Below are positions 1 to 64,000 of a DNA stretch of 64,000 nucleotides, piece by piece. The notes under the pieces were generated by a model, which did not search any database, was not told where the DNA came from, and saw only the letters and a list, made by a program, of their open reading frames with translations. The stretch is from Escherichia phage vB_EcoM_JQD51. The position numbers and the translations under genes were made by a program. The DNA is taken from sequence record PV204681. One strand, given 5' to 3'. Within the stretch, counting starts at the first letter, position 1. Every line of letters begins with the position of its first letter.

Positions 1-761
1 TCATATTTCTGGAATAACTCACCTTCTTGGCGGTCAGCTTCTAAAGATTGACTTGCTGCAATAGCACGACGAGAAATTTTAGTACGAGCAATAACAGGCT
101 TATCTTTACGTTTTTCTTCTACAGCAGCAATAGAACCAGCGATAGCCGTTTCTTTGGTGACCTTTTCACCAGTCTTTTTACTCACATAAACTTCGCCAAC
201 TTCAGAATCTACTTTCGTGTACAACTCTGTGTTAATGTTAGGGATGCCTTTAATATCTTCAATGTTGGCATTTTTACGAACCATCATCACATAGGTGTGT
301 TTACCTGTGAATTGATACATTGCTGACAATACTTTAAAACGACCGCCAGTTTTAGTAGAAACTAAACGAGCAAGAAGAGTTTGAAGCTGTTGTCCACGTC
401 CTTTCAATTTCTTGGTAGGGAATCGGAACAGAACTGCATCCATACGAAGAGCTTTAACCTGTTCATATACTGTATTGAAAATGGTGTTGATTGCATCAAT
501 AGGAGCAGGACCAAGGCCGTTTTTCAATTCAGCGAGATTACCCTTTTCAGACAGACTCATAATAACAACATGAGCGTATTTGTCGCCAAGTTTAACTTGT
601 TTTACAGCATCGCCTTCAGAAAGGTAAGAGAATAAGCGAACTACGATGTTTGTATCAACATCACCAATTTTCCAGACTTGTGGAACTTTAGCTTTAGGGT
701 TCAAATTGACGACAGGAAGACTGCCTTCAGATTCAAACACTTCATTTAATTGTTCAGACAT
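1..761 (-). CDS. alt: Alt-like protein, N-terminal part (ORF runs off the window start; 3' end missing)
   Basis: Open frame from ATG at 761 (SD aaggaaa upstream) to window edge, about 253 codons; sits immediately downstream of gene 30 on the same strand as alt does in T4; N-terminal sequence resembles T4 Alt from memory only. Confidence 0.45.
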   Translation of the reverse strand, partial: MSEQLNEVFESEGSLPVVNLNPKAKVPQVWKIGDVDTNIVVRLFSYLSEGDAVKQVKLGDKYAHVVIMSLSEKGNLAELKNGLGPAPIDAINTIFNTVYEQVKALRMDAVLFRFPTKKLKGRGQQLQTLLARLVSTKTGGRFKVLSAMYQFTGKHTYVMMVRKNANIEDIKGIPNINTELYTKVDSEVGEVYVSKKTGEKVTKETAIAGSIAAVEEKRKDKPVIARTKISRRAIAASQSLEADRQEGELFQKY

Positions 762-796
762 AGTGTTTTCCTTTTAGTAATAATTTATATTTATGC

Positions 797-818
797 CAAA
801 AAAGAGCCCGAAGGCTCT
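797..818 (-). terminator. Intrinsic terminator, UUCG tetraloop hairpin (AGAGCC-uucg-GGCUCU) plus U-tract
   Basis: Inverted repeat 803-818 with cgaa loop on plus strand, A6 run at 797-802 (U-run in minus transcript). Confidence 0.7.
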
Positions 819-1006
819 TAATCCACAATCGGGAGCAAAGTACGATAAACTTCAAAATTAGGGCCTTTTTCGTACTTATCAAAATTGTCCATAAAAATAC
901 GATAGGAATCGTTATTAGGAAAATCTAATACAATTTGGGAACAAGAGGTGGAAACATTGCGACCATCTTTATTAGCGACAACTACTGTTTCTAAATAAGC
1001 TTTCAT
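818..1006 (-). CDS. Hypothetical small protein (about 62 aa)
   Basis: ORF track 818..1027; internal Met chosen so start does not run into gene 30; start/stop overlap with ligase. Confidence 0.4.
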   Translation of the reverse strand: MKAYLETVVVANKDGRNVSTSCSQIVLDFPNNDSYRIFMDNFDKYEKGPNFEVYRTLLPIVD

Positions 1007-2499
1007 TATAAACCTGTCTGGGACCACGGTCCAAATACGTCTTCAAATGAATCCGCTTCTGTTTTATCAAAACGGAACCCTTTAATAATTGGAAGGAAAA
1101 TACCTACAGTACCTTCACGGCCTTTAGAATGAACCCAACCATTACATTCACAATCAGCGATACGTCCAATTAATTTACCTTCACGGGCTTCTGTCATTAA
1201 TCGTTCACGGTCTAAATCATGACGCTCGTCTAAAGGAATAAGAACCTTTACACCGTCAACTGTTTTATGAGTTGTATCTTTAAACCCTGAACCACAATCG
1301 GTTGTAATACGACGACAACGTGATACGAGTTCGACACCACCTAATTTGTTAGGGTCTTTAGAGTGTTCATAGTATCCTACAACTTCTAAAGCGATATCAA
1401 TAACTTCTTTAAATTTAATTAGGTTCTTAGAGCGTTTGTTTTCCCAATATGAATCACGGTTTTTAAGGATAATACCTTCAAGGCCTTGGTCAACATATTT
1501 TTTATAAACCACTTTAGCTTCGTCAAGATTACGAACTAACTGGTTTTCGATAGGTTCAATTCGCTTAAAGCCTTCAGCCATATTTTCAAGAGCAGCAAAA
1601 CGAACATCGTATTTCTGACCTTTAATTTTGCCATCAGAATAGACTTCATCTAAAGGAACATAGTCCCAGGCTTGAAGAACCATACCTTCCGCTTCTTTAG
1701 GAGAAATAGTCCCTTGAAGAGATTTATTTGCTAAACCATTTGAAGTGCTACGGTCTGCAACTTGTACTTCTTCGGATTCTTCATTATCACCAAATAAGAA
1801 CGACAGATCATTTCCTGAGCTCACAGCCTTTTTAATATCGAATGAATGATAAACTAATTCACCGTCGATTAAAACCCCATTAGGGTGTCTTTCACGAGCT
1901 TCTTTAGTCATTTCCATTAGTTCATCCGCTAATAGAGTAAGACCATGGTATTCGTTACCGGCACGAGAAAAGAATTGAACACCACCATCGCGGACTTCAG
2001 CGAAACAACGAGCACCATCTGCTTTTAATTGGGCAAATGCGGGCCATTTAATATTTTTAGTAATCAATTTCTCATCATATGCAGATGCTAACATCTGTGG
2101 TTGCAATTGAATAAGTCCAGGCCACACCTTATTCGCGATAGACACTGAAGCACCTACTTCAAGGTCGCGCATCATTACGCGACGAAGGACTTCTACATCA
2201 TCAGGTTTACCATCAGCGATATAACCCATGAGCTCTTTAATTGCAGCATTACCAGTGAGTTTACGAGTGGCTAATGTGAACTCAATAAAATCCAACATGT
2301 CATCTAATTCAAGAAGTCCATACGCTTGAGACCTTTCACCAGGTCCTGGCCATTTCTTAATATAATACTGGATACCACGTGCATATGTTAAACGGTACAC
2401 ACGTTCAAGTAATTTGTTGTCCTTATTTTTCTTAAGGATTTCTTGTTTTGTTTTAGTAGAACCGATCGCAGCTATTTGGTTTAAAATATCTAAAATCAT
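1006..2499 (-). CDS. 30: ATP-dependent DNA ligase (gp30)
   Basis: 497-aa ORF; sequence recognisable throughout as T4 DNA ligase (MILxILN...KKNKDN...RVYRLTY...KADGARCFAEVR adenylation region); T4 is 487 aa. Confidence 0.95.
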   Translation of the reverse strand: MILDILNQIAAIGSTKTKQEILKKNKDNKLLERVYRLTYARGIQYYIKKWPGPGERSQAYGLLELDDMLDFIEFTLATRKLTGNAAIKELMGYIADGKPDDVEVLRRVMMRDLEVGASVSIANKVWPGLIQLQPQMLASAYDEKLITKNIKWPAFAQLKADGARCFAEVRDGGVQFFSRAGNEYHGLTLLADELMEMTKEARERHPNGVLIDGELVYHSFDIKKAVSSGNDLSFLFGDNEESEEVQVADRSTSNGLANKSLQGTISPKEAEGMVLQAWDYVPLDEVYSDGKIKGQKYDVRFAALENMAEGFKRIEPIENQLVRNLDEAKVVYKKYVDQGLEGIILKNRDSYWENKRSKNLIKFKEVIDIALEVVGYYEHSKDPNKLGGVELVSRCRRITTDCGSGFKDTTHKTVDGVKVLIPLDERHDLDRERLMTEAREGKLIGRIADCECNGWVHSKGREGTVGIFLPIIKGFRFDKTEADSFEDVFGPWSQTGL

Positions 2500-2765
2500 T
2501 TGATGTCCTCGATTTTGGTTACGGTTCTATTATAAGCCACTTCATCTAGAAGCGATTTCAGCGTTTTCTGATAAGTGGTAATCCATTTACCGAGTCCTTC
2601 AACATAGTATTCTGAAATGTAGATGAACCCTTGTTCAACACACTCTTTAAATATTTCTGCGTCTTTTACTGAACGAAACAACGGCCAGTCTCGAAAGAAC
2701 ATGTTAACATGACCGTAGTCACGTGTGGTGTTTTTGCCATCTGTAATATCATGAACTACAAACAT
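2496..2765 (-). CDS. Hypothetical protein (30.1 position)
   Basis: 89-aa ORF, 4-nt overlap with ligase start, codirectional. Confidence 0.5.
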   Translation of the reverse strand: MFVVHDITDGKNTTRDYGHVNMFFRDWPLFRSVKDAEIFKECVEQGFIYISEYYVEGLGKWITTYQKTLKSLLDEVAYNRTVTKIEDIK

Positions 2766-2774
2766 AATTAACCC

Positions 2775-3590
2775 TTAACAATTTGTAGACCAAGTCCATT
2801 TGGACGAATCTAAAGGAAAGTTTTGAATCGTCCACCATGGCCGCATATCGGTTGGTCCTTGAATTCGCCAGGTATACGGATTCGACGGAGCGCCAATTTG
2901 ATTAGGCCATGCACCTGGACTTGTTGTACCAGATTCTTTAAGCAAATCCGCCAATCGTTTTAAAAGGTCTTCACGATCTGAATCTGAATTATGCTCGGGT
3001 GGAACCAAACGAGATTCAATATCATCCCACGTGTGTACACGTTGTGCAGTACGAGGAATGGCATCACGTTCACCACGAGCCAACCAATAAATCGGTACAT
3101 TAAGAATTTCTGCTGCATGGTCGCAATGATGAGCTAAATCGTCAACGTAACAAATCACGTTATATTTTGTTTTAGCTAGTTCGAATAATTGTTCCTTTGA
3201 CGAATCATGACCACACATCATTACTTCAGAAAAAGCGCCTGGGAACAAAGCATTCAAATTAAATTGTCTATTCAATCGAGCATCAATTGAATCACCTAGC
3301 GCCGTCACGGCTACAAAATTATAGTCTTCTTTTAGTTTATTGATAACTCGAAGAGCATCCGAATAAGGCGCTAAGTAACGAATAAAATCAGAGCTATTAT
3401 ATTTTTCTATTAATTGTTTACCAAGGTTATCGTCGGTATTGAACAGTTTACCAGGAGAAATAAATTTTTCGTCCTGAATCATTTTTAAAATATGTTCTAA
3501 TGGAAGATTATATTTTTGGGCAAAATAAGGAAGTCCAGATTGCCAGCTTAAACATACACCATCAATATCAGTCAAAATAGTAGGCTTCAT
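2775..3590 (-). CDS. HAD-superfamily hydrolase-like protein (30.2 position)
   Basis: 271-aa ORF; N-terminal ILTDIDGV matches HAD motif I (DxDG[TV]). Confidence 0.55.
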   Translation of the reverse strand: MKPTILTDIDGVCLSWQSGLPYFAQKYNLPLEHILKMIQDEKFISPGKLFNTDDNLGKQLIEKYNSSDFIRYLAPYSDALRVINKLKEDYNFVAVTALGDSIDARLNRQFNLNALFPGAFSEVMMCGHDSSKEQLFELAKTKYNVICYVDDLAHHCDHAAEILNVPIYWLARGERDAIPRTAQRVHTWDDIESRLVPPEHNSDSDREDLLKRLADLLKESGTTSPGAWPNQIGAPSNPYTWRIQGPTDMRPWWTIQNFPLDSSKWTWSTNC

Positions 3591-4054
3591 AAAGAGTCTC
3601 TTAATAGGTTTAACACATCAATAAATTCAGCTTCAGTTAATATTGTATCATCTTTTGTTAGGTGGCTGGCCATGCTGTGCTTCAAAATTTTTCCTTTAGA
3701 GGCTTGTAAGGCGTCGCGAAACCCCTTGTTTTGGATCGCTGCTTCAAAATATGCATTTGTATATAATTCTTTCCATGCTTCAGAGTATCTTGAAAATGGA
3801 ACTCCTAACCAGAAGAGAGTCCCATGGTCCTGAGCTCTTGCATAAGACCTTCCAGCTTGCTGTGCGGCCAGTCCTGACAGCCCAAATATACGTCTTTGTT
3901 GTTCAACATTTTTCACCTTACATCCTTGGAGAAATCCTTCAAGACCTCCGAATTGAATACCATCCATAACGAAAGGCCACTGGGCAAAATTACTTAATGC
4001 GCATGACGGCCATTTGAAATTGCTTCTTATTTCTAATTCAGACATCTTTAACAC
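3587..4054 (-). CDS. NADAR (YbiA-like, DUF1768) domain protein (30.3 position)
   Basis: 155-aa ORF; LSNFAQWPF...G.QF...EGFLQGCK pattern typical of NADAR/YbiA family; assignment by motif memory. Confidence 0.5.
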   Translation of the reverse strand: MLKMSELEIRSNFKWPSCALSNFAQWPFVMDGIQFGGLEGFLQGCKVKNVEQQRRIFGLSGLAAQQAGRSYARAQDHGTLFWLGVPFSRYSEAWKELYTNAYFEAAIQNKGFRDALQASKGKILKHSMASHLTKDDTILTEAEFIDVLNLLRDSL

Positions 4055-4250
4055 TTATAATTTCAACATCAGCCCAATGTCCGTAACTAGGCAGACGGTC
4101 TTCAATAGATAAACCACCGTCATTTTTAAGCATTTTAATTGTCTTGATAAACGGTTCATCCTGTGGATGAATAGGCGAGCAGTCTGTTACACGATAAGTA
4201 ACTTCGATCATTTCCGTACCAAACAATTTCTGGATTAATTTATTCAACAT
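4038..4250 (-). CDS. Hypothetical protein
   Basis: 70-aa ORF in codirectional tight array. Confidence 0.4.
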   Translation of the reverse strand: MLNKLIQKLFGTEMIEVTYRVTDCSPIHPQDEPFIKTIKMLKNDGGLSIEDRLPSYGHWADVEIISVKDV

Positions 4251-4437
4251 GTTTCAACCCTTTAATAGGAGATAACTCTTTACCCATACGTATGTCAGAA
4301 GTCCAATCAACCCATTGAACAGCATACGCTTCATTGATAATTCCAGCGCCGGTTTTAAATTCAGGGAGAACTTTAAAAATCACCCCAGGAATTCCAACAC
4401 CTTTTAATTGAACTGTTTGTGCTATTAAAAATTTCAT
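4240..4437 (-). CDS. Hypothetical protein
   Basis: 65-aa ORF; early promoter immediately upstream (4462-4492). Confidence 0.4.
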   Translation of the reverse strand: MKFLIAQTVQLKGVGIPGVIFKVLPEFKTGAGIINEAYAVQWVDWTSDIRMGKELSPIKGLKHVE

Positions 4438-4461
4438 ATTTTTCCACTTACTAAAGAAATC

Positions 4462-4492
4462 ATTATACTCTAATCCGTCCTTGGATGTAAAC
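4462..4492 (-). promoter_or_regulatory. T4-type early promoter (GTTTAC -35 / TATAAT -10), dyad ccaaggacgg in spacer
   Basis: Plus-strand attata...gtaaac with 18-19 nt spacing; same architecture repeated at 50943 and 51501. Confidence 0.55.
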
Positions 4493-5106
4493 TACTTAAC
4501 GAAATTAATTTCTACCGGATGAACAACAGGTTGAGCAGTGATATATTGAGTAATTGCTTTCATGACTAGAGCTTCAGAACCAGGATTTTTCTCAACGAAT
4601 TCACGTGCTTGGTTATGAGCTTCAAGTTCACTTAGTAAACCACTTCGCTGGCATCCACGGTCTTGAGTACCTTGTTCAGATAAAAAGACGACGATGTATT
4701 TTTCATCGTCATACGGTTTAGACGGTTGAGCAAATGTTCCTTTACTTCCAAAAGGAGAGTTATGACGCCACATCACGCCGTGAGGAGTTTCAACCTTCGT
4801 ATATTCGTGCGGGCCATTTTTCTTAGTTTCTTGATGTGGAACTTCGTGGACCTTAGGGTTAGGACATTCAATAAAATGCTCATCTAAATCGGTCGAGAAT
4901 ATTAAAGTAAAACAATTACTGAATTTACCAACACCTGCCTGATAAATTTTACCTTCAGAAGTTCTAATTTCACAAACCGAGCCGGCATCAGTAACTTCTA
5001 AAACTTCAAAAGGCTCGATAAGGTCATATGAGAACATGTTTTTAAGGCGTGGAGTAATATCCCCATTTTTAAAATTCATTTTATAAAAAGTATTAACTTT
5101 AAACAT
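4492..5106 (-). CDS. Hypothetical protein (about 204 aa; GSVCEI motif)
   Basis: ORF track 4492..5136; start moved to Met at 5106 with SD gagga; shares GSVCEI motif with 5142..5507. Confidence 0.5.
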   Translation of the reverse strand: MFKVNTFYKMNFKNGDITPRLKNMFSYDLIEPFEVLEVTDAGSVCEIRTSEGKIYQAGVGKFSNCFTLIFSTDLDEHFIECPNPKVHEVPHQETKKNGPHEYTKVETPHGVMWRHNSPFGSKGTFAQPSKPYDDEKYIVVFLSEQGTQDRGCQRSGLLSELEAHNQAREFVEKNPGSEALVMKAITQYITAQPVVHPVEINFVK

Positions 5107-5118
5107 AATTTCCTCAGT

Positions 5119-5134
5119 GGGAGCCGAAGCTCCC
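5119..5134 (-). other. Intercistronic UUCG-tetraloop hairpin without U-tract
   Basis: GGGAGC-cgaa-GCTCCC inverted repeat between stop of 5142..5507 and SD of next gene. Confidence 0.5.
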
Positions 5135-5141
5135 AATTAAA

Positions 5142-5507
5142 TTAGATATCGAATTCGTTCAGAACTACATCAAAGATTGCTTCCAGGTGTTCAGGTTTAG
5201 CTCGGTTACTCAGGATATGACGAATCCAAGTTTTAACCAGAAGTTTACGATTAACACCGTTCCAGCAAGGATGAGTACCTAAATCACGTTGACGGAAATC
5301 GTCATCTAATGCAATTTTGAAGTTGGAACCTTCCATCGTGATTGAAACCGTGATGCCATTTTCAAATCGCATATAAACATAATTAGGAGTCATGCACTGC
5401 TCAATTTCACATACTGAACCATTTTTATGCTTCCACAAACAAACCATATCGATAGAACCAGCGATACCGTTAGAAACATATTTGCGTTCGAAGTTGGTGT
5501 AGTTCAT
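5142..5507 (-). CDS. Hypothetical protein (GSVCEI...CMTP motifs)
   Basis: 121-aa ORF; paralog-like motifs shared with neighbours. Confidence 0.5.
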   Translation of the reverse strand: MNYTNFERKYVSNGIAGSIDMVCLWKHKNGSVCEIEQCMTPNYVYMRFENGITVSITMEGSNFKIALDDDFRQRDLGTHPCWNGVNRKLLVKTWIRHILSNRAKPEHLEAIFDVVLNEFDI

Positions 5508-5548
5508 TTTATTCTCCAGATGTTTAAGTTGTTTGTTGGTACAGGTCT

Positions 5549-5578
5549 ATAATAACATAACCTGTACCAAAGTAAACT
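5549..5578 (-). promoter_or_regulatory. T4-type early promoter embedded in dyad acaggt...acctgt
   Basis: Plus ataata (5549-5554) and gtaaac (5573-5578), 18-nt spacer; 6-bp inverted repeat flanks the -10. Confidence 0.5.
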
Positions 5579-5581
5579 GTT

Positions 5582-5950
5582 TTATGCAACTTTAATCCAA
5601 TTGTCTAAATTTAAAACACCTTTGGCTTTCATTTTTTCGATCAGGTTATCTGCTGTAATGCGTCCATTTTGATACCATGTAACATCTTCAGAGTAACCAG
5701 TTTCTTCGTCAACATATGTTTCTGAACGAATTTTACCGGTAATAATAGTTTTTAATTCGTATGTGTCACCTGTGAAAAAGTTTGCTAACACAATTTTCCA
5801 AGAGAAATCATCTGAAGGACCTTCAGGGGTCATACAACCTACGAACTCAAATTGCTCTTTGTATAACATCCACTGGAATTCTTTAATTTCGATAGCTTTA
5901 TAACCGTCGTGGTCTTTACATTTGATGTATGAGTTCAGATTGATTTTCAT
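5582..5950 (-). CDS. Hypothetical protein (CMTP motif)
   Basis: 122-aa ORF; shares GCMTP motif with 5142..5507. Confidence 0.5.
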   Translation of the reverse strand: MKINLNSYIKCKDHDGYKAIEIKEFQWMLYKEQFEFVGCMTPEGPSDDFSWKIVLANFFTGDTYELKTIITGKIRSETYVDEETGYSEDVTWYQNGRITADNLIEKMKAKGVLNLDNWIKVA

Positions 5951-5991
5951 TTTATTCTCCGATTGTTTTATTGATTAGGTGGTACAAGTCT

Positions 5992-6020
5992 ATAGTAACA
6001 CATCCTACAGGAGAGTAAAC
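5992..6020 (-). promoter_or_regulatory. T4-type early promoter
   Basis: Plus atagta (5992-5997) / gtaaac (6015-6020), 17-nt spacer. Confidence 0.5.
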
Positions 6021-6050
6021 ATCTTTTTTAAACTTTTTCTGCCCTAAACG

Positions 6051-6075
6051 CACAAAAGGGAGACCGAAGTCTCCC
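6051..6075 (-). terminator. Intrinsic terminator (GGGAGAC-uucg-GUCUCCC + U4)
   Basis: Perfect 7-bp inverted repeat 6058-6075 with cgaa loop, A-run 6054-6057 on plus. Confidence 0.75.
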
Positions 6076-6080
6076 TAAAA

Positions 6081-6260
6081 TTATGCAACAACCTTTCCAA
6101 AACGAGAAGCATCATCTCGAAGAACTGCACGTGCTCTGCGCATGATCTTCTCAACTGTTTGATTAATACGAGAGTTCGACCCACGCTTGTATCCAGCGCG
6201 TTTAGAGGTACCATCAACTTTCTTTTCAACTGCTTTCTTTGCTTTAGCTTGTTTTGCCAT
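6081..6260 (-). CDS. Small basic protein (59 aa, MAKQAKAKKAVEKK...)
   Basis: Hand-translated ORF below the track length cut-off; ends 3 nt before the terminator hairpin; replaces overlapping track ORF 6044..6229. Confidence 0.45.
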   Translation of the reverse strand: MAKQAKAKKAVEKKVDGTSKRAGYKRGSNSRINQTVEKIMRRARAVLRDDASRFGKVVA

Positions 6261-6308
6261 TATAAATTCTCTTTAAATGAAAATGCAGGACTTATTGACA
6301 TTGCCTGC

Positions 6309-6500
6309 TCAAGCCCTCAAGGGGAACATAGGTTTTGGATATTTAACGACAGGATAACCATAAACCTCGTCATCATACCACCAAGACTTACACAGATAAC
6401 ACTTTTCTGAAGCATGATAGTAACATTCAAGAGGTACACCGTAAAATTGTCGGGGCGGTACTTCTAAAACATACCGATTCGCAAATCGATAATCAGACAA
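6309..6500 (-). CDS. Hypothetical Cys/Tyr-rich small protein
   Basis: 63-aa ORF with C..CYYH....C..C pattern. Confidence 0.4.
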   Translation of the reverse strand: MSDYRFANRYVLEVPPRQFYGVPLECYYHASEKCYLCKSWWYDDEVYGYPVVKYPKPMFPLRA

Positions 6501-6522
6501 TTCGACGGCTCCTCGATTTAAC

Positions 6523-6771
6523 TTACTTCAGGGTAATAACAAAATGTCGAACTGCTTTGCGTGCTGCAGAAGCCAGAGGCTTAGCATATTTCAATTCATC
6601 TTTAGCTTCCAGTTCAGAAGCCAGAGTAGCCTGAGCAGGATTCAGATGTTTGAAATATCGCAGGATTTCCAGTGCTTCGGCTTCAACATCAATTGACGCA
6701 CCGTAGTTTTCGTGACCGTTATTCCATGCGTTTCGTTGCAGTTCAAGAGCGTGTTGTAATTGTTTAATCAT
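6523..6771 (-). CDS. rIII: rIII lysis-inhibition accessory protein
   Basis: 82-aa ORF, same length as T4 rIII, located between the 30.x genes and gene 31. Confidence 0.75.
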   Translation of the reverse strand: MIKQLQHALELQRNAWNNGHENYGASIDVEAEALEILRYFKHLNPAQATLASELEAKDELKYAKPLASAARKAVRHFVITLK

Positions 6772-6895
6772 TTTAAATTCTCAATTCGAGATAATATTTA
6801 GTAGCCACGTTCGTCTGAATTTCACCTTCTTTCGACAAGTCTCTCAGTTGTAGGCTACCGCTTAGAAGAGTGTTCTCTTCATATAGTTATTTATA

Positions 6896-7228
6896 TCACT
6901 TATAAAGACACGGAATAGCTTTATAGTGGCATGTTACGAATTTCTGTTTAATTTCTTTAGGTTGTTTAAGTCCCAAAGCCACAAATGGATGTGGAACATT
7001 TCGAATTTGTCCAACTGGTAGTGGAGTCAAATCACCGACTTCAACAAAACCTTCAGGAACATCAGGACCTACAGAATGAACTACACATAGTTCAGGAACT
7101 TCACCTTGAACACGTTTACCAATCACAAGTCCTGATTCGGTAACTTCTTCATCACCTGCTTGAGCGGGTTCAGAAACCAGAATGACATATTCACCAACAG
7201 CACGAATTGGGAGTTGTACTTCAGACAT
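6896..7228 (-). CDS. 31: gp31 capsid-folding co-chaperonin (GroES analogue)
   Basis: 110-aa ORF matching T4 gp31 (111 aa) along its length. Confidence 0.9.
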
Positions 7229-7285
7229 CTTATTTCCTTGTTGTTTGACGATAGATTAATAATACTATACTATTCGTAAAGCATA

Positions 7286-7594
7286 TTACATAAGAAGCAA
7301 ACGTTCCACCGGAGTACCATCAACCGAAATTACTTTATCAAGGCGGAAAGAACGCCACTGACCTAACTTGGTGTCGAATGCTCGAACCGATTCACGAGGT
7401 TCATAACGAACTTCTGTTGCCGGATTGTTATTTTCATATTTGACTTCAAGTTCATCGCGCGAAGCAAACATAGTGCGTACCTCGCCGTTAGCCTTTTCAA
7501 ATACAACACAATGAACGCCTACAGACAGAATAGTTTTAATACGTTCACGAAGAACCATAGTTTCTTGTTCAGTTAAAATCATATTATTCACCAC
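7286..7594 (-). CDS. Hypothetical protein (31.1 position)
   Basis: 102-aa ORF between 31 and cd. Confidence 0.5.
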   Translation of the reverse strand: MVNNMILTEQETMVLRERIKTILSVGVHCVVFEKANGEVRTMFASRDELEVKYENNNPATEVRYEPRESVRAFDTKLGQWRSFRLDKVISVDGTPVERLLLM

Positions 7595-8165
7595 AAAAGT
7601 TTCGGATTTGTTCCCAATTCAGAGAACGAAGATTATTACGAGAGTACTGAATTACTTCAATACCAGCTTGTTTTAGAATGTCTGCCCAATTTTCAGGAGA
7701 TCTGTCATATAATTCTGCGTATACAACCTTTTTAATACCTGACTGCGTAATAGCTTTAGTGCAATCAGGACACGGAGAAAGCGTCGTATATAACGTAGCA
7801 CCTTCAATAGAATTACCTTTACGAGCTGCAAACAAAATTGCATTCAATTCAGCATGGATTTCGTTATTAGCAGACCATGCACTATGAGCGGCCCGATGTT
7901 CTTTAGCCAAAACAAAATTATCCACCCGTCCAAATGCTGTAGTGCCTTCTTTATGTCCAGCAACGATGACCGGGCTTGGTTTATTCTTCAACCAACCATT
8001 TTCAGATGCATGTTCGCAACAGTTAACGCCACCTGCAGGTGAACCGTTATACCCAGTAGAAATAATGCGCCCATCTTTTTCAATGACTGCGCCAACTTTC
8101 CATGAACAACATTTTGATTCTTGAGAAATCAGATATGCAATCTGAAGGTATGTGCTAGCTTTCAT
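7584..8165 (-). CDS. cd: dCMP deaminase
   Basis: 193-aa ORF (T4 Cd is 193 aa); zinc-binding HAE and PCxxC deaminase motifs. Confidence 0.92.
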   Translation of the reverse strand: MKASTYLQIAYLISQESKCCSWKVGAVIEKDGRIISTGYNGSPAGGVNCCEHASENGWLKNKPSPVIVAGHKEGTTAFGRVDNFVLAKEHRAAHSAWSANNEIHAELNAILFAARKGNSIEGATLYTTLSPCPDCTKAITQSGIKKVVYAELYDRSPENWADILKQAGIEVIQYSRNNLRSLNWEQIRNFCGE

Positions 8166-9157
8166 TATTGAACCTTATTAATATAAGTTAACAGCTCTTT
8201 AGTTTGTTCCCAACTGATGCACGCATCGGTAACGGAAACGCCATAGGACATATTATCAGAAATTTTTTGATTTCCTTCATGTAGGAATGATTCTATCATA
8301 ATTCCTTTGACCAAATCATTAGCTGCTAAATTTTTACCAATACCAATTTGATTGCTATAATGACCATCAGCGTTTGCATGGCTACAGTCAACCATTACAT
8401 AATGATTCAGACCTACTGCCCTTGCTTTGTTAGAAGCTTCTTGAATATCAGAAGAATGATAGTTCGGGCCGTTGGTCCCGCCACGCAATACGATATGCGT
8501 ATTCTGATTACCTTCAGCTTCAACAATGCCTACAGTACCATCGACGTCCATACCCATATACCGATGAGGCCAGGCGGCACTATACATCGCGTCTGTAGCT
8601 ACTTTAATAGAACCATTGGTTGCGTTCTTGAAGCCTACGCACATCGGTAGACCTGAAGCAATTTCACGATGTGTCTGACTTTCAGTCGTACGGGCGCCAA
8701 TAGCAACCCATGAGAAAATACCAGAAAGATACTTAATCGTGAATGGGTCTAATACTTCAGTTGCTAATGGAAGTCCCATACGTAGAAGTTTACGACACAA
8801 TGTTCGTGCAACTATAAGACCGTGGTTCATATCAAAACTTCCGTCAAGATATGGATCATTTACAAGACCTTTCCAACCTACGGTAGTTCGAGGCTTTTCA
8901 AAATAAACGCGCATCACTAACAAAACATTAGGAAGACGAGTTTGAAGTTCAGCCAGACGTTTGCCGTATTCAACAGCAGCAATAGGGTCATGAATTGAGC
9001 AAGGACCTACAACAATAAGTTTGCGTGGGTCTTCACCGTTCATAATCGAATTAACTTGTTCGCGATGAGAAGCCACTTGTGATGCGTAAGCTTCCGACAA
9101 AGGAATAATCTCAGCCAGTTCTTTTGGAGAAATAAGTTTTCTGATGACAGGTAACAT
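8165..9157 (-). CDS. 3-deoxy-7-phosphoheptulonate (DAHP) synthase, class I-alpha (AroG/AroF/AroH-like)
   Basis: 330-aa ORF; KLIVVGPCSIHD, RVYFEKPRTTVGWKGLVNDP, GARTTESQTHRE, CVGFKN, DCSHAN, ESFLHEGNQ all align with E. coli AroG; start/stop overlaps cd. Confidence 0.88.
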   Translation of the reverse strand: MLPVIRKLISPKELAEIIPLSEAYASQVASHREQVNSIMNGEDPRKLIVVGPCSIHDPIAAVEYGKRLAELQTRLPNVLLVMRVYFEKPRTTVGWKGLVNDPYLDGSFDMNHGLIVARTLCRKLLRMGLPLATEVLDPFTIKYLSGIFSWVAIGARTTESQTHREIASGLPMCVGFKNATNGSIKVATDAMYSAAWPHRYMGMDVDGTVGIVEAEGNQNTHIVLRGGTNGPNYHSSDIQEASNKARAVGLNHYVMVDCSHANADGHYSNQIGIGKNLAANDLVKGIMIESFLHEGNQKISDNMSYGVSVTDACISWEQTKELLTYINKVQ

Positions 9158-9277
9158 AACAATCCTTAGGAGATATAAACAGATTCTGATTCAACAATAC
9201 CTTTAACCGGATTAGACAGGCTAAGTTGGTAGTGCTCAGATTTATGACCATTCACGATAGTAATGAGATAGCTCTCA

Positions 9278-9514
9278 TTATAGTGTTCCATATACTCGAG
9301 TTGCTTCAACAAGACCATCACTGCCTAATTTAAGATTAGTAATTTGGTCACCATCTTTAGGATTAACGATTATGAGAAAAGAACGTGGAGATTCTTGAAT
9401 AACTCGTAATGTTGCATCTTTGAAACGTTCAGACACTTTATTGATGAGTGCTTGAGCAAATTCTTTTACTTTAATCTGAAATTCGTGTACTGTAATTGGG
9501 TTTTCACTTAGCAT
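9278..9514 (-). CDS. Hypothetical protein
   Basis: 78-aa ORF, early promoter upstream at 9543-9572. Confidence 0.45.
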   Translation of the reverse strand: MLSENPITVHEFQIKVKEFAQALINKVSERFKDATLRVIQESPRSFLIIVNPKDGDQITNLKLGSDGLVEATRVYGTL

Positions 9515-9542
9515 TTCTATTTCCTCATTTGTTGGTAGAGTT

Positions 9543-9572
9543 ATAGTATCACAACTCCACCATGTTGTAAAC
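9543..9572 (-). promoter_or_regulatory. T4-type early promoter
   Basis: Plus atagta / gtaaac, 18-nt spacer. Confidence 0.45.
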
Positions 9573-9574
9573 CA

Positions 9575-9850
9575 TTAAATTGCTTTGCATTCAATTTTTT
9601 GTGTACCGAAATTGATATCACATTGGATAACTAAATCGCCGTCAAGATCAAATACCACTATGACGTGTGCAGACCCAGGGAGAAGAGTAATAGCAATAGA
9701 ATCTACTTGGTCTGGGAGCAAAGCATTGAGTACATGAGTTAGTTGAGCATGAACTCTGAGTTCGGCTGCATTATCAAGCACTTCAAACATATTATTAGCA
9801 ATAATCTGACTGAAGACTACCTTTACAATTTCAGAATAAGTTGGGAACAT
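9575..9850 (-). CDS. Hypothetical protein
   Basis: 91-aa ORF in codirectional array. Confidence 0.45.
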   Translation of the reverse strand: MFPTYSEIVKVVFSQIIANNMFEVLDNAAELRVHAQLTHVLNALLPDQVDSIAITLLPGSAHVIVVFDLDGDLVIQCDINFGTQKIECKAI

Positions 9851-9857
9851 AATTACC

Positions 9858-10082
9858 TCAGTGTACAGTATTTACTTTAACTCGAACAACAAATCGCTCG
9901 GTCGGTTCACCTACAGGAACAAACTCTACATGATATTCACCTTTGTAACGAGTATTCAGATCATTACGAATTCCTGCGAGTTTGTTGATTAATGTAGGAC
10001 TCATATTAAGTCCCACTAGTTTACGAAGCATTTTGTATGCTTCATCTTCGATTTCATGATGTTTATCGTACATAGTTTTCAT
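9858..10082 (-). CDS. Hypothetical protein
   Basis: 74-aa ORF. Confidence 0.45.
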   Translation of the reverse strand: MKTMYDKHHEIEDEAYKMLRKLVGLNMSPTLINKLAGIRNDLNTRYKGEYHVEFVPVGEPTERFVVRVKVNTVH

Positions 10083-10253
10083 TTAACCATTCAATTGCCT
10101 GGTCGACGTTATCAAATATACCGCCGTCCAACCATTCTTCATGTTCATAGTCCAGCACATCAATACCGAACCGTCCATTTACTAAAGGCCATACTACAAA
10201 CAAATATTCTTTATGCTGTTCGATGGCCTCAATCACTTCATATAATCGTTTCA

Positions 10254-10254
<1 letters not shown>
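10063..10254 (-). CDS. Hypothetical protein
   Basis: 63-aa ORF directly upstream of pseT. Confidence 0.4.
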
Positions 10255-11340
<1,086 letters not shown>

Positions 11341-11341
<1 letters not shown>

Positions 11342-11640
11342 TATTTTATTCCTAAGAAAATTTCAAGAATACGAATGTTATGCTCGCGCCGGTCTTTATT
11401 AATTTCAGCAACGTTTTTATTAATTGACGTACTTCTAACGTTTGAAGAAATAAATTTAATCATATGACTTTTGAGTTGTTGCAAATCCAACCCTTTTTCT
11501 TTAGCAGCTTTACGAAGAGCTTTACCTGCTTCATCTAGTGCCTTTGCTGCATCTTTGTCATAATTGCCGAGTGACATTCCACGACAGATATCAATATACT
11601 CATCAGACCGTTTGATGTAATTCTCTAGTAATGTTTTCAT
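11341..11640 (-). CDS. Hypothetical protein
   Basis: 99-aa ORF, early promoter upstream at 11669-11698. Confidence 0.45.
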
Positions 11641-11668
11641 TTAGATTTCCTCAATTATCCATAGGAGC

Positions 11669-11698
11669 ATTATACTCTGCTCCTGAGAGTTTGTAAAC
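11669..11698 (-). promoter_or_regulatory. T4-type early promoter with dyad ggagca...tgctcc around the -10
   Basis: Plus attata (11669-11674) / gtaaac (11693-11698), 18-nt spacer. Confidence 0.55.
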
Positions 11699-11922
11699 TA
11701 TTTTACTAAAGATTCAATATACTCGTGAAGAGCTTTAGTCGCTACTGCCCACTTATTCTGATATTCATTTTTCAGATTAGCACGAGACTGAACTAACAAT
11801 CGGTCATTAGTCGGAGGCAAAGATTCTAATCGTTGAATCTGGCGCCCATAAATCATAGCCGCCATTTCAGATTCATAGATAAGCCCTTTAATGTATTCAT
11901 GTTGTTCTTTAGTCATTGGCAT
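11698..11922 (-). CDS. Hypothetical protein
   Basis: 74-aa ORF. Confidence 0.4.
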   Translation of the reverse strand: MPMTKEQHEYIKGLIYESEMAAMIYGRQIQRLESLPPTNDRLLVQSRANLKNEYQNKWAVATKALHEYIESLVK

Positions 11923-12203
11923 TTTTCCTCTTTTAAACCACTACGATAATAACATATCATAGTCTTCTGGTCATGTACATATCTTTTTACATCGTTTAAC
12001 CAGATACGAAATTCTTGAGAGTCTTCAAACGGCATTCCAACCCACGGATTACCATCAATAACCTTTACTTGCCATTTCTGGTTATATTCAACAATAGATT
12101 CAGGCCATGGCGGATGTAAAGTTTCTTTAGGGCTTAAGGGCACATCCTGGGCACATCCAGCCAAAATACTAATAGATAATACAACTGCGGTTAATTTAAT
12201 CAT
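11913..12203 (-). CDS. Outer-membrane spanin lipoprotein (o-spanin; T4 pseT.2-like)
   Basis: 96-aa ORF with signal peptide and lipobox LAGC; paired with upstream TM/coiled-coil ORF. Confidence 0.6.
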   Translation of the reverse strand: MIKLTAVVLSISILAGCAQDVPLSPKETLHPPWPESIVEYNQKWQVKVIDGNPWVGMPFEDSQEFRIWLNDVKRYVHDQKTMICYYRSGLKEEKCQ

Positions 12204-12556
12204 TCTGAGAGCTTCCTGAGGTCTTCTGCAAAGGAATCGAAGGACCTGTTGATTTGTTTTTCGACCAATCCTGGTTTACTTGCCACCACGTTCTTCTTCT
12301 TCGAATCCTTACGGAGCTTTTCATTTTCGGCCTTAAGTTGGTCAACTAAAACACGGTTCTTATAAGTCATTTCTTCGATTGACTGATATTGAACCTTGAA
12401 GTCGTCTAATACTTTAGCATTGTTTTTAGCGGTCTCTTTGACAGAAGCTAATTCAGTATTCAACGAATCAACTTTGTTGTTTAAGACAACTATTGTTACC
12501 GTAGAAACTAGAGCAAAAGCTGCTACTATAGCATAAATCGGATTTACTTTAAGCAT
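12200..12556 (-). CDS. Inner-membrane spanin (i-spanin; T4 pseT.3-like)
   Basis: 118-aa ORF; N-terminal TM helix then charged coiled-coil-like region; overlaps o-spanin start. Confidence 0.6.
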   Translation of the reverse strand: MLKVNPIYAIVAAFALVSTVTIVVLNNKVDSLNTELASVKETAKNNAKVLDDFKVQYQSIEEMTYKNRVLVDQLKAENEKLRKDSKKKNVVASKPGLVEKQINRSFDSFAEDLRKLSE

Positions 12557-13044
12557 GTTTTAATAATCTCAATGATTTCATCTCGGGATAATCCATTGAT
12601 AAGAACGGTTTTCGGACCATCGCACTGGATTTTGTACGATTCAAACAATACACACAACTCTTCTGCTGTATGATATGGACTTGAAATTCCGAGGCGGTTG
12701 AATTTGTCGGTAAGAGGGTCGCAAATAATGTAGAATTTTATACCTGCGATATGTACATTTGGTTGACTAATATTAATGAACACATTAGCGTCATATTTAG
12801 TCAAATTGTTTTGAAGAAATTCTACCATGGCATTAACTGCTTCTGGCATCGCTTCACGTTTCTCTTCGGCGTAACGTGTTGAATATTCCTTTTGCTTTAA
12901 CTTCTTTTTAGCATTTTTCGCTAGAGTAGTACGAAGGTCCGTAAGATAACCAACTGCACGGCCTTTCTTAAAGACCCGGATTCCATCTGTAGAATCACCA
13001 AATGCTGCCACAACCATATCGTTAGTAATCAATTGCATATTCAT
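12544..13044 (-). CDS. alc: Alc-like protein (host transcription termination factor), by position and size
   Basis: ORF track 12544..13107; start moved to Met at 13044 (SD gaggag) giving about 166 aa (T4 Alc 167 aa); lies between pseT block and rnlA as in T4. Confidence 0.5.
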   Translation of the reverse strand: MNMQLITNDMVVAAFGDSTDGIRVFKKGRAVGYLTDLRTTLAKNAKKKLKQKEYSTRYAEEKREAMPEAVNAMVEFLQNNLTKYDANVFINISQPNVHIAGIKFYIICDPLTDKFNRLGISSPYHTAEELCVLFESYKIQCDGPKTVLINGLSRDEIIEIIKTCLK

Positions 13045-13074
13045 AATTTTCTCCTCGTGTTGTTGATAAAAACC

Positions 13075-13104
13075 ATAGTAACACCTTCCTTGGTGTTTGT
13101 AAAC
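13075..13104 (-). promoter_or_regulatory. T4-type early promoter
   Basis: Plus atagta / gtaaac, 18-nt spacer; between rnlA stop and alc start. Confidence 0.45.
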
Positions 13105-13106
13105 CA

Positions 13107-14240
<1,134 letters not shown>

Positions 14241-14259
14241 TCAGTTAGTTTTTTTTTAA

Positions 14260-14289
14260 ATTGTACCACAATCCTTGTGGCATGTAAAC
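14260..14289 (-). promoter_or_regulatory. T4-type early promoter
   Basis: Plus attgta / gtaaac, 18-nt spacer, then SD gagga before rnlA ATG. Confidence 0.45.
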
Positions 14290-14699
14290 TACTTTTTCTT
14301 ATGTTGGATATTCCAAGGCGGGTTGAACTTTTTGATAAAAAGCGGTTCTTCAAGGTCCATTGTTGCGATGGTCATTGAACCAAGTTCGTTGGTGACTGAA
14401 AGGTCAAAACATTGGCGGGCCCAGAATTCAACCTTTTTGCCTTGCATTAAGGCATCCAAAATCATAAGTGATTTTCTTGAATCTGAAGTCTGGTCTTTTC
14501 GATTTATGGCTGTTCGATAATAGTTAATGCGTTTCTTTAAATTCTTGGTTTTACCAATATACACAAGTTCGTCATCTATAGCAATAGCGTATATGACATT
14601 TTTCTTATTAGGGACATCAACTGTTTTAATTGTTGCATCTTCTAATAGCTCCAATTCTGTATATTTAATAAAGGAATATTCGGCGGCAATATCTTTCAT
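14289..14699 (-). CDS. denA: Endonuclease II (GIY-YIG-like)
   Basis: 136-aa ORF (T4 EndoII is 136 aa); VIYAIAIDDELVYIGKT GIY-YIG-type motif; between rnlA and nrdB. Confidence 0.75.
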   Translation of the reverse strand: MKDIAAEYSFIKYTELELLEDATIKTVDVPNKKNVIYAIAIDDELVYIGKTKNLKKRINYYRTAINRKDQTSDSRKSLMILDALMQGKKVEFWARQCFDLSVTNELGSMTIATMDLEEPLFIKKFNPPWNIQHKKK

Positions 14700-14706
14700 A
14701 ATAAAG

Positions 14707-14720
14707 TGGGACCGAAGTCC
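14707..14720 (-). other. UUCG-tetraloop hairpin at the nrdB-denA junction
   Basis: GGGAC-cgaa-GTCCC inverted repeat, 3' arm ends 7 nt before denA AUG; no U-tract. Confidence 0.5.
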
Positions 14721-14725
14721 CGTCC

Positions 14726-15865
14726 TTAGAAATATTTTTTGTATGAATTGATTACATTTTGGTCTACATCATTATCAATTTGTGCGACAAGATAAGAACT
14801 GATTTCAACTTCCTGAGGAGCTGCTTGAACTAAATCAGAGTTCAGATATTCACGAATCCAAGGATACGGATGCTTGGTCGGAGCATCAGTGATTGGGCAT
14901 GGCAAACCACACTGTTTCATACGAGACACAGTCAAGTAATCAACAAAAGCACACATACTCTGCGTATTGATACCTGGGCATGTACCGTCTTTAAAGAGGT
15001 GTGCAGCCCATTCCTTCTCTTGACGGTTAACTTCCATAAAAATGTCAACTGCTTCTTGTTCACATTCTTTAGCAATTTGAACCCACTCATCGCCGTCAAT
15101 ACCAGATTGAAGTTGACGAATAATGTACTGAGTACCCTTGAGGTGGAGTTGTTCGTCACGAGCAATGAACTTCATAATCTTTGCATTACCTTCCATAATT
15201 TCCATATTTTTATGGAAGTTGAAAGTACATGCAAATGATACGTAAAAACGAATAGCTTCCAGAGCGTTGATTACGTGCAGACAGAGGTAAAGAGAACGCA
15301 TTAGTTCGTATTTAGCCTGTTTTACGCCTTCGCTAAACTCGTGATATTCTTCTAAAGCATTCTGGTAAAGGCGAGTCTTGACTAGAACATCATCGTAATA
15401 TTTACCTATTGATTCAGCTCGTTTCATGATTGCTTCGTCTAATACAATTTCATCAAATACCTTAGATGGATCCGTATAAAGATTTCGCATAATATGAGTA
15501 TACGAACGAGAGTGAATAGTTTCACTGAATGTCCATGTTGCAACCCACGTATCTAATGAAGGGTCGGAAATCAGTGCCATAAGTACCGCAGATGGGGCCC
15601 TGCCTTGGATAGAATCTAATAATGATTGATACTTAAGATTGTTTGTAAAGATGTCCTGTTGGAACTGAGGAAGCTTATTGAACTGCGCAGAGTCCAACAT
15701 CAAGTTTACCTCTTCTGGGCGCCAAAAAAACGATAATTGCTTTTCGGTCAAATCTTCAAAAACTTTATGGCGTTGAATATCATAACGCGCAATACCAAGA
15801 CCAGAACCAAAGAACATCGGTTCATTCAAAACATCGACTTGTCGTGTGTTAAAAACTGTACTCAT
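14726..15865 (-). CDS. nrdB: Ribonucleotide reductase small (beta) subunit
   Basis: 379-aa ORF; FFWRPEEV and diiron ferritin-like motifs; uninterrupted (no intron). Confidence 0.92.
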   Translation of the reverse strand: MSTVFNTRQVDVLNEPMFFGSGLGIARYDIQRHKVFEDLTEKQLSFFWRPEEVNLMLDSAQFNKLPQFQQDIFTNNLKYQSLLDSIQGRAPSAVLMALISDPSLDTWVATWTFSETIHSRSYTHIMRNLYTDPSKVFDEIVLDEAIMKRAESIGKYYDDVLVKTRLYQNALEEYHEFSEGVKQAKYELMRSLYLCLHVINALEAIRFYVSFACTFNFHKNMEIMEGNAKIMKFIARDEQLHLKGTQYIIRQLQSGIDGDEWVQIAKECEQEAVDIFMEVNRQEKEWAAHLFKDGTCPGINTQSMCAFVDYLTVSRMKQCGLPCPITDAPTKHPYPWIREYLNSDLVQAAPQEVEISSYLVAQIDNDVDQNVINSYKKYF

Positions 15866-15918
15866 TATATTTTCTCACTTAGTTTAACTCATCCATGAGT
15901 AAATTATAATCAAAAGTC

Positions 15919-18174
15919 TTAAAGCTTACAAGCAGAACAATCTTCAGCTTTAGGTGTTTCTAATTCATAGTCATCTGTACCTGACCCATCACGAGTGTTA
16001 TGATAGTAGAGGTTTTTTCCACCAAAGTACCAGAAGTAAAGCAGATCGTCAAGCATTACCGACATTGGCACTTTACCTTTCTCAAATACCGCAGGGTCAT
16101 AGTAAGTATTAGCAGAAGCAGATTGGCACACCCATTTCAACATGATAGCAACTTGGGTCAAATAAGGTTTATTACCTTTCTTAGCAAGTTTCCACGCGTA
16201 GTCATAAAGACCCACGTTATGTTCGATATTAGGAACAACCTGACGGAAGTTGCCTTCTTTAGATTCTTTAATACTTACTGGACCACGTGGGGGCTCAATC
16301 CCATTTGTAGAGTTCGATACTTGACTGCTTGACTCACAAGGCATGAGTGCAGACAACGTTGAGTTACGAATTCCATGTTCTTTGAGTTCAGCTCGAAGTT
16401 CTTCCCAGTCACAAACGTAGTTTGGAGCTGCGATTTGGTCAATCTTTTTATTGTACCAGTCGATAGGTAATTCGCCTCGAGACCATTTAGTGTCTGAATA
16501 ATACTCGCAAGGTCCTTTTTCTTCGGCCAACTTGATTGATGCTCGGATAAGCCCATATTGTAATCTCTCAAACAGTTCATGAGTTAAATCGTTTGCGTCT
16601 TCATAAGAAGCAAAGTTGCTTGCTAACCAAGCTGCATAGTTCGTAACACCAACACCCAGATTACGACGCTTTTTAGCTTTTAAAGCTTCTGGAACCGGAT
16701 AATCTTGATAGTCTAACAGGTTATCAAGTGCACGTACTTGTACTTCAGCAAGTTCATTAATTTTATCTTGGTCTTGCCAATCAAATTTATCTAATACAAA
16801 AGCAGATAATGTGCATAAACCAATTTCAGCATCGGGACCATTCACATCATTAGTTGGAATAGCGATTTCACAACATAAGTTACTCTGACGAATTGGAGCT
16901 TTTTCACGAATAAATGGTGTGAAGTTGTTAGTGTTATCAACGAACTGAGGATAAATTCGAGCAGTACCAGAACGTTCAGTCATGAACAATTCAAAGAGTT
17001 CTAGTGCTTTGATTCTTTTCTTTCTGATTGTCGGGTCTTTTTCAGCTTTCTCATAAAGCTCACGGAATTTATCTTGATCTTCAAAGAATGAGTAGTATAG
17101 TTCGCCTGACATTTCGTGAGGGCTAAATAAAGTAATATAATCATTTTTACCAAGGCGTTCCATCATAAGGTCATTAATCTGAATTCCGTAGTCCATATGT
17201 CGAATACGGTTTTCATCCACGCCTTTGTTATTTTTCAGAACTAATAGGTTCTCTACTTCTAAGTGCCACATCGGATAATACGCTGTAGCAGCACCACCAC
17301 GAATACCACCTTGAGAACAAGATTTTACTGCAGTTTGGAAATGTTTCCAGAACGGAATAACACCCGTATGTCGAACTTCGCCCATACCGATCTTAGAACC
17401 TTCTGCACGAAGCATACCAACGTTGATACCGATACCAGCTCGTTTAGAAATATATTCAATAATTGATGCTGAAGTTTTGTTAATAGATTTTAACGAATCA
17501 CCTGCTTCAATAACTACACAACTAGAGAACTGGCGAGTTGGAGTACGAGCACCCGCCATAATTGGGGTTGGCAATGAAACTTGATGAGTAGAAACGGCAT
17601 CATAAAAACGAATAATATGTTTCAAACGGTCATGAGTTTCGTCTTGGTGTAAGGCCATACCAATAGCCATGATAGCAAACTGTGGAGTTTCATAAATCTT
17701 CCCAGTTGTTTTATCTTTAACTAGATATTTTTCTTTAAGCTGCATAGCACCGGCATAAGTCAGGTCAAAGTCTCGTTCGTGTTTAATCTGTGAATCGAGA
17801 TAAATGATTTCTTCTGCTGAATATTGAGACAACAGCTCAGGGTCATATTTGCCTTCATTAACACAGTAAGAAATATGGTCGATAAAAGCAGGCGGTTCAA
17901 ACTGCCCGTATACATCTTTACGAAGTGCAAACATTAGTCCTTTAGCGGCGACATACTGATAATCAGGTTCTTCGACAGAAATCGAGTTAGCTGCAACTTT
18001 AATACAAATCTTCTGAATATCTTTGGTGCTCATCCCGTCGACAAGATGGAGTTTAATTTCTTCATATAATTCATATGGGTCAATTTGTGTTCCTTCACAT
18101 TGCCAAGTTAAGACTTGAATAATTTTCTGTGCATCAAAATTTTGGGATACCCCACTGCTCTTAGTTACTTGCAT
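15919..18174 (-). CDS. nrdA: Ribonucleotide reductase large (alpha) subunit
   Basis: 751-aa ORF; NLCCEIAIPT active-site region and C-terminal CxxC tail; T4 NrdA is 754 aa. Confidence 0.93.
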   Translation of the reverse strand: MQVTKSSGVSQNFDAQKIIQVLTWQCEGTQIDPYELYEEIKLHLVDGMSTKDIQKICIKVAANSISVEEPDYQYVAAKGLMFALRKDVYGQFEPPAFIDHISYCVNEGKYDPELLSQYSAEEIIYLDSQIKHERDFDLTYAGAMQLKEKYLVKDKTTGKIYETPQFAIMAIGMALHQDETHDRLKHIIRFYDAVSTHQVSLPTPIMAGARTPTRQFSSCVVIEAGDSLKSINKTSASIIEYISKRAGIGINVGMLRAEGSKIGMGEVRHTGVIPFWKHFQTAVKSCSQGGIRGGAATAYYPMWHLEVENLLVLKNNKGVDENRIRHMDYGIQINDLMMERLGKNDYITLFSPHEMSGELYYSFFEDQDKFRELYEKAEKDPTIRKKRIKALELFELFMTERSGTARIYPQFVDNTNNFTPFIREKAPIRQSNLCCEIAIPTNDVNGPDAEIGLCTLSAFVLDKFDWQDQDKINELAEVQVRALDNLLDYQDYPVPEALKAKKRRNLGVGVTNYAAWLASNFASYEDANDLTHELFERLQYGLIRASIKLAEEKGPCEYYSDTKWSRGELPIDWYNKKIDQIAAPNYVCDWEELRAELKEHGIRNSTLSALMPCESSSQVSNSTNGIEPPRGPVSIKESKEGNFRQVVPNIEHNVGLYDYAWKLAKKGNKPYLTQVAIMLKWVCQSASANTYYDPAVFEKGKVPMSVMLDDLLYFWYFGGKNLYYHNTRDGSGTDDYELETPKAEDCSACKL

Positions 18175-18261
18175 ATATTCCTCAGTATAGGTTGATAGAC
18201 ATTACTCCAAACGGGATAGTATTTATCCCGTTAATTTATTATACACTTTTAAACTGAAGCG

Positions 18262-18516
18262 TTAATTATTCTTAGCAATAATTTCTTTGTATTCTTTAGG
18301 AGTCAAGACCGTGATATCGAAATAAACCACTGGTTCTTTTTCCATACCGTAACCACCACAAAATTCACGATATTCATAAATTCGTTCATGTGAATAACAA
18401 ACGAATCGTTCACCTTTAACTGTGATTTCACTATTTGGTGAAGGGATATCTAGTTCGGTAGGATTTTTCATTTCAAAAATTGTGGTGCCGTATGAATTAA
18501 TAAAACGTAAAATCAT
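18262..18516 (-). CDS. Hypothetical protein (nrdA.1 position)
   Basis: 84-aa ORF. Confidence 0.45.
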   Translation of the reverse strand: MILRFINSYGTTIFEMKNPTELDIPSPNSEITVKGERFVCYSHERIYEYREFCGGYGMEKEPVVYFDITVLTPKEYKEIIAKNN

Positions 18517-18517
18517 T

Positions 18518-19378
18518 TTATACCGCCATTTTAGCTTTGATAGCTGGATGTGATTCGTAATTTTTAAGAATAAAGTCTTTAGGACGAAGTTTTAATACAT
18601 ATTCGATTTGTTCTTCGGTTGATAGATGTCTAAATTTGTATGGTAATCCGTTAATAACTAATTCACACAGTTCTTTAGGCTCACGTCGTAAAACTTCTTT
18701 GCATTGTTCTACATGATTGCTGTAGATATGCGTGTTGCCGCCTGAGAACACTAAATCACCTGGGATAAGGTTACACATCTTCGCTACAATATGCGTCAAG
18801 GCAGCGTACGAGGCAATGTTGAACGGCAGGCCCAAGAAAACATCTACACTGCGTTGATACCATTGTAAATCAAGATGACCATTACGCACATTGAACTGGT
18901 AGAACATATGGCAAGGAGGAAGTGCCATTTGATTTATTTCAGCTGGATTCCAGGCAGAAACAATTTGACGACGATCAGTTGGTAATTTTTTAATACGGTC
19001 GATTGTTTCAACTAATTGGTCTACACCGCCGAAATCACGCCATTGTTTACCATATATAGGACCAAGTTCACCGCTATGGTACCCAAGGTCTTTTGCCTGA
19101 TTTTCGTAATTATCGTCCCAAATAGTTTTACCTTCAATTAGACTACCATGGGTACGAAGACGTAATTCGTTAACATTAGTAGAACCGGACATGAACCACA
19201 GTAGTTCGGCAATACAAGCTTTCCATGCTAATTTCTTAGTTGTTACTGCAGGGAATCCTTTAGTCAGGTCCCAACGTAATTTAGTTCCGAACAGGGCAAT
19301 TGTTCCTGTGCCTGTACGGTCGTCTGTTTCATAGCCGTTTTCAAGGATATTTTTAATTAAATCTTGATATTGTTTCAT
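18518..19378 (-). CDS. td: Thymidylate synthase
   Basis: 286-aa ORF (T4 Td 286 aa); ALPPCHMFYQF catalytic-Cys motif; uninterrupted (no intron). Confidence 0.93.
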   Translation of the reverse strand: MKQYQDLIKNILENGYETDDRTGTGTIALFGTKLRWDLTKGFPAVTTKKLAWKACIAELLWFMSGSTNVNELRLRTHGSLIEGKTIWDDNYENQAKDLGYHSGELGPIYGKQWRDFGGVDQLVETIDRIKKLPTDRRQIVSAWNPAEINQMALPPCHMFYQFNVRNGHLDLQWYQRSVDVFLGLPFNIASYAALTHIVAKMCNLIPGDLVFSGGNTHIYSNHVEQCKEVLRREPKELCELVINGLPYKFRHLSTEEQIEYVLKLRPKDFILKNYESHPAIKAKMAV

Positions 19379-19391
19379 TTAGCACCTATAA

Positions 19392-20349
<958 letters not shown>

Positions 20350-20631
20350 TCAAAACCCCTTTTCAATAAACCATTCAGTGGCTTTATTAGCGTCAAAGAA
20401 TAACTCTTCATATGTCTTTTCTTTGTTTTCAAAAACTGTCACACAAACACGTTGACATTCTCCGCAGTATTCTTCTGACATACTCAAAGCGTCAGAAAAC
20501 ATTTCATTAAATTCACTTAAATCGGGATTATGCAATGCGTTAAAAATTGCATAATCGAATTCGTCATTCATAAATTCAAATACAAAAATCATATTATTTT
20601 TCCTCAAACAGACTTTTTCACAATTTTCCAA
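20350..20631 (-). CDS. Hypothetical protein (frd.x position)
   Basis: 93-aa ORF. Confidence 0.45.
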   Translation of the reverse strand: MENCEKVCLRKNNMIFVFEFMNDEFDYAIFNALHNPDLSEFNEMFSDALSMSEEYCGECQRVCVTVFENKEKTYEELFFDANKATEWFIEKGF

Positions 20632-20861
20632 TCAGCTTTAAACGATTCAATGTCAGAGTGGTAAATCCAGAATCCTGCACTTTCACCATCTTCATAGAGT
20701 GGACATCCATCGCATTCATCTTCCCAACCCATATCGCGTAAAAGATGTTCAGCTTTTTCAACAAGTTCAGCGTCTTTACCGACGATGTTGAAGTACCATT
20801 TACCTCTAACTTCAGAATCTTTGATGCTCTGGCGTTGCAATCTCATTTTATTCTCCTTCAC
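20604..20861 (-). CDS. Hypothetical protein (frd.x position)
   Basis: 85-aa ORF. Confidence 0.45.
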   Translation of the reverse strand: MKENKMRLQRQSIKDSEVRGKWYFNIVGKDAELVEKAEHLLRDMGWEDECDGCPLYEDGESAGFWIYHSDIESFKADWKIVKKSV

Positions 20862-20907
20862 TTTTATTTGATAGGGCTACTATAACATAGCCCTATCTTG
20901 TTATAAA

Positions 20908-21300
20908 CTACTTTTTAAAAGTTTTTTGCAAAAGTTTGATGATTTCGTCGACGTTGGTTTCGTCTACGATACAATGGATTTTTGTTACACCTAAAGTTAT
21001 ACCTTCGTTAGTAGGTTGAGGCTTTACTAAATCTACCTCAATAAAGTATTTGAACTCGTCAGGATAGATCTCAAAATAAGTTTCAATTCCACCACCGGCA
21101 GAACATACAGTACCATCTTCCATAGTTACACTTACTACGTTTGACGTATCGCTATCATAATCAGGTTCCATTCCGTTTACAACAAAACTAGGCCCGTGGA
21201 GTTCAATCAATTTTAACATCTTAGCGTTATTGTGTGGTGCTTCTTGAACAAAGTCGTCTTTAAATAAAGGGTTAATGATATAAGATTTTCCGATTTCCAT
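20908..21300 (-). CDS. Hypothetical protein (frd.x position)
   Basis: 130-aa ORF. Confidence 0.45.
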   Translation of the reverse strand: MEIGKSYIINPLFKDDFVQEAPHNNAKMLKLIELHGPSFVVNGMEPDYDSDTSNVVSVTMEDGTVCSAGGGIETYFEIYPDEFKYFIEVDLVKPQPTNEGITLGVTKIHCIVDETNVDEIIKLLQKTFKK

Positions 21301-21384
21301 TTTGATTTCCTCATGTTGTTGATAGAACTATAATATCACATCTAGGGAAGAAGTAAACAACTTTTTTTGGCAATTTACAGATAC

Positions 21385-21408
21385 TCAAAAGGGAGACCGA
21401 AGTCTCCC
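21385..21408 (-). terminator. Intrinsic terminator downstream of gene 32 (GGGAGAC-uucg-GUCUCCC + U4)
   Basis: Inverted repeat 21391-21408 with cgaa loop, A-run 21387-21390. Confidence 0.75.
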
Positions 21409-21414
21409 AATTTA

Positions 21415-22314
21415 TTATAGACCAGCTAACAGGTCATCGAGGTCGCCATCGTCAGAAGACGAGGAACTCATGAAGTCATCTTCAGTTTTTGCAGAACTAA
21501 AGGCTTCCATGTCTTTATCAAAATCGTCGAGGTCAGAAGCAACTTTATCTGCAACAGAAGCTGCGGCAGCTGCTGCACCACCAAGAGCGGCAGTACCAAG
21601 AACTTGAGTAAATTTAGTATTCAATTCTTCAAACGATTTGAACTTATCTTTAGAAGTCATTTCAGAAAGGTCAACCATTTGTTCGAACAATTCTTTCTGG
21701 AAAGATTCATCATCAATGTTTGGAATCGCAGATTGATTCAGGAATTTAGATTCGTCGTAGTTACTGAAACCAGAAACCTGTTTAACTTTCAGCACAAAGT
21801 TAGCACCTTCCCATGGGCAAGTTACATCAACAGGAGTTTCACCCATTTCAGTATCGACTGCAATCATTGCATTGATTTTGTCCCAAATCTTTTTACCGAA
21901 ACGATATTTGAATACTTTACCTTCATTATCTGGAGCTTGTGGGTCTTTAACAACCAGGATATTAGCCCAATAAGAAGTTTTACGTTTCAGTTGAGAATAT
22001 TCTGTTTTGTTTGTATTGTACAGGTCATTTTTACTAATGTACTGACATACAGGACAAGAGTCGTAATCGCCGTGTGTAGATGAACAGGTTTCAATATACC
22101 ATTTACCATTTTTCTTGAACCCGTGGTTAACAAGAATTGCAAACGGAAGTGCGTCATCTGTTTTTGCCGGCAGGAAACGAATTACCGCTTGACCATTACC
22201 GGATGCATCGAGTTTCAGCTTCCATTCACCTTTATCTTCTGAAGAGAAACCTTTGTTACCATTCAGTTTAGCCATCTGAGCTGCAAGGTCTGCGGTACTT
22301 TTACGTTTAAACAT
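21415..22314 (-). CDS. 32: gp32 single-stranded DNA-binding protein
   Basis: 299-aa ORF; N-terminal [18 protein letters not shown], zinc-site CxxxxxxCPVC region and acidic C-terminus as in T4 gp32. Confidence 0.95.
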
Positions 22315-22385
22315 TTTATTTGCCTTTATTTAGATTAATTAAATTTTACAGTTGGTTGCTACGACACTTATACCTCGTAGCTGGT
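22315..22385 (-). promoter_or_regulatory. Gene 32 leader: candidate autoregulatory translational operator (pseudoknot-like hairpin plus A/U-rich tract)
   Basis: Inverted repeat gctacgagg...tcgtagc followed by uuaauuaaucuaaauaaa tract immediately 5' of the gene 32 AUG. Confidence 0.5.
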
Positions 22386-22391
22386 ATGATT

Positions 22392-22399
22392 TATTTATA
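22392..22399 (-). promoter_or_regulatory. Late promoter TATAAATA upstream of gene 32
   Basis: Plus tatttata = minus TATAAATA. Confidence 0.5.
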
Positions 22400-22427
22400 A
22401 AGTAATTTAACACACAAGAAATAAAGC

Positions 22428-23081
22428 TTAATACTTACATGATTTGATTGTTTCTATGAACAATTTCTTAGCAGCATTTCCATCGATTTGAAGTATTTTT
22501 CGATATGCCTTTAATCTGGTAGAATAATTTTGCCAGACTAAGTTATCGGTGAGTTCGTCGTGCTTATCTATAATATTCAAAAATGAGTCCAACAATAAGA
22601 AAGTCTCAAATGAAATTATATTGCTTTGTAGCAATTTGAATATGTAGCTCGACTGAACGTTGTTATTATAATCAAATATCTCTTGAAGCGCACTAACTTC
22701 AACTTTCTTACTGAAATAGTAGATGTTACGTACATCTTCAGCAAACGTCTCTTTAGCTTGTTTGAGACGTCCAATATATTCCCTATAGAAAACTAATGCA
22801 TCAGCGTCTGATATCTCACCAATCCATGCGTCTTGGTTAGCAACTAAGTTGCTTATGAATATCAAGGTGAGTTCCTTCAATTTATATTTCTCTGATAGTT
22901 TTTCAAAGAAATATTTATCTCGGCGTTTTTGATACGCATTATCAGAAACACGCATGCACCAGTTATATTTGATTACGTCATACCGACCACCAAAATGGTT
23001 TTTGCACATCAAGTATAGTTTATATACCGATTTTCCATTAATATAACGTTCTCCATCAGGAGGCATGCGTATTTTAATCAT
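22428..23081 (-). CDS. 59: gp59 helicase loader
   Basis: 217-aa ORF (T4 gp59 217 aa), collinear identity. Confidence 0.92.
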   Translation of the reverse strand: MIKIRMPPDGERYINGKSVYKLYLMCKNHFGGRYDVIKYNWCMRVSDNAYQKRRDKYFFEKLSEKYKLKELTLIFISNLVANQDAWIGEISDADALVFYREYIGRLKQAKETFAEDVRNIYYFSKKVEVSALQEIFDYNNNVQSSYIFKLLQSNIISFETFLLLDSFLNIIDKHDELTDNLVWQNYSTRLKAYRKILQIDGNAAKKLFIETIKSCKY

Positions 23082-23416
23082 AATAAGAAATCTAACGTAT
23101 TAGTTTTTTCGCCACGAGCAACTGATGGGCGAAGCATGTTTTCGTCAATTGCTTCGCTTGTAATTTTTTCAACAATTCCTGTAGGAATAAATTTAGCAAA
23201 TTGTGTTTCTGGAATAGAATTTTCTTCCAAGAAAGCAGTTGTTGCTTCTAAATAAGACATACCAAATTGTTCAACCATGGATTCGATAATGAATCCGTTT
23301 TCTTGTCGGTCAAGCAATTTAGCGATATCATCTTTATCGTGTTTTACTGCTAATTCTTGTTCAGATAAACCGGCCTCATCAACCGGTTTAATATCACTTA
23401 GTGAAAACTGTGTCAT
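23078..23416 (-). CDS. 33: gp33 late-transcription co-activator
   Basis: 112-aa ORF (T4 gp33 112 aa) between 59 and dsbA. Confidence 0.8.
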   Translation of the reverse strand: MTQFSLSDIKPVDEAGLSEQELAVKHDKDDIAKLLDRQENGFIIESMVEQFGMSYLEATTAFLEENSIPETQFAKFIPTGIVEKITSEAIDENMLRPSVARGEKTNTLDFLL

Positions 23417-23681
23417 AAAGCTCGACTACCTCTTCGTTTTCAGCTTCAAATTGGTCACGAGCGTCTTTATGATAAAGAGCTAACAAACGATTAAACATTT
23501 TTCCATCGACGCCAAGCTCTTCTTTAGCACGAGTACGAATGTCTTTAATCAGTTCATTATAACCAGAAATTTTAAGTTTGTTATCAGAAGCTTCCTTGAC
23601 TAGTTTAGCCAGTTCTTCACCATGCACATCTTGATTAAATTCAACTGCTTCTTTCTTAGCCATGTTTACCTCAGAATTCAT
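23394..23681 (-). CDS. dsbA: DsbA dsDNA-binding protein (late transcription enhancer)
   Basis: 95-aa ORF at conserved position between 33 and rnh. Confidence 0.7.
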   Translation of the reverse strand: MNSEVNMAKKEAVEFNQDVHGEELAKLVKEASDNKLKISGYNELIKDIRTRAKEELGVDGKMFNRLLALYHKDARDQFEAENEEVVELYDTVFTK

Positions 23682-24588
23682 TAATTACACTTGTTAATTT
23701 AGAAAGACCAGATTTTACAAAGTATGAATAAATCTTGCCTTTAGGTTGTGGTTTATATGAGTTATAATACTCTATAATGGTTGAAGCAATATTATCAGGG
23801 ATATAATCAAAATCAATGAGAACCAAATTTTCTTGATACCGTTTATATTCTTCTGCACTTAATAATACTTCAGCTTGAGAACGGTCGTTAGCAATTGCTT
23901 CAATAATTGAAGTTTTCATGCTCGGAGTTCGTTCACCATCAACTCTGGTAAACCAGAAGTCGCCACGAACTCGAACAGATGCAACCCCGTCTTTACGGTC
24001 ACCTTTAAGAATTTTAGTCATGCAATCAATTTCAGCAGAACCGTTCTTAATTTTAACCCATTTTTTCTGTGGTGGTGACCACTGTTTAACGTTAGGATAT
24101 TTGTGTAATTGTGTAAAGTCACCGTCTGATGCAACAATACATACCTTATGTCCAGCTAATGACAAATATTTAGTTAATACACCGATATGGTCATCCGCTT
24201 CATATTTGTCAATATCCATTACAACGTATGGCATGTATTTCTTAATCTCATCAACAACTTGACGGAGCGCAGTAAAATATCCTTCCCAATCCCACTTTGA
24301 AGCTTCACGGTCGGTTTTACGATTTTTCTTGTAATAGTAAGCAAAGTCACGACGCCAATAACCTGAAGTAGCATTATCCATACACAATACAAATTTTGTA
24401 TAGCCTTGCTTACGGAACATCACTACGTTTTTACGAATTGAATTCAAGATTACATGGCGAACCATCGGAACAGTAATTTTATCGCCGTCTTCAAAGTTGT
24501 TTAATGCGGCTGCTAATGCAATGTTACTAAAGTCGGCAAGTGCAATACCTTCTTTGTAATCTTCATCCAACATCATTTCTAAATCCAT
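23671..24588 (-). CDS. rnh: RNase H (5'-3' exonuclease, FEN-1 family)
   Basis: 305-aa ORF (T4 RNase H 305 aa); acidic FEN-type active-site residues; conserved position. Confidence 0.88.
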   Translation of the reverse strand: MDLEMMLDEDYKEGIALADFSNIALAAALNNFEDGDKITVPMVRHVILNSIRKNVVMFRKQGYTKFVLCMDNATSGYWRRDFAYYYKKNRKTDREASKWDWEGYFTALRQVVDEIKKYMPYVVMDIDKYEADDHIGVLTKYLSLAGHKVCIVASDGDFTQLHKYPNVKQWSPPQKKWVKIKNGSAEIDCMTKILKGDRKDGVASVRVRGDFWFTRVDGERTPSMKTSIIEAIANDRSQAEVLLSAEEYKRYQENLVLIDFDYIPDNIASTIIEYYNSYKPQPKGKIYSYFVKSGLSKLTSVINEF

Positions 24589-24653
24589 ATGAACCTCTTG
24601 TTCAGTTAGTCAACTTGACTATAGTAACATACTCATTTGAAAGCGTAAACTGG

Positions 24654-24661
24654 TATAAATA
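24654..24661 (+). promoter_or_regulatory. Late promoter TATAAATA for gene 34
   Basis: Exact TATAAATA 31 nt upstream of gp34 ATG; overlaps divergent early-promoter -35 for rnh. Confidence 0.7.
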
Positions 24662-24691
24662 AGTATTATTGAAACAATAAAGGAAAAACGA

Positions 24692-27600
24692 ATGGCCGAC
24701 ATCAAACGTAAGTTCAGAGCCGAAGACGGTCTGGACGCCGGTGGCGACAAGATTGTTAACGTAGCATTAGCCGACCGTACAGTAGGTACTGATGGCGTAA
24801 ACGTTGACTTCCTGGTACAAGAAAACACCGTTCAAGTATATGATTCTACGCGTGGATATAACAAAGGATTTGTTGTTCTTTATGACAACCGTTTATATCA
24901 AGCAATAAATGATATCGTGTCTCCTTCCGGGGCATTTAACCTTTTACAATGGCGTGCAGTTCGTACCGATGCACAATGGATAACTGTCGCTTCTGGGACT
25001 TATCAACTTTCTTCAGGTGAATCGATTTCGGTTAACACTGGTGCCGGCAATGATATGGTTTTCACATTGCCAAATGCGCCGGTTGATGGTGATACTGTTG
25101 TTTTGGCTGATATTGGTGGAAGAACCGGGACAGTTAAAGTACAGATTAACGCGTCTGTGCAGAGTATTTTAAACTTTAGAGGTGAACAAGTTCGTTCAGT
25201 TTTAATGACGCGACCACGTTCACAACTAGTGTTTGTGTTTAGTAATCGTTTGTGGCAGATGTATATCATTGATTACGGTAAAGAATCAATCACTGTTACA
25301 CCTGCGGCACCATATCAAGCACAAGCAAATGATTTTATCGTTCGTCGTTTTACTAGTGCAGCACCAATCAACATTACACTTCCACGTAATGCTAACAATG
25401 GTGATATAATCAGCCTAGTCGATTTAGATAAATTAAACCCACTGTATCATACAATTGTTAAAACATTTGATGATACAACGTCTATTGGTGAAGTCGGGAC
25501 TCATATTGCCGAAGGCAGAAATGACTCTGACGCGTTTTTTGTTTTTGATGCTGCAAATAGTTTATGGCGTATATGGGAAGGCGACCAGAAATCGCGTCTT
25601 CGTATTATCCGCGCGGATTCAAATATTCGTCCAAATGAAGAAGTTCTTATTTTTGGCACAAATAACGCTACAACCGGAACTATTAATCTTACGCTACCTA
25701 CCGGAATTTTGAGTGGTGACACTGTTAAAATTTCAATGAACTACATGCGTAAAGGCCAAACAGTAAAAATTAAAGCTGCCGAAGGTGATACAATTGCTTC
25801 TTCTGTTGCGTTGCTTCAGTTCCCTAAACGTTCTGAATATCCACCTGATGCTCAATGGGTCTCTGTTACTGAACTAGAATTCAATGGCACTACTTCATAT
25901 GTTCCTGTATTAGAATTATCGTATATCGAAGACACTGATTCTGACACTCATTATTGGGTTGTGCAACAGAATGTCCCTACGGTAGAACGTGTTGATGCTG
26001 GATCTGATGCTACACGAGCTCGTTTAGGTGTTATTGCTCTTGCTACTCAAGCGCAAGCAAATGTTGATTTAGAGAATACTCCAGCTAAAGAAGTTGCTAT
26101 TACTCCTGAAACGTTGGCAAATCGTACAGCAACTGAAGCTCGACGCGGTATCGCCAAAATTGCTACAACAGCGCAAGTTAACCAGAATTCCACAGCGTCA
26201 TTTGTGGACGATACTATTGTTACGCCTAAAAAACTAAATGAGCGTACAGCAACTGAAACTCGTCGCGGTCTTGCTGAAATTGCTACTCAGGCTGAAACCG
26301 ATGCTGGTCTTGATGACACAACGATTATTACGCCTAAGAAATTACAGGCACGTCAGGGTTCCGAAACACTATCGGGTATAGTTAAATATGTATCGACTAC
26401 TTCAGCTATTCCTGCTGAAACTCGTGGTGCCGCAGGCACTAACGTTTATAATAAAACCGTAAATAATTTAACTATTTCTCCTAAAGCCCTTGACCAATAT
26501 AAAGCAACGTATACTCAACAAGGTGCAGTAATTTTAGCTATTGATAGTGAAGTAATTGCTGGTCAATCTCAGTCTGGATACTCTCACGCTGTAGTAACTC
26601 CTGAAACACTACATAAGAAAACTTCTACTGATGGACGTATTGGTTTAATTGAAATTGCTACGCAAGCAGAAACTAATGCTGGGACTGATTATACACGTGC
26701 AGTAACGCCTAAGACGTTAAATGATAGGAAAGCTACGGAAGGATTATCCGGCATAGCCGAAATTGCTACGCAAGTTGAATTTGATACTGGAACTGATGAT
26801 ACTCGTATCTCGACTCCACTGAAAATTAAAACTCATTTTGATTCTTCTGACCGTACCAGTGTTAATTCTGATTCCGGACTTATTGAAGAAGGAACCTTGT
26901 GGAACCATTATACTCTTGATATTTCTAAAGCAAATGAAACACAACGTGGTACACTTCGCGTAGCGACCCAGGCAGAATCTAATGCAGGAACTTTAGATGA
27001 TGTTCTTATTACTCCTAAAAAGCTTTTAGGGACTAAGTCCACTGAAACGTCTGAAGGCGTAATTAAGGTTGCTACTCAGGCTGAAACTGTAACAGGAACT
27101 TCTGCTAATACTGCTGTATCTCCTAAGAATTTAAAATGGATTGTGCAGAGTGAACCAACATGGGCTGCTACTACGGTGATAAGAGGTTTTGTTAAAACTT
27201 CATCTGGTTCAATTACATTCGTTGGTAATGATACAGTCGGTTCTACACAGAACTTAGAGCTATACGAGAAAAATAGCTATGCAGTATCACCGTATGAATT
27301 AAACCGTGTATTAGCAAATTACTTGCCATTAAAAGCAAAAGCTGCTGACACGAATTTATTGGATGGTCTAGATTCATCTCAGTTCATTCGTAGGGACATT
27401 GCACAGACGGTTAATGGTTCACTAACCTTAACCCAACAAACTAATCTGAGTGCCCCTCTTGTATCATCTAGTACTGCTACGTTTGGTGGTTCAGTTTCGG
27501 CAAATAGTACATTAACTATTTCTAATACTGGAACGGCAACTCGTCTTATTTTTGAGAAAGGACCTCAAACTGGAACTAACCCAGCACAGACTATGACTAT

Positions 27601-28567
27601 CAGAGTTTGGGGAAATCAGTTTGGTGGCGGTTCAGATACAACACGTTCTACTGTATTTGAAGTTGGTGATGAAACATCTAATCACTTTTATTCTCAACGT
27701 AATAAAGCCGGGAATATAACGTTTAGCATTAACGGTACTGTGATGCCGATAAATGTTAACGCTTCGGGCTCTTTGAACACGAACGGCGTTGCAACATTTG
27801 GTAGTTCAGTTACTGCTAATGGTGAATTCATCAGCAAGTCAGCAAATGCTTTCAGAGCAATTAGTGGTGATTACGGATTCTTTATTCGTAATGATGGTGC
27901 TAATGTCTATTTTATGCTTACTGCATCGGGTGATCAGACTGGTGGTTTTAATGGATTACGTCCTTTAGCTATTAATAATACATCCGGTCAGGTTACAATT
28001 GGCGAAGGATTAATTATTGCTAAAGGTGCTACTATAAATTCAGGTGGTTTAACTGTTAACTCGAGAATTCGTTCTCAGGGCACTAAAACATCTGATTTAT
28101 ATACCCGTGCGCCAACATCTGATACGGTAGGATTCTGGTCAATTGACATTAATGATTCAGCTACTTATAACCAGTTCCCGGGTTATTTTAAAATGGTTGA
28201 AAAAACTAATGAAGTGACTGGGCTTCCATACTTAGAACGTGGCGAAGAAGTTAAATCTCCTGGTACTTTGACTCAGTTTGGTAATACGCTTGATTCTCTT
28301 TACCAAGATTGGATTACTTATCCAACAACTCCAGAAGCACGTACAACTCGTTGGACACGCACATGGCAGAAAACTAAAAATTCTTGGTCAAGTTTTGTTC
28401 AGGTATTTGATGGTGGAAACCCTCCTCAACCTTCTGATATTGGCGCTTTACCTTCTGATAATGCAACAATCGGAAACTTGACAATAAGAGATTTCTTAAG
28501 GATTGGTAACGTCCGCATTATTCCAGACCCTGTGAATAAATCTGTTAAATTCGAGTGGATTGAATAA
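24692..28567 (+). CDS. 34: gp34 long tail fibre proximal subunit
   Basis: 1291-aa ORF (T4 1289 aa); first plus-strand late gene after divergent junction; repetitive fibre sequence. Confidence 0.9.
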   Translation: MADIKRKFRAEDGLDAGGDKIVNVALADRTVGTDGVNVDFLVQENTVQVYDSTRGYNKGFVVLYDNRLYQAINDIVSPSGAFNLLQWRAVRTDAQWITVASGTYQLSSGESISVNTGAGNDMVFTLPNAPVDGDTVVLADIGGRTGTVKVQINASVQSILNFRGEQVRSVLMTRPRSQLVFVFSNRLWQMYIIDYGKESITVTPAAPYQAQANDFIVRRFTSAAPINITLPRNANNGDIISLVDLDKLNPLYHTIVKTFDDTTSIGEVGTHIAEGRNDSDAFFVFDAANSLWRIWEGDQKSRLRIIRADSNIRPNEEVLIFGTNNATTGTINLTLPTGILSGDTVKISMNYMRKGQTVKIKAAEGDTIASSVALLQFPKRSEYPPDAQWVSVTELEFNGTTSYVPVLELSYIEDTDSDTHYWVVQQNVPTVERVDAGSDATRARLGVIALATQAQANVDLENTPAKEVAITPETLANRTATEARRGIAKIATTAQVNQNSTASFVDDTIVTPKKLNERTATETRRGLAEIATQAETDAGLDDTTIITPKKLQARQGSETLSGIVKYVSTTSAIPAETRGAAGTNVYNKTVNNLTISPKALDQYKATYTQQGAVILAIDSEVIAGQSQSGYSHAVVTPETLHKKTSTDGRIGLIEIATQAETNAGTDYTRAVTPKTLNDRKATEGLSGIAEIATQVEFDTGTDDTRISTPLKIKTHFDSSDRTSVNSDSGLIEEGTLWNHYTLDISKANETQRGTLRVATQAESNAGTLDDVLITPKKLLGTKSTETSEGVIKVATQAETVTGTSANTAVSPKNLKWIVQSEPTWAATTVIRGFVKTSSGSITFVGNDTVGSTQNLELYEKNSYAVSPYELNRVLANYLPLKAKAADTNLLDGLDSSQFIRRDIAQTVNGSLTLTQQTNLSAPLVSSSTATFGGSVSANSTLTISNTGTATRLIFEKGPQTGTNPAQTMTIRVWGNQFGGGSDTTRSTVFEVGDETSNHFYSQRNKAGNITFSINGTVMPINVNASGSLNTNGVATFGSSVTANGEFISKSANAFRAISGDYGFFIRNDGANVYFMLTASGDQTGGFNGLRPLAINNTSGQVTIGEGLIIAKGATINSGGLTVNSRIRSQGTKTSDLYTRAPTSDTVGFWSIDINDSATYNQFPGYFKMVEKTNEVTGLPYLERGEEVKSPGTLTQFGNTLDSLYQDWITYPTTPEARTTRWTRTWQKTKNSWSSFVQVFDGGNPPQPSDIGALPSDNATIGNLTIRDFLRIGNVRIIPDPVNKSVKFEWIE

Positions 28568-28575
28568 GAGGTATT

Positions 28576-29703
28576 ATGGAAAAATTTATGGCTAAGTTTG
28601 GACAAGGATACGTCCAAACGCCATTTTTATCGGAAAGCAATTCAGTACGATTTAAATTAAGCATAGCGGGCTCTTGCCCGCTATCAACATCTCCTGCTTA
28701 TATTAAGTTCCAGGATAATCCACTTGGGTCCCAGGTTTTTTCTGTTGGATTAAACGTTCGTGTAATAAATCCTACAACAGGTGCAGTAGTTGAATCTAAG
28801 TCATATAATTTCTCTACTGAAAACGACGCCACGTCAAGCGCATTCGTTACTTACATGGACACATACGCTTCTAATTTTATATTTGCTCTTGTTACTAACG
28901 CTAAAACAAACTTTCCTCCTGAAGTTCTCGCATGGTTTACTAAAGCTGGAAGTTCTGTTATTCCATTAGCTCAACAAGTTTTAAATATAGTGGACATTTC
29001 TTATTCGGCATTTTATATTTCTGGTAAGAATGCTATAGCACTAGAACATATTAAGTATAGTAATAAGAAAACTTCAACCGACTATAGTACACCACTTGAT
29101 GTTGTGTACGACACGATTAATGATATTGGTGCTACCGGCTTCCCTAGTCGTACGTACGAATCGTCAGACACATTTTTATCCGCTGTTGGAGGTACTAATA
29201 ATGAAATTAAAAGGATGCCTACAACGTCCCTTATTACACCTCTCGCTGGGTATAAATTGAAGGCTGGAGATTTCCTTTATATGAAATTCCAACTAATGGC
29301 CGATGCTGATTTGTTAGCACAAGGGACGACACGACTTTCTATTCGGTTCTTTAAATCTCCTTCTACTTCACCTATTTCATTTAAGGATATAAACTTTGAT
29401 GGGGGTGCAGGTGAATGGAAGATATATGAAGACTACATAGAAATTCCTGCCGGTGCTGACGGGTTCACGATTTATTGTTATCGTACAGCTCCAGTCGGGC
29501 AAGGTGGATTAAGAAACGTTATATTCACTGAAGTATCATGTAATGGAAGCGTTTCAAAACCTGCCGAGTTTGGTATAAACGGTATTCGTGTAAATTATGT
29601 TTCAGAATCTTTAAGTGCCCCAGACATAATGACATTACCTACTCAATCTTCAACTGATACTGGTAAGGTATTTGGACAAGAATTTAAAGAAGCGTCAGAA
29701 TAA
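28576..29703 (+). CDS. 35: gp35 long tail fibre hinge connector
   Basis: 375-aa ORF, T4-sized, between 34 and 36. Confidence 0.85.
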   Translation: MEKFMAKFGQGYVQTPFLSESNSVRFKLSIAGSCPLSTSPAYIKFQDNPLGSQVFSVGLNVRVINPTTGAVVESKSYNFSTENDATSSAFVTYMDTYASNFIFALVTNAKTNFPPEVLAWFTKAGSSVIPLAQQVLNIVDISYSAFYISGKNAIALEHIKYSNKKTSTDYSTPLDVVYDTINDIGATGFPSRTYESSDTFLSAVGGTNNEIKRMPTTSLITPLAGYKLKAGDFLYMKFQLMADADLLAQGTTRLSIRFFKSPSTSPISFKDINFDGGAGEWKIYEDYIEIPAGADGFTIYCYRTAPVGQGGLRNVIFTEVSCNGSVSKPAEFGINGIRVNYVSESLSAPDIMTLPTQSSTDTGKVFGQEFKEASE

Positions 29704-29708
29704 ATTTA

Positions 29709-29733
29709 GGGAGCCTTCGGGCTCCCATTTTTG
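29709..29733 (+). terminator. Intrinsic terminator after gene 35 (GGGAGCC-uucg-GGCUCCC + AUUUUU)
   Basis: 7-bp inverted repeat with ttcg loop, then T-run. Confidence 0.8.
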
Positions 29734-29741
29734 TATAAATA
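29734..29741 (+). promoter_or_regulatory. Late promoter TATAAATA for gene 36
   Basis: Exact TATAAATA 25 nt upstream of gp36 ATG. Confidence 0.7.
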
Positions 29742-29765
29742 TGGTATACATATAAGGAGACAACT

Positions 29766-30431
29766 ATGGCCGATTTAAAAGCTGGTAGTACAACTGGTGG
29801 TGCCGTTATATGGCATCAAGGTAATTTCCCTTTAATGCCAGCAGGTGATGACGTCCTGTATAAAACGTTTAAACTCTATTCAGAATATAATAAACCACAA
29901 GCTGCTGATAACGATTTCGTTTCTAAAGCTAATGGTGGTACGTATGCCGCTCGAGTAACATTTAATAATGGTGTGCAAATACCTTATGCCGTAAATAACA
30001 CAAATCAAAGTGGTATTTATCCTGGCAATGGCGATGCTGCTACTTTTGATACAGCAAATATTGATATTGTTTCATGGTATGGCATTGGTTTTAAATCATC
30101 ACAAGGATCTGCAGGTAGAACTGTTGTTGTTAACACTCGTACTGGTGATATCAGCACTAAAGGTGGTATTTATGCAACTGGTCCTGTCCGTTCTAACGCT
30201 ACTGCTCCGGTTGCAGCAAATGATCTCACAAGAAAAGATTATGTTGATGGACGAATAAATATTGTTACGGATAACGCAAATTCCCGTGTATTGCGTAAAG
30301 GCGATACCATGACTGGTACTTTAACAGCACCAAACTTTTTCTCACAGAATCCGGCGTCTGAGGCTAATCATGTTCCTCGTTTCGACCAGATTGTAATTAA
30401 AGATTCTGTTCAAGATTTCGGCTATTATTAA
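29766..30431 (+). CDS. 36: gp36 long tail fibre distal-half small subunit
   Basis: 221-aa ORF (T4 221 aa). Confidence 0.88.
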
Positions 30432-30439
30432 GAGGACTT

Positions 30440-33400
30440 ATGGCTACATTAAAACAGATACAATTTAAAAGAAGCAAAGTAGCAGGAGTTAATCCTACTG
30501 CAGCACAATTAGCCGAAGGCGAATTAGCGATAAACTTAAAAGATCGAACTCTTTTTACTAAAGATGACCTCGGTAATATTATTAGCCTAGGCTTTGCTAA
30601 GGGCGGGGATATTAACGGTAATGTAACTCAAAATGGAGATTATTTACAGAACGGTACATATAATCTCAATGGAAACCAGTTTGTTTATGCAGGAAAATAT
30701 ATTGAATTTTTACCTAAAACTGCAGGCAATGGTGCTTGGGCTAACCAACATTTGAATAAAGCCCCTATCTTTACAGATTTAAGTTCAACTACTTCTGTTT
30801 CAGAATACCATCCGCTGATTAAACAACGCTATAAAGATGGAACTTTTTCTGCTGGTACATTAGTAAACGAAGGTAGTTTTAAATTCCATTATATTGATGA
30901 AACCGGGACTTCAAAATACTGGACTTTTAATCGAAACGGTAATTTTCAAGTTGATTCCGGAAGTTTATTAGTATCTAATGGATATTTAGTTACTCAAAGT
31001 AATATTGAAACTAAAGCTGGTTCTTTAATTGGTCCTAAAGTTATTACCAAAAATATCAATGTGAGCACTAAATCTTGGGACACTAATATTGATACTGCAT
31101 ATGATTTAGTTTCATTACCGACTTGGCAGTATACTCCAACCGAAACGGATTTGGATACTAATGGTATAAACTACCTTCGTAAATTCCGCGGACATGTTTC
31201 TTCTGCTATTTTCCATGAAGTTGCTGATGCTCGTTCAGGTAAACCACAGAATATTTCGTATTGGACGGGGCGTAATGCTGAAGTTTATCAATGGTCTTAT
31301 ACCACAGATGGGCGTATGTCTGTTGCTAATTCGATAGGTATAGGTCTTGCTGATGTTGGTGACCAAGGACGTTATCCATTGGTTTCGTTTGGTAAAGGTA
31401 TTGCAATTGGTGACAATGATACTGGTATTAAATGGGTTCGTGACGGGGTTATCGATTTAGTTGCGAATGGTATTTCTGCCGGCACTATTCTTAATAACGG
31501 TATTAACAGTACTAAAAAATTGATGGTTGGTTATAGTCGAGATTCTGGTTCTACTTGGGATTACCCAAATAACAACCAAGCAATGTTTACTGCGCGTACC
31601 GATGTTGATGGTAATAATAACGGTGACGGTCAGACTCATATCGGTTATAACAGTAATTCTAAAATGTATCACTATTTCCGTGGTACAGGTCGTATGGCTG
31701 TTGGTATGTCCCAAGGTCTCCTTGTTGAACCAGGAATTTTAGATATTAGCACTGGTTCAAATACATTAAGTTTGCGTGCTGACGGTACTGTTGCTTCTGT
31801 TCAAACGTTAAAGCTTAATAATGGATTATATTTTAATGGTGATGGAACTAATGCTTCTTTAGTTTTTAAAGCAGCTTCAGGTATTGATGGCACTAAGCAA
31901 ATTATGTGGGAAGGTGGTAAGCGTGCTGGTCAAAATAAAAGTTATGTGACAGCTAAAGCTTGGGGTAATTCATTTAACGCATCTGGCGATCGTAATCGTG
32001 AAACAGTTTTTGAAGTAGCTGACGGACAAGGTTATTATTTTTATGCGCAGCGTGTAGCTCCCGCTTCAGGATCTACTGTCGGACCAATTCAATTTAGAAT
32101 TGCTGGAGCATTATTAACCGGTGGTGGTATTACATCATCCGGCTCGATTGTTACGGAATCAAGTTTAGTTGCTAATAATGGAATGTCAGTAAATGGACAA
32201 GCTAAATTCGGTGGAACAGCTGATGCATTAAGAATTTGGAATGCCGAATATGGTGCTATTTTCCGTCGCTCAGAAGCAGCATTACATATTATCCCGACTC
32301 CTAAAGATGCTGGTGAAAGTGGTGGAATAAGTAATCTCCGCCCACTTAGTATTAGCCTTAATAATGGTATGGTGCAAATGCGTCATTCCGTCACGTTAGG
32401 TGATGATGGGTTAGGCGGCAATATGGTTACTGTTGATAATGATAGTAAACTTGTTGTTGTTACTAGTAATAGTCGCATTTCTCCTAATTATAATATGCAA
32501 TTAGGGCAAAACGCTTATATAGATATTCAGGCTTCTGACGGCGTTCGTCCAGCAGGGTGTGGTTCATTTGCATCTCAGAATGACGTAAACGTCAGAGCTC
32601 CGATTTATATGAATATAGAGCGTACTGCTACTTCTGAATATATTCCTATTGTTAAACAGCGTTATGTGCAAGGTGATAGCACTTATTCTATTGGGACATT
32701 AATTAATCAAGGAGATTTCCGTGTCCATTATCACCAGGGTACTAGTACTACCGGCACCGATTTAAGCTGGGAATTCCGTCGTAATGGTGATTTCCGCGCT
32801 AGTGGTAAAATTATTGCTGGTGCTGCTACTCTTGGTCATGATGGTAATATCACTGGTGGTTCTGGTAATTTTGCTAACTTAAACAGTACAATTGAATCAC
32901 TTAAAACTGATATTGTTTCAAGTTATCCTATTGGAGCTCCGATTCCTTGGCCTACTGATACACCTCCTGAAGGTTATGCCATAATGGAAGGTCAAACATT
33001 TGATGCTGGCTTGTATCCTAAGTTAGCTGCTGTGTATCCTTCAGGCACTCTGCCTGATATGCGTGGACAAACTATCAAGGGTAAACCATCTGGGCGTGCT
33101 GTATTAAGTACAGAAGAAGACGGTGTTAAGTCACATAGCCATAGTGCAAGTGCATCAAGCACAGATTTAGGTACTAAGACCACTTCTAGTTTTGATTACG
33201 GTAGCAAAACGACTTCAAGCTTTGATTATGGTACTAAGACCAGTAATAATACTGGTGCTCATACGCATAGTTTGAGCGGTTCCACAAACACCGCCGGTGC
33301 GCACAGCCACACAAGCGCTCTTTATGCGGGAAGTAACAACTCTCCTGGTACTGGTTCTATAAGAGGATCCGCCGGTGGTGGTAATACGCTTGGAACTTCT

Positions 33401-33625
33401 TCTTCTGGGGCACATTCGCACTCTATATCTGGTACTGCTGCAAGCGCAGGCGCTCACGCACATACTGTTGGTATTGGTGCTCATACCCATACAGTTGGTA
33501 TTGGTGCTCACACCCATTCAGTAGCAATTGGTTCACATGGGCATACAATAACTGTAAATAGTACAGGTAATACAGAAAACACGGTTAAAAACATTGCTTT
33601 TAACTATATCGTTCGTTTAGCATAA
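30440..33625 (+). CDS. 37: gp37 long tail fibre distal subunit (receptor-binding tip)
   Basis: 1061-aa ORF; C-terminal His-rich GxHxH repeat region (GAHTHSLSG...GAHSH...[33 protein letters not shown]) typical of T4-type gp37 tips. Confidence 0.9.
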
Positions 33626-33628
33626 GGA

Positions 33629-33646
33629 GAGGGGCTTCGGCCCCTT
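33629..33646 (+). terminator. UUCG-tetraloop hairpin between 37 and 38 (weak U-tract; possible attenuator or RNA stabiliser)
   Basis: GAGGGGC-ttcg-GCCCCTT inverted repeat. Confidence 0.45.
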
Positions 33647-33652
33647 CTAAAT

Positions 33653-34204
33653 ATGAAAATATATCATTATTATTTTGACACTAAAGAATTTTACAAAGAA
33701 GAAAATTACAAACCGGTTAAAGGTCTTGGTCTTCCCGCTCATTCAACAATTAAAAAACCTTTAGACCCTAAAGAAGGCTATGCTGTTGTATTTGATGAAC
33801 GCGAACAAGAATGGGTATATGTTGAAGACCATCGTGGAAAAACAGTATGGACTTATGATAAGCAAAAAATTGTTATTGACACCCCAGGTGCTCTTCAAAA
33901 TGTTACTACAGAAGAACCTGGTGAATTTGACATTTGGACCGACGACGGGTGGAAGGAAGATGAAGCATATAAACGCGTAGTTCAACGTGATAAGAAAATT
34001 CATGAACTCTATAAATTATTCAGTGTTTTAAGTTCTCTTATTGACGCAGAGGTTGCTAATAGAGAAGAAAAACGAAAATTTAAAGAGCTCAAAAAATTCT
34101 TTGCCCTTTTAGAAAAACATGAACATCTTGGCGGTGAATTCCCTAAATTCCCTGACCTTGAAAACAAATCTATTATCAAAGCGATTATAAATATCTTTAA
34201 GTAA
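33653..34204 (+). CDS. 38: gp38 tail-fibre assembly chaperone (T4 type)
   Basis: 183-aa ORF (T4 gp38 183 aa); N-terminal MKIYHYYFDTKEFYKEENYKPVKGLGLPAHSTIKKP as remembered for T4. Confidence 0.88.
   Translation: MKIYHYYFDTKEFYKEENYKPVKGLGLPAHSTIKKPLDPKEGYAVVFDEREQEWVYVEDHRGKTVWTYDKQKIVIDTPGALQNVTTEEPGEFDIWTDDGWKEDEAYKRVVQRDKKIHELYKLFSVLSSLIDAEVANREEKRKFKELKKFFALLEKHEHLGGEFPKFPDLENKSIIKAIINIFK
34186..34193 (+). promoter_or_regulatory. Late promoter TATAAATA for holin gene t (inside 3' end of gene 38)
   Basis: Exact TATAAATA 20 nt upstream of t ATG. Confidence 0.6.
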
Positions 34205-34213
34205 GGAGGTATT

Positions 34214-34873
34214 ATGGCGACACCAAAAGTATCATTTTCACTTAGTGATATTCTATTTGGGTTGCTAGATCGTATTTTCAAAGATAACGCTACTGGAAAG
34301 GTTTTAATGTCCCGAGTAGCGGTAATTATTCTTTTGTTCCTAATGGCACTAATATGGTACAAAGGAAGTATTTTGCTGGATTATTACGTAAGAGCTAAGT
34401 ATGATACTTATACTGAAATAATCCAAAAAGAACGAGCTTTACGTTTTGAATCTGCGGCTCTAGAACAACTGCAAATAGTTCATATCTCATCTGGTGCAGA
34501 TTTTAGTGCTGTGTATTCTTTCAGACCTAAAAACTTAAATTATTTTGTCGACCTTATAGCTTATGAAGGCAAACTACCTAGCACAATTTCTGAAAAGTCC
34601 CTTGGCGGATTCCCGGTGGATAAAACGGCCAATGAATATATAATTCATTTAAGTGGCCGTCATTTCTCATCTAAATCAGAATTTGCATTTTTGCCTACAA
34701 AATCTAAGACTGCCGAACTTTCTTATATGTATAGTTGTCCATACTTTAATTTGGATAACATCTATGCCGGAACTGTGACGATGTATTGGTATAAGGGGAG
34801 TAATATACTTGAGGAGGATCGCTTAGCGGCTATATGCAACCAAGCGGTCCGAATACTAGGAAGGGCCAAATAA
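34214..34873 (+). CDS. t: Holin T
   Basis: 219-aa ORF (T4 T 218 aa); N-terminal TM segment and large periplasmic domain; collinear. Confidence 0.92.
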   Translation: MATPKVSFSLSDILFGLLDRIFKDNATGKVLMSRVAVIILLFLMALIWYKGSILLDYYVRAKYDTYTEIIQKERALRFESAALEQLQIVHISSGADFSAVYSFRPKNLNYFVDLIAYEGKLPSTISEKSLGGFPVDKTANEYIIHLSGRHFSSKSEFAFLPTKSKTAELSYMYSCPYFNLDNIYAGTVTMYWYKGSNILEEDRLAAICNQAVRILGRAK

Positions 34874-35146
34874 TTAGTTGTTAGAATACATCGCTAAATG
34901 ACGATAAATATTTTCAAAACCTTCGTTGAATTCACTAATCAGTGTTTTCTTTTCTTCGGCAGTTAAATTTGTAATTAGTTTTCTGAACGAATTCTGATTT
35001 AGCTGCCGACCATCTTTTTTAATTCCAATCTCATTCAAGAATCCGATGAAACTTGCTCGGTCTTCAACAATATCTTCCCTAGAGAATTTAATCAAAATAG
35101 AAGCAATAGTAATAATTTCACGTACGATTTCAATGTCTTTATTCAT
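34874..35146 (-). CDS. asiA: Anti-sigma70 factor AsiA
   Basis: 90-aa ORF (T4 AsiA 90 aa), collinear; convergent with t, stop codons abut. Confidence 0.88.
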   Translation of the reverse strand: MNKDIEIVREIITIASILIKFSREDIVEDRASFIGFLNEIGIKKDGRQLNQNSFRKLITNLTAEEKKTLISEFNEGFENIYRHLAMYSNN

Positions 35147-35192
35147 AACGTTTTATTCATTCCACTTAATTGATAAGAGTATAGTACCATTA

Positions 35193-35408
35193 TCAGTGTT
35201 GATTGTAAATGGCTTTTTCTACGCTTTTAACGTAATTGGTGTAGTCTTCCTGTTCGTACGAGTGTAAGGCCAAGAACGGAACTAATAGTTCATTATAGAC
35301 TAAAGCCTCACGCTCACGTTCGGCCTCTACTACGTTCTGAAGATTATGACTCATATCGTTCCTTATAACTATCAATATAGTCCTGTATGTCGAAGAACGA
35401 CATTTCAT
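35193..35408 (-). CDS. Hypothetical small protein
   Basis: 71-aa ORF; start uncertain, overlaps neighbour. Confidence 0.3.
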   Translation of the reverse strand: MKCRSSTYRTILIVIRNDMSHNLQNVVEAEREREALVYNELLVPFLALHSYEQEDYTNYVKSVEKAIYNQH

Positions 35409-35643
35409 ATTCTAGGGCATTAAGAGCCCGTTCTTCAGTATAGTCAGAACCAAAGACGATAGTGATTTCGCCAGGCTTCATGTGATTGAAATCAACACTA
35501 AAAGGAATACGAGAACATACTTCGTCTGCCATATCTGCAACAACACTACGATATACTTCTAGGTTAACCTGATAAAGCTCTGCAAGTTCTTCGCATCGAA
35601 TAACAAGTTCAGTTGCAGGATTTTCTTTGATTTTAGTAAGCAT
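35344..35643 (-). CDS. Acidic hypothetical protein (possible Arn-like DNA mimic, by position only)
   Basis: 99-aa Asp/Glu-rich ORF near asiA. Confidence 0.35.
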   Translation of the reverse strand: MLTKIKENPATELVIRCEELAELYQVNLEVYRSVVADMADEVCSRIPFSVDFNHMKPGEITIVFGSDYTEERALNALEYEMSFFDIQDYIDSYKERYES

Positions 35644-35717
35644 AGTCTTTACCCTTATGTTTTTGTTTACGTTTAGATTGAAGTTCTGATTTCTTCTTGT
35701 CCTTATGAACAGAAGCC

Positions 35718-35945
35718 TTATTGAAATCGTGTTTTGCTACAAGATTGTTCATAATGCTTTATAACCTCGTTTAAACATTTATCGGTAAAAGAAAACTTTT
35801 TAGCCACAGAACATTCGATAATGTGCTCTTTCAAATCTTTAGAGTCAGTGTATCCCATCTCAGTAATAAAGTGGCGAATTAAAGCTTTATTCTTATCATT
35901 AACAGAATTAAAATAATCTGCTTTAGAATCAATTATTCTCATCAT
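35718..35945 (-). CDS. Hypothetical protein
   Basis: 75-aa ORF. Confidence 0.4.
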   Translation of the reverse strand: MMRIIDSKADYFNSVNDKNKALIRHFITEMGYTDSKDLKEHIIECSVAKKFSFTDKCLNEVIKHYEQSCSKTRFQ

Positions 35946-36210
35946 CTAATTTCCTTAATTGATATTGCAACGAGCTAATAATTTCTTCGTTCATTTTAAT
36001 ATACATGTCACGCAAGAAAGGTTTTAACCCATCACGAATAATTGCTAATGTATCACCTTTACATAAATTAACCAAATAAGGATGGTCTAAAGCGTCCCAA
36101 CCAGGCTGATTAGCATACATACCATAGTTTTCTTCCATCATATGATTAAGACGTTTGATATCTTGGATACGTGATTCAATAGCATCTTTCTGGAGTTGTT
36201 TAATATTCAT
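35929..36210 (-). CDS. Hypothetical protein
   Basis: 93-aa ORF. Confidence 0.4.
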   Translation of the reverse strand: MNIKQLQKDAIESRIQDIKRLNHMMEENYGMYANQPGWDALDHPYLVNLCKGDTLAIIRDGLKPFLRDMYIKMNEEIISSLQYQLRKLDDENN

Positions 36211-36671
36211 TAATAAAGGTCCTCTGAATAAAGTTCTTTCTCACTTCCGCCACGTTCAATACGTACCTGTCCAGCATACGTTGCAATAATCATTGCTTCT
36301 TCACGAGTCCAGTAATTAGAGTATTGGTCGATAAAGCCTTGGTCGTCACCACAAACTTGTTGCGAGACTAATTGAGGACCAACTATATCAAGTACTTCAG
36401 CCATATCTTTAGAGTAATGACGAACTCCAGGAATAACCAGAGTTCCACCACTCTTCAATTTAAACCTATTAGCTGCACATACTATAACACGTTGAACTTT
36501 TTGGTCATTATTCCAATAGCACGTTTGCCAACAGATTTCAGGAACTTCATTCATTATATCATCAGCAGAATAATTATAACCGTAGGACTGGAATTTTTCT
36601 GCTAGACTTTCAGGGGTCTCACGAGACAAGGCCAAATCTAATAGCTCTAAACGTTCTTTAAATGATTTCAT
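36210..36671 (-). CDS. Hypothetical protein
   Basis: 153-aa ORF, start/stop-coupled to neighbours. Confidence 0.45.
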
Positions 36672-37012
36672 TTAAACCATTCCTTAATACGTTGCCAAAT
36701 AGATTTTTGTGCTTGTTTATTTACACCAATCGAACGAATAACCGGTTGTGACTGCTGATATTCTTTATAATCTTCTTTATAGATTTCGTAAGCTGCATCA
36801 ACAAATGAACTGATCGCTGCCATAAAGTTTTTACGTATACCGCCAGGAGCTACTCCATTAGGGAATTCAGAATTTTCGCGAATAATTAAATATAACCCAG
36901 CTTTAATCTTTACAATTGTCCCTAAATAAGCCCCGTGGTACCAAATATCCCATCCTTCCTGAGTAGGTTCTGCACATTTACGAAGTTCGTTAATAATATT
37001 CAGCTTATTCAT
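36668..37012 (-). CDS. Hypothetical protein
   Basis: 114-aa ORF directly downstream of motA. Confidence 0.45.
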
Positions 37013-37022
37013 TATGTATTCC

Positions 37023-37655
37023 TCACAGTACGTTAGTTACAAGGGTAATGATTTCTTTGGACACATTAGGGAAGTCAATGTAAGTATATTTACCACCGAT
37101 CTTAATCTTAACATCGTTTTCAAGAGAAGTAAACAGTTTTGATTCAGTTTCTGACATGTTGTATGCAAATATTCTAAGACAACCATCTCGACGAATTTCG
37201 ATCTGACGAATACCTAGAACTCGTTTTGCAAATCGAACTTCCAAGTTACTACGGTTTTCACCAATTTCTTTAACTTCAACTTTGTCTTTAATATTTTCAA
37301 AAACAAAGTTTGCTAATTCATGCATTTCAGGAGTAACTCCACGTGCTTTTCTAGTGTTACGTTTCTGAAGAAGTTCTGGAGCATTTTCTTGGGCAAAGAG
37401 GTCTGCAGCTTTTTGGATAATATCCATTGCTTCGCCTGTTGCTATAAGTCCATCACCAGATTTTTCGACTAAACCTTTCTTAATCAATACACCAATGTTA
37501 GAGTTAACAACCGATGCATTGTATTCCGCTTCCAGAGCTTCACGGACATTGGCAGCAGTGGTGAAGTTGTTCTTAATGATATAAACCATTATTGCAGCAG
37601 TTTTTTCATTCAGAGCATTTTCAGAAGCTTTGATGATGTAAGTAACTTTAGACAT
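37023..37655 (-). CDS. motA: MotA middle-transcription activator
   Basis: 210-aa ORF (T4 MotA 211 aa) upstream of 52-region terminator. Confidence 0.8.
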   Translation of the reverse strand: MSKVTYIIKASENALNEKTAAIMVYIIKNNFTTAANVREALEAEYNASVVNSNIGVLIKKGLVEKSGDGLIATGEAMDIIQKAADLFAQENAPELLQKRNTRKARGVTPEMHELANFVFENIKDKVEVKEIGENRSNLEVRFAKRVLGIRQIEIRRDGCLRIFAYNMSETESKLFTSLENDVKIKIGGKYTYIDFPNVSKEIITLVTNVL

Positions 37656-37742
37656 TTTATTTCTCCAATTCGGTTGTTTTGTTTTGATAGGTCTATAATA
37701 TCATGTTTGAAGCACATGTAAACTGTTTTGTGAGAAAAATGC

Positions 37743-37764
37743 ACAAAAGGGAGCCGAAGCTCCC
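37743..37764 (-). terminator. Intrinsic terminator after gene 52 (GGGAGC-uucg-GCUCCC + U4)
   Basis: Inverted repeat 37749-37764, A-run 37745-37748. Confidence 0.75.
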
Positions 37765-37845
37765 TAATCATGTTTGTCCAACCAATACAGCCAAATCACT
37801 AGTGCAGCTATTGCACCGAGAAATCCTAAGGCTAGGCTAGGGCAC

Positions 37846-39171
37846 TCAAAGTGCCTCCAAGTCTTTAGTGTACTCTGTCACAACATCAGTAGACTTCCAA
37901 TACTCATTTTCTTCTTTCTTAGCTTTAGCTTCTTCCGCCAGTTTACGTGCTTCGTCGGAAGTGATATGGAAGATGTTAAGGCCTACCAGTTTATCGACAT
38001 GTTCTTTATACATTTCGATTTGTGCTAGCTCTTCAGTCAAAGCTTTACGAGTCTTGCCCTGAATCACAATTTCACCTGTAATAACTTTTTTGATGAAGTG
38101 TGCCTTAGCAAAAGCCAGTTTAAATGCTTTTTCAGATTCAAGGATTTTGTTGTCAATACGTTTCTGAACGTAAGTCTTACGGACTTCAACAAAATCTTTG
38201 ATTAAGTCCACTACGTTATCGTAGACCGCTAATTTACCTTTTTCATTAATCACTGTGATGTTTTGTGAACGGCGTTCGATGAGACTAAAATCTTTCATGA
38301 TTTTTTCATGACGTAGCTCTTCATCATCAGGAAGCGAATACTCTTTACGGAACTTCACCTTAAACCCAAAGCCATGTTCACCGCAATCATCTTCCCATGA
38401 GATTAGACCTTTGTCTTCCAACGGGTCAAGAACCTTACTCACATACGTTTCACGGTCGAATTTATACGGGATTTCAGTTATCTGCATTTGAGTGCGAGAT
38501 GTGAACTTATATGTTCCGTGAATCTCATAACGCCCATCAACTTCATGTACTTCACCACGGAATTCCGGGAATTCAACTTTTGGCTTAGTGACATTTTTAC
38601 CTTGAAGAGCTTGTAATACAGCCTTTTTGACTGATTTAAAACTATGAGGCAGAATATTTGTTGCGTAACCGGTTGCAATACCAGAGACGCCATTCAAAAG
38701 AACTGTCGGAATAATAGGAAGATAGAATTTTGGCGGAATGTGTTCTTTATCTTCATGAGCTGGAGCATATTCAGTATCTTTATATACGTTATAGAAATTT
38801 TTACTTACACGAGCAAAAATATAACGAGATGCTGCAGCTTTTTGGACTGTTCTAGAACCAAAGTTGCCTTGGCCATCTAACAACGGATAGTTGTTGTTCC
38901 ATGTGTTAGCCATCAATGCACCTGCATCTTGTGCAGAAGATTCGCCATGATGATAACCTAAATCTGCAACACCTCCTGCAATTGACGCAAGTTTATGAAA
39001 TTTTTCTTTATTACCACGAGCCAAATCTAACGCACGATGAACCACAAAACGTTGAACCGGCTTAAATCCATCAATCATGTTTGGGATTGCACGGTTTTCA
39101 ACGGTGTACATCGCATATGCTAAGGCTTCGTTATCAATAATACTTTTTAGATTACGAGAATTCAATTGCAT
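37846..39171 (-). CDS. 52: gp52 topoisomerase II medium subunit (GyrA-like)
   Basis: 441-aa ORF (T4 442 aa); N-terminal MQLN.R.LKSIIDNEALAYAMYTVENRAIPNMIDGFKPVQR gyrase-A-type motif. Confidence 0.93.
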   Translation of the reverse strand: MQLNSRNLKSIIDNEALAYAMYTVENRAIPNMIDGFKPVQRFVVHRALDLARGNKEKFHKLASIAGGVADLGYHHGESSAQDAGALMANTWNNNYPLLDGQGNFGSRTVQKAAASRYIFARVSKNFYNVYKDTEYAPAHEDKEHIPPKFYLPIIPTVLLNGVSGIATGYATNILPHSFKSVKKAVLQALQGKNVTKPKVEFPEFRGEVHEVDGRYEIHGTYKFTSRTQMQITEIPYKFDRETYVSKVLDPLEDKGLISWEDDCGEHGFGFKVKFRKEYSLPDDEELRHEKIMKDFSLIERRSQNITVINEKGKLAVYDNVVDLIKDFVEVRKTYVQKRIDNKILESEKAFKLAFAKAHFIKKVITGEIVIQGKTRKALTEELAQIEMYKEHVDKLVGLNIFHITSDEARKLAEEAKAKKEENEYWKSTDVVTEYTKDLEAL

Positions 39172-39271
39172 ATTTTCACCATATTAATGAACGAATAACC
39201 ATTATAACATCTGAAATGAAAAGCACTACTTGGATTAGCCCAAACATCACACCGTAGTACAGAACCGTAAG

Positions 39272-39295
39272 CAAAAACAAGAGCCCGAAGGCTCC
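39272..39295 (-). terminator. Intrinsic terminator (GAGCC-uucg-GGCUC + U-rich)
   Basis: Inverted repeat 39281-39294 with cgaa loop. Confidence 0.65.
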
Positions 39296-39313
39296 TGCTA
39301 AGATTTTCTTAAT

Positions 39314-39462
39314 CATTGCTCGCCTTTTAATACGTTAAGAAGAGCTAAGACCGCTAAGGTACCTTGTGACACAGCCTGTTGAAATACTGTTGTTTCGCCT
39401 GTAACTAAAGTGTTAACGAATAAAAACGACCAACACAGCAATGCAATAATCCATGCTACCAT
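39314..39462 (-). pseudogene. ac: ac-like small hydrophobic ORF, apparently frame-disrupted at an A5/T5 homopolymer
   Basis: Best SD-led ATG (39462) opens an 18-codon frame; a 46-codon hydrophobic frame continues from 39454 to 39314; adding one T in the T5 run would join them into about 49 aa (T4 Ac about 51 aa). Confidence 0.3.
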
Positions 39463-39514
39463 TTTAATTACCTCAAAAATAAATTAAAGGCCTAACTTAA
39501 TAGGCCCGTATAAA

Positions 39515-39961
39515 TTAGTAACTCTGCAGAACGAATTTGAAATTATCTGCCAGAAGACGGTTCATTTCAGTGAGTGTTTGATATTCTGATGTATGGTTGC
39601 GAGTGAATGCCAGAGCCAATTGACCTTTACCATAACCAGTGGTCAGAGGTTTCATGTTCTTAGCTGCAACAAAGATTACATCATATTCAATATTGTTAGT
39701 GCCCATAGTACGGGCTAGTTGCGAACGGCCTTGACGAATGTGAGAAAGAATTGCATCCAACCCTTGTTTAGAACGTTGACGTCCTACAAAGAATCGTGCT
39801 GCTACTTGACGCCAGTCAGATGAACCTTTAACGAAGAAGTAAAAACCTTCACGAGAACGAAACTCTTTAGAAACTTCAGAACCGTATTCGCCATTACGAA
39901 CTACTGCAACAACTTCACCGCCAACTGCCAGAAGGTCTTTACGAGTTAAATATTTGGACAT
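39515..39961 (-). CDS. ndd: Ndd nucleoid disruption protein
   Basis: 148-aa ORF; C-terminal RSQLART...[41 protein letters not shown] as in T4 Ndd. Confidence 0.82.
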
Positions 39962-40005
39962 GCTAATTTCCTCAATTGATTAATGTTTTTGTAATCCATG
40001 AGAGC

Positions 40006-40035
40006 ATTATACTCTGCTCTCAAGAGTTTGTACAA
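40006..40035 (-). promoter_or_regulatory. Early promoter for ndd with dyad gagagca...tgctctc around the -10
   Basis: Plus attata (40006-40011) and ttgtac-type -35; 7-bp inverted repeat flanks the -10. Confidence 0.5.
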
Positions 40036-40037
40036 TT

Positions 40038-40238
40038 TTATTCGGCTATATCAGAACGTTCAAAAAGCTCTTCAACAGTTAAACATTCAGTGTCATCTTC
40101 AATAAAGAATCGAGTCCAACACGTTGGGGCGATACAGTTATGAGTTTGTCCGGCGATAGAAGCTACACGAATAAGCTGCTGACCATTATTCAGAACAAAT
40201 TTTTCACCAATTTCAACATCTTTAAAAAGCTTAGCCAT
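40038..40238 (-). CDS. Hypothetical protein (ndd.x position)
   Basis: 66-aa ORF. Confidence 0.4.
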   Translation of the reverse strand: MAKLFKDVEIGEKFVLNNGQQLIRVASIAGQTHNCIAPTCWTRFFIEDDTECLTVEELFERSDIAE

Positions 40239-40485
40239 TTTGTGTTCCTCATGTTTCAGTAGGACTACTATACCATAATCCTACCTTGTTGTAAACAATT
40301 AAATTACATTAAAATATGTTAAAGCCAACCATGATCCAGTGAACGAACATGCGATGTAAAAACCCGTATCACAAATTGTTCTTAGTACAATAAGTGCATT
40401 TTTCATAAGTACCTCAATACAATTGAAAATACTATACAAATCATAGGGATACTAAGCAACCATATTCCGATCCACATTTTAGAGC

Positions 40486-40749
40486 TCATATCTCAACTTC
40501 CGCGAGTTCCATATATCCTTTGTTGATAACCTCTTTAAGGTCTTTAGAAAGAATAACACTAAAATGGTCGTTCATATGTCCATTAACCAGACGAGTTATT
40601 TCGGCTTCAGATGACATATAAGGCACGTCTGAGTCCCAATGAGATAGACCCAAATGGGTATAAATCATCCCTTCGTCATCTGCAGTGTTGTACATTGAAA
40701 CAAATTCGCCTGTTACTTTATGTTTTGCGTAGAAAAATTTAAATTTCAT
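40486..40749 (-). CDS. Hypothetical protein (ndd.x position)
   Basis: 87-aa ORF. Confidence 0.45.
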   Translation of the reverse strand: MKFKFFYAKHKVTGEFVSMYNTADDEGMIYTHLGLSHWDSDVPYMSSEAEITRLVNGHMNDHFSVILSKDLKEVINKGYMELAEVEI

Positions 40750-40775
40750 GATGTTATCCTCTTTTAGATAGGACT

Positions 40776-40805
40776 ACTATATCATAGTCCTACTTAGTTG
40801 TAAAC
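40776..40805 (-). promoter_or_regulatory. Early promoter with perfect 7-bp dyad TAGGACT...AGTCCTA around the -10
   Basis: Plus actata (40776-40781) / gtaaac (40800-40805), 18-nt spacer. Confidence 0.55.
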
Positions 40806-40817
40806 ACTTTTATGAAA

Positions 40818-41375
40818 TTAAAGTTGAAGATACCACCCGTTGTAGTTGCTCTTGCGGACGATTTTCTTTAGGTCTTCATGGTCTCCCACGAACTTTATAG
40901 AATAAGAGAAGACGTCAGGTGAGGTTTCTTTGACATCTAATATAATAATGCAATCTGCGACTCGATGGTTCAAGAAGGGCCCTATATTGATTCCATTACC
41001 ACCCGGATAATCACCACTGTATCCTGTGGTAACAGAAATCCATTTAGAATCTATCTGGTGTGTCTTGACTTCTACACGAATTCCACAATACTTTGGATGG
41101 GCTAATACGTCCCATGCATACGTGTACGGGTCTTCTACGTCTTCAATACCTTTATTAACATATCCGTCTAGCCAATTTGCTACTACATACTCTGCAAAGA
41201 CCGCAACCTTACAACGTCGAACTACGTCTTCTTTTATTTGACCTGGATCTTGTTTCAATGAGTACCGAGCAGTGTCAGCAATCTTCACCTTCATTTCACT
41301 AGTCAAAAACTCATTCGACAGGATAAATGTCGGAAGATTCTTCAGTCTCAACAGTCCCAAGTTCGTCTTTACCAT
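40818..41375 (-). CDS. denB: Possible endonuclease IV (DenB-like), by position and size
   Basis: ORF track 40818..41438; internal Met at 41375 gives 185 aa, the size of T4 DenB; between ndd block and rIIB. Confidence 0.4.
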   Translation of the reverse strand: MVKTNLGLLRLKNLPTFILSNEFLTSEMKVKIADTARYSLKQDPGQIKEDVVRRCKVAVFAEYVVANWLDGYVNKGIEDVEDPYTYAWDVLAHPKYCGIRVEVKTHQIDSKWISVTTGYSGDYPGGNGINIGPFLNHRVADCIIILDVKETSPDVFSYSIKFVGDHEDLKKIVRKSNYNGWYLQL

Positions 41376-41598
41376 AGATACCTCTGATGTGTAGTTCGCC
41401 AAAATAAATGCGGTCACCTTCTTCAAGATATTCTGCATCTACAGGCGGAATTTCAATAACAACTTCGTCGCATTCTAACCAACCATAGTGTGCATCGCCA
41501 GGATGTTTTACCAATTTAGCACAATAAACCGATTTACACTTATGATGACCACGAAGATTAGCAATTTTGGATTCTGATACGTCAAATGGATGAATCAT
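41311..41598 (-). CDS. Hypothetical protein (about 95 aa)
   Basis: ORF track 41311..41649; start moved to Met at 41598 (SD agggg) downstream of rIIB terminator. Confidence 0.4.
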   Translation of the reverse strand: MIHPFDVSESKIANLRGHHKCKSVYCAKLVKHPGDAHYGWLECDEVVIEIPPVDAEYLEEGDRIYFGELHIRGIYGKDELGTVETEESSDIYPVE

Positions 41599-41610
41599 AA
41601 TTACCCCTAA

Positions 41611-41633
41611 AGAAAAAGGGGACCGAAGTCCCC
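41611..41633 (-). terminator. Intrinsic terminator after rIIB (GGGGAC-uucg-GUCCCC + U5)
   Basis: Inverted repeat 41618-41633, A5 at 41613-41617. Confidence 0.75.
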
Positions 41634-41638
41634 AATTA

Positions 41639-42586
41639 TTATTCTGCAAATAATTCAGTAACGTCTGAAATTACTTCATAACGACAAGTACGCATCTTAG
41701 CATCACCATAGTCAACTGGGATAGATACAACATCACGTGGATGAACTTTAACCTTAACAACTTTATCTGAGCTTGAACCAAAGTGGCGAATATAAGATTT
41801 AGCACAAACGTGGAGACCGCGAGAACAGGTTTGAGTATCATCGTCATTAACTCGAGTACGAGGCATTGAAACAACTTTACCTGGGGAGTTATCAAATGTA
41901 CCACTATAGCAGTCTAAATAGTCCTTACGAACTACTTTCCATGCATAGAAATACCCATCTTCAGTGATTTCAATATCATTTGCAACCAAGAAGTCGAATA
42001 AACGTTGTACAGCTTTTTCGCTCGGGTTTTCTAACAGGTTTTCAAGGAACGGCAGATAGAATTTAAAGTCTTCGCCTTTTTCCATGGAATCAATAATACG
42101 ATTAACCAGTCCTGAACGAATTTCTATACCTTGATAAAATAAACTACCACCTTCAATAGTAACATTACCATCAACAAACTTACTAATAGCTTTCTTGATG
42201 TTAATAAGTTCGACAGCTTTACTAAGGTTTCCTGCGACCAGATTAGCTTTAATTTCTTCAAAATTTGCATGACTTGATGGGGTCGCATTGTATGCTACGC
42301 GTCCTTCAATAATTGAAATAAATTTAGATGACGCGTTCCATACGATTTCAGGACGATGTCCGCCGATAATAGGTTCATCATTTTCTGGAACTTCTTCGAT
42401 TACATAAGAGGCATCGTTTGCTTCAGGGACAACGCCTTCTGCTTTAAAATTCTTAACAATCTTACGAAGAGTATCTGTTGAAATGTCGAAGTAATCGGCA
42501 ATTTCTTTACGAGTCCATTTGCCTGATTCAACCAGGCCGTAAGCTTCTAACTGTTCTTCTTGGGACAAGCATTTGATATTGTACAT
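41639..42586 (-). CDS. rIIB: rIIB
   Basis: 315-aa ORF (T4 312 aa); C-terminal half collinear with T4 rIIB (ITEDGYFYAWKVVR...PRTRVNDDDTQTCSRGLHVC). Confidence 0.92.
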   Translation of the reverse strand: MYNIKCLSQEEQLEAYGLVESGKWTRKEIADYFDISTDTLRKIVKNFKAEGVVPEANDASYVIEEVPENDEPIIGGHRPEIVWNASSKFISIIEGRVAYNATPSSHANFEEIKANLVAGNLSKAVELINIKKAISKFVDGNVTIEGGSLFYQGIEIRSGLVNRIIDSMEKGEDFKFYLPFLENLLENPSEKAVQRLFDFLVANDIEITEDGYFYAWKVVRKDYLDCYSGTFDNSPGKVVSMPRTRVNDDDTQTCSRGLHVCAKSYIRHFGSSSDKVVKVKVHPRDVVSIPVDYGDAKMRTCRYEVISDVTELFAE

Positions 42587-42595
42587 AATGTTTCC

Positions 42596-44809
42596 TTATT
42601 TGGCCGCTTCCACGGCCTTCATGAATTTAACGATTTGAGCGACCTGTTCTTTAGAAAGAGTACCACGTCGTCCCATGTATTCTGACACAATATGATAATT
42701 GGTTTCGAATTCAATAACCATTTTATCATCATTATCGTAAGCATTATCTTTAAGCTTATCGAAAATTTTAGCACACAATTCTAACTTCCTGTTCAGATCT
42801 CTGTTTTCAGCACCTGCGAATCGATTCCATCCCCAACGATTATTTACTGTTGAGAGTTTTGCAAAATCTTTACTGATTTCTTTGTTTTTAGAGCTAAAAT
42901 ACTTACTAAGGAAGTTAAGCTCTTCATTACGAGTAATATGATTCAAATAAGGCTGTGCTCTACGACTTGGTGATACATACTCATCATAATCCACTTTATC
43001 GATTAGCGTAATATAGTCATTAATTGATTTTTCGAACAAGCATTCTACTTCACCAAGTTTACGAACTTTCTTAGCAATCTGTGGACGAACTACAGTGAAC
43101 TCTTTAATACCTGACAAATCAGCAATACGGGTCAAGAAATTGGAGTCATAGTTCAACCAACCTTTATCTGCGTCAAGACATTCAGCATTAGAACGATTAC
43201 GAACTATAGCATAACCTTGGATTTCATCTGCTTCACTCGCTGGAATAAAGAGATCTTCTGATACCCAAACGTCGTTTTCATTCTTAAAGAATCGATGAGC
43301 ACTTGGCGATTTAGGACGAGGCTCATTAGTCCGTTTCCTGACTTCAATCCATGGCTTAACGATTTGTAAAAGCTCTGAAGTCTTGTACATGTTAATGTTG
43401 TCGCCATCAAAGATAACTTTAAGGCGTTCCAGAAGTTTCATTGCATCTTCGTCTGTAGGGTCAACGAATAGTACACTTTTACCAAAACCGCGTGGAACTT
43501 TACCAGTTAATTTAACCTCGTCTTTAGACATTTCAATTGAATTAAGAGCTCGCATTAATGGAACGCGTCCCTTAACGTCGTCAATAACGATTTCAACATT
43601 TTTAATGTTAATGCCAATCAGGCTGTTAATTGAAATGGTCGATGATGAGCTACCACTTTCACGAATACGACGAAGACGAGGGGATTCAACGATATCATAT
43701 ACGACGCCAAGATTACACCACTCAGGCCCCATTTTAAAACGTTTGTACAACTCAGAATAAGTTAGTTGTTCTTTAGAGTATTTCAGTGATTCAATATTAG
43801 ACCCGGCCTTTTCCATGTATTTACGAGCGGTATATCCAAGAGAATCAATTTCGCGGAACACATGACGTGGGTATTTACAATCAATCCATTTCTTAGAATC
43901 TTCAGCGAACAATTTAGCATCGATTTCTGCAACGCGTTTATGGATATTTGCTACTGTACGTTTATCAAATGACAATGCTTCGCGAGACGGAGCAACATCT
44001 AGTTCACCCATTGGGAATTTAATATAAGCTGTAGTGCATCGTGTCATCATCCATGTTTGTTCTTTAATAACACTTCCGATTGGATATACAATACCGCCAT
44101 AAACAGCCATGATATTACCACGTTCACCCCATGGAGCTTCCTTGGCCAAATATACATCATCAAATTCTGGGAAGTATTTAATATCTTTAACACCACGAAC
44201 TTCTGCAATATCGCCGAGAGGACGCATAACATAAGCAATTTCGGATGCGAACTTTTCAAAATCTTCTGGGTTAACAGGCACAACTACTTCAACGCCGGTC
44301 CGGTCATCAGGACCCATCTTATCTACGAAGGTTGGCTTAATCTGTGGACCGCTGTCATCTTGATAAATTACATAACCACGAACTTCACCATTGTGATAAG
44401 ACGTAAGGTTAAACGTATCGGTATATGCTAGTGGAGCTTTAGAACCGAGTCCGAATCCACCAATGAAATCGTTACTCGATGTTTTAGTTGAAGCAAAATA
44501 TGAGTTATAGATTCCTGGCTCTTCGTCATTACCTCGAATGGTGAAATCGCTCATACCAGGACCAAAGTCTCGAACTACAAAACGTGGGTCTAAACGACCT
44601 GGAGCTTGAACAATAAACTTATCAGTGCAACCATTAAGAATTTGACCATCGATACAGTTTGTGATTAATTCACGTACACAAGCCAATTCTTTGTTTGTAT
44701 AAAGGTCATTAGACAAAATCTTATAAACTTTGCTATTGCCTTGAATAGTAAATGCTGTGCTCTTACCGCCTGAACCAATAATCGTTTCTTTAGCCGTTTC
44801 AATAATCAT
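42596..44809 (-). CDS. rIIA: rIIA
   Basis: 737-aa ORF (T4 725 aa); N-terminal GHKL-ATPase-like region; directly upstream of rIIB. Confidence 0.92.
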   Translation of the reverse strand: MIIETAKETIIGSGGKSTAFTIQGNSKVYKILSNDLYTNKELACVRELITNCIDGQILNGCTDKFIVQAPGRLDPRFVVRDFGPGMSDFTIRGNDEEPGIYNSYFASTKTSSNDFIGGFGLGSKAPLAYTDTFNLTSYHNGEVRGYVIYQDDSGPQIKPTFVDKMGPDDRTGVEVVVPVNPEDFEKFASEIAYVMRPLGDIAEVRGVKDIKYFPEFDDVYLAKEAPWGERGNIMAVYGGIVYPIGSVIKEQTWMMTRCTTAYIKFPMGELDVAPSREALSFDKRTVANIHKRVAEIDAKLFAEDSKKWIDCKYPRHVFREIDSLGYTARKYMEKAGSNIESLKYSKEQLTYSELYKRFKMGPEWCNLGVVYDIVESPRLRRIRESGSSSSTISINSLIGINIKNVEIVIDDVKGRVPLMRALNSIEMSKDEVKLTGKVPRGFGKSVLFVDPTDEDAMKLLERLKVIFDGDNINMYKTSELLQIVKPWIEVRKRTNEPRPKSPSAHRFFKNENDVWVSEDLFIPASEADEIQGYAIVRNRSNAECLDADKGWLNYDSNFLTRIADLSGIKEFTVVRPQIAKKVRKLGEVECLFEKSINDYITLIDKVDYDEYVSPSRRAQPYLNHITRNEELNFLSKYFSSKNKEISKDFAKLSTVNNRWGWNRFAGAENRDLNRKLELCAKIFDKLKDNAYDNDDKMVIEFETNYHIVSEYMGRRGTLSKEQVAQIVKFMKAVEAAK

Positions 44810-44821
44810 ATTTTTCTCTCA

Positions 44822-45022
44822 TCACAAGTTACGTTTAAAAATTTCTGCTACTTCAAGAAGTTCTTCTTTAGTAGCTGTATCGGTTTGTATTTTATATCGA
44901 ATTTCCTTAAAGCGTTCTTTAAAGGACTCTGCTGACTCGATATCAAAAAATCTTTGGATAAGCCGGAATTCCCGGAGCACCGCTTTATCAAAAAGTTCCA
45001 AGTCCACGTTATATGTTCTCAT
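44822..45022 (-). CDS. Hypothetical protein (rIIA.1 position)
   Basis: 66-aa ORF. Confidence 0.5.
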   Translation of the reverse strand: MRTYNVDLELFDKAVLREFRLIQRFFDIESAESFKERFKEIRYKIQTDTATKEELLEVAEIFKRNL

Positions 45023-45044
45023 AATATTCTCTTCAGTAGATTCC

Positions 45045-45101
45045 TAGGGCACTATTACTAAAGACCATATAATCTATCATCTTATGTGTAATAGTGCCTC
45101 A
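45045..45101 (-). promoter_or_regulatory. Long inverted repeat (12-bp arms, about 30-nt AT-rich loop containing tataat-like hexamers) upstream of rIIA.1
   Basis: gggcactattac ... gtaatagtgcct, 11/12 complementary. Confidence 0.45.
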
Positions 45102-45114
45102 GGCGATTCAGGAT

Positions 45115-46215
45115 TTACGCTGTGAAGATTTTATCCCACATCGCAACAACTGCATCTCGGTTATACTTCTTCCATACTGCTTCAGCACGTTTAACTCGAG
45201 CTTCGTATGTGTCAGTGAATTCTAATACAGCTTTTGTGTAAAGCGCAACTACTTCTTTCTTAGGAGTAGAGGAATCAATTTCTACACGCACAGTATCTGG
45301 GTCGTATTCGAATGTCGCATGAGGATAATCCTTAAAAACTAACTGGATTACAGGGACACCTTTAGAGATGGCTTCAATAGAACTATTCTCTACAGTACCT
45401 GTGTCAGGACACGTATTAATAAGCGCTTTAGCTGTTTTAAGACGTTCCATGATTTCACTGTGTGGAGCATCAATAATAACAGGATATTTAGCTGGTGGTG
45501 CCCATTTACTAGGACAGTATCCTACACCATTTTCGCCTAGTGCTTTAATCGCTTCAAGAGCAACATCAGTACGACGCATTTTAGTGTCATAACGTTGTGC
45601 ACTAATAATCAGATCAGTCGCCGGAAGAACTTCATGTTTCTCATTCAAACAAATAACCGGATAATCTTCGGCTTCAAACAACGGATTTGCTCGCCAATAA
45701 TCATAATCAATTTTGTCAGTCAGACCTGAAGTCATATAACAATATTTGCGTTCAAATTCACGGAAGGCTTTAGTAGGAGCATAACTCTTACCACCATTCT
45801 TATGAATTTGAATAGTCTGGTCCCAAATTTGAACAATGCCACGAGATACTGGTTCAAATGGTGTTGCCATAAAATTCTTATGAACTTTAGAGAGACCTGC
45901 GTCTTTAATTGCCTGAACGGTTAGTTTAGTCGGTTCCATAGTAACAACAAAATCGTATTCATGGATGCCGGCTAGTTCAACAATCTTACGAGCCATAGTA
46001 TAACTCATACCTAGACTGAATTTAGTCAGATGACCAACAGGATGATGATTAACTTTCCAATCACCAAATGTGTCATTATCAAAGCCGATATAATCAATAT
46101 CAGCACCGATGGACACAAGATATTTCAACACATTTAAATGTACTGCTTCAAGGCCACCTTGTACACGGTCAGGATTAAATGGGACTGCACGAGATGGGAT
46201 AAACATAACTTTCAT
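45115..46215 (-). CDS. GT-B fold glycosyltransferase-like protein (candidate DNA sugar-transferase)
   Basis: 366-aa ORF; N-terminal MKVMFIPS...GG.E...L..L...G and C-terminal E.SSIEAISKGVPVI pattern resemble GT4-type glycosyltransferases; motif-level inference only. Confidence 0.5.
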   Translation of the reverse strand: MKVMFIPSRAVPFNPDRVQGGLEAVHLNVLKYLVSIGADIDYIGFDNDTFGDWKVNHHPVGHLTKFSLGMSYTMARKIVELAGIHEYDFVVTMEPTKLTVQAIKDAGLSKVHKNFMATPFEPVSRGIVQIWDQTIQIHKNGGKSYAPTKAFREFERKYCYMTSGLTDKIDYDYWRANPLFEAEDYPVICLNEKHEVLPATDLIISAQRYDTKMRRTDVALEAIKALGENGVGYCPSKWAPPAKYPVIIDAPHSEIMERLKTAKALINTCPDTGTVENSSIEAISKGVPVIQLVFKDYPHATFEYDPDTVRVEIDSSTPKKEVVALYTKAVLEFTDTYEARVKRAEAVWKKYNRDAVVAMWDKIFTA

Positions 46216-46230
46216 AATTAAGCCTTATTA

Positions 46231-46259
46231 AAATTAAAATGAAGCTCCCGAAGGAGCTT
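46231..46259 (-). terminator. Intrinsic terminator after gene 39 (AAGCUCC-uucg-GGAGCUU + U-rich)
   Basis: Inverted repeat 46242-46259 overlapping gp39 stop. Confidence 0.65.
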
Positions 46260-48075
46260 AGGACATCCATTCTTTACGAAGTTCAGAATCATCACCCAAC
46301 AACATTTCAAAGAGTTCTTTCCAATTTTCAGGAAGTTTAACTACGTCGTACACAGGGTTCTGAATCATTTCACGATATTCTGACTTTTCAAGGGAGCCCA
46401 ATCCCTTGATGTATCGAATACTATGCTTAGGCAGTGTATCTTTAGCTTCTTCATACTCAGCTACAGTATAAAACCATTTTTGAGTTTTGCCAATTTGTGC
46501 AATAATTACAGGCGTTTTAACAAAGCGAATACGTCCTTGTTCAAACAATTCAGGCCAATTACTAAAGAAAGCAAGCAAAGCCGGATAAATACTTCCAAGA
46601 CCGTCATGATCAGCATCGGTCATAATTGCAATATTACGATAGTTCGTGTTCTCTGCCTTTTCACCAAGAATAAGACCTGTGATAGCACAGATATCAAAGA
46701 GCTCTTTGTTCTTCATCATATCAGCATATGACATACCCCAGCTATTCATCACCTTACCACGTAATGGGAATCCGCCGTGTAGTTCACGGTCACGAACATC
46801 AATGAGATAACCAATTGCCGAATCACCTTCTGTTAAGAACAATGTCGTATCTGCATCTTTACCACATTGGTTAGCTTTAATATGCTTATGAACCTTAGCT
46901 TTAGTTGCCTTTTTAGCTGCTTTAGTTTCTGCAGCCTTTTCTGCGGCCAATTTACGAGCTAATGCTGCTTCAACAATAGGCATAATCAAGGCTTCGTTTT
47001 TAAGAAGTGCCTGAGCAATTTTCTTAGCATCTAATTGGATATGATTACGAATATCACCATACGTTGACGTTAAACGTTCTTTAGTCTGAGAATCAAAACG
47101 CATGTTGCTCATGTCTCTAATAAACATCAACATTGTGAGACATTCTTTAACACGAGCTTTAGTGACTTCAATACCCTTATATTTCTTTTTAATGCCGGGC
47201 AAAAGATGTTCGCAGATATCATCCATTACACATTCAACATGATGACCACCATTTTTAGTATGAATGTTATTCACATAAGTTAAATGACGGAAGCCGTCTG
47301 GTGATGTTGTGAATGCTATAGAGACTTTATCATTTTCTTGAATGATGTTATCTTCACCAAATTGTTTAGCAAATCGTTTAAAATTACCATCAACCTTTTT
47401 ACCATTAAATGTGAACTTGATATCAGGATAAACGACTGCCAATGTTTGAAGTCGGTCTAAAGTAATATCTAAATAAATTTGAGATAAATTATGCTCTTCA
47501 AATGAAGAGAAATCAGGAGTGAAGATTACTTTAGTGCCTTTACCTTTAGATTTCTTAGAAGACCATGATTTGTTTTCCATTCCGTTTGAACAGTTAACAG
47601 TGATTTCATTTTCGCCATCTGACGTGATGCCTGTAAACAACGTAGAGAAGATATTAGTTAAACTACTCCCGACGCCGTTCATACCACCAGTCTTGCGTTC
47701 AGAGTCATCACCAAAGTTACCACCAGCCTTTGGAATAGTCCAGGCTGCTACAGGCCCAGGAATTTGTTCACCTGTTTGGTCGGTAACTAAACCTTGAGGA
47801 ATACCACGTCCGTTATCTTCCACTGAGACTTGATTATTTTTAATTTGCACATCAATTTTATTTGCAAACTTAAATGATGTACGAATAGCTTCATCAACCG
47901 AGTTGTCAATAATCTCATCGATTAATTTAACCAGACCAGGAACATATTCAACTTGTTGATATTTACCAAACAAAAAACGCTCGTGGGCTTCTTTAGCCGA
48001 AGATCCAATATACATACCACTACGTTTCTTAATATGTTCTACATCTGATAATACCTTAATTTCATTTTTAATCAT
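46258..48075 (-). CDS. 39: gp39 topoisomerase II large subunit (GyrB-like), single unsplit ORF
   Basis: 605-aa ORF with GHKL ATPase N-terminus and TOPRIM region; contiguous, no separate gene 60. Confidence 0.93.
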   Translation of the reverse strand: MIKNEIKVLSDVEHIKKRSGMYIGSSAKEAHERFLFGKYQQVEYVPGLVKLIDEIIDNSVDEAIRTSFKFANKIDVQIKNNQVSVEDNGRGIPQGLVTDQTGEQIPGPVAAWTIPKAGGNFGDDSERKTGGMNGVGSSLTNIFSTLFTGITSDGENEITVNCSNGMENKSWSSKKSKGKGTKVIFTPDFSSFEEHNLSQIYLDITLDRLQTLAVVYPDIKFTFNGKKVDGNFKRFAKQFGEDNIIQENDKVSIAFTTSPDGFRHLTYVNNIHTKNGGHHVECVMDDICEHLLPGIKKKYKGIEVTKARVKECLTMLMFIRDMSNMRFDSQTKERLTSTYGDIRNHIQLDAKKIAQALLKNEALIMPIVEAALARKLAAEKAAETKAAKKATKAKVHKHIKANQCGKDADTTLFLTEGDSAIGYLIDVRDRELHGGFPLRGKVMNSWGMSYADMMKNKELFDICAITGLILGEKAENTNYRNIAIMTDADHDGLGSIYPALLAFFSNWPELFEQGRIRFVKTPVIIAQIGKTQKWFYTVAEYEEAKDTLPKHSIRYIKGLGSLEKSEYREMIQNPVYDVVKLPENWKELFEMLLGDDSELRKEWMS

Positions 48076-48120
48076 GTTGTCTCCTCGTTATGAAGGTATT
48101 CTATCATCCGAAATCTAAAG

Positions 48121-48140
48121 CAAAAAGGGCCGAAGCCCTT
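48121..48140 (-). terminator. Intrinsic terminator (AGGGC-uucg-GCCCU + U-run)
   Basis: Inverted repeat 48126-48139, A-run 48122-48125. Confidence 0.65.
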
Positions 48141-48564
48141 ATTTAAATTTAATTTTCTGAAGTGCATCAATTGCAGCCAAACGCCCTTGTTCACTTTTAA
48201 CTGTAATGACCACATCGCCTGATACGATCACCGAACCGTCAACAAATTCTACAGAGCCTTTTTTGAAATCGACAGCTGTATCTGGTTCTTGAACTTCTTC
48301 AAAGAATTTAAATTCTGCACCATAAAGCAGAATATCACCTTGCATACTATGAATAGTTCGGCCATAATCGCCTACAGCTTCTACAGCAATCACAGAAACG
48401 CCGTAACCAATCATCTCTTCCACAATAAAATCTTTGGACAATAAAGTAGTATGCAGATTAGTATTAAGACGTTTACCAGTCGTATTAAGAATTCTCAAGA
48501 AATTATCTTCCTGTCCTTTGATAATACGATATTTCTTACCAACTTCAAAACCTTTAAAAGCCAT
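48139..48564 (-). CDS. Hypothetical protein (goF position; paralog of 48749..49159)
   Basis: 141-aa ORF; shares GDIL...AEF.FF.EV.EP motif with the 136-aa neighbour. Confidence 0.5.
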   Translation of the reverse strand: MAFKGFEVGKKYRIIKGQEDNFLRILNTTGKRLNTNLHTTLLSKDFIVEEMIGYGVSVIAVEAVGDYGRTIHSMQGDILLYGAEFKFFEEVQEPDTAVDFKKGSVEFVDGSVIVSGDVVITVKSEQGRLAAIDALQKIKFK

Positions 48565-48566
48565 AA

Positions 48567-48746
48567 TTAACCCTTCTTAAGTAAGTCGTAAAAACCACCG
48601 TTCACATGTTTAGGAGCAGAAACTCGACGAGTAGACAGACGATGACATTCAGGGCAAACATCGTTTTCTCGTTCAGAAATCCTTTTAATTTTTTCATATT
48701 CATGACCGCAATCTTCAGATTGGCATTTATAGTCGTATAACGGCAT
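48567..48746 (-). CDS. FmdB-like zinc-ribbon small protein (59 aa)
   Basis: Hand-translated ORF MPLYDYKCQSEDCGHEYEKI...CPECH: two CxxC pairs. Confidence 0.5.
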   Translation of the reverse strand: MPLYDYKCQSEDCGHEYEKIKRISERENDVCPECHRLSTRRVSAPKHVNGGFYDLLKKG

Positions 48747-48748
48747 TA

Positions 48749-49159
48749 TTATTCCTTAAAATGTGCTTTCAGCATTTGATACAAAGACCATGCCTGGTCA
48801 TTATTTTCGATAGTAATCGTCATCACAGGAAATTCAGACAATTCACCAAGTTCACCAGAATCTTGCTCTTCAGACGCTTGATATGGATTTTCAACTTCGT
48901 CAAAGAACTCTGCTTCATTCGTGGAGAGCCAGATAAAGTTTTCATCAAGGATATCACCGCCTGTTGCGTATCCAACCGTGCCAGTAGATGTTAAAATTTT
49001 AGTAGGACGTCCGAGATGGTCAACATCTAAAATTTTAAAAGGTTCCATGCCAAGACGTCGTGCATAAATCCCATTAACAGTGTGGTCTTTAATAAACTCT
49101 TCTTGGGCACGTTTATCTATAAATTGGTACCATGAGTTAACGCGGAATTTATTAGCCAT
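48749..49159 (-). CDS. Hypothetical protein (paralog of 48139..48564)
   Basis: ORF track 48749..49177, start trimmed to Met at 49159. Confidence 0.45.
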
Positions 49160-49431
49160 TAGTAAGTTTCCTTCCAATAAGTTGTACCATTTTCAGTGAT
49201 TTCACGGAAGATGCCATAGATAGGCATTTCATCACCAAGTTTTTCGTAAACGTAAACCACTTCGGTGTAGCATAAAAATTCGGTCCAGTTTTTCTGTACA
49301 ACAACTAAATCAGGATTAAACAGAACATCTTCAAACTCATCGATGTTTGAATCAGTAGTTACGTTTTTAATGATTTGACGTTTCATAATATTCTCCTCTT
49401 GTTTTGATAAGTCTATAGTATCATAGACCAT
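49159..49431 (-). CDS. Hypothetical protein
   Basis: 90-aa ORF. Confidence 0.45.
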
Positions 49432-49443
49432 AGTTGTTGTACA

Positions 49444-49968
49444 TCATTTTAGCAAAATAAAATCAACTTGTTCTGCCAATGAACGTCTAAACATTAATTG
49501 ACAACTTCCGAGGATGAAATCAGGTGCTTCATAGACCGCGATGTAGTATCCTTTAGCTTTCAAGAGTTCAACATCCACCTGGTCATCAAACCATGCATAA
49601 ACCGCGTCAACGCTTTCAAATCCAAAATAGAACCCTTGAGCCCAATCTTCACTCAATTCAAATGTGTACTCAATTCTATGGTATCTTAAGATATTTTGTT
49701 CAAGAAGTTTGTCTTCATTTACTGTAGGACGATTAGGGACATTATAGTTGTCGCCGTGATGGTAGAAGTTACCTGAGAGTATTCCATGCTTATCAAGGAA
49801 CTCCCATGTTTCTTCAGAGTTGTCAGTGCCAGACCAACCGTAAGGTGAGCGAGGTTCTTTATTCCAAGAGGTTTCCCAAATTCTGACGGCTTTACCATCT
49901 TCGATAGCAATTCCTGGTAATGATTCACGTTGAGTACAAAAACTACGTTCTACTCGGTAAACTAACAT
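49444..49968 (-). CDS. Hypothetical protein
   Basis: 174-aa ORF. Confidence 0.45.
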   Translation of the reverse strand: MLVYRVERSFCTQRESLPGIAIEDGKAVRIWETSWNKEPRSPYGWSGTDNSEETWEFLDKHGILSGNFYHHGDNYNVPNRPTVNEDKLLEQNILRYHRIEYTFELSEDWAQGFYFGFESVDAVYAWFDDQVDVELLKAKGYYIAVYEAPDFILGSCQLMFRRSLAEQVDFILLK

Positions 49969-50027
49969 ATTATTCTCCTCTGGTTGATATGGTTATAATA
50001 TCAAAACCAGAGGAGAAGTAAACAACT

Positions 50028-50447
50028 TTATGCGAAAGCAGCTGGGCTATATTTTTTAATTTGGAATTCAGGAACTACCATGAACTGACCAGCGAAAACG
50101 ATGTTATAAAGCTTAACACCATCTTCTACCCAACGGTCGCTAATAAATCCGGCGATTTGCTTAGTTTTCCATGGCGTTCCATCAGTTGCCGCAGCAATAG
50201 TGAATTCATGGTCTTTTTCAACAGAAACTGATCTGCATAGTCCCCATTTGAACGCTTTTTCTTCTGGCTCAATGAACTGGCTTGAGACGTAGCCAATATT
50301 ACCATTAGCATCACGAACTTTAACTTGGTTACGACCAAAAACCGGATCACTCACAGAAAGAACTTCAACCAACTTCCCGGCAACTTTAGAGCGAGAAGCA
50401 ACAGATACATATACGTAATCACCTGTAGAGAGATTTACAATATTCAT
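50028..50447 (-). CDS. MotB-like protein (KOW-like N-terminus), paralog 1
   Basis: 139-aa ORF; N-terminal G.YVYVSVASRSKVAGKLVEV and C-terminal FISDRWVEDGVKLYNIVFAGQF shared with two neighbours. Confidence 0.5.
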   Translation of the reverse strand: MNIVNLSTGDYVYVSVASRSKVAGKLVEVLSVSDPVFGRNQVKVRDANGNIGYVSSQFIEPEEKAFKWGLCRSVSVEKDHEFTIAAATDGTPWKTKQIAGFISDRWVEDGVKLYNIVFAGQFMVVPEFQIKKYSPAAFA

Positions 50448-50456
50448 AATAATTCC

Positions 50457-50912
50457 TTAAGCTTTACGAGGAGACACATAGCGAGTGATTTCGGATTCTT
50501 TAACAACTCGGAAGTCACCTAAGAATACGATATTGTATAACTTTTCACCATCTTCAACCCATTGGTCACTGATGAAGCCGCACATAATATCAGTTTTGTT
50601 TGGATAACCATATTCGTCGATGAAATCAAATTCTTTATCAGTCCGGAATTCAACGCCTTTGCAAAGGGCCCATTTGAACTGTACATTAGGTTCAGTAGAA
50701 GCAAAATGAGCGCTCACATGAGTTTCCAAGAATTTAGGACTTACGTAAGCGTACTGAGTTTCAGTTTTTCCAGAACTAGGAATGATTCGAACTTTAACTT
50801 CTTTAACACGTCCAGTACCATTAGTACGAAGTCCTACCACTTCAACTAGACGACCTGCAGCTTTAGAACGAGATGCAGACGATACACGCTTAATTTCACC
50901 AATAGTAATCAT
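50457..50912 (-). CDS. MotB-like protein, paralog 2
   Basis: ORF track 50457..50975, start trimmed to Met at 50912 downstream of promoter; SRSKAAGRLVEV and FISDQWVEDGEKLYNIVF motifs. Confidence 0.5.
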   Translation of the reverse strand: MITIGEIKRVSSASRSKAAGRLVEVVGLRTNGTGRVKEVKVRIIPSSGKTETQYAYVSPKFLETHVSAHFASTEPNVQFKWALCKGVEFRTDKEFDFIDEYGYPNKTDIMCGFISDQWVEDGEKLYNIVFLGDFRVVKESEITRYVSPRKA

Positions 50913-50942
50913 AATTTCTCTCTCTTTGTTTAAATTGAATTC

Positions 50943-50972
50943 ATTATACTCCATCCATCCTTGGATGTACAA
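50943..50972 (-). promoter_or_regulatory. Early promoter with ccatccttggatg dyad in spacer
   Basis: Plus attata (50943-50948) and gtacaa-type -35; near-identical to promoters at 4462 and 51501. Confidence 0.5.
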
Positions 50973-50974
50973 CA

Positions 50975-51469
50975 TTAATTAAGGATATTAACCACAGCAC
51001 TACGTGGAACTACACTAAAATCACCTGCATGAACAACGTTCAGAAGTTCAACACCGTCTTCAATCCACTGATCAGTTACCCATCCATTTACTGGACCTGC
51101 GAACGGACGTCGAATTGAAACATATTTACACAACAAATCAGTAGGCTCAATAGGCTTAATCAGAGTACCGTACATACAAGCGATATCCATATCAATACAG
51201 ATATCTTTAACGGGTTCTACTTCTTCAATCAACAGTTCAAAGTCGGTGCTTGGAAGGGCGGTAGTAGAAATTGTACCATATGAATTTTTAATTTCTAAGA
51301 ATAACCAAGGGCCTTCAACTTGTTTGATGAAGTTAACAATAGTGAAACTATTACCTTGAGTGGCACCTAAAATTTCACAAAACTTTTCATAAGCTCGCAC
51401 TGAAGCACCATACCAGTTGATTTGTTTTTCATCTTTCAGGATGTAAGTAGCCGTTGTATTGATATTCAT
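50975..51469 (-). CDS. MotB-like protein, paralog 3 (about 164 aa, T4 MotB-sized)
   Basis: ORF track 50975..51511, start trimmed to Met at 51469 (SD aggaaa); C-terminal WVTDQWIEDGVELLNVVHAGDF motif. Confidence 0.5.
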   Translation of the reverse strand: MNINTTATYILKDEKQINWYGASVRAYEKFCEILGATQGNSFTIVNFIKQVEGPWLFLEIKNSYGTISTTALPSTDFELLIEEVEPVKDICIDMDIACMYGTLIKPIEPTDLLCKYVSIRRPFAGPVNGWVTDQWIEDGVELLNVVHAGDFSVVPRSAVVNILN

Positions 51470-51500
51470 AATGTTTTCCTGTTTGGTTAAGATAGAAAGA

Positions 51501-51530
51501 TTATACTCCAACCATCCTTGGTTGTAAACT
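51501..51530 (-). promoter_or_regulatory. Early promoter with caaccatccttggttg dyad in spacer
   Basis: Plus attata (51501-51506) / gtaaac (51525-51530), 18-nt spacer. Confidence 0.55.
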
Positions 51531-51534
51531 GGTT

Positions 51535-52212
51535 TTATCGCTGTTTTACACTTAACGGGTCAGGATTCTCAGGGACATCTTCAAGGCCAAGCGCATAACG
51601 CTGAGCATATTTTAACATCAAAATATCTTTAGCACAATCGTGAATACTATCATGGGCAACGAATCCTTTTAGCGTACCCATCGGTAATGGACACATACTT
51701 AATCCTCGTGTCAACGAGTAAGCTTCGATTGCTGTACGAATATCACGTTGAGCCCAGAATTTAACCGGTTCTAATTTATCAGTATCAATATCTGGTTCAA
51801 GAACACCTTCATCACGATAGAGGTCACGAATCAAATCGACCAAGATCGGGAAGTCAAAGCTCATACCACGGCACCACATCTGTGATTTCCATTGGTCAAC
51901 TTTATTAGCTCGACAATAATCTAAAAAGATTTTAATGCCTTCAAGCGTAGTGACATCGTCTTCAGACGGAGCCAGGTTTTTACGTGCTTCTGCTGATTGT
52001 TCTTTCCACCATTTCATAGTGGATTTAGCGAAAACTCGCTTCCCTTTTTGAGAAGCTAAATTAAATTTAATTCGCTTACCTCGTTGAACAAGTTCTTCAA
52101 ATGTTTCAACAACTTCAGGGTCCGAATTATATGCAATAACCGCAAGGTCAATAACAGCCGCTTTTGATGTATTGCCGAATGTTTCAAAATCTATAATAAC
52201 ATCAGTGCTCAT
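51535..52212 (-). CDS. dexA: Exonuclease A (DEDDh 3'-5' exonuclease)
   Basis: 225-aa ORF (T4 DexA 227 aa); N-terminal IIDFETFG exonuclease motif; upstream neighbour is dda. Confidence 0.85.
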   Translation of the reverse strand: MSTDVIIDFETFGNTSKAAVIDLAVIAYNSDPEVVETFEELVQRGKRIKFNLASQKGKRVFAKSTMKWWKEQSAEARKNLAPSEDDVTTLEGIKIFLDYCRANKVDQWKSQMWCRGMSFDFPILVDLIRDLYRDEGVLEPDIDTDKLEPVKFWAQRDIRTAIEAYSLTRGLSMCPLPMGTLKGFVAHDSIHDCAKDILMLKYAQRYALGLEDVPENPDPLSVKQR

Positions 52213-52221
52213 AATTTTCTC

Positions 52222-53535
52222 TCAAATAAAATGGACGTCAAACCGACCACGAGTTGTGCCAACATACAATAACTGTTTAGCTAATTCTGAATCGGCATAA
52301 TGGATACACGGTGTATAAACAAAGGCCGTGTCAACAGACATACCCTGGGCCTTATGGAAGGTCGATACTGGTAGTGCCTTCACCTTAGTGAACATACGTT
52401 TAGCATCCCAGAATTCGCTCCATGGAGCTTTACCACCTTTATTCCAAAATTTGTATGTTTCTGCGGTCTTAGCCAAAAACAAATTGAATTTATAAAGCTC
52501 TTCTTCAGAAGAAATAACCTTTATATCTTCGCGGATGTATTCTTCATCATCCCCATACGTTTCTACTGTAAGATTCCAGTATCGTATCATATATTCGCCT
52601 GAAACACCACGTGCTTTAACGAATGTAGACGTTTCTACAGCATCTCGAATACGAACGAATTGACCGTTATTGAAAAGCATTTCGGTCATATTTTTACCAT
52701 CTAGCTTATATGTCTTAGTAAACGGCTCTTGTAGAACAATGACTTCGTCTTTAATAAATGGTTTTTCTGTTTCAAGAAGTTTTCGGCGAATAATTGAATT
52801 TAACTTGTCCACCGACTTATTTGTGAATGCCATCATTCGATTTTCGAAAAGGTCTTCAGGAGTTTTAACGACGTTAAAATAGTTCATCATATACGATTTA
52901 AGGTCTGTATATCCGTGAACACCGTGCCCATCAACTACTTTATCGTAAATCCATTTGCCGTTACGAATATCAGTCGCAACATCAATAATTGGTGCATTGC
53001 TACGTTTAACTTCTGTAAGGTTGCATTGCACGAAGTCTTTGTGAGTGAAGAAAGGACTTAGATATGCAGTTGATTCGCCTGGGTCTACCGGACGAATCTG
53101 GCATCGGTCGCCGATTCCAATTACTGTACACCATTTAGGGATACTAGCTAACATTATTTTAAACAGAGAACGGTCGCACATTGACGCTTCATCAAATAAC
53201 AGTACACGGCACAAGGCTAAGTCTGGAACCTTTTTCTGTTCAAACAATACGTTTTCTTCGTATGTAGTTGGGTTGATTTTAAGAATGCTATGAATAGTCG
53301 ATGCTTCTTGACCCGCAAGTTTGCTTAGAACCTTTTTAGCAGCATGTGTAGGGGCTGCTAAAATAATACCTGATTCTCCAGAAGAAATAAGGGCTTCAAC
53401 GATGAATCTAGTAAGGGTTGTTTTACCTGTACCGGCAGGCCCATTAATAGTTACGTGATGTTTCTTTTCTTTAATAGCGTTCATAACAACGTTGAAGGCG
53501 TTTTTCTGGCCTTCAGTCAAATCATCAAATGTCAT
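52222..53535 (-). CDS. dda: Dda DNA helicase (SF1B)
   Basis: 437-aa ORF (T4 Dda 439 aa); Walker A GPAGTGKTT and collinear helicase motifs. Confidence 0.93.
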   Translation of the reverse strand: MTFDDLTEGQKNAFNVVMNAIKEKKHHVTINGPAGTGKTTLTRFIVEALISSGESGIILAAPTHAAKKVLSKLAGQEASTIHSILKINPTTYEENVLFEQKKVPDLALCRVLLFDEASMCDRSLFKIMLASIPKWCTVIGIGDRCQIRPVDPGESTAYLSPFFTHKDFVQCNLTEVKRSNAPIIDVATDIRNGKWIYDKVVDGHGVHGYTDLKSYMMNYFNVVKTPEDLFENRMMAFTNKSVDKLNSIIRRKLLETEKPFIKDEVIVLQEPFTKTYKLDGKNMTEMLFNNGQFVRIRDAVETSTFVKARGVSGEYMIRYWNLTVETYGDDEEYIREDIKVISSEEELYKFNLFLAKTAETYKFWNKGGKAPWSEFWDAKRMFTKVKALPVSTFHKAQGMSVDTAFVYTPCIHYADSELAKQLLYVGTTRGRFDVHFI

Positions 53536-53843
53536 CGTAAAGTCCCTGCAATTGGAATACTAACAATACGGCCTGTATCCAGGATTCGTTGATACAATTT
53601 TTGCGTCTCCGCATCTAGTTTAACGTGTTTCATTTCAAGCTTATTAAACCAGAACTTACGCGGAGTTTCGACCATTCTTAGAACTCCCATTTTTAAATCT
53701 GTTTTATACTGTGTTTTCAGAGTATCGAAAACTTTATCTGCAATATCCTTTCTAAAAAATACCGCAGGACGATGCTCGTCAAGTGGAACCGGGACAGTAA
53801 ATCCTTCCATATCTCGATAAACTATTGCATATACATAAACCAT
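53532..53843 (-). CDS. Hypothetical protein (dda.1 position)
   Basis: 103-aa ORF. Confidence 0.45.
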   Translation of the reverse strand: MVYVYAIVYRDMEGFTVPVPLDEHRPAVFFRKDIADKVFDTLKTQYKTDLKMGVLRMVETPRKFWFNKLEMKHVKLDAETQKLYQRILDTGRIVSIPIAGTLR

Positions 53844-53845
53844 AA

Positions 53846-54592
53846 TTAACCTTTAATCAGTTGGAATAATGATGCACTAAGTGGTAAGCCACGTTTCAAT
53901 TTTAATTTACCAATGAAACCAATCTTTTCAAAACGTTGCAGACCTTGGATAACTTTATCATATGTATCGAAAAGCGATTCAGCGTCAGTTAATTTAGTTT
54001 TAGTTTTCCAGTCAGAGCCTTTAAGAAGAACGTTGAGTTTAGTAAGTTCATGGCCTTCTGCTTGATGTGAGCCATTAATGCGTGCTTTCAAAGCAACAAT
54101 TCTAAGTTTAGATTCGTTAGATAAAGGTTGATTTTTCATCATGTTCGCCATATGCTTAACACGGTTTTCACGTTTTGCTCGGATTTTTAAAATAGTACCA
54201 TAAACCTTTTTAATTTGGGCCCATTTCTTCTCGTCGAGATTAAGTTTCTCTACTTTACGGGCAGAAGGATTAGCGATACGTCTTGCAACAGCGTCACGTT
54301 TCTCAATAAGTTCTTCTAATGTTAAATAAGAACGAGCCGTGTTATATTTTTTCTTAACTGGGATAACATTACCTTTAATGTAGCCTATATCATTATTAAA
54401 ACGTTCTAAGGATAATTTCTCACCTTCAACAGAGTTATTGAAAGATTCACCTGAGTAAGCGCAGATCTTTTGATCAAGAATGTTTTTAAGGTAATTAAAG
54501 TCTAAGTTAAAATCCTTAGAGCGTCTCTTCGCAGAAGCTCTAGTGTGGTCAAGACGACGATTGATTTTGTTAATTTTATTATTTGATAACAT
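53846..54592 (-). CDS. srd: Srd-like protein, by position and size
   Basis: 248-aa basic ORF between dda and modA as T4 srd; no motif verified. Confidence 0.4.
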   Translation of the reverse strand: MLSNNKINKINRRLDHTRASAKRRSKDFNLDFNYLKNILDQKICAYSGESFNNSVEGEKLSLERFNNDIGYIKGNVIPVKKKYNTARSYLTLEELIEKRDAVARRIANPSARKVEKLNLDEKKWAQIKKVYGTILKIRAKRENRVKHMANMMKNQPLSNESKLRIVALKARINGSHQAEGHELTKLNVLLKGSDWKTKTKLTDAESLFDTYDKVIQGLQRFEKIGFIGKLKLKRGLPLSASLFQLIKG

Positions 54593-54744
54593 AATATTTT
54601 CCTCTGTCTTACGGACGTTAGGTCATTTAGCTGATAAGCTTATAATATCATGCCCTCAGGTAGTGTACACTCTTTTTTCATAAAATGCTTTAATTTTTTA
54701 TGTGTTATAATGGTTCTGAGTTCCATCCGGTTATTCCAATTCAG

Positions 54745-55353
54745 TCAGTAACTGACAATAGACAGATTCCAGATTGTATAACGTCCATCTTGAATAATAG
54801 AATCTACACGCAGTGTAGTCCCTATAGGGAGCATAAATTCACATTCGTCAGATATAAGTCTAGCATTAGACCGTCTTGTCGCTTCAGGGAAAGCTCCATT
54901 GAACTCACAAGATGGCGCAGCCAGAATCATGTTAAGCATATGTTCACGGAAGTTGAAAGCAAATGGTGCATCTTTGATGCAGAACATATTAAATGTTCCG
55001 TAAAAATTATACGAAGCAAAGTTACGTGCTACACCGAACACTGGGCTGAAGCTCATTACTCTGTCAAATTTAATAATACTACCAATACCTTTATCATCGA
55101 GTGTGGCCATAGTTTTCTTAGAGATTCCACGATACATTGTCTCAGGAACAGAAGACGTCCAATTTCTACGAACGATTGAACTTAACTCCTGTTGAATACA
55201 GTCTGGCTTGTTTTCCATACACTGCCACAGTACACTTTGTTCAATGTCGCTGAATTGACTATCAATTTCGTACTGCAATACATCTTGATATTCGGGGTTT
55301 TGAGCACGACGAACCATTTCTTCAATTTCACACTCGTTATACGGCATAAACAT
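54745..55353 (-). CDS. modA: ADP-ribosyltransferase ModA-like (R-S-ExE class)
   Basis: 202-aa ORF; YRG ... SFS ... ECEF motif order; first of a tandem pair downstream of modB-like. Confidence 0.6.
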   Translation of the reverse strand: MFMPYNECEIEEMVRRAQNPEYQDVLQYEIDSQFSDIEQSVLWQCMENKPDCIQQELSSIVRRNWTSSVPETMYRGISKKTMATLDDKGIGSIIKFDRVMSFSPVFGVARNFASYNFYGTFNMFCIKDAPFAFNFREHMLNMILAAPSCEFNGAFPEATRRSNARLISDECEFMLPIGTTLRVDSIIQDGRYTIWNLSIVSY

Positions 55354-55412
55354 TTAGGTTTCTCCTCACGTTTCGATAAAGTAATCATAACACCGTCTGT
55401 GGTGGTTGTAAA

Positions 55413-55994
55413 CTAAAAATTCAACATCTTTAAGTGAATGATTTTGTATACTCGAGACAAAGGGTCATACTCTAACTCTTCGATTTCCACAATCTCAAAT
55501 CTAGAGATACTTGAAACCATGTACTCTTGTTCAGATTCAATCATATCTAGGACATCAACACGTGTTTCTTCCATAACATGCTTAGGGTTCTTTCCGGCGA
55601 GTACAATATTAACCATGTTTTGGTAGTAATCAAAAATGAATGGAGCATTCCTGAGACTAAGAATAGTGTACGTCTGATATTCCCATCTCCCAGAGAATTG
55701 ACGAGCTGTACTGAAATCAGTTGTGAACGATGTTACTCGTCCAGGAGACCAATGGCATCCAACAGAAAGAAGGGAAAGACGTTCTACTTCTTCTGGAGTT
55801 ACACCACGGTAGAGTTCTACTGGTACTGTAGAAGTCATATGCTTACGAACAAGATGGTCTAATTCATAGTGGAAATCCGGGTCTTCCTTAGAATCGGTGC
55901 AAGCCCAGAGAATGTTTTGTTCTTGGTGGGTGAATTTGCTATCAATCAGATTTGTTAGGTATTCACGTTCTTGAAGTTCAGATTGACATGTCAT
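55413..55994 (-). CDS. modB: ADP-ribosyltransferase ModB-like (R-S-ExE class)
   Basis: 193-aa ORF; LYRG ... SFT ... EQEY motif order; paralog of adjacent modA-like. Confidence 0.55.
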   Translation of the reverse strand: MTCQSELQEREYLTNLIDSKFTHQEQNILWACTDSKEDPDFHYELDHLVRKHMTSTVPVELYRGVTPEEVERLSLLSVGCHWSPGRVTSFTTDFSTARQFSGRWEYQTYTILSLRNAPFIFDYYQNMVNIVLAGKNPKHVMEETRVDVLDMIESEQEYMVSSISRFEIVEIEELEYDPLSRVYKIIHLKMLNF

Positions 55995-56210
55995 GATAGA
56001 CCTCCATTTAAAGATAAGCCTATCATAACACGAGAGGAGGGAATGTAAACTATTTTTTAAGCTTTCCTACTAAAGGTCCATCAGGACCAGGTTGTTCTAA
56101 CATGAATAAGGATGCTTTAAAAAGCAATGTCAACCCTTTCACCATTCGATACCATGTCTCAAAGTCTTTTTCCTTGATTTCTAGTAAGAATTTCTCTTTC
56201 AATTTCTCTT

Positions 56211-56402
56211 TCATTTCCAAGGACTCCATGGTGGAGGGTCGTCATAATAAGATGCAAGGTCTTTCAGGGCTTCAACAGGTAAACTAAAGCCGTGTCGTTG
56301 TATAATACTATCTAGTTCATCAACAAGTTCACTACGATGCACTTTAGGAGCCTCAACTTCAGGCTCGTCAAACATACTCATAAGGTCCATATTATTCACC
56401 AA
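56211..56402 (-). CDS. Hypothetical acidic small protein
   Basis: 63-aa ORF. Confidence 0.35.
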   Translation of the reverse strand: MVNNMDLMSMFDEPEVEAPKVHRSELVDELDSIIQRHGFSLPVEALKDLASYYDDPPPWSPWK

Positions 56403-56856
56403 GATAAAAACTAGCCGGTTCAGAGAATGTTTCTAGTGCTACACCTTTTGTCTTAAAAAATTTCCAAATAGCTCGCTGCAAATGGATTAAATCTGCTAAT
56501 GATGTAATAAAGTATTTTTTGGCAAAGTACTTATGGTCTCGCTTTTCAAACAGGTCTAAACGCTTTTCAGGATTCACATAAACTGCATTTTCAGTAGATT
56601 CATAACCTAAATCCTTTATGCCTTCTTCAAGACTAAACGGAGAATTTTTGGAACGAGTAATAGCTCCAACTCGCTCTACACGAATTTTGTAACCTTTAGG
56701 AATCTGCAATTTGCAGAATTCTTCTACGATATATTGCGGATTATTTAGACTTTTGTTAATGAGAATAGCTATTTCTAGTGGAGTCTTATCTTCTACTGGT
56801 ATATGTTTAAACGACTTGGCTTCAAGCAAATACATTTTAAATAACATAGCATCCAT
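56392..56856 (-). CDS. Hypothetical protein (mrh position)
   Basis: 154-aa ORF between modB and soc. Confidence 0.45.
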   Translation of the reverse strand: MDAMLFKMYLLEAKSFKHIPVEDKTPLEIAILINKSLNNPQYIVEEFCKLQIPKGYKIRVERVGAITRSKNSPFSLEEGIKDLGYESTENAVYVNPEKRLDLFEKRDHKYFAKKYFITSLADLIHLQRAIWKFFKTKGVALETFSEPASFYLGE

Positions 56857-57233
56857 TATAATTTCCTCGATGGTTCACCCATATAAAGTTTTACAATACG
56901 TTCGCCTTCATCTTCGACGAGCTTTTCTTCATGTTTCTGGAATTCTTTAGCCATATTCTCTTCAAGAACATCCAGCCAATCTTCTGGACCGACACCATCG
57001 TCCCAGCTTTTAAACCATTTAACTATCTTGTTCATTCGCAGCTCCCTGAGCTTGAATCACAATCAGAATAACTTGACCCAGAATCACCAGACCAAGACGA
57101 TACGTATGAATGATTATAACTTGAAGAGCTTGAAGCAGACTTTGGACGAATAACTTCTTCCATCATGCCGTCACCAATGTATTCCCAAGCCTTTTCACGT
57201 GTATCAGGAATAGGCATCATACCTTCGCCTGGT

Positions 57234-57461
57234 TTAACAGCAAACAACTTCTTCAGCATCGTAAGCATTAATTGTTCCTCGAACAAAACGAACACCACCA
57301 TCATCCCAACGGATTTCGGCATTAAATTTGACGTCTTCATCATCCATCATGAATGAGTGTACGACTACGTCGTCATAATATCCAAGACCATATTTCAACG
57401 AAACTTCTTGAGCAATCAAAGCACCTAATGTGTTATTAGGTTTAATCCAACGATTTAACAT
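57234..57461 (-). CDS. Hypothetical protein (about 75 aa)
   Basis: ORF track 57234..57530, start trimmed to Met at 57461 with SD aggag downstream of early promoter. Confidence 0.45.
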   Translation of the reverse strand: MLNRWIKPNNTLGALIAQEVSLKYGLGYYDDVVVHSFMMDDEDVKFNAEIRWDDGGVRFVRGTINAYDAEEVVCC

Positions 57462-57526
57462 ATTGTTCTCCTCTTGAGTAAGTAATAATATCTTAACACA
57501 GTTTTTAGTGGTTGTAAACTGTAGAA

Positions 57527-57554
57527 ACAAAAAAAGGAATCCCGAAGGATTCCT
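57527..57554 (-). terminator. Intrinsic terminator after soc (AGGAAUCC-uucg-GGAUUCCU + U7)
   Basis: 8-bp inverted repeat 57535-57554, A-run 57527-57535. Confidence 0.8.
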
Positions 57555-57562
57555 TAAATTAT

Positions 57563-57799
57563 TTAACCACTTACTGGTGTAGGGGTAAACATTGCAGCGT
57601 TCTTAGTTTTCCAAGTTGCTGCATCAGAAACGACATCAGAATAAGCTGCCTTTTCTGACGGAAAGATTTGGTAATGAGAATCCGCAATCCGATGTTCGTT
57701 TGAATAAATCTCAAACGGTACAGAAACTTCCATACCTTTAACTTCTTTGCCTTCACCTGCAGGATGCGTAAAGGTTTTGATATTAACGTAACCACCCAT
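57563..57799 (-). CDS. soc: Soc small outer capsid protein
   Basis: 78-aa ORF (T4 Soc 80 aa); GYVNIKTF...HYQ.FPSEKAAYS collinear with T4 Soc; late promoter upstream. Confidence 0.88.
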   Translation of the reverse strand: MGGYVNIKTFTHPAGEGKEVKGMEVSVPFEIYSNEHRIADSHYQIFPSEKAAYSDVVSDAATWKTKNAAMFTPTPVSG

Positions 57800-57822
57800 A
57801 ATTAACTCCTTTGTTGTTTAAT

Positions 57823-57830
57823 TACAGGTG
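57823..57830 (-). promoter_or_regulatory. Late promoter TATAAATA for soc
   Basis: Plus tatttata = minus TATAAATA, 24 nt upstream of soc ATG. Confidence 0.65.
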
Positions 57831-57844
57831 TATTTATAACTTAA

Positions 57845-58366
57845 TCAGTAACCATTATCCTGGCGTTCAAAGTTGTGTTGGTTTTTCAAGTAGTAAAGTT
57901 TAAAGATTTCTTCAGCAGAAAGACCCAGACCTTGGAACATGTTCAGAACGAAGTGCAGAATATCAATCATCTCAAATTTAATTTCAAGCTGGTCTTCAGG
58001 AGACAGTTCATCGATACGACGATTACGATATTCAGCATGTTGTGCTTTCCACGGCTTCCATACAGAGCTAGCTGCTTTTTCACCATTGCTCATACCACCA
58101 AGTGAAGTCAACAGTTCACGGAATTCATCGTCAATATAATCTTTCTGATTACGCAGCCAGTCAACAACATCGCCAGCAGTGGCTAATTCATCAGGATGTT
58201 TGTTATGTTCAGGCTTGTCATTTGCCAGACGAACCTGTAAAGATTTCTGCATATCAAGCATTACCTGCAGAGGGTCTTTATCTTCGTGAATCAGGGCATT
58301 AAAATAAGCTTCTTCTGCTTTATCAACACCAGAAATAAGTTGTGAACATTCGTTAAAGTGCGCCAT
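57845..58366 (-). CDS. 56: gp56 dCTPase/dUTPase (MazG-like dCTP pyrophosphatase)
   Basis: ORF track 57845..58381, start at MAHFNEC (58366); collinear with T4 gp56 (171 aa). Confidence 0.9.
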   Translation of the reverse strand: MAHFNECSQLISGVDKAEEAYFNALIHEDKDPLQVMLDMQKSLQVRLANDKPEHNKHPDELATAGDVVDWLRNQKDYIDDEFRELLTSLGGMSNGEKAASSVWKPWKAQHAEYRNRRIDELSPEDQLEIKFEMIDILHFVLNMFQGLGLSAEEIFKLYYLKNQHNFERQDNGY

Positions 58367-58456
58367 TATTTTTCCTTTCAATTCAGTATAAGAGAGTTTA
58401 ATTCTAACATTAATTTTATAAAGCGTAATAAATAATAAGGTAACTAAGGAGATATT

Positions 58457-58654
58457 ATGTTTAAACTTCCATCGTTAATCAACGCTATTAAAGGCAATAA
58501 AAAGAAAACTGCTATCGCTGCAATAGTTGTAGGTGGCATTATTTCATGGAACTTCGGGATTGCGCCATTGTTAGTTGCCCATGGTATTATAGTTCCTTCT
58601 GTTCCATTGGATACTGTAGTTGATTTGGCCTTTGCTATTATAGGACTTGTTTAA
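58457..58654 (+). CDS. Small predicted membrane protein (65 aa, two hydrophobic segments), opposite strand to flanking genes
   Basis: Strong SD (taaggag, 7 nt before ATG); hydrophobic AIAAIVVGGIISW / VVDLAFAIIGLV segments; sits in the 56-61 intergenic space. Confidence 0.5.
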   Translation: MFKLPSLINAIKGNKKKTAIAAIVVGGIISWNFGIAPLLVAHGIIVPSVPLDTVVDLAFAIIGLV

Positions 58655-59673
58655 ATCTTCGAATAACGAGATAATCTCATTTTAGCATGCAACCCACTTG
58701 AAATATTCTGTTTCATATATTCTAAAATTTCTTGTGGTGTTGCATTTTCTTTCATTACCATATCATTCACATCCTTTGAACTCCATGGAGCTCTATCCCA
58801 GAACATAACACGTTCGCCTGCATCTACTAATCGCTTCATACGAGCTATAGTATCCGGATGCCTAGGTTCATTATCCATCACCCATACCCGACGTTCTTTA
58901 AATGGTACCACATCTAAATCTATTGAGCCGCCTGTAATAGCGATTGCATTGGGTATGAATAAACTATCAATAGGGCCTTCCATTACCCAGACGTCTCCTT
59001 CCTTAACACGTTCAACACCATAAATTTTTGTTGCAGACTCAAACGCTTTAATAGTGATATATTTCTGAGGAGCATCTTTACGAAGTGCACGTCCTTGGAA
59101 TGACTCGGCCTTCCCGTCTTTATTAAAAATAGGAATCACTAAACGTGGTTCGGGAATCTCTTTCTTATACGTACCAGGTTGAATCTTGTTGACCAATTTA
59201 GGCCATTCTAATGTGAACCATAATCTGTTCCATGATTCTTTAGGAATGCATCGAGACTTAACATATTTCACAATAGGATGCTCTTCAGGCAGCTTGTCCA
59301 GACGAGAACAAGACGGCAAAGAATTTATAGTCTTTTTCTCCGGTTCTGGTTTATGTTCAGGAACCTTTTCAATCTTTGGTTCCATTCTAGCTTTTTCTTT
59401 ACGAACTTCCATTAGATATTCACGATAAAGCTCTTCGTCATACTCTTTTAAGTATCCGGAAATCGTATTATGATATTGACAGTTATAGCAATGCACATTA
59501 CCTGGAGTACCGCCATAATACCAACCGCGAGCTTTCATTGCATCTGTCTGGGAGTCGCCACAAACTGGACAACGAAATGTTAATTTAAATGTGCTTGAAT
59601 TATTGATTTGTCTAAAACGAGGTAGGTGAGAAAACGCACGATAAGCAAATTCATTATCTATCCATTCAGCCAT
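58651..59673 (-). CDS. 61: gp61 DNA primase
   Basis: 340-aa ORF (T4 342 aa); zinc-ribbon CPVCGD...CYNC and TOPRIM region. Confidence 0.92.
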   Translation of the reverse strand: MAEWIDNEFAYRAFSHLPRFRQINNSSTFKLTFRCPVCGDSQTDAMKARGWYYGGTPGNVHCYNCQYHNTISGYLKEYDEELYREYLMEVRKEKARMEPKIEKVPEHKPEPEKKTINSLPSCSRLDKLPEEHPIVKYVKSRCIPKESWNRLWFTLEWPKLVNKIQPGTYKKEIPEPRLVIPIFNKDGKAESFQGRALRKDAPQKYITIKAFESATKIYGVERVKEGDVWVMEGPIDSLFIPNAIAITGGSIDLDVVPFKERRVWVMDNEPRHPDTIARMKRLVDAGERVMFWDRAPWSSKDVNDMVMKENATPQEILEYMKQNISSGLHAKMRLSRYSKI

Positions 59674-59712
59674 AGTATTCTCCAGAGGCCTTAAATTAAT
59701 AAGGCCATCATA

Positions 59713-60207
59713 TCACAACTTATTAATATTTACTTTAATTCGCTTTCTTTTCTTGGAAGGAATTTGTTCTGGACCTTTATTTACGACTGCACCTGTAGTT
59801 GTTCCTGATGCAATAGCTTGAGGACTACCGCCTGAATCACCAGCAACCATATCCTCAAATAAAGGGAGTTCTTTAAATATTTCTTTCTGTTGTTCTTCCG
59901 TAATGTTATAGCGTGAAGCTACAGCACTCCAGGCAGACATCATTGAGGCCATTCCATTAAGACCTGGAACAGTGCTCATCATTCGCTTCATTGAACGAAC
60001 TGAAGCATGAAAAGGTGTATACGCAGCTTTCTCTTCGGGAGTAGAAGGACGTTTAAGAACACTTCCACGTTCATCGATGATTTTGGCTTCGTATGCTTTC
60101 CATTCGGTAAAAGGTTTTTGCATTAGTCGAATAAACTTATATGCATAAACAGAATCTATTGCAGTGTTAATAATACCCATAGGTACCTCCTGAGTATATT
60201 TAATCAA
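59713..60207 (-). CDS. Hypothetical protein (61.1 position)
   Basis: 164-aa ORF. Confidence 0.45.
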   Translation of the reverse strand: MIKYTQEVPMGIINTAIDSVYAYKFIRLMQKPFTEWKAYEAKIIDERGSVLKRPSTPEEKAAYTPFHASVRSMKRMMSTVPGLNGMASMMSAWSAVASRYNITEEQQKEIFKELPLFEDMVAGDSGGSPQAIASGTTTGAVVNKGPEQIPSKKRKRIKVNINKL

Positions 60208-60397
60208 TTACAAAGATTGCTTTGTCACCATTTATATCTGTGACTTCATATGTAGTGCCTTCATACTGTGGAATATTCCAAATTACACCATCATTAGCTT
60301 TTACGCTAATATGGTATTGGTGTTTTGAAACAACTTCATAATCTTCAAAACTTGTAAAAACACTAATTTTAGAACCAGTGCAAATTGCAGTAGTCAT
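60200..60397 (-). CDS. Hypothetical protein
   Basis: 65-aa ORF. Confidence 0.4.
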   Translation of the reverse strand: MTTAICTGSKISVFTSFEDYEVVSKHQYHISVKANDGVIWNIPQYEGTTYEVTDINGDKAIFVID

Positions 60398-60398
60398 T

Positions 60399-61058
60399 TT
60401 AACCTCGATTCATAAATGCATTAAATATTTGGTCATCAACAGAAATTTCTAATTCGACTTCAATTGTTTCAGCCTTTTCTTCAGGTGGTAATTCGTATCC
60501 ACACACTACAATTTTTTCATCGATATCAAAATATACAGAAGCAATACGATTAATGTTACTTTCAGTTAAGTCTAAATCAACATCAACATCTTTTTGACCT
60601 ACACTTAAAGGATAACTAATACGGGTTATTTTATTATCTTTAACAAAGAGTCCACCAACATACTCTGTACTACGTTTGAAGTTTACACGTTTCCGAATTG
60701 AAAGATATGATACATCTTTACCGTGAGCTCGGCTCATAGGACATAATGAATAGCTAGAATATGAGATGTCAAATCCTACACCTTCAATATGAGCCAACGT
60801 GTCATGAGTAAACCAATTATAATCATATGCCAAATCCATTATATTGTAATATGTGAAAGGCACAGGATTAACATCATACGTTGTACCTTTAAAATCTGCC
60901 CAGGCAACGATTTCGTTATCTTTAACAATTACAAAAATTACACCAATATGGTATCCGTTATTATTTTCATTCGGCGTTATATTATAACATTGTGCATTAG
61001 GAAATTTACCATATTTAAACGGCGCGTTTTTGTGCATGTAATAAATCATATTATTCAC
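60399..61058 (-). CDS. Hypothetical protein (61.2 position)
   Basis: 219-aa ORF. Confidence 0.45.
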   Translation of the reverse strand: MNNMIYYMHKNAPFKYGKFPNAQCYNITPNENNNGYHIGVIFVIVKDNEIVAWADFKGTTYDVNPVPFTYYNIMDLAYDYNWFTHDTLAHIEGVGFDISYSSYSLCPMSRAHGKDVSYLSIRKRVNFKRSTEYVGGLFVKDNKITRISYPLSVGQKDVDVDLDLTESNINRIASVYFDIDEKIVVCGYELPPEEKAETIEVELEISVDDQIFNAFMNRG

Positions 61059-61344
61059 CTGTGATTTCGGTTACGATATCTTTGTTATCGAAATTAGGGT
61101 CACAATACAAAACATAATTGTATTGCATGATACCGCCAGACTTAAGTTGTTCAACAACTTTATTAACCATATTAGGACGGTCTCGTTTAGTGATGTTCAT
61201 GATATCAGAGAAGATTTGTTGTTCAACATCTTCTTGATTTGCAGTCATTGACCACTCACAGAGGTCTTTATCATAACCTGCTGTAACTGGAGCTGGTGCA
61301 CATGATACTGCAAGTAAGATTGCTGCCAATGATAACTTTTTCAT
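61051..61344 (-). CDS. sp: Spackle periplasmic protein (superinfection exclusion / gp5 lysozyme inhibitor)
   Basis: 97-aa ORF (T4 Sp 97 aa); signal peptide then AGYDKDLCEWSMTA...SGG.MQYNYVLYCD collinear with T4. Confidence 0.88.
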   Translation of the reverse strand: MKKLSLAAILLAVSCAPAPVTAGYDKDLCEWSMTANQEDVEQQIFSDIMNITKRDRPNMVNKVVEQLKSGGIMQYNYVLYCDPNFDNKDIVTEITGE

Positions 61345-61373
61345 TTTAACTCCTTAGTTGATTTGATAGGACT

Positions 61374-61403
61374 ACTATACTATAGTCCATCTATAATGTA
61401 AAC
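61374..61403 (-). promoter_or_regulatory. Early promoter for sp with dyad GGACTA...TAGTCC
   Basis: Plus actata (61374-61379) / gtaaac (61398-61403), 18-nt spacer. Confidence 0.5.
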
Positions 61404-61407
61404 AAGT

Positions 61408-61656
61408 TTATTCTTTTTCGCGAATAATAATTACTTGTTGAGGCTGCTGAGCAGATTTCTTTTCGGCAACGATAGACCAAATTAAAGTTCCAATCCAACC
61501 AACCATCGTCCAGTTAAAGAGTAAAGATACAAAGAAGATTGCTGTTGTGCTTTTTGTGCCACGAATAAGTGCGATTACCCAAGGCAACATGTAAATGATG
61601 ATTGAACCAATACCTGCGATTAAAACTGCTACTGAACTAGCTACGAATAATTCCAT
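61408..61656 (-). CDS. Small integral membrane protein (Imm/superinfection-immunity-like topology)
   Basis: 82-aa ORF, two TM segments with GW..GTLIWS motif. Confidence 0.45.
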   Translation of the reverse strand: MELFVASSVAVLIAGIGSIIIYMLPWVIALIRGTKSTTAIFFVSLLFNWTMVGWIGTLIWSIVAEKKSAQQPQQVIIIREKE

Positions 61657-61717
61657 GTTAATTTCCTCTTGATTTGTTATGTTTATAGTATCTTATTTTA
61701 ACTTTGGTGTAAACCAA

Positions 61718-62086
61718 TTAATTAAATTTGTTTAAACGTTCAATACACTGGACGTAGTTATTAGCGATTTGTTTCTGGGAAGGCTCTTTACCAGTTGTTT
61801 CAACATAGCGAATGAATGCGATTTCAGTAGCCTGTAAGCAATGTTCTTTAACGCGTTGTTCTTTTGATAATGCTACAGTATCAGAGTCACGATAACGTTG
61901 AGCATGGGCATCAGCTTGAATCATTCGATTACCTACAGTAACCGGGTCTTCCACTTCAACTTTAGGTTGGTTGTACTGTTTAACATTCGGATTGTAAATC
62001 AGTTGGCCAACGTTATTAGGGATAAAGCCGTGGGCACCACATCCGGTTAATCCAAATACCATTGCTAAAGCGATTAATTTTTTCAT
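61718..62086 (-). CDS. Putative lipoprotein
   Basis: 122-aa ORF; signal peptide with lipobox LTGC. Confidence 0.5.
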   Translation of the reverse strand: MKKLIALAMVFGLTGCGAHGFIPNNVGQLIYNPNVKQYNQPKVEVEDPVTVGNRMIQADAHAQRYRDSDTVALSKEQRVKEHCLQATEIAFIRYVETTGKEPSQKQIANNYVQCIERLNKFN

Positions 62087-62146
62087 TTCAATTTCCTCTG
62101 TAGTTGATAGAAAGATAGTAACACAGTATGTGGGGCTTGTAAACAG

Positions 62147-62359
62147 TTATTTTAAACTTTTGCGAAATTTGCGTTTTTCTTGACGAATCTGTCGTTTAGT
62201 CGGACGTACAGCAAATTTAACGAAGTCCACTTTGCCGTGTGGAAACTTTTCAGATGCTTCACAGTCCATCATTAGTTCCCATCCTTCCAGAATAAGAGCT
62301 TTCCATTGTGTAGTTGATGCAAATTCGTATGTTGATGGTTTAAACACAGTTGAATACAT
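62147..62359 (-). CDS. Hypothetical protein with basic C-terminus
   Basis: ORF track 62147..62422, start trimmed to Met at 62359 so it does not overlap dmd. Confidence 0.4.
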   Translation of the reverse strand: MYSTVFKPSTYEFASTTQWKALILEGWELMMDCEASEKFPHGKVDFVKFAVRPTKRQIRQEKRKFRKSLK

Positions 62360-62360
62360 A

Positions 62361-62552
62361 TTATCCTCTGAAATCAGCTTCAAAAACTTTCTCGTCATTA
62401 ACAAATGCTTTAACAAGTGCACTGTTCACTTCAGCGAGTTGTACAGCAACCCACTCGATTTCTTCACGGTCACCTGATAACATGATATCTTTAGTGAACA
62501 TCTCACCACTTTTAAACCAACCAATAAAAGTAACTTTAGTTAATTTGCTCAT
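62361..62552 (-). CDS. dmd: Dmd antitoxin (discriminator of mRNA degradation; inhibitor of RnlA/LsoA toxins)
   Basis: ORF track 62361..62573, start at MSKLTKV (62552, SD gagga); FIGWFK...MFTK...EVN.ALVKAF collinear with T4 Dmd (60 aa). Confidence 0.8.
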   Translation of the reverse strand: MSKLTKVTFIGWFKSGEMFTKDIMLSGDREEIEWVAVQLAEVNSALVKAFVNDEKVFEADFRG

Positions 62553-62866
62553 ATTTCCTCGCAAAATGCCCATTCAGCGTGATAAACTGTAGCACCTTTA
62601 GTATTATTCATTTGAACTACGTCTACTGGAGAAATTACTCGATAGAGACGTGGTTCACCTCCATAAGAGCGTGCTGCTCGTCCTGCATAAATCTTTGCTA
62701 AACCGATATCTTCAGTAAAGAATACACGATCCAAGTTTTTCTTACGTCCAGTTTCAGACAGAACTCCTGTTTCCTCAGGAGGACAAAGCATGTTTTCGAT
62801 GTTAGCTGAACTGCTTGAACCGTGATAAAAAATCTTAAATTCTGCTTTACAATCGATGGTTTCCAT
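62549..62866 (-). CDS. Hypothetical protein with H-G-S motif (possible minimal ADP-ribosyltransferase-like fold), coupled to dmd
   Basis: 105-aa ORF; FYHGSS then KIYAGRAARSYGGE and YHAEW segments; stop overlaps dmd ATG. Confidence 0.5.
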   Translation of the reverse strand: METIDCKAEFKIFYHGSSSSANIENMLCPPEETGVLSETGRKKNLDRVFFTEDIGLAKIYAGRAARSYGGEPRLYRVISPVDVVQMNNTKGATVYHAEWAFCEEI

Positions 62867-62924
62867 TTTGTTCTCCTCTTGGTTGGTGTAAGTACATCAT
62901 ATCATGCCTAGAGGAAGATGTAAA

Positions 62925-62949
62925 CCCCGAAAGGAGACCGAAGTCTCCT
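62925..62949 (-). terminator. Intrinsic terminator after gene 41 (AGGAGAC-uucg-GUCUCCU + U-rich)
   Basis: Inverted repeat 62932-62949 with cgaa loop. Confidence 0.7.
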
Positions 62950-62954
62950 TTTTA

Positions 62955-64000
62955 TTAAAATTTTAACTCATTGGCTAAGCTATCTAGGTCAGCTCGTGTT
63001 GCTTTGGCTTTACCTACGCGTTCCGTACGATTCACCTCTGCCTGACGCATCTGAGCACCTGCGTTTTCATTTACTGTGTTAGGTGTGTTCATGCCTTCTT
63101 GCTCAATCTCAATCCATTTCTGGTTGCCTTTACGTACGCCCATCAGGAATTTATTCCACTTATTCTTATCACCATAACGTGATTTGATTTGTTTGATAAG
63201 TTGTTGTTCAGCTTGTGCAAGTTCTTCGGTTTCAATTACGGCCAACATGAAATCTGCCGTTGCTGGTAAACCTGCTGATTCTGCAATATCACTCATGTTC
63301 ATATCCGAAGCATCCCATGCTGCACGTCCTACTTGAGCGGCAGTCCATAGAACTGTTTCAGATTCTACTGCTAATGCACGAAGTTCTTCTGCGATAGCTT
63401 TAACTAATGTGTAGCTATTTTCAGTGTAAACTCTGATACGACAAGACCCACAAATACCTAAGTAATCAACCATGATTACAGATGGCACAAAGTTCTTCTT
63501 AAGTTTTAACTCATTAAGCAATGCACGGAATGTATTAGCATTAGCTCCACCAGTAGGATACTGTTTAACTACTAAACGTCCTAATGTTGTTTTTGAACGC
63601 CATTTTTCCATCTTGGCTTTATATTCAGCATAAGATACGTTACCATCATCGATATCATCGAGTGATACGTCAAGCATGTTTGCATCTATACGCTTAGCAC
63701 AAACTTCTTCAGCCATTTCCATAGAAATATAAAGAACGTTATGACCTGTTTGAAGATAATCCGCTGCAAGTGAACAAAGGCCTAAAGATTTACCAACGTT
63801 AACACCGGCCATTAAAACGTTTAGTGTACCGGTTTCTGCACCACCTTTAGTAATTTTATTTAGAATGTTTAATTTGAACGGGACCTTACGTGCTTTGTTC
63901 AGATAAGAAAGCCAGCGTGCTTCGTAGTCTTCCATCCAGTCATGTCCAACATAACTATCAAACGAAATTGAAAGTGCTTGACGCATAATATCAGGAATAG
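62955..64000 (-). CDS. 41: gp41 replicative DNA helicase (DnaB-like), 3' portion; 5' end beyond window
   Basis: Open frame continues to window edge; RecA-like core with Walker A GVNVGKS and DnaB-type motifs; downstream of 61/dmd block as in T4. Confidence 0.9.
   Translation of the reverse strand, partial: IPDIMRQALSISFDSYVGHDWMEDYEARWLSYLNKARKVPFKLNILNKITKGGAETGTLNVLMAGVNVGKSLGLCSLAADYLQTGHNVLYISMEMAEEVCAKRIDANMLDVSLDDIDDGNVSYAEYKAKMEKWRSKTTLGRLVVKQYPTGGANANTFRALLNELKLKKNFVPSVIMVDYLGICGSCRIRVYTENSYTLVKAIAEELRALAVESETVLWTAAQVGRAAWDASDMNMSDIAESAGLPATADFMLAVIETEELAQAEQQLIKQIKSRYGDKNKWNKFLMGVRKGNQKWIEIEQEGMNTPNTVNENAGAQMRQAEVNRTERVGKAKATRADLDSLANELKF

What the first reader, a model, noticed from the sequence alone, without database searches (positions are those of the whole stretch)
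3587..4054. NADAR-domain protein in the ligase-proximal early cluster of a phage encoding several ADP-ribosyltransferases
The 155-aa ORF has the NADAR/YbiA-type signature (LSNFAQWPF...EGFLQGCK). NADAR domains are linked to NAD/ADP-ribose metabolism and to reversal of ADP-ribosylation. The phage carries ModA-like and ModB-like ARTs (54745-55994) and an Alt-like gene at the window start, so this could be a self-protective or regulatory ADP-ribosyl hydrolase. It is co-located with a HAD-like phosphatase (2775-3590).
Basis: partly seen in the sequence, partly recalled or inferred. Interest (0 to 1): 0.45.

Follow-up and report, generated by a model that had tools for sequence, protein, structure and literature searches.

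The report
Phage anti-DarT enzyme AdfN (gene 30.3)
This gene is an intact copy of the T4-type phage gene 30.3 (adfN), a small, already characterised enzyme that strips ADP-ribose off guanines in phage DNA to defeat the bacterial DarTG1 defence, so the finding is real but not new.

Summary
The ORF is real. It lies on the minus strand at 3587-4054; the likely start is the ATG at 4045, giving 152 aa. It matches Pfam PF08010 (Phage_30_3) at E=4e-69 and is 96% identical to T4 gp30.3, with the same gene order (ligase, 30.1, 30.2, 30.3, 30.4).

T4 gp30.3 is already characterised as AdfN. It removes ADP-ribose from guanine in DNA, is dispensable on plain E. coli K-12, and is required on hosts carrying DarTG1.

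The window comes from an RB69-like phage (Mosigvirus). It lacks RB69's inactivating T insertion and keeps the C-terminal helix. Its second anti-DarT gene, adfA, has the RB69-type R164 allele reported as ineffective, so AdfN is probably its only working anti-DarTG1 factor.

Verdict: already known; low interest.

The parts
3587..4045 (-). adfN (gene 30.3) coding sequence, 152 aa plus stop.
3917..3940 (-). Codons for E36 to K43 (EGFLQGCK), the catalytic Glu/Lys motif.
   Evidence: E36 and K43 are invariant in 64 relatives. The motif aligns with YbiA EHYFQAQK. E36A and K43A reduce T4 AdfN function (PMC11825919).
3677..3679 (-). Codon for H123, the phage-type third catalytic residue. YbiA-type NADARs have Glu here and DarG1 has Asp.
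   Evidence: Invariant in the 64-sequence alignment. The literature describes His at this position in phage NADARs.
3593..3634 (-). C-terminal helix, residues 138-151. It is intact here and lost in RB69.
   Evidence: AF2 secondary structure shows helix 138-151. The DNA alignment shows RB69's extra T after codon 137 is absent here. Truncating T4 AdfN at this point reduces activity.
3587..3590 (-). ATGA overlap: the adfN stop codon (TGA, 3589-3587) overlaps the 30.2 start codon (ATG, 3590-3588), consistent with translational coupling.
   Evidence: Sequence. T4 has the same 4-nt overlap.
4038..4045 (-). 8-nt overlap between the end of 30.4 and the adfN ATG.
   Evidence: T4 has the same arrangement.
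4462..4491 (-). Candidate sigma-70-type early promoter (TTTACA, 18 nt, TATAAT; 11 of 12 matches) in the gap upstream of 30.5. It could drive 30.5-30.4-adfN-30.2.
   Evidence: Consensus scan only. The total number of promoter-like sites in the region is not above shuffled controls, so this is weak evidence.
2775..3590 (-). Gene 30.2, a HAD-superfamily phosphatase-like protein immediately downstream. This is context; no functional link is shown.
   Evidence: Family invariants D8, D10, T96, K132, D150, D151. Pfam HAD_2 E=0.013, below threshold. 5 of 43 relatives hit PF00702 and 3 of 43 hit NT5C. It lies within 6 kb of adfN in only about 22 of 80 loci.
60399..61037 (-). adfA (gene 61.2), the other known anti-DarT1 factor, here with the RB69-type R164 allele.
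   Evidence: PF23813 at E=3e-118. Alignment with RB69 (R164) and HX01 (H164). R164 is reported as unable to neutralise DarT1.

Best explanation
The gene is the ortholog of T4 gene 30.3 (adfN, anti-DarT factor NADAR) in an RB69-like phage (Mosigvirus JS09 group).

Proposed mechanism:
1. It is expressed with the early 30.x cluster.
2. In a host carrying the DarTG1 toxin-antitoxin defence, the DarT1 toxin ADP-ribosylates guanines in phage DNA and blocks replication.
3. AdfN, a minimal NADAR-fold enzyme, binds the ADP-ribosyl-guanine and hydrolyses the N-glycosidic bond. This releases ADP-ribose and restores the base, so replication proceeds.
4. E36 and K43 position the distal ribose and the diphosphate. 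H123 takes the place of the Glu or Asp found in other NADARs. The C-terminal helix (138-151) is needed for full activity.

This allele keeps all of these features. The phage's adfA carries the reportedly ineffective R164 allele, so AdfN is probably its only working anti-DarTG1 factor.

What is shown and what is inferred:
- Shown here: orthology, fold, conserved catalytic residues, an intact C-terminus, and purifying selection.
- Shown elsewhere, for the 96%-identical T4 protein: the enzymatic activity and the anti-DarTG1 phenotype.
- Inferred: that this allele behaves the same way.
For: - Family: PF08010 at 231 bits.
- Orthology: 96% identity to T4 gp30.3, with E36, K43 and H123 kept, and the same gene order as T4 and RB69.
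- Intact allele: no RB69 T insertion.
- Conservation: E36, K43 and H123 are invariant in 64 relatives. dN/dS is 0.046 against T4, and the protein is 95-97% identical to T4-type (Tequatrovirus-like) alleles while most flanking genes are only 37-72% identical.
- Literature: T4 and T2 lacking adfN cannot plaque on DarTG1 hosts, and ectopic adfN rescues RB69. The purified protein removes ADPr from DarT1-modified DNA, whereas the E36A mutant does not (PMC11825919). It hydrolyses G-ADPr but not T-ADPr in vitro (PMC11125620). Transposon sequencing shows adfN is non-essential on K-12 and that insertions are lost with DarTG1 (bioRxiv 10.1101/2025.11.20.689424).
- adfA allele: R164.
Against: - Nothing was measured on this particular allele. 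It differs from T4 at six residues (K11R, H74R, E89P, I120V, M125I, H128G), none of them catalytic.
- A single-sequence hmmscan does not reach the Pfam NADAR model PF08719, and phmmer against the PDB finds nothing. The superfamily link rests on fold and on the family profile.
- T4 AdfN fails to detoxify DarT1 in uninfected cells and only partly rescues phages outside the Tevenvirinae. The mechanism is therefore incomplete: a phage-specific cofactor or context remains unidentified.
Confidence: 0.9

Rival explanations
1. One reading: the NADAR erases or tunes ADP-ribosylation written by the phage's own Alt, ModA and ModB, which modify arginines on RNA polymerase and other host proteins. On this view it serves self-protection or temporal regulation.
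For: - Alt, ModA and ModB are all present in the same genome.
- Alt starts about 2.8 kb from adfN.
- Iyer et al. 2022 note that phage NADARs in T4-like phages are early genes alongside the ARTs.
- I found no test of NADARs on Arg-ADPr proteins in the papers read.
Against: - T4 and T2 adfN deletions, and transposon insertions in adfN, have no defect on E. coli K-12, where Alt, ModA and ModB all act.
- The known substrates are guanine-ADPr in DNA and RNA only, not thymidine- or cytidine-ADPr.
- ModA and ModB lie about 51 kb away.
- The 30.3 family occurs in 1510 phage records, against 1058 with a detectable ModB-like gene. Aeromonas, Acinetobacter and Vibrio phages carry 30.3 in numbers but do not appear among the main ModB-bearing groups.
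Confidence: 0.04
2. A broader or additional role: removing guanine-ADPr from RNA, or countering host guanine-targeting ADP-ribosyltransferase toxins other than DarT1.
For: T4 NADAR also reverses G-ADPr on RNA in vitro, though less efficiently than the E. coli C7 NADAR. The family is kept under strong purifying selection across very diverse hosts, which may reflect more than one pressure.
Against: I found no in vivo evidence for this. The only conditional phenotype reported is with DarTG1.
Confidence: 0.1
3. A YbiA-like metabolic N-glycosidase (riboflavin-intermediate damage control), or a scavenger of soluble ADPr-derived immune signals.
Against: The Glu that defines the YbiA subfamily is His here. 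Direct biochemistry and genetics on the T4 ortholog point to DNA G-ADPr.
Confidence: 0.02
4. An inactive remnant, as in RB69.
For: The phage is RB69-like, and RB69's allele is frameshifted.
Against: The frame is intact through the C-terminal helix and the T insertion is absent. dN/dS is 0.046.
Confidence: 0.02

Closest known systems
T4 gp30.3 / AdfN (anti-DarT factor NADAR; Pfam PF08010 Phage_30_3)
   Same: 96% amino-acid identity, the same 152-aa length, the same position between 30.2 and 30.4, the same E36/K43/H123 residues, and an intact C-terminal helix.
   Different: Six conservative, non-catalytic substitutions. The genomic background is a Mosigvirus whose adfA is the R164 type.
RB69 gp30.3 (truncated, non-functional AdfN)
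   Same: The closest genomic background, and 96% identity over the shared 137 residues.
   Different: RB69 has a T insertion after codon 137 that removes the last 15 residues. The window does not have it.
DarG1, the NADAR antitoxin of DarTG1 (e.g. Geobacter lovleyi NADAR, 8bat; E. coli C7 NADAR)
   Different: No adjacent darT gene, no N-terminal extension, and His instead of Asp at the third catalytic position. The T4 ortholog cannot replace DarG1 in uninfected cells.
E. coli YbiA (2b3w) and Phytophthora nicotianae NADAR (8bau)
   Different: 13-21% sequence identity. They have Glu where this protein has His. YbiA also has a role in riboflavin metabolism and can remove C-ADPr, which the T4 phage NADAR cannot.

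Membership tests
Gp30.3 / AdfN family (PF08010) | Match to the family profile above the curated threshold | tested here: met
   231.1 bits against a cut-off of 36, E=4.2e-69, covering profile positions 1-138 of 138.
Gp30.3 / AdfN family (PF08010) | Orthologous position in the ligase-30.1-30.2-30.3-30.4 cluster of Tevenvirinae | tested here: met
   Same order and same overlaps as T4 and RB69.
Gp30.3 / AdfN family (PF08010) | Histidine at the third catalytic position (last strand) | tested here: met
   H123 is invariant in 64 relatives. The literature defines phage NADARs by this His.
Gp30.3 / AdfN family (PF08010) | Full-length protein including the C-terminal helix needed for full activity | tested here: met
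   152 aa, helix 138-151 modelled, no RB69 frameshift.
Gp30.3 / AdfN family (PF08010) | Confers resistance to DarTG1; hydrolyses guanine-ADPr on DNA | not testable with these tools
   Shown only for the T4 ortholog.
NADAR superfamily | NADAR fold (helical core flanked by two small beta-sheets) | tested here: met
   [not shown]
NADAR superfamily | Sequence match to Pfam PF08719 (NADAR) | tested here: not met
   No PF08719 hit at E<=0.1 for this protein. Indirect links only: the family profile hits YbiA at E=0.0049, and one relative (P0081) carries both PF08010 and PF08719 hits.
NADAR superfamily | Conserved catalytic Glu and Lys (E43/K50 in Phytophthora nicotianae NADAR) | tested here: met
   E36 and K43 are invariant and align with YbiA's E..K motif.
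DarG1 antitoxin (DarTG1 toxin-antitoxin system) | Encoded next to a darT1 toxin gene | tested here: not met
   [not shown]
DarG1 antitoxin (DarTG1 toxin-antitoxin system) | N-terminal extension and Asp at the third catalytic position | tested here: not met
   The protein is the 152-aa core only, with His123. The literature agrees.
YbiA subfamily | Glu in the last strand (E125 in Phytophthora nicotianae NADAR numbering) | tested here: not met
   His123 occupies this position.

The most novel reading that the evidence does not exclude
Published work leaves one question open: T4 AdfN works fully only during T-even phage infection, so an unidentified phage factor may be required. The most novel reading my data do not exclude is that this factor is the downstream HAD-like gp30.2.

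Two observations fit it:
- 30.2 overlaps adfN by the 4-nt ATGA, consistent with translational coupling.
- Its distribution across phage genomes mirrors that of adfN: 1441 against 1510 records, with near-identical counts per host genus.

The two proteins might then act as a two-step module, with AdfN removing ADP-ribose and 30.2 processing a phosphorylated product or stabilising AdfN.
Probability: 0.06. Interest if true: 0.5.

Novelty: already known. Interest (0 to 1): 0.15.

Why it matters
The practical value is in annotation. Nearly every GenBank record lists this gene as "hypothetical protein", and the nearest relative, vB_EcoM-ZQ3, does not annotate it at all although its DNA is identical. 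It can now be labelled adfN, a DNA guanine ADP-ribosylglycohydrolase that counters DarTG1.

For this phage the genotype predicts a phenotype. An intact adfN combined with adfA-R164 predicts resistance to DarTG1 that depends on adfN alone, unlike its relative RB69, which is sensitive. This matters for host-range prediction and phage-therapy design, but it opens no new biological question.

Tried and rejected
- **Single-sequence searches.** hmmscan against Pfam returned only PF08010, not PF08719. NCBIfam gave nothing. phmmer against the PDB gave nothing even at E<=10. The superfamily link therefore had to come from a family profile and from fold comparison.
- **30.2 and adfN as a conserved two-gene module.** Rejected at the level of adjacency. 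A 30.2 homolog lies within 6 kb of adfN in only about 22 of 80 viral loci, although the two families have similar genome-level distributions.
- **HAD assignment of 30.2 from solved structures.** The family profile against the PDB was not significant (2jao 5'(3')-deoxyribonucleotidase, E=0.73). The assignment rests on the motif invariants and on weak Pfam hits in a few relatives.
- **T4's overlapping ORF 30.3'.** It is interrupted by a stop codon in this window, so it is not a conserved feature.
- **An adfN frameshift in vB_EcoM-ZQ3.** I suspected one because the gene is unannotated there. The DNA is identical, so it is only an annotation gap.
- **BASEL phages Bas46 and Bas47.** I looked for their accessions to link this allele to an experimentally DarTG1-resistant Mosigvirus. 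No supplements were held as text and the text searches did not give accessions.
- **Promoter and terminator scan.** Counts were not above shuffled controls. One good promoter-like site sits upstream of 30.5.

Full report
**Observation**

It contains the quoted motifs. The real start is most likely the ATG at 4045, giving 152 aa:
- T4 and RB69 annotate that start.
- It overlaps the stop of the upstream gene 30.4 by 8 nt, exactly as in T4.
- The GTG codon is GCA in T4.

The stop codon overlaps the start of the next gene in an ATGA.

The gene is clearly coding:
- Pfam PF08010 (Phage_30_3) scores 231 bits against a cut-off of 36.
- It matches PHROG 652.
- tblastn finds relatives in 1510 phage records.
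- dN/dS against the T4 allele is 0.046 at dS 0.62.

**Source and context**

The window is a T4-like phage of the genus Mosigvirus (RB69/JS09 group). The best match is vB_EcoM-ZQ3 at 99.8% identity.

The gene order on the minus strand is:

| Gene | Coordinates | Notes |
|---|---|---|
| alt | 764 to the window edge | N-terminal 254 aa only |
| alt.1 | not mapped exactly | assigned from the RB69 gene order |
| ligase (gene 30) | 1006-2499 | |
| 30.1 | 2496-2765 | DUF3045 |
| 30.2 | 2775-3590 | HAD-like |
| 30.3 | 3587-4045 | the finding |
| 30.4 | 4038-4250 | |
| 30.5 | 4240-4437 | |
| 214-aa ORF | 4492-5136 | not in T4 or RB69 |
| 30.7, 30.8, ..., rIII, 31, cd | further along | |

This follows. 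ModA (54745-55353) and ModB (55413-55994) are confirmed by PHROG 832 and by RB69's annotation. Alt is confirmed by PHROG 802.

**What the protein is**

It is 96% identical to T4 gp30.3, and to RB69 gp30.3 over the 137 residues RB69 retains.

A single-sequence scan does not reach the Pfam NADAR model PF08719, the PDB or NCBIfam. I therefore tested the NADAR claim two other ways.
- **Family profile.** A 64-sequence alignment, searched as a profile against the PDB, has one hit: E. coli YbiA, E=0.0049. The alignment pairs EGFLQ..K with YbiA's EHYFQAQK.

E36, K43 and H123 are invariant in all 64 relatives. They correspond to the catalytic Glu and Lys and to the position that separates the subfamilies: Glu in YbiA-type, Asp in DarG1, His in phage NADARs (PMC11543638 and PMC11125620). 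The NADAR fold is therefore confirmed, and the protein belongs to the phage (gp30.3) branch.

**What it does**

The function has been published for the T4 ortholog. Johannesman et al. (Nat Commun 2025, PMC11825919) mapped DarTG1 resistance of T-even phages to gene 30.3 and renamed it adfN. They reported:
- T4 and T2 lacking adfN cannot plaque on DarTG1 hosts.
- Ectopic adfN rescues RB69.
- The purified protein removes ADP-ribose from DarT1-modified DNA, whereas the E36A mutant does not.
- E36A, K43A and the RB69-type C-terminal truncation all reduce function in vivo.

Other studies agree:
- T4 gp30.3 hydrolyses G-ADPr but not T-ADPr on ssDNA (PMC11125620).
- It does not remove C-ADPr (PMC12945103).
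- It also acts on RNA G-ADPr, less efficiently than the E. coli C7 NADAR (PMC11833690).
- A transposon-sequencing study found 30.3/adfN non-essential on E. coli K-12, with insertions completely lost in the presence of DarTG1 (bioRxiv 10.1101/2025.11.20.689424).

**What is specific to this window**

RB69, the type Mosigvirus, carries a T insertion after codon 137 that truncates AdfN and makes RB69 sensitive to DarTG1. The window lacks that insertion and encodes the full C-terminal helix.

The window also carries the other anti-DarT1 factor, adfA (gene 61.2, PF23813, 60399-61037). Its residue 164 is Arg, as in wild-type RB69, whereas HX01 has His. The R164 allele is reported as unable to neutralise DarT1.

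The genotype is therefore the one the paper describes for the RB69 relatives Bas46 and Bas47. These have an ineffective adfA and a full-length adfN, and they are DarTG1-resistant. I infer that AdfN is this phage's only working anti-DarTG1 factor.

AdfN is also unusually constrained. It is 95-97% identical to T4-type (Tequatrovirus-like) alleles, while most neighbouring genes are only 37-72% identical; 30.7 is the one exception, at about 94%. The high dS shows this is selection, not recent transfer.

The fold and the general chemistry (reversal of ADP-ribosylation) are right. The proposed targets, the phage's own Alt/ModA/ModB marks, are not supported:
- adfN mutants grow normally on hosts without DarTG1, where those transferases are active.
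- The known substrates are guanine bases, not arginines.
- The 30.3 family (1510 records) is more widespread than detectable ModB-like genes (1058) or Alt (1201). It is common in Aeromonas, Acinetobacter and Vibrio phages, which do not appear among the main ModB-bearing groups.
- I found no test of Arg-ADPr substrates in the papers I read, so a side activity cannot be excluded. I give it about 4%.

**The HAD-like neighbour**

30.2 has the four HAD motifs as family invariants: D8-x-D10, T96, K132, D150-D151. Database hits are weak:
- Pfam HAD_2 at E=0.013.
- 5 of 43 relatives hit PF00702 and 3 of 43 hit NT5C.
- The family profile against the PDB is not significant.

It lies within 6 kb of adfN only in the closer T4-like lineages, about 22 of 80 viral loci. 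Yet its genome-level distribution (1441 records) tracks adfN's almost genus by genus. That fits either two near-core Straboviridae genes or a functional link.

The published requirement for an unknown T-even-specific factor for full AdfN activity makes 30.2 a candidate worth one experiment. I have no positive evidence for it.

**Verdict**

The feature is real, correctly recognised as NADAR-like, and already characterised in the literature as AdfN. It is an ordinary ortholog in a new genomic background. Novelty: already known. Interest: low.

Noticed in passing
[not shown]
   Followed up: partly
window 60399-61037 (-): adfA (gene 61.2, PF23813) carries Arg at position 164, the wild-type RB69 allele reported as unable to neutralise DarT1. 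The close relative HX01 has His164.
   Followed up: yes
window 3682-3909 (-), frame of T4 gene 30.3': T4 annotates an overlapping out-of-frame ORF, 30.3', inside 30.3. In this window the same frame is interrupted by a stop codon, which argues against 30.3' being a conserved gene.
   Followed up: yes
L085 (MW630116.1, vB_EcoM-ZQ3), locus 2688-3146: The nearest relative has identical adfN DNA, but its GenBank record leaves the gene unannotated. Most other records call it a hypothetical protein.
   Followed up: yes
window 4492-5136 (-): A 214-aa ORF (TTG start, phrog_17531, function unknown) sits where T4 and RB69 have gene 30.6. This appears to be a variable slot in the 30.x cluster. One metagenomic contig (L004) shares it at 97% identity.
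   Followed up: no
window 5142-5507 (-) (gene 30.7): Like adfN, gp30.7 is far more conserved between this phage and T4-type (Tequatrovirus-like) loci (93-96% amino-acid identity) than the genes around it (37-72%). This suggests another strongly constrained early protein of unknown function.
   Followed up: no

Follow-up and report, generated by a model that had tools for sequence, protein, structure and literature searches.

A probable RB69-type translational operator in the gene 32 leader of a T4-like Escherichia phage

Does the leader of gene 32 in this phage carry the translational operator through which gp32 would control its own synthesis, and if so, which of the known forms does it take? 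We addressed this question within the window, by which we mean the whole 64,000-nt stretch of DNA analysed here. The intergenic leader between genes 59 and 32 is 113 nt long and occupies exactly 22315-22427 on the minus strand. By analogy with related phages, the gene 32 product gp32 would act as the repressor and its own gene would be the regulated target. T4-type operators are defined by a 5' pseudoknot of ~28-30 nt followed by an unstructured A/U tract of >40 nt with UAAA/UUAA repeats (PMC535899, PMC3014915). The initial annotation had proposed that the leader matches this architecture, and it does so in both parts: a pseudoknot of this size lies at the 5' side, and an unstructured A/U tract of more than 40 nt then extends over the ribosome-binding site. 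The leader bears every defining feature of a T4-type gene 32 translational operator that can be tested from sequence. We put the probability that it is the gene 32 translational operator, in its RB69-type form, at about 0.9. Coordinates of the individual features are collected in Table 1.

Table 1. Features of the gene 59-gene 32 region of the window, listed in the direction of transcription.
Feature	Positions	Strand	Remarks
Gene 59	22428-23081	minus	From the ORF listing and Pfam; stop codon UAA at 22430-22428
Putative MotA box, TTAAGCTTTA	22422-22431	minus	Overlaps the gene 59 stop codon (22430-22428)
Putative middle-promoter -10 element, TAAATT	22404-22409	minus	TGT just before; TAnnnT type
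Late promoter consensus, TATAAATA	22392-22399	minus	Exact octamer; four bases before the pseudoknot
Stem 1, 5' arm, AUACC	22383-22387	minus	Pairs with GGUAU 22374-22370
Loop 1, single A	22382	minus	A invariant in 10/10 pseudoknot types
Stem 2, 5' arm, GCUACGA	22375-22381	minus	Partner UCGUAGC 22364-22358; in MFE and centroid folds
Stem 1, 3' arm, GGUAU	22370-22374	minus	Sits within the stem 2 hairpin loop
Loop 2, AAGUG	22365-22369	minus	Length (2-7 nt) and sequence vary among the 10 types
Stem 2, 3' arm, UCGUAGC	22358-22364	minus	Perfect 7-bp pairing with GCUACGA
A/U-rich tract, 43 nt, AACCAACUGUAAAAUUUAAUUAAUCUAAAUAAAGGCAAAUAAA	22315-22357	minus	81% A+U; reaches the AUG through the Shine-Dalgarno
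AACUGU hexamer	22353-22348	minus	Just 3' of the pseudoknot
Shine-Dalgarno, AAGG	22326-22323	minus	Inside the A/U tract
Gene 32 CDS (gp32, 299 aa)	21415-22314	minus	AUG 22314-22312; Pfam PF08804, E 4e-64
Intrinsic terminator-like hairpin and U-run	21391-21408	minus	Directly 3' of the gene 32 stop; GGGAGACTTCGGTCTCCC then TTTTGAG

The window genome is that of a T4-like phage (Straboviridae, Tevenvirinae). Over the gene 59-gene 32 segment, its identity is 99.8% with Escherichia phage F2 and ~98% with numerous Mosigvirus isolates. Identity to RB69 is 88-93% across 13025-27487, and identity to T4 is only 76-89%, in five aligned blocks across 18831-23385. The genome is essentially that of an already deposited phage, F2-like and RB69-like. 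Phage F2, the best-matching record, is labelled Tequatrovirus, and the other closest relatives of window positions 13025-29384 are labelled Mosigvirus. Like RB69 and T2, the window is without segG between genes 59 and 32.

The encoded gp32 is identical to RB69 gp32 at 298 of 299 residues, the sole difference being T for N. Its Pfam domain spans residues 39-238. The N-terminus, MFKRKSTA, is the same as in T4 and RB69, with the basic N-terminal cooperativity segment present, and the acidic C-terminus is intact and identical to that of RB69. T4 gp32 is ~85% identical to the protein encoded here (254/299 residues in a full-length alignment).

The inverted repeat that had been noticed upstream of the gene 32 AUG consists of a perfect 7-bp pairing between GCUACGA (22381-22375) and UCGUAGC (22364-22358). 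The two G residues that had been counted with its first arm belong instead to a second helix, in which GGUAU (22374-22370) pairs with AUACC (22387-22383). The element had been described as hairpin- or pseudoknot-like; with the second helix present, it is no mere hairpin but a pseudoknot of the H type. This compact structure lies at 22387-22358 on the minus strand, -73 to -44 from the AUG, and reads AUACC-A-GCUACGA-GGUAU-AAGUG-UCGUAGC.

Nested folding yields no stable element other than stem 2 (GCUACGA/UCGUAGC). For the 36-nt hairpin region the folding energy is -10.7 kcal/mol (z = -3.45), a stability matched by 1 of 200 shuffles. Taken as a whole, the 93-nt leader has no exceptional stability (z = -0.8), which fits a mostly unstructured tract. 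Standard MFE folding is nested, gives stem 2 only and cannot display stem 1. As programs of this kind are blind to pseudoknots, stem 1 was tested by comparison instead. None of the curated Rfam families covers the gene 32 pseudoknot, and covariance models cannot encode pseudoknots. An Rfam scan of 20000-25000 at a permissive E of up to 10 returned three chance-level matches, none within the leader.

For the comparison, leaders were drawn from 80 IMG/VR loci, 20 named phage records, T4 and RB69. Ten distinct sequence versions of the compact pseudoknot were present among the sampled leaders. A plain MAFFT alignment of the cores put the gaps of loop 2 in the wrong place and gave way to an N-padded, structure-registered alignment. 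In this alignment of ten types, which was placed by hand and is thus biased toward the pseudoknot structure, 95% of pair cells were standard pairs and 8 of the 12 pairs changed on both sides. Stem 2 was paired in 100% of cells over the ten types, with both-side changes in four of its seven pairs. The inner four pairs of stem 1 formed in 10 of 10 types, and three of these four had changed on both sides. When the 3' partners were slid by 1-3 columns, pairing fell to 28-47%. Only 4 of the 10 types have the outermost pair of stem 1 (A22387-U22370 in the window), so the conserved core amounts to 4 + 7 bp.

Because hand registration favours the structure, a registration-free geometric scan was added to offset this bias. 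The blind scan asked for a stem 1 of at least 4 bp, a loop 1 of 1 nt, a stem 2 of 7 bp, no junction, a loop 2 of 2-8 nt, and at most one G-U pair. Of 66 gene 32 leaders, 14 matched this geometry, and every match fell between -57 and -80. Elsewhere in these loci the background rate was 0.0036 per 95 nt, so that ~0.24 matches would be expected across all 66 leaders. A strict geometry (5 + 7 bp, Watson-Crick pairs only) occurred three times on both strands of the 64-kb window, versus 0.33 in block shuffles. Pseudoknot-compatible pairing, anticipated in the initial annotation, is indeed present in the leader, and covariation and the blind scan both point to each of its two stems.

The other two strict matches in the window lie at 20875-20905 and 20466-20497 on the plus strand, local genes being on the minus strand. 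The former falls in a short gap just downstream of a frd.2-like ORF (20908-21300, minus). Both may be chance matches or overlapping hairpins.

The A/U-rich stretch that had been pointed out (uuaauuaaucuaaauaaa, 22342-22325) is part of a longer tract, which begins where the pseudoknot ends, and it holds most of the UAAA/UUAA repeats. Across its length, the tract contains UAAA four times and UUAA twice; the full UUAAA pentamer is absent from the 43 nt. The tract is predicted to be largely unpaired, with a mean unpaired probability of 0.70 and a centroid fold without pairs. By analogy with the studied operators, it is presumed to serve as the lattice for cooperative gp32 binding.

Variation among relatives follows this division of the leader. 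In Mosigvirus isolates the pseudoknot is invariant and the tract varies by indels of UAAA- and AAUAAUCUAAAU-type units, with intergenic lengths of 113-125 nt. T2-type leaders differ in the number of UUAAA units. A fixed pseudoknot beside a changing tract is what one would expect if nucleation takes place at a specific site and the lattice beyond it is of loose specificity. Among leaders L099-L104 and the window tract (22315-22357), the promoter block likewise stays fixed together with the pseudoknot while the adjoining tract gains and loses repeat units. The tract in the window is the shortest in the RB69-type group sampled.

A late promoter had also been proposed for this leader. The exact octamer TATAAATA is present at 22399-22392 and its position is conserved, but its frequency is not above chance, with six copies found in the window versus 7.0 expected. 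The motif alone therefore proves nothing, and support has to come from its positional conservation in relatives. It occupies the same position in all RB69-type leaders (RB69 and the Mosigvirus relatives), even those with altered flanks. In phage WFK, for example, the octamer is kept though both flanks have changed (CCGTATAAATAAAACAUACC). Most other pseudoknot-bearing types have TATAAATA 3-21 nt upstream of the pseudoknot. On this comparative basis, the late-promoter call is plausible. As the T4-type late consensus occupies -13 to -6 (PMC1524935), the late +1 is predicted at ~22386, the second base of stem 1. Late transcripts are thus predicted to start with base 1 or 2 of the pseudoknot, which would place it at their very 5' end. 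A start at 22386 would drop the outermost stem 1 pair and leave 4 bp. This is no serious objection because 4 bp is the number conserved across phages.

A MotA-type middle promoter is also probable just upstream of the pseudoknot. The MotA box has the consensus (a/t)(a/t)(a/t)TGCTTtA and precedes a good -10 element of the sigma-70 type by 12 +/- 1 bp (PMC2988021). The candidate box, TTAAGCTTTA, has one mismatch to this consensus, and the spacer to its -10 element is 12 nt and ends in TGT. Middle promoters require an excellent -10 element (PMC2988021); TAAATT is only a moderate one, agreeing with TATAAT at four of six positions, with TGn upstream. RB69 and T2-type leaders likewise have a MotA box, with a -10 element after it, just upstream of the pseudoknot. 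A sigma-70 promoter scan gave no minus-strand match in the leader. Its plus-strand match at 22361-22390 was regarded as chance.

T4 had been named as the system to which the leader corresponds. That correspondence holds in alignment, where CCAGCUAUGAGGUA...UCAUAGCACCAACUGU of the T4 operator aligns with CCAGCUACGAGGUA...UCGUAGCAACCAACUGU here, but RB69 is the closer match, both in its pseudoknot and in its gp32. The 30-nt RB69 pseudoknot is base-for-base identical to that of the window (AUACCAGCUACGAGGUAUAAGUGUCGUAGC). RB69 also shares the upstream late-promoter octamer, a MotA-box-like sequence, and the gene order, with 59 followed by 32 and no segG between. Both A/U tracts contain UAAA repeats and the AACUGU hexamer. 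The tract in the window is 2 nt shorter than that of RB69 (43 versus 45 nt) and differs by several substitutions, reading UAAAAUUUAAUUAAUC where RB69 has UAAAUAAAUUAAAUAAUC. Near the Shine-Dalgarno, AGGCAAAUAAA in the window replaces AGGUAAAUAUA of RB69, and position -8 is C instead of U. The substitutions near the Shine-Dalgarno fall within -8 to -21, the site of a small hairpin proposed for RB69 (PMC535899).

The RB69 leader was studied by Borjac-Natour, Petrov and Karam (2004, Virol J 1:4; PMC535899). A T4-like pseudoknot was predicted, and its region was sensitive to RNase V1, and thus structured. Residues A(-1) to A(-45) were hypersensitive to DMS and DEPC, and thus unstructured, and were protected by gp32. 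The gp32 footprint was strong from ~U(-14) to G(-61) and weak from U(-2) to G(-9). RB69 gp32 represses the translation of its own mRNA, and the RB69 and T4 proteins each repress either operator (PMC535899). RB69 further possesses ~40 extra untranslated nt upstream that are without a T4 counterpart, and has no ORF 32.1 (segG) (PMC535899); both statements hold for the window. From the identity of the pseudoknot and the near-identity of gp32 to those of RB69, we infer that gp32 of this phage would bind the leader specifically and repress translation of its own mRNA.

The T4 operator consists of a pseudoknot at ~-67 to -40 and a tract of UUAAA repeats (PMC3014915). Autogenous repression in T4 is reported to require the pseudoknot as well as the UUAAA/UAAA elements (PMC535899). 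Overall architecture and position are as in the window. Stem 2 is one compensated pair apart (U-A in T4, C-G in the window), and the single-A loop 1 and the ACCAACUGU after the pseudoknot are common to both. Stem 1 is UGCC/GGUA with a G-U pair in T4 versus AUACC/GGUAU in the window, and the T4 tract has full UUAAA repeats where that of the window does not. T4 carries the homing-endonuclease gene segG, absent from the window, between genes 59 and 32, and its pseudoknot overlaps the segG 3' end. Its late TATAAATA is situated well upstream of the pseudoknot, inside segG, the gene that contains the middle as well as the late promoters of gene 32 in T4 (PMC2988022). RNase E cleavage at -71 trims all T4 transcripts to just upstream of the pseudoknot (PMC3014915). 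T4 in this way arrives at a similar near-5'-terminal pseudoknot by another route, that of RNase E processing.

The gene 32 pseudoknot of T2/T6 has an NMR structure (PDB 2TPK, cited in PMC3014915). Its H-type topology is that of the window, with a one-nt loop 1 spanning the 7-bp stem 2 and with stem 1 abutting stem 2. The abutting stems of T2 support coaxial stacking. T2 differs from the window in stem 1 (UGACC/GGUCA), in the length of loop 2 (7 nt, UACAUCG, versus 5 nt), and in the distance from the late promoter to the pseudoknot (17 nt versus 4 nt).

Our model joins the sequence elements, covarying pairing, RB69 pseudoknot identity and gp32 near-identity found in this analysis to the nucleation, cooperative spreading and repression published for T4 and RB69; the use of the promoters, the transcript 5' ends and a possible RNase E site enter it by inference. 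Gene 32 mRNA would arise from read-through transcripts, from the late promoter at TATAAATA, and from a middle promoter that is probable and would depend on MotA. At its 5' end, the leader would fold into a stem 1 of 4-5 bp, a loop 1 of one nt, a stem 2 of 7 bp, and a loop 2 of 5 nt. Once gp32 is in excess of the available single-stranded DNA, one molecule would bind at the pseudoknot. Additional gp32 monomers would join cooperatively in the 3' direction along the 43-nt tract, until the Shine-Dalgarno and AUG are covered. Ribosome binding would be blocked at the covered ribosome-binding site. New single-stranded DNA would then draw gp32 off, allowing translation to restart.

The pseudoknot could instead act mainly as a 5'-terminal shield protecting gene 32 mRNA from RNase E and 5'-end-dependent decay. 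It would then not be a gp32 nucleation site, and any repression would be due solely to gp32 binding the A/U tract non-specifically. A late start at ~22386 would indeed set the pseudoknot at the extreme 5' end. In T4, the RNase E cut at -71 leaves the pseudoknot, which begins at -67, near-terminal, and no T4 mRNA is more stable than that of gene 32 (PMC3014915). However, such a role does not account for the reported requirement for the T4 pseudoknot together with the UUAAA/UAAA elements in autogenous repression, nor for the gp32 footprints of T4 and RB69, each of which reaches into the pseudoknot (PMC535899). Since stabilising and nucleating roles are compatible, stabilisation is more likely to be an added function than a replacement, and we consider the shield an improbable substitute for the operator.

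The stem 2 hairpin is very unlikely to end gene 59 transcription as an intrinsic terminator or attenuator. A 7-bp, G+C-containing hairpin located 41 nt past the gene 59 stop codon could suggest this function, but no U-run follows it, the next bases being AACCAACUGU, and the terminator reading was rejected for this reason. A terminator scan skips this hairpin yet calls the one after gene 32. Moreover, T4 polycistronic transcripts read through into gene 32 (PMC3014915), and termination would leave the covarying stem 1 unexplained. Least probable of all, an origin of the inverted repeat and TATAAATA as chance features of an A/T-rich intergenic region would agree with the unremarkable octamer count (6 versus 7.0 expected in the window) and with a leader z of only -0.8, but is effectively refuted by compensatory changes in both stems over ten sequence types, by exact conservation of the element in Mosigvirus relatives while the flanks change, and by the blind scan (14 of 66 leaders versus ~0.24 expected).

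The strong terminator-like hairpin after gene 32, GGGAGAC-TTCG-GTCTCCC at 21391-21408, looks bidirectional, as its minus-strand T-run has a weaker plus-strand counterpart. It probably marks the 3' end of gene 32 mRNA. Phage NBG1 has an annotated terminator at the equivalent spot after gene 32, and a terminator downstream of gene 32 has been predicted in five of six T4-like genomes (PMC1524935).

Outside the RB69-, T4- and T2-type leaders, the compact pseudoknot occurs with new compensated stems in Klebsiella phages Lion_ER11 and HMGUkp2, in Dhakavirus AnYang, and in several IMG/VR genomes. Possible expanded pseudoknots with longer loops were recognised by eye in two further phages and are plausible. 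In Yersinia phage TG1 (Tegunavirus; L089, ~-90 to -45, also L029/L030), stem 1 would be UGACA/UGUCA and stem 2 GGUGUAG/CUACAUC. In Acinetobacter phage AC4 (Lazarusvirus; L094, ~-95 to -30), stem 1 would be CUCUUAUA/UAUAAGAG (8 bp) and stem 2 GGUGUAC/GUACAUC.

Two short repeats recur in the sampled leaders. Almost every Tevenvirinae gene 32 leader has AACUGU immediately 3' of the pseudoknot. Pseudoknot-less leaders (Karamvirus myPSH1140, Gelderlandvirus STML-198, and others) have three to four copies at 10-13 nt spacing. The loci concerned are L008-L016, L022, L027, L085 and L086, at ~-65 to -23 from the gene 32 AUG. These repeats run into the last gene 59 codons, which are nearly invariant at the nucleotide level. 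The background frequency of AACUGU is ~0.4-0.6 per kb. Leaders of KVP40 and of marine/cyanophage-like contigs contain AAUAC(A/G) in 2-4 copies at ~9-10 nt spacing. AAUAC averages 2.2 copies in the last 70 nt of these leaders versus 0.13 expected (L035-L082, and L097, which is KVP40). The gp32 proteins of these distant phages are 38-49% identical. Many AAUAC repeats are preceded by a conserved AU(U/G)AUGA...GUG(G/A)A motif, and Pseudotevenvirus leaders (L095, L096) carry AAACUAAAC-type repeats instead of AAUAC.

A search of the searchable full-text literature, with older subscription papers outside its reach, gave nothing relevant for AACUGU or AACTGT with gp32 or gene 32 and no description of AACUGU or AAUAC repeats, which is no proof of novelty. 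Tentatively, and against the odds in our own estimate, the pseudoknot may be one of several solutions for gp32 autoregulation, with lineage-specific short repeats supplementing it or taking its place as specific elements for gp32 recognition or nucleation. If true, the AACUGU of the window (22353-22348) would be a part of the operator that has a function but has so far escaped description. This reading of the short repeats concerns the wider family more than this window.

The gene 32 leader operator is an already known element, and the window holds an ordinary copy of one studied in T4, T2 and RB69. The textbook autoregulatory circuit would be intact in an F2-like, RB69-like genome, which matters little for this window in itself. 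What is gained are exact annotation coordinates for the pseudoknot, the operator tract, the late promoter, the probable middle promoter and the terminator. A 2010 review asked for a broader study of gp32 autocontrol across diverse T4-related phages (PMC3014915). The comparative leader sequences assembled here may be of modest wider use as a starting set for such a study.

Follow-up and report, generated by a model that had tools for sequence, protein, structure and literature searches.

The window analyzed here, a 64,000-nt stretch of the genome of Escherichia phage vB_EcoM_JQD51 (PV204681), contains a junction at which two genes of opposite orientation meet stop codon to stop codon. On the plus strand, t (34214–34873) encodes a 219-aa product that is 75% identical to the T protein of T4 and whose residues 6 to 218 match the Pfam profile Phage_holin_T (PF11031; E = 1.1e-90, 303.6 bits against a cut-off of 22.2). 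On the minus strand, asiA (34874–35146) encodes a 90-aa product that matches the AsiA profile (PF09010; E = 2.4e-32, 111.4 bits against a cut-off of 25) and is annotated as an anti-sigma factor in the records of near-identical phages. Judged by these matches, the t product can be assigned as the T holin (a full-length profile match above the gathering score) and the asiA product as a member of the AsiA anti-sigma-70 family (above the gathering score, at ~90 aa). The TAA of t (34871–34873) is followed directly by that of asiA (34874–34876, TTA when read on the plus strand), leaving 0 bases between the two genes: positions 34860 to 34880 of the plus strand read gaagggccaaaTAATTAgttg, and the wider surroundings at ~34.9 kb read ...ggccaaaTAATTAgttgtt.... 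The abutting stops form a palindrome, TAATTA (34871–34876), that is identical in T4; we rejected it as a motif in its own right, because it is the automatic product of two adjoining TAA stops. Over this stretch, the junction is 99.9% identical to Escherichia phage F2 and 98 to 99% identical to many Mosigvirus-type phages.

The two genes close two opposed gene blocks: on the plus strand g34-g35-g36-g37-g38-t, and facing it on the minus strand asiA, small open reading frames (ORFs), motA, and additional early genes. No other convergent junction occurs within ~20 kb in either direction. An exact match to the T4-type late promoter motif (TATAAATA, 34186–34193, plus strand) lies 21 nt upstream of the t start codon, and the record of phage SA79RD annotates a late promoter at the homologous site. 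Upstream of asiA, a consensus scan places a sigma-70 early-type promoter, TTTACA-17-(TG)TACTAT (35181–35209, minus strand), whose elements (G)TTTACA and TG-n-TAyTAT are conserved in T4, S16, and Mineola. In T4, asiA is an early gene and t a late one, transcribed from promoters of different temporal classes (early sigma-70 and late gp55/gp33, respectively); with early promoters on one side and late promoters on the other, the RNAs of t and asiA should therefore coexist little.

Beside asiA, two small minus-strand ORFs (35193–35408 and 35344–35643) have no Pfam match; the one that adjoins asiA is annotated as 162 nt (35193–35354) in related phage records, and its 3′ end overlaps the asiA early promoter. 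At the other end of the neighborhood, the distal tail-fiber protein gp37 (30440–33625, plus strand) carries His-rich repeats (GAHSHT, GAHTHT, and others) and measures 1061 aa. Its counterpart in phage F2, elsewhere 99.9% identical, has 1204 aa (3615 nt), which makes the receptor-binding region a mosaic when compared with this nearest relative.

Abutment of t and asiA is an ordinary, already known arrangement. In the annotation of T4 (NC_000866), t (160221..160877) and asiA (complement of 160878..161150) meet with zero gap at the same TAA|TTA, and the genes, their orientation, and their neighbors (g37 and g38 on one side; asiA.1, arn, and motA on the other) are those of the window. We surveyed the gap between the two genes in ~60 T4-like loci, which comprise annotated phage records and 53 loci recovered from viral contigs by T-holin alignment (the identities of the phage 133, Acj9, and Merlin loci being established by BLAST). 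The gap mostly falls between −8 and +8 and takes the values −8, −4, 0, +3, and +8 by lineage: it is −8 in Acinetobacter phage 133; −4, with TTAA, TTAG, or CTAG overlaps, in Gaprivervirus, Citrobacter phage Merlin, and others; 0 in Tequatrovirus, Mosigvirus, Marfavirus, Jiaodavirus, and Acinetobacter phage Acj9; +3 in Salmonella phage S16; and +8 in a group of three loci (L022, L026, and L034). Being recurrent, the tight junction is more than chance, with the exact gap drifting, and its recurrence across lineages marks the tight convergent boundary as an old, inherited trait of T4-like phages. In two loci from viral contigs (L056 and L062), the t reading frame stops prematurely or out of frame, through what may be a frameshift, a sequencing error, or a pseudogene; the apparent “gap” of L056 contains the usual coding sequence for the C-terminus of T.

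Candidate intrinsic terminators were scored by d, which combines a hairpin and a U-tract (after the d'Aubenton-Carafa formula; calibrators score +11 to +28). No canonical intrinsic terminator was found within 200 nt past either stop (best d = −25 on the plus strand and −47 on the minus strand), and no site anywhere in 33.6 to 36.7 kb had d > 0 by this hairpin and U-tract score. A consensus promoter and terminator scan of positions 33000 to 37500 likewise left the junction without a terminator, with counts not above those in shuffled sequence. An Rfam search of positions 33500 to 35700 at a permissive E-value returned no family, only two sub-threshold chance matches, one of which merely reflects a long plus-strand hairpin described below. 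The top plus-strand score in the 33.6- to 36.7-kb region belongs to a perfect GGGGC-UUCG-GCCCC tetraloop hairpin (33631–33644, plus strand; d = −9, no real U-run) in the 27-nt spacer between g37, which ends at 33625, and g38, which starts at 33653; such a hairpin is typical of the intercistronic CUUCGG hairpins of T4.

On these points the initial annotation of this DNA was accurate: it gave the identities and convergent orientation of the two genes, which the ORFs and Pfam matches bear out; it placed their stops next to each other on opposite strands, as the sequence reads; and it saw no terminator between them, in agreement with both the consensus scan and the hairpin and U-tract score. It went on to propose reciprocal read-through, of late transcripts into asiA and of early transcripts into t. 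With no intergenic DNA, a transcript that covers either stop must indeed enter the partner gene, and some 3′ overlap is unavoidable; but the stable hairpins just inside both partner genes, seemingly kept by selection, had gone unnoticed, and so had the fact that abutment is the annotated state of T4 and most of its relatives.

The first of these hairpins lies in the RNA that would be made by read-through from asiA. It is a minus-strand stem-loop (34816–34850) positioned 24 nt past the asiA stop, inside t codons ~201 to 212 (RLAAICNQAV), with the sequence GGA.CGCUUGGU.GC-AUAUA-GC.GCUAAGCG.UCC. Its predicted dG is −18.3, the fold takes up 79% of the ensemble, and it is more stable than its dinucleotide shuffles (z = −3.3). 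Its tail, UCCUCAAGUAUAUUA (UCCUCAAG...), is not U-rich (T = 1.26, d = −47), although one record (OL960576) annotates the element as a rho-independent terminator on the basis of prediction software. Homologous hairpins embedded in t are present in T4 (at the same place in the 3′ end of the gene), S16, Merlin, 133, Acj9, and SQ17. Farther into t, a second minus-strand hairpin (34626–34659; inverted repeat I2), followed by UUUUAUCC, has dG −12.3, T = 3.45, and d = −19; by these scores it would be the best terminator-like site for asiA read-through in the lineage of the window, still short of canonical. Inside the t genes of S16 (L008) and ECML-359 (L007), canonical minus-strand terminators made of a hairpin and U7 occur ~130 to 140 nt beyond the asiA stop (GCAGCTGAACATATATGTGAAGCTGC+TTTTTTTCTTTG, with d = +26.6, is one example), with the U-run drawn from the conserved Lys-Lys-Lys codons of T (LPTKKK); the lineage of the window has K-S-K at this site and no such terminator.

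How far the protein alone accounts for the structure in t was assessed by permuting synonymous codons within the gene, which keeps both the protein and its codon usage, and refolding 66-nt windows. As minus-strand RNA, the last 66 nt of t beat their synonymous recodings in 9 of 16 tight lineages (z from −1.75 to −3.7; window, −2.4; T4, −3.0; Merlin, −2.6; 133, −3.0; Acj9, −3.1; L047, −3.7), versus none of the seven lineages that have a wider spacer with its own hairpin or terminator (z from −1.1 to +2.5). Elsewhere along t, only 8% of windows reach z ≤ −2. The contrasts between tight and spaced lineages and between terminal and other windows are both marginal (Mann-Whitney p about 0.05), and the lineages are related rather than independent. 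In the other seven tight lineages, among them Marfavirus, Jiaodavirus, and a CC31-like group, there is no excess in the terminal t window; some of them show an excess one or two windows further in, which carries the caveat that multiple windows were considered.

Sequence details of the embedded stem bear on both its strand and its maintenance. In phages 133 and Acj9 and in locus L047, the counterpart within t is a complete terminator by the canonical score, GCGGCTTG...CAAGCCGC followed by T5-7 (d = +36, +17, and +20, respectively), with Lys codons providing the U-run. Because of G-U pairs, the hairpin is more stable on the minus strand than on the plus strand in both T4 (−17.5 versus −12.4) and Merlin (−21.7 versus −10.2). 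The stem is kept by synonymous changes, with CGCTT/AAGCG in the window and CCGCCT/AGGCGG in T4. In the Mosigvirus SQ17 (85% identical), the changes TTA>TTG and GCG GCT>GCT GCA create a 12-bp stem followed by the U-rich UUCUUCAUUU, and this stem again stands out on the minus strand (z = −2.5) more than on the plus strand (z = −1.1). Several such details suggest that it is the minus-strand RNA in which the stem functions. Over 33 distinct t 3′ ends, pairing is most frequent in two neighboring registers, offset by a single base (65% and 58% of cells, versus 27 to 38% in other slid registers). Covariation measured over the same 33 ends against a single consensus structure is modest (2 to 4 pairs with double changes) and confounded by coding constraints. 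Use of the two registers in different lineages weakens this test, and the conserved R-L...Q-A codons are partly self-complementary; the protein thus imposes some of the pairing, and modest covariation is to be expected. The case for the stem was therefore based on the synonymous-codon shuffles.

A second structured region of t lies near the 5′ end of the gene (34288–34321, ~nt 75 to 108 of the coding sequence), where most T4-like lineages have z of −3 to −4.5 against synonymous recodings and the lineage of the window only −1.9. It is also present in the T4, S16, Merlin, Marfavirus, Jiaodavirus, Roskildevirus, and L059 loci. In the window, the hairpin at this site (CGCTACTGGAAAGG...CCCGAGTAGCG, dG about −11.5) spans the conserved A26-T-G...S33-R-V-A, and the record of Klebsiella phage Mineola annotates a “terminator” at the same spot.

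The other side of the junction has a comparable element. Read-through RNA from t would contain, 83 nt past the t stop and inside asiA, a long plus-strand stem-loop (34956–35009) of 54 nt with a 14-bp outer stem (dG −22.2; z = −3.35 versus dinucleotide shuffles and −3.1 versus synonymous recodings of asiA), followed by a U6 run that a 5-nt spacer, CCAUC, separates from the stem. It is preceded by a weak 4-bp hairpin, CACTAATCAGTG, and a U-rich run, TTTTCTTTTCTTCGG (34933–34959, plus strand; d = −24.9, dG −1.1), at the position homologous to a terminator for late transcripts that T4 carries inside asiA. The T4 element (CCCTCGTTGAATTCGTCGATGAGGG+TTTTCTTATCTT, 47 nt past the t stop) is a canonical hairpin with a U-run (d = +12 on the canonical score) and, with its extended 14-bp stem, has dG −20.3 and z = −4.2. 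The two junctions thus differ on this side: the copy in the window is degenerate, and a different, longer stem-loop sits 20 nt beyond the position of the T4 terminator. Across lineages, the plus-strand RNA antisense to the 3′ third of asiA is more stable than its recodings (T4, z = −4.6; S16, −4.3; 133, −5.9; L047, −5.4; window, −3.1), often with a stronger excess on the antisense than on the sense strand; in the three lineages with intergenic hairpins that were tested at this place, z is no lower than −1.6. The long stem-loop is invariant in sequence among the Mosigvirus records compared (SA79RD, SQ17, and LF82-1), which leaves no variation for a covariation test. Another 4-bp hairpin, in the C-terminal codons of asiA (YRHLAM, ~34891–34907), was rejected (z = 0.1 versus recodings in the lineage of the window); a hairpin in these codons is strong in S16 and the Gaprivervirus group.

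In all surveyed lineages whose spacer is wider, the t stop is followed directly by a hairpin or a terminator. The Winklervirus spacer contains an 18-nt perfect hairpin (AGGAGAC-TTCG-GTCTCCT), that of L019 has GGGAGAC-TTCG-GTCTCCC, and that of Roskildevirus has GGGCC-GTAA-GGCCC followed by TTTATCATTT and an extra small ORF. In the L053 group, GGGAACC..GGTTCCC-TTTTTT comes after t, and in L027 and L058 to L061 strong hairpins are followed by U-runs. Those spacer elements that end in a U-run reach d = +11 to +28, against −18 for the bare tetraloop hairpin of Winklervirus. These intergenic elements resemble the embedded hairpins of the window in their place along the gene order, right behind the t and asiA stops, and in the presumed role of ending the convergent transcripts; they differ in lying in spacers of 17 to 26 nt or longer and in having UUCG or GNRA-type loops and U-runs, whereas the window has no spacer and its stems are embedded in coding sequence without a U-tract. 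In two loci (L010 and L023; Erwinia phage IT22, Roskildevirus), 191 nt separate t from asiA and the spacer holds an additional 44-codon ORF on the asiA strand plus a terminator hairpin right after t; the junction can therefore accept insertions.

The reading that we favor, with moderate confidence, is a compacted convergent boundary at which signals for RNA 3′ ends are embedded in coding sequence. The late tail-fiber and lysis unit (g34 to g38 and t) here meets the early asiA-motA unit at an ordinary boundary conserved in T4-like phages, with the intergenic DNA compacted to none. The 3′-end signals, which are intergenic in more distant relatives, would have shifted into the partner's coding sequence. 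The stem-loop in the last ~60 nt of t (34816–34850) would act on the minus-strand RNA of asiA, and that in the last third of asiA (34956–35009), preceded by the degenerate copy of the T4 terminator (34933–34959), on the plus-strand RNA of t. Each of these stem-loops is stable and G+C-rich, as expected of a canonical terminator (z about −3.3), and neither has the U-rich tract 0 to 2 nt after the stem that such a terminator also has. Intrinsic termination may thus be weak or absent in the lineage of the window (minus strand, d = −47; plus strand, a 5-nt spacer before U6), and the stems, lacking a proper U-tract, would most probably serve as pause sites, leaky terminators, or barriers to 3′ exonucleases, with Rho completing termination on the untranslated read-through RNA. 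Since their counterparts in other lineages have canonical terminator scores, read-through probably extends no more than tens of nucleotides in the case of asiA RNA and about 140 nt in that of t RNA. The asiA RNA would then extend ~60 nt into t and the t RNA about 135 to 140 nt into asiA, for an overlap of at most ~190 nt (34816–35009).

Compared with convergent gene pairs in E. coli, for which overlapping bidirectional terminators have been described (Ju et al. 2019, as relayed in a bioRxiv preprint, 10.1101/2022.10.23.513370), the junction has the corresponding geometry and hairpins, and would have the transcript overlap. The two systems have in common a convergent pair, an expected 3′ overlap, and noncanonical stem-loops in the overlap zone. 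They differ in that the early and late promoters of the phage make head-on traffic doubtful and in that the window has two hairpins inside the coding sequences of the partners, not one shared element.

A first alternative, which we hold possible but clearly less probable than embedded 3′-end signals, is that termination is driven by Rho or by head-on collision of RNA polymerases, the hairpins being only pausing or positioning elements. Hairpins without U-tracts, as found in the lineage of the window, would suit such a scheme, and in the collision model noncanonical hairpins in the overlap are what position the termination site (bioRxiv 10.1101/2022.10.23.513370). Collision, however, requires simultaneous convergent transcription, and early and late promoters act largely in sequence. 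As for Rho, the asiA read-through RNA would be untranslated and is moderately C-rich and G-poor, its first ~120 nt having a rut-like C/G ratio of 1.6 to 2.1; but this bias of C over G is modest and brief and does not decide for Rho. Against factor and collision alike stand the plain intrinsic terminators found at the same embedded sites in other lineages.

Pure genome compaction is a somewhat more doubtful account: abutment would be neutral, arising from deletion bias, the hairpins would be by-products of the encoded proteins, and transcription would run on to Rho or to a distant site. Variation of the gap from −8 to +8 among genera does imply that exact abutment is unconstrained, and this account can also draw on the lack of a canonical terminator within 200 nt in the lineage of the window, on the several tight lineages without excess structure at the t 3′ end, and on the R-L and Q-A codons, which pair partly by necessity. 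It fits poorly with natural sequences that beat synonymous recodings specifically at the ends of both genes, in the lineages that lack an intergenic hairpin, and with the clear terminators of hairpin and U-run at the same embedded sites in T4, 133, Acj9, and L047; strand-specific G-U pairs and synonymous compensatory changes further argue against chance.

The initial annotation had also suggested a built-in antisense interaction tying the anti-sigma-70 factor to the lysis timer, and this idea finds no support here: the two genes differ in temporal class, and lineages that separate them keep both. As a functional cis-antisense device, in which pairing of t and asiA RNAs would lead to RNase III cleavage or interference and so couple anti-sigma expression to lysis timing, the junction strikes us as improbable. 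Such a device could build on a 3′ overlap that zero gap makes physically inevitable, on embedded hairpins that preserve rather than prevent an overlap of roughly 60 to 190 nt, and on a convergence kept from E. coli phages to Acinetobacter phages, but inheritance explains the conserved synteny equally well. Early asiA and late t would leave little coexistence of the two RNAs, and the Winklervirus, Roskildevirus, L027, L053, and L059 groups retain both genes with terminators, an additional ORF, or a few hundred bases between them, so the overlap is dispensable. For T4, RNA made in the early period and complementary to late messages (“anti-late RNA”) was already reported in the 1970s, and read-through of this general kind would therefore not be a new idea. 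A full-text search of the literature found no published 3′-end map or antisense study of the t/asiA junction; for T4, both the RNA and the protein of AsiA can be detected as early as the first time points (PMC9697503). Least plausible of all is the specific scheme in which the hairpins fix a ~190-nt overlap (34816–35009), t read-through forms duplexes with residual asiA mRNA, and RNase III thereby helps to shut off asiA and trims the t mRNA 3′ end, tuning holin dosage and lysis timing. If true, it would connect the transcription take-over module of T4-like phages to their lysis clock through a conserved interaction at the RNA level, and any regulatory role of the overlap would tie the control of middle-mode transcription to the timing of lysis; our analysis lends this no support.

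As found, the abutment matters little, being the T4 gene arrangement over again in a Mosigvirus-type genome. What the comparison adds is a small and apparently undescribed refinement: where the spacer between t and asiA has been lost, hairpins or terminators are embedded in the coding end of the partner gene. Under the favored reading of embedded 3′-end signals, this would be useful in annotating transcription units and in recoding or engineering t, asiA, and the tail-fiber region in therapeutic T4-like phages, since RNA 3′ ends may change when t codons ~200 to 212 or the last third of asiA are altered synonymously. It would also mean that T4-like phages have repeatedly exchanged an intergenic terminator for stem-loops, which in some lineages are complete terminators, encoded at synonymous sites near the 3′ end of the partner gene.

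Follow-up and report, generated by a model that had tools for sequence, protein, structure and literature searches.

PeSL cassettes have been described in T4-type phages (Arbiol et al. 2010, PMC2839356; Comeau et al. 2014, PMC4122927). Arbiol et al. reported promoter activity of these cassettes, a terminator-like effect of one stem-loop, and mini-circles that form via exchange between cassettes and were seen by inverse PCR (PMC2839356). The stem-loop of an RB49 PeSL lowered lacZ expression as much as rrnB T1, and the published mini-circle junctions fall within PeSLs, one of them in the loop of a stem-loop (PMC2839356). Comeau et al. extended PeSLs to the phage pairs T4/PST and KVP40/nt-1, with the ndd region as an example (PMC4122927). 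In a second described system, the T4 genes e, soc, 49 and I-TevI have an internal promoter, and a long read-through RNA masks the SD/AUG of the gene, while the promoter-proximal transcript does not (PMC3014915).

We analysed a stretch of 64,000 nucleotides from Escherichia phage vB_EcoM_JQD51 (PV204681), referred to at its full length as the window. Its genes are carried by the minus strand, with the exception of the tail-fibre block, and all promoters and embedded dyads of the window given below lie on that strand. The stretch from 38 to 43 kb, which holds gene 52 (topoisomerase), ndd, denB, rIIB and rIIA, showed 98% identity to Mosigvirus phages (ST0, HX01, ZQ3), and the 101 nt around the promoter under study were 99% identical to RB69, where they are sited between denB and RB69ORF270c. 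This focal promoter has a -35 hexamer GTTTAC (40800-40805) 12 nt past the stop of denB (ORF 40818-41438), an 18-nt spacer, and a -10 hexamer TATAGT (40776-40781) that is extended by the TGa just before it. Inverted repeats on or near the -10 had been claimed for this and a number of further promoters, and direct inspection confirmed them with coordinate offsets of a few bases. The focal dyad, which the original prediction had placed at 40771-40795, is an exact inverted repeat, TAGGACTA-N8-TAGTCCTA, with 8-bp arms and 8 nt in between; its 5' arm lies in the spacer at positions -23 to -16 (40785-40792), and its 3' arm begins at the final T of the -10 and runs from -7 to about +1 (40769-40776). 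The corresponding RNA hairpin was predicted at -13.2 kcal/mol (z -2.7), and it leaves uncovered the SD AGAGGA (40757-40762) and the ATG (40747-40749) of an 87-aa, RB69ORF270c-like ORF. In a promoter scan, the top ranks went to 40804, 40295 and 40034. No homolog of the ORF downstream of the focal promoter was found in the T4 regions searched, and a protein-based IMG/VR search for its orthologs returned only three, near-identical loci. An IMG/VR scan with the pattern GTTTAC-N18-TATAGTAG gave mostly chance matches, with about a dozen true T4-like promoters, and an Rfam gathering scan over the window gave zero matches.

A set of 25 minus-strand promoters was curated by motif (a GTTTAC-like hexamer, N17-19 and TAnnnT, then an SD and the ATG of an ORF of at least 40 aa), with start sites inferred from the -10. 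Stems were scored in a 48-nt segment anchored on the -10 and compared to four nulls of 300 replicates each, i.e. two within-sequence shuffles that kept the -10, column permutation between promoters, and genomic TAnnnT sites. Of the 25 promoters, 13 had a perfect stem of 6 bp or more, compared to 2.8-3.9 in the nulls, and five had one of 8 bp or more, compared to 0.15-0.33, while the mean MFE of the 25 promoters was -9.5 kcal/mol compared to -4.3 to -5.8 kcal/mol. The observed stem counts and MFE were matched by none of the 300 replicates in any of the four nulls. For an arm-swap test, we exchanged the 3' halves between 75 distinct T-even promoters from the window, T4, JS98 and T4-like metagenomic contigs; the T4 promoters were located by our own motif scan, the RefSeq T4 record being without promoter features. 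At least six consecutive pairs in the register (-16-k, -7+k) were found in 19 of the 75 promoters, compared to 3.8 ± 1.6 in the null (maximum 11 in 2000), and when the register was slid by 1-3 nt only 0-2 promoters of this set paired. Each 3' arm is complementary to the 5' arm of its own promoter and not to the arms of other promoters. Pairing per column, with all 75 promoters in a single fixed register, was weak (z up to 2.5), since only a quarter of the promoters use this register and the consensus is partly self-complementary. Overall, the promoter dyads are real, robust and far above chance, and the recurrence on which the original prediction was built holds against shuffled controls.

The dyad centres fell into discrete groups that define four helix types (A, B, C and D), which are common to the window, T4, JS98 and RB49. 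In type A, the arms start at -16 and -7 and extend outward, with the extended -10 block TGnTATAa as the loop, and the centre is in most cases exactly -11.5. Nine promoters of the window are of type A, the focal one among them. The neighbouring promoter at 40291-40296 carries GTAGGATTA-N8-TAGTCCTAC (40259-40284) with one U:G wobble on the sense strand, and the ndd promoter, with its -35 TTGTAC at 40030-40035, carries TGAGAGCA-gagtataa-TGCTCTCA (8 bp, 39999-40006/40015-40022). At the sp (spackle) promoter, the dyad is GGACTA-tagtatag-TAGTCC (6 bp, 61369-61374/61383-61388). The 10-bp dyad GATAGGGCTA-N8-TAGCCCTATC (20870-20879/20888-20897; -18.7 kcal/mol, z -6.5) has a G:C in place of an A:U pair of the focal arms. 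Further dyads of this type are AGGAGCA-gagtataa-TGCTCCT (7 bp, 11663-11669/11678-11684), TGGTGGAGTT-N10-AACTCTACCA with one G:U at the cd.2 promoter (9533-9562), and TTGGTACAGGT-N13-ACCTGTACCAA (11 bp, 5536-5546/5560-5570; -17.9 kcal/mol, z -3.6). The dyad of the cef promoter, GTCTAT-gatact-ATAGAC (6 bp, 49411-49416/49423-49428), is type A-like and weak (z -1.2).

In type B, a pyrimidine-rich 5' arm (TTCTCCTC...) stands straight after the -35, and the 3' arm is the SD region of the gene. The repeat TGGTT...AACCA, predicted at 49984-50004, proved to be the inner part of such a helix, in which 13 bp join the spacer arm TTCTCCTCTGGTT to AACCAGAGGAGAA, the SD of a motB.2-like gene (49973-49985/50005-50017; -23.7 kcal/mol, z -7.0). 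Type C is a 5-7-bp stem within the spacer, centred at about -20, with ACCAC...GTGGT and variants such as CAACCA/TGGTTG and CATGT/ACATG; examples are CCACAA-gga-TTGTGG at the rnlA promoter (14266-14280) and AACACC-aaggaa-GGTGTT at the alc promoter (13080-13097). In type D, found at the modB promoter both here and in T4, the ATGATAG of the -10 region forms a helix with the CTATCATg that lies at the start codon; in the window the helix ATGATAG/CTATCAT spans 55993-56026 and its 3' strand overlaps the ATG of modB. Two further hairpins were observed on the minus strand. A small dyad of the rnh promoter, TAGTCA-agt-TGACTA (24607-24621), runs downstream from the final T of the -10 (24621) and, unlike the others, would sit partly within the promoter's own transcript. 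Between nrdA and the next gene upstream, the hairpin AACGGGATA-aatac-TATCCCGTT (18210-18232) stands downstream of a promoter-like site, ATTAAC-N17-TATAAT, and would be inside the own transcript of that site.

When orthologous promoters of T4 were compared, the helices of cd.2, motB.2 and modB were found to be kept. The cd.2 hairpin is conserved in T4 with its G:U at another position, and the anti-SD helix of motB.2 is retained with differing extensions (TTCTCCTCTGGTT/AACCAGAGGAGAA in the window, TTCCTCGGTTAG/CTACTGAGGA in T4 and TTCTCCTCATG/CATGAGGAGAA in JS98). The hairpin of the sp promoter is absent from the T4 ortholog, and the alc promoter is of type C in the window and of type B in T4, so hairpins at orthologous promoters are not invariably kept. 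T4 also carries type B helices at alc, ndd.4, motB.2 and 30.8 and, upstream of dmd, a type A dyad of 10 bp. In a scan of RB49 we found these layouts again, in agreement with the description by its authors; one of the RB49 hairpins surrounds the -10 and is followed by a U tail. Upstream of T4 rnlA (about 137470-137520), a MotA-box (middle) promoter replaces the GTTTAC early promoter of the window, and the spacer hairpin CCACA...TGTGG is kept in both.

In the cassettes of the window, the early promoter is of the sigma70 type, is preceded by an AT-rich tract and occupies a short gap between genes of the same direction; an SD and ATG follow, and the stem-loop position, the 5' stop and the 3' SD and start codon are likewise those of PeSLs. 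The cassettes at 40805 and 40296 are 64% identical over 90 nt, and their longest exact match is 13 nt. When the focal 101-nt cassette was used as a query, 208 phage records contained 900 matching places, 4-7 being typical of a genome, and the same cassette core was found upstream of unrelated genes in other genera. Cassettes bordered an ORF indel in one clear case, that of motA: the window has a single copy of the motA promoter cassette (37647-37724), which begins at the -35 and includes 9 nt of motA, and in ST0 (19325-19766) two tandem motA cassettes, both of which retain the first 9 nt of motA (ATGTCTAAA), lie on either side of a 71-aa ORF not present in the window. The number of copies per genome, the tandem cassettes around the extra ORF of ST0, the core before unrelated genes and the published mini-circle junctions inside PeSLs, one of them in a loop (PMC2839356), would all agree with a device for recombination only, in which the repeats promote or mark exchange between PeSLs (excision of mini-circles and insertion) and have no role in RNA. 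However, homologous exchange requires likeness between copies and not self-complementarity within one, and the arms vary between copies yet are complementary within each. Furthermore, an 8-bp arm with an 8-nt loop makes a poor cruciform, and the G:U bias and the SD pairing described below indicate RNA. A role in recombination alone is therefore unlikely.

Intergenic gaps between co-directional genes of the window are short, often only 55-76 nt, and the ends of the upstream ORFs coincide with the -35 or precede it by up to 12 nt (11698, 20908, 55413, 14289, 56050 and 40818). At 11698, 20908, 55413, 14289, 56050 and 4492, the upstream stop overlaps or abuts the -35 (e.g. TAGTTTAC), and the gap consists of promoter and ribosome site only. 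Promoter-bearing gaps of at least 88 nt hold a separate hairpin just upstream of the promoter, with a GC-rich stem, a UUCG tetraloop and mostly a U tail (62930-62951, 57534-57555, 21391-21408 and 6057-6076), whereas gaps of 55-76 nt have the embedded dyad instead; promoter-free gaps frequently hold hairpins too. Further intercistronic UUCG hairpins with GC-rich stems were observed at 48126-48139, 46243-46258 and 5118-5135, the latter two without a clear U tail. Another, GGGGAC-UUCG-GUCCCC with a minus-strand U tail, lies just downstream of rIIB (41618-41633) and was flagged on both strands by the scan. The repeat that the original prediction had counted among early promoters at 45045-45101 is a real hairpin of considerable length on the minus strand (45047-45098; arms 45047-45058/45088-45098, GGCACTATTAC/GTAATAGTGCC, with flanking pairs; -28.5 kcal/mol, z -4.45), located between a 366-aa ORF (45115-46215) and an rIIA.1-like ORF. 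It has no U tail, and the promoter scan found no sigma70-type site there; this hairpin may be an RNA processing or stability element.

Both the embedded dyads and the canonical terminators of the window are intercistronic RNA hairpins right after a stop and often right before an early promoter; the terminators have a GC stem, UUCG and a U tail, and the embedded dyads have AU-rich stems, loops of 6-13 nt made of promoter sequence, and no U tail. None of the embedded hairpins has a U run behind it on the minus strand, where the focal tail is TCTAAAAG and the other type A tails are A-rich. The plus-strand scan lists the focal hairpin as terminator-like, with the tail CTTAGTTGTA. If the embedded hairpins were efficient intrinsic terminators, they would end the upstream transcription units in the canonical way, and the RB49 PeSL stem-loop that cut lacZ expression like rrnB T1 (PMC2839356), together with the U tail of the one RB49 hairpin enclosing the -10, speaks for such a role. 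Yet the 3' arms in the window are followed by A-rich sequence (tctaaaag, tcaaatc, aaataaaa), the stems are AU-rich, and clear-cut terminators, with GC stems, UUCG loops and U tails, occur elsewhere in this genome. The lack of U tails makes efficient intrinsic termination, which has been proposed for RB49 PeSLs, doubtful here; we rejected the canonical-terminator reading on these grounds and consider it quite improbable.

All 5' arms lie upstream of the inferred +1, at -29 to -5, so the helices are possible only in RNA begun further upstream or in DNA, and the earlier statement that transcripts from these promoters would lack the full hairpin is correct by geometry. Four observations speak for RNA of the sense strand. 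First, at least seven distinct stems occupy one register with double-sided changes (among them GGACTA/TAGTCC, GGGCTA/TAGCCC, AGACTA/TAGTCT, GGAGCA/TGCTCC and GGGTAG/TTACCC). Second, the transition mismatches in helices with at least seven Watson-Crick pairs were G:T in 16 cases and A:C in 3 on the sense strand, a small sample of 19 (p 0.004 against 0.5), while random sense-strand segments gave 57 G:T and 40 A:C. Read on the opposite strand, or in a cruciform, each of these G:T positions is an A:C mismatch; a site recognised as double-stranded DNA would not produce such an asymmetry. Third, the spacer pairs better with the SD region of its own gene than with those of others (the observed mean was reached in 5 of 5000 permutations), and this complementarity extends past the SD core, e.g. 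in TTCTCCTCATG/CATGAGGAGAA of JS98. Fourth, orthologous promoters retain their helices although the sequence has changed, as seen at motB.2 and cd.2. These features of the sequences suggest that the pairing most likely acts in sense-strand RNA that reads through the promoter.

The G:U bias is equally compatible with a hairpin in the single-stranded non-template DNA strand, which might fold during melting or replication and tune promoter opening or escape; folding of the sense strand would predict the same G:T bias, and the -10 element lies in the loop. However, the open complex is melted only from about -11 to +2, and 5' arms at -29 to -16 remain duplex. The spacer hairpins of type C are outside the bubble as well, and types B and D pair with an SD or AUG 25-45 nt away, which is sensible only for RNA. 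A strand-specific DNA hairpin is thus very unlikely.

The original prediction had named two levels at which the symmetry might act, a DNA site for a dimeric protein and read-through transcripts. Covariation, the G:U excess and the 3' arms that are SD or AUG favour the read-through RNA, while the protein site is left without a half-site. An operator of this kind, bound by a dimeric phage or host protein such as a factor that shuts off T4 early promoters, would account for dyads placed on the -10 at a very sharp register, with the centre at -11.5, and for the recurrence of the TAGGACTA-N8-TAGTCCTA version at several promoters in several genera; reviews also call the mechanism of early-promoter shut-off unexplained. 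The dyads share no half-site, however; they have at least seven unrelated arm sequences, loops of 3 to 45 nt and four dyad centres, and this variation in half-site, spacing and position makes a sequence-specific dimeric protein unlikely. The mismatches are strand-asymmetric, so that the symmetry is unequal between the strands, and some 3' arms are an SD or AUG. The sharp -11.5 register is explained by arms that start just outside the bases the promoter needs, the TGnTATAa block. With no shared half-site and with G:T far in excess of A:C, the cruciform or operator reading was rejected, and we would give it only a slim chance. It is just as improbable that the -11.5 dyads, chiefly the TAGGACTA-N8-TAGTCCTA family, are recognised as DNA by a structure- or sequence-specific factor that shuts off T-even early promoters about 3 minutes post-infection. 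Chance or a composition artefact of the AT-rich consensus (e.g. the TATA palindrome), to which the partial self-complementarity of the consensus (GATAGG...CCTATC) and pairing of about 45-55% per position in the column-shuffled nulls might point, is refuted by the four nulls and the arm-swap test and has next to no probability.

The 3' strand of the helix covers the SD/AUG at 49973-50017 and 55993-56026 and, weakly, at 62874-62915; the helices of types A and C, that of the focal site among them, leave the SD/AUG uncovered. When the computed accessibility from SD to AUG was compared between read-through RNA and RNA with shuffled upstream sequence, the mean difference was -0.04 (p 0.07), which is not significant overall. 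Accessibility was markedly lower only in a subset that includes 50023, 56050, 13104, T4 modB and JS98 motB.2, and several type A promoters were slightly more open in read-through RNA than with shuffled upstream sequence.

We consider it probable that the dyads of the window belong to PeSL-type composite cassettes in which a stem-loop is interleaved with the promoter and its pairing is selected in sense-strand RNA. In gaps of only 55-76 nt, the stem-loop must be interleaved with the promoter, and this would be achieved in four ways: by arms that flank TGnTATAa (A), by a stem within the spacer (C), by pairing of spacer and SD (B), or by pairing of the -10 region with the start codon (D). The helix would exist solely in transcripts that begin at an upstream promoter and read through. 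Types A and C would then form a compact intercistronic hairpin, with possible roles in the attenuation or pausing of read-through, in protection of the upstream cistron at its 3' end, and in preventing promoter sequence from pairing with the ribosome site downstream. Types B and D would mask the ribosome site in read-through RNA, with the result that translation would come mainly from the gene's own early-promoter transcript, in an early-promoter version of the logic known from e, soc, 49 and I-TevI. The repeated cassettes may double as homology patches for ORF shuffling. The dyads with their enrichment, covariation, G:U bias and geometry, the repetition of the cassettes and the one indel bounded by cassettes are results of the analysis, and every functional role given here for the hairpins and cassettes is one that we infer.

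Under this PeSL-type reading, T-even phages would pack two signals into gaps of 55-75 nt, a promoter read as DNA and a helix read as RNA, and the same DNA would give rise to different RNA structures depending on where transcription starts. In the subset with anti-SD spacers, whether a gene is translated would depend on its own early promoter, which is the mirror image of the late-gene cases. For annotation and engineering, the cassettes would mark likely recombination joints, and edits to a promoter spacer may alter the expression of neighbouring genes via RNA structure.

Among known systems, the hairpin promoters of phage N4 can be compared to these dyads. There, the promoter of the virion RNA polymerase is a DNA hairpin that is itself the recognition element. 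Both have an inverted repeat centred on a promoter element, but the promoters of the window are ordinary sigma70 sites and the evidence is for RNA. With the masks of T4 e, soc, 49 and I-TevI, types B and D share the exact geometry, with the promoter in or after the DNA of the 5' strand. However, the internal promoters of the T4 genes are late ones (TATAAATA) and delay translation, whereas the early promoter here would confine translation to its own transcript; the T4 masks also cover the ribosome site, which the focal type A hairpin does not.

The closest system is the PeSL itself. The original prediction had suggested that such symmetry was not described for T4 early promoters; this was mistaken, as PeSLs were already published (PMC2839356, PMC4122927) and T4 has the dyad upstream of dmd. 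PeSLs have been described for RB49/phi1, T4/PST and KVP40/nt-1, and not for RB69-like Mosigvirus phages. Arbiol et al. make no mention of spacer pairing with the SD or AUG, nor of RB69 (PMC2839356), and hairpins or inverted repeats are not mentioned in the RB69 promoter paper. The ndd-denB region, which contains the focal site, is one of the published PST/T4 examples. PeSLs and the cassettes of the window alike combine a stop codon, an AT-rich tract, a sigma70 early promoter, a stem-loop, an SD and a start codon; in both, the stem-loop lies between the -35 and -10 or overlaps the -10, G-T pairs included, and in both the cassettes are repeated in hyperplastic regions and border ORF indels. The published stem-loops of T4/PST that stand just upstream of the promoter are the counterpart of the UUCG terminators in the longer gaps of the window. 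The two differ in that the stems of RB49 PeSLs are G/C-rich, at least some with U tails, whereas those of the window are AU-rich without a U tail. The core observation thus has precedents; what it contributes is the extension of PeSLs to RB69-like phages, along with evidence for the level at which the pairing acts. Judged by layout and sequence, the dyads of the window are the PeSL architecture already published, now in an RB69-like phage. Two points are modest additions, namely evidence for selection of the pairing in sense RNA and the recognition that in some early promoters the spacer is an anti-SD or anti-AUG strand.
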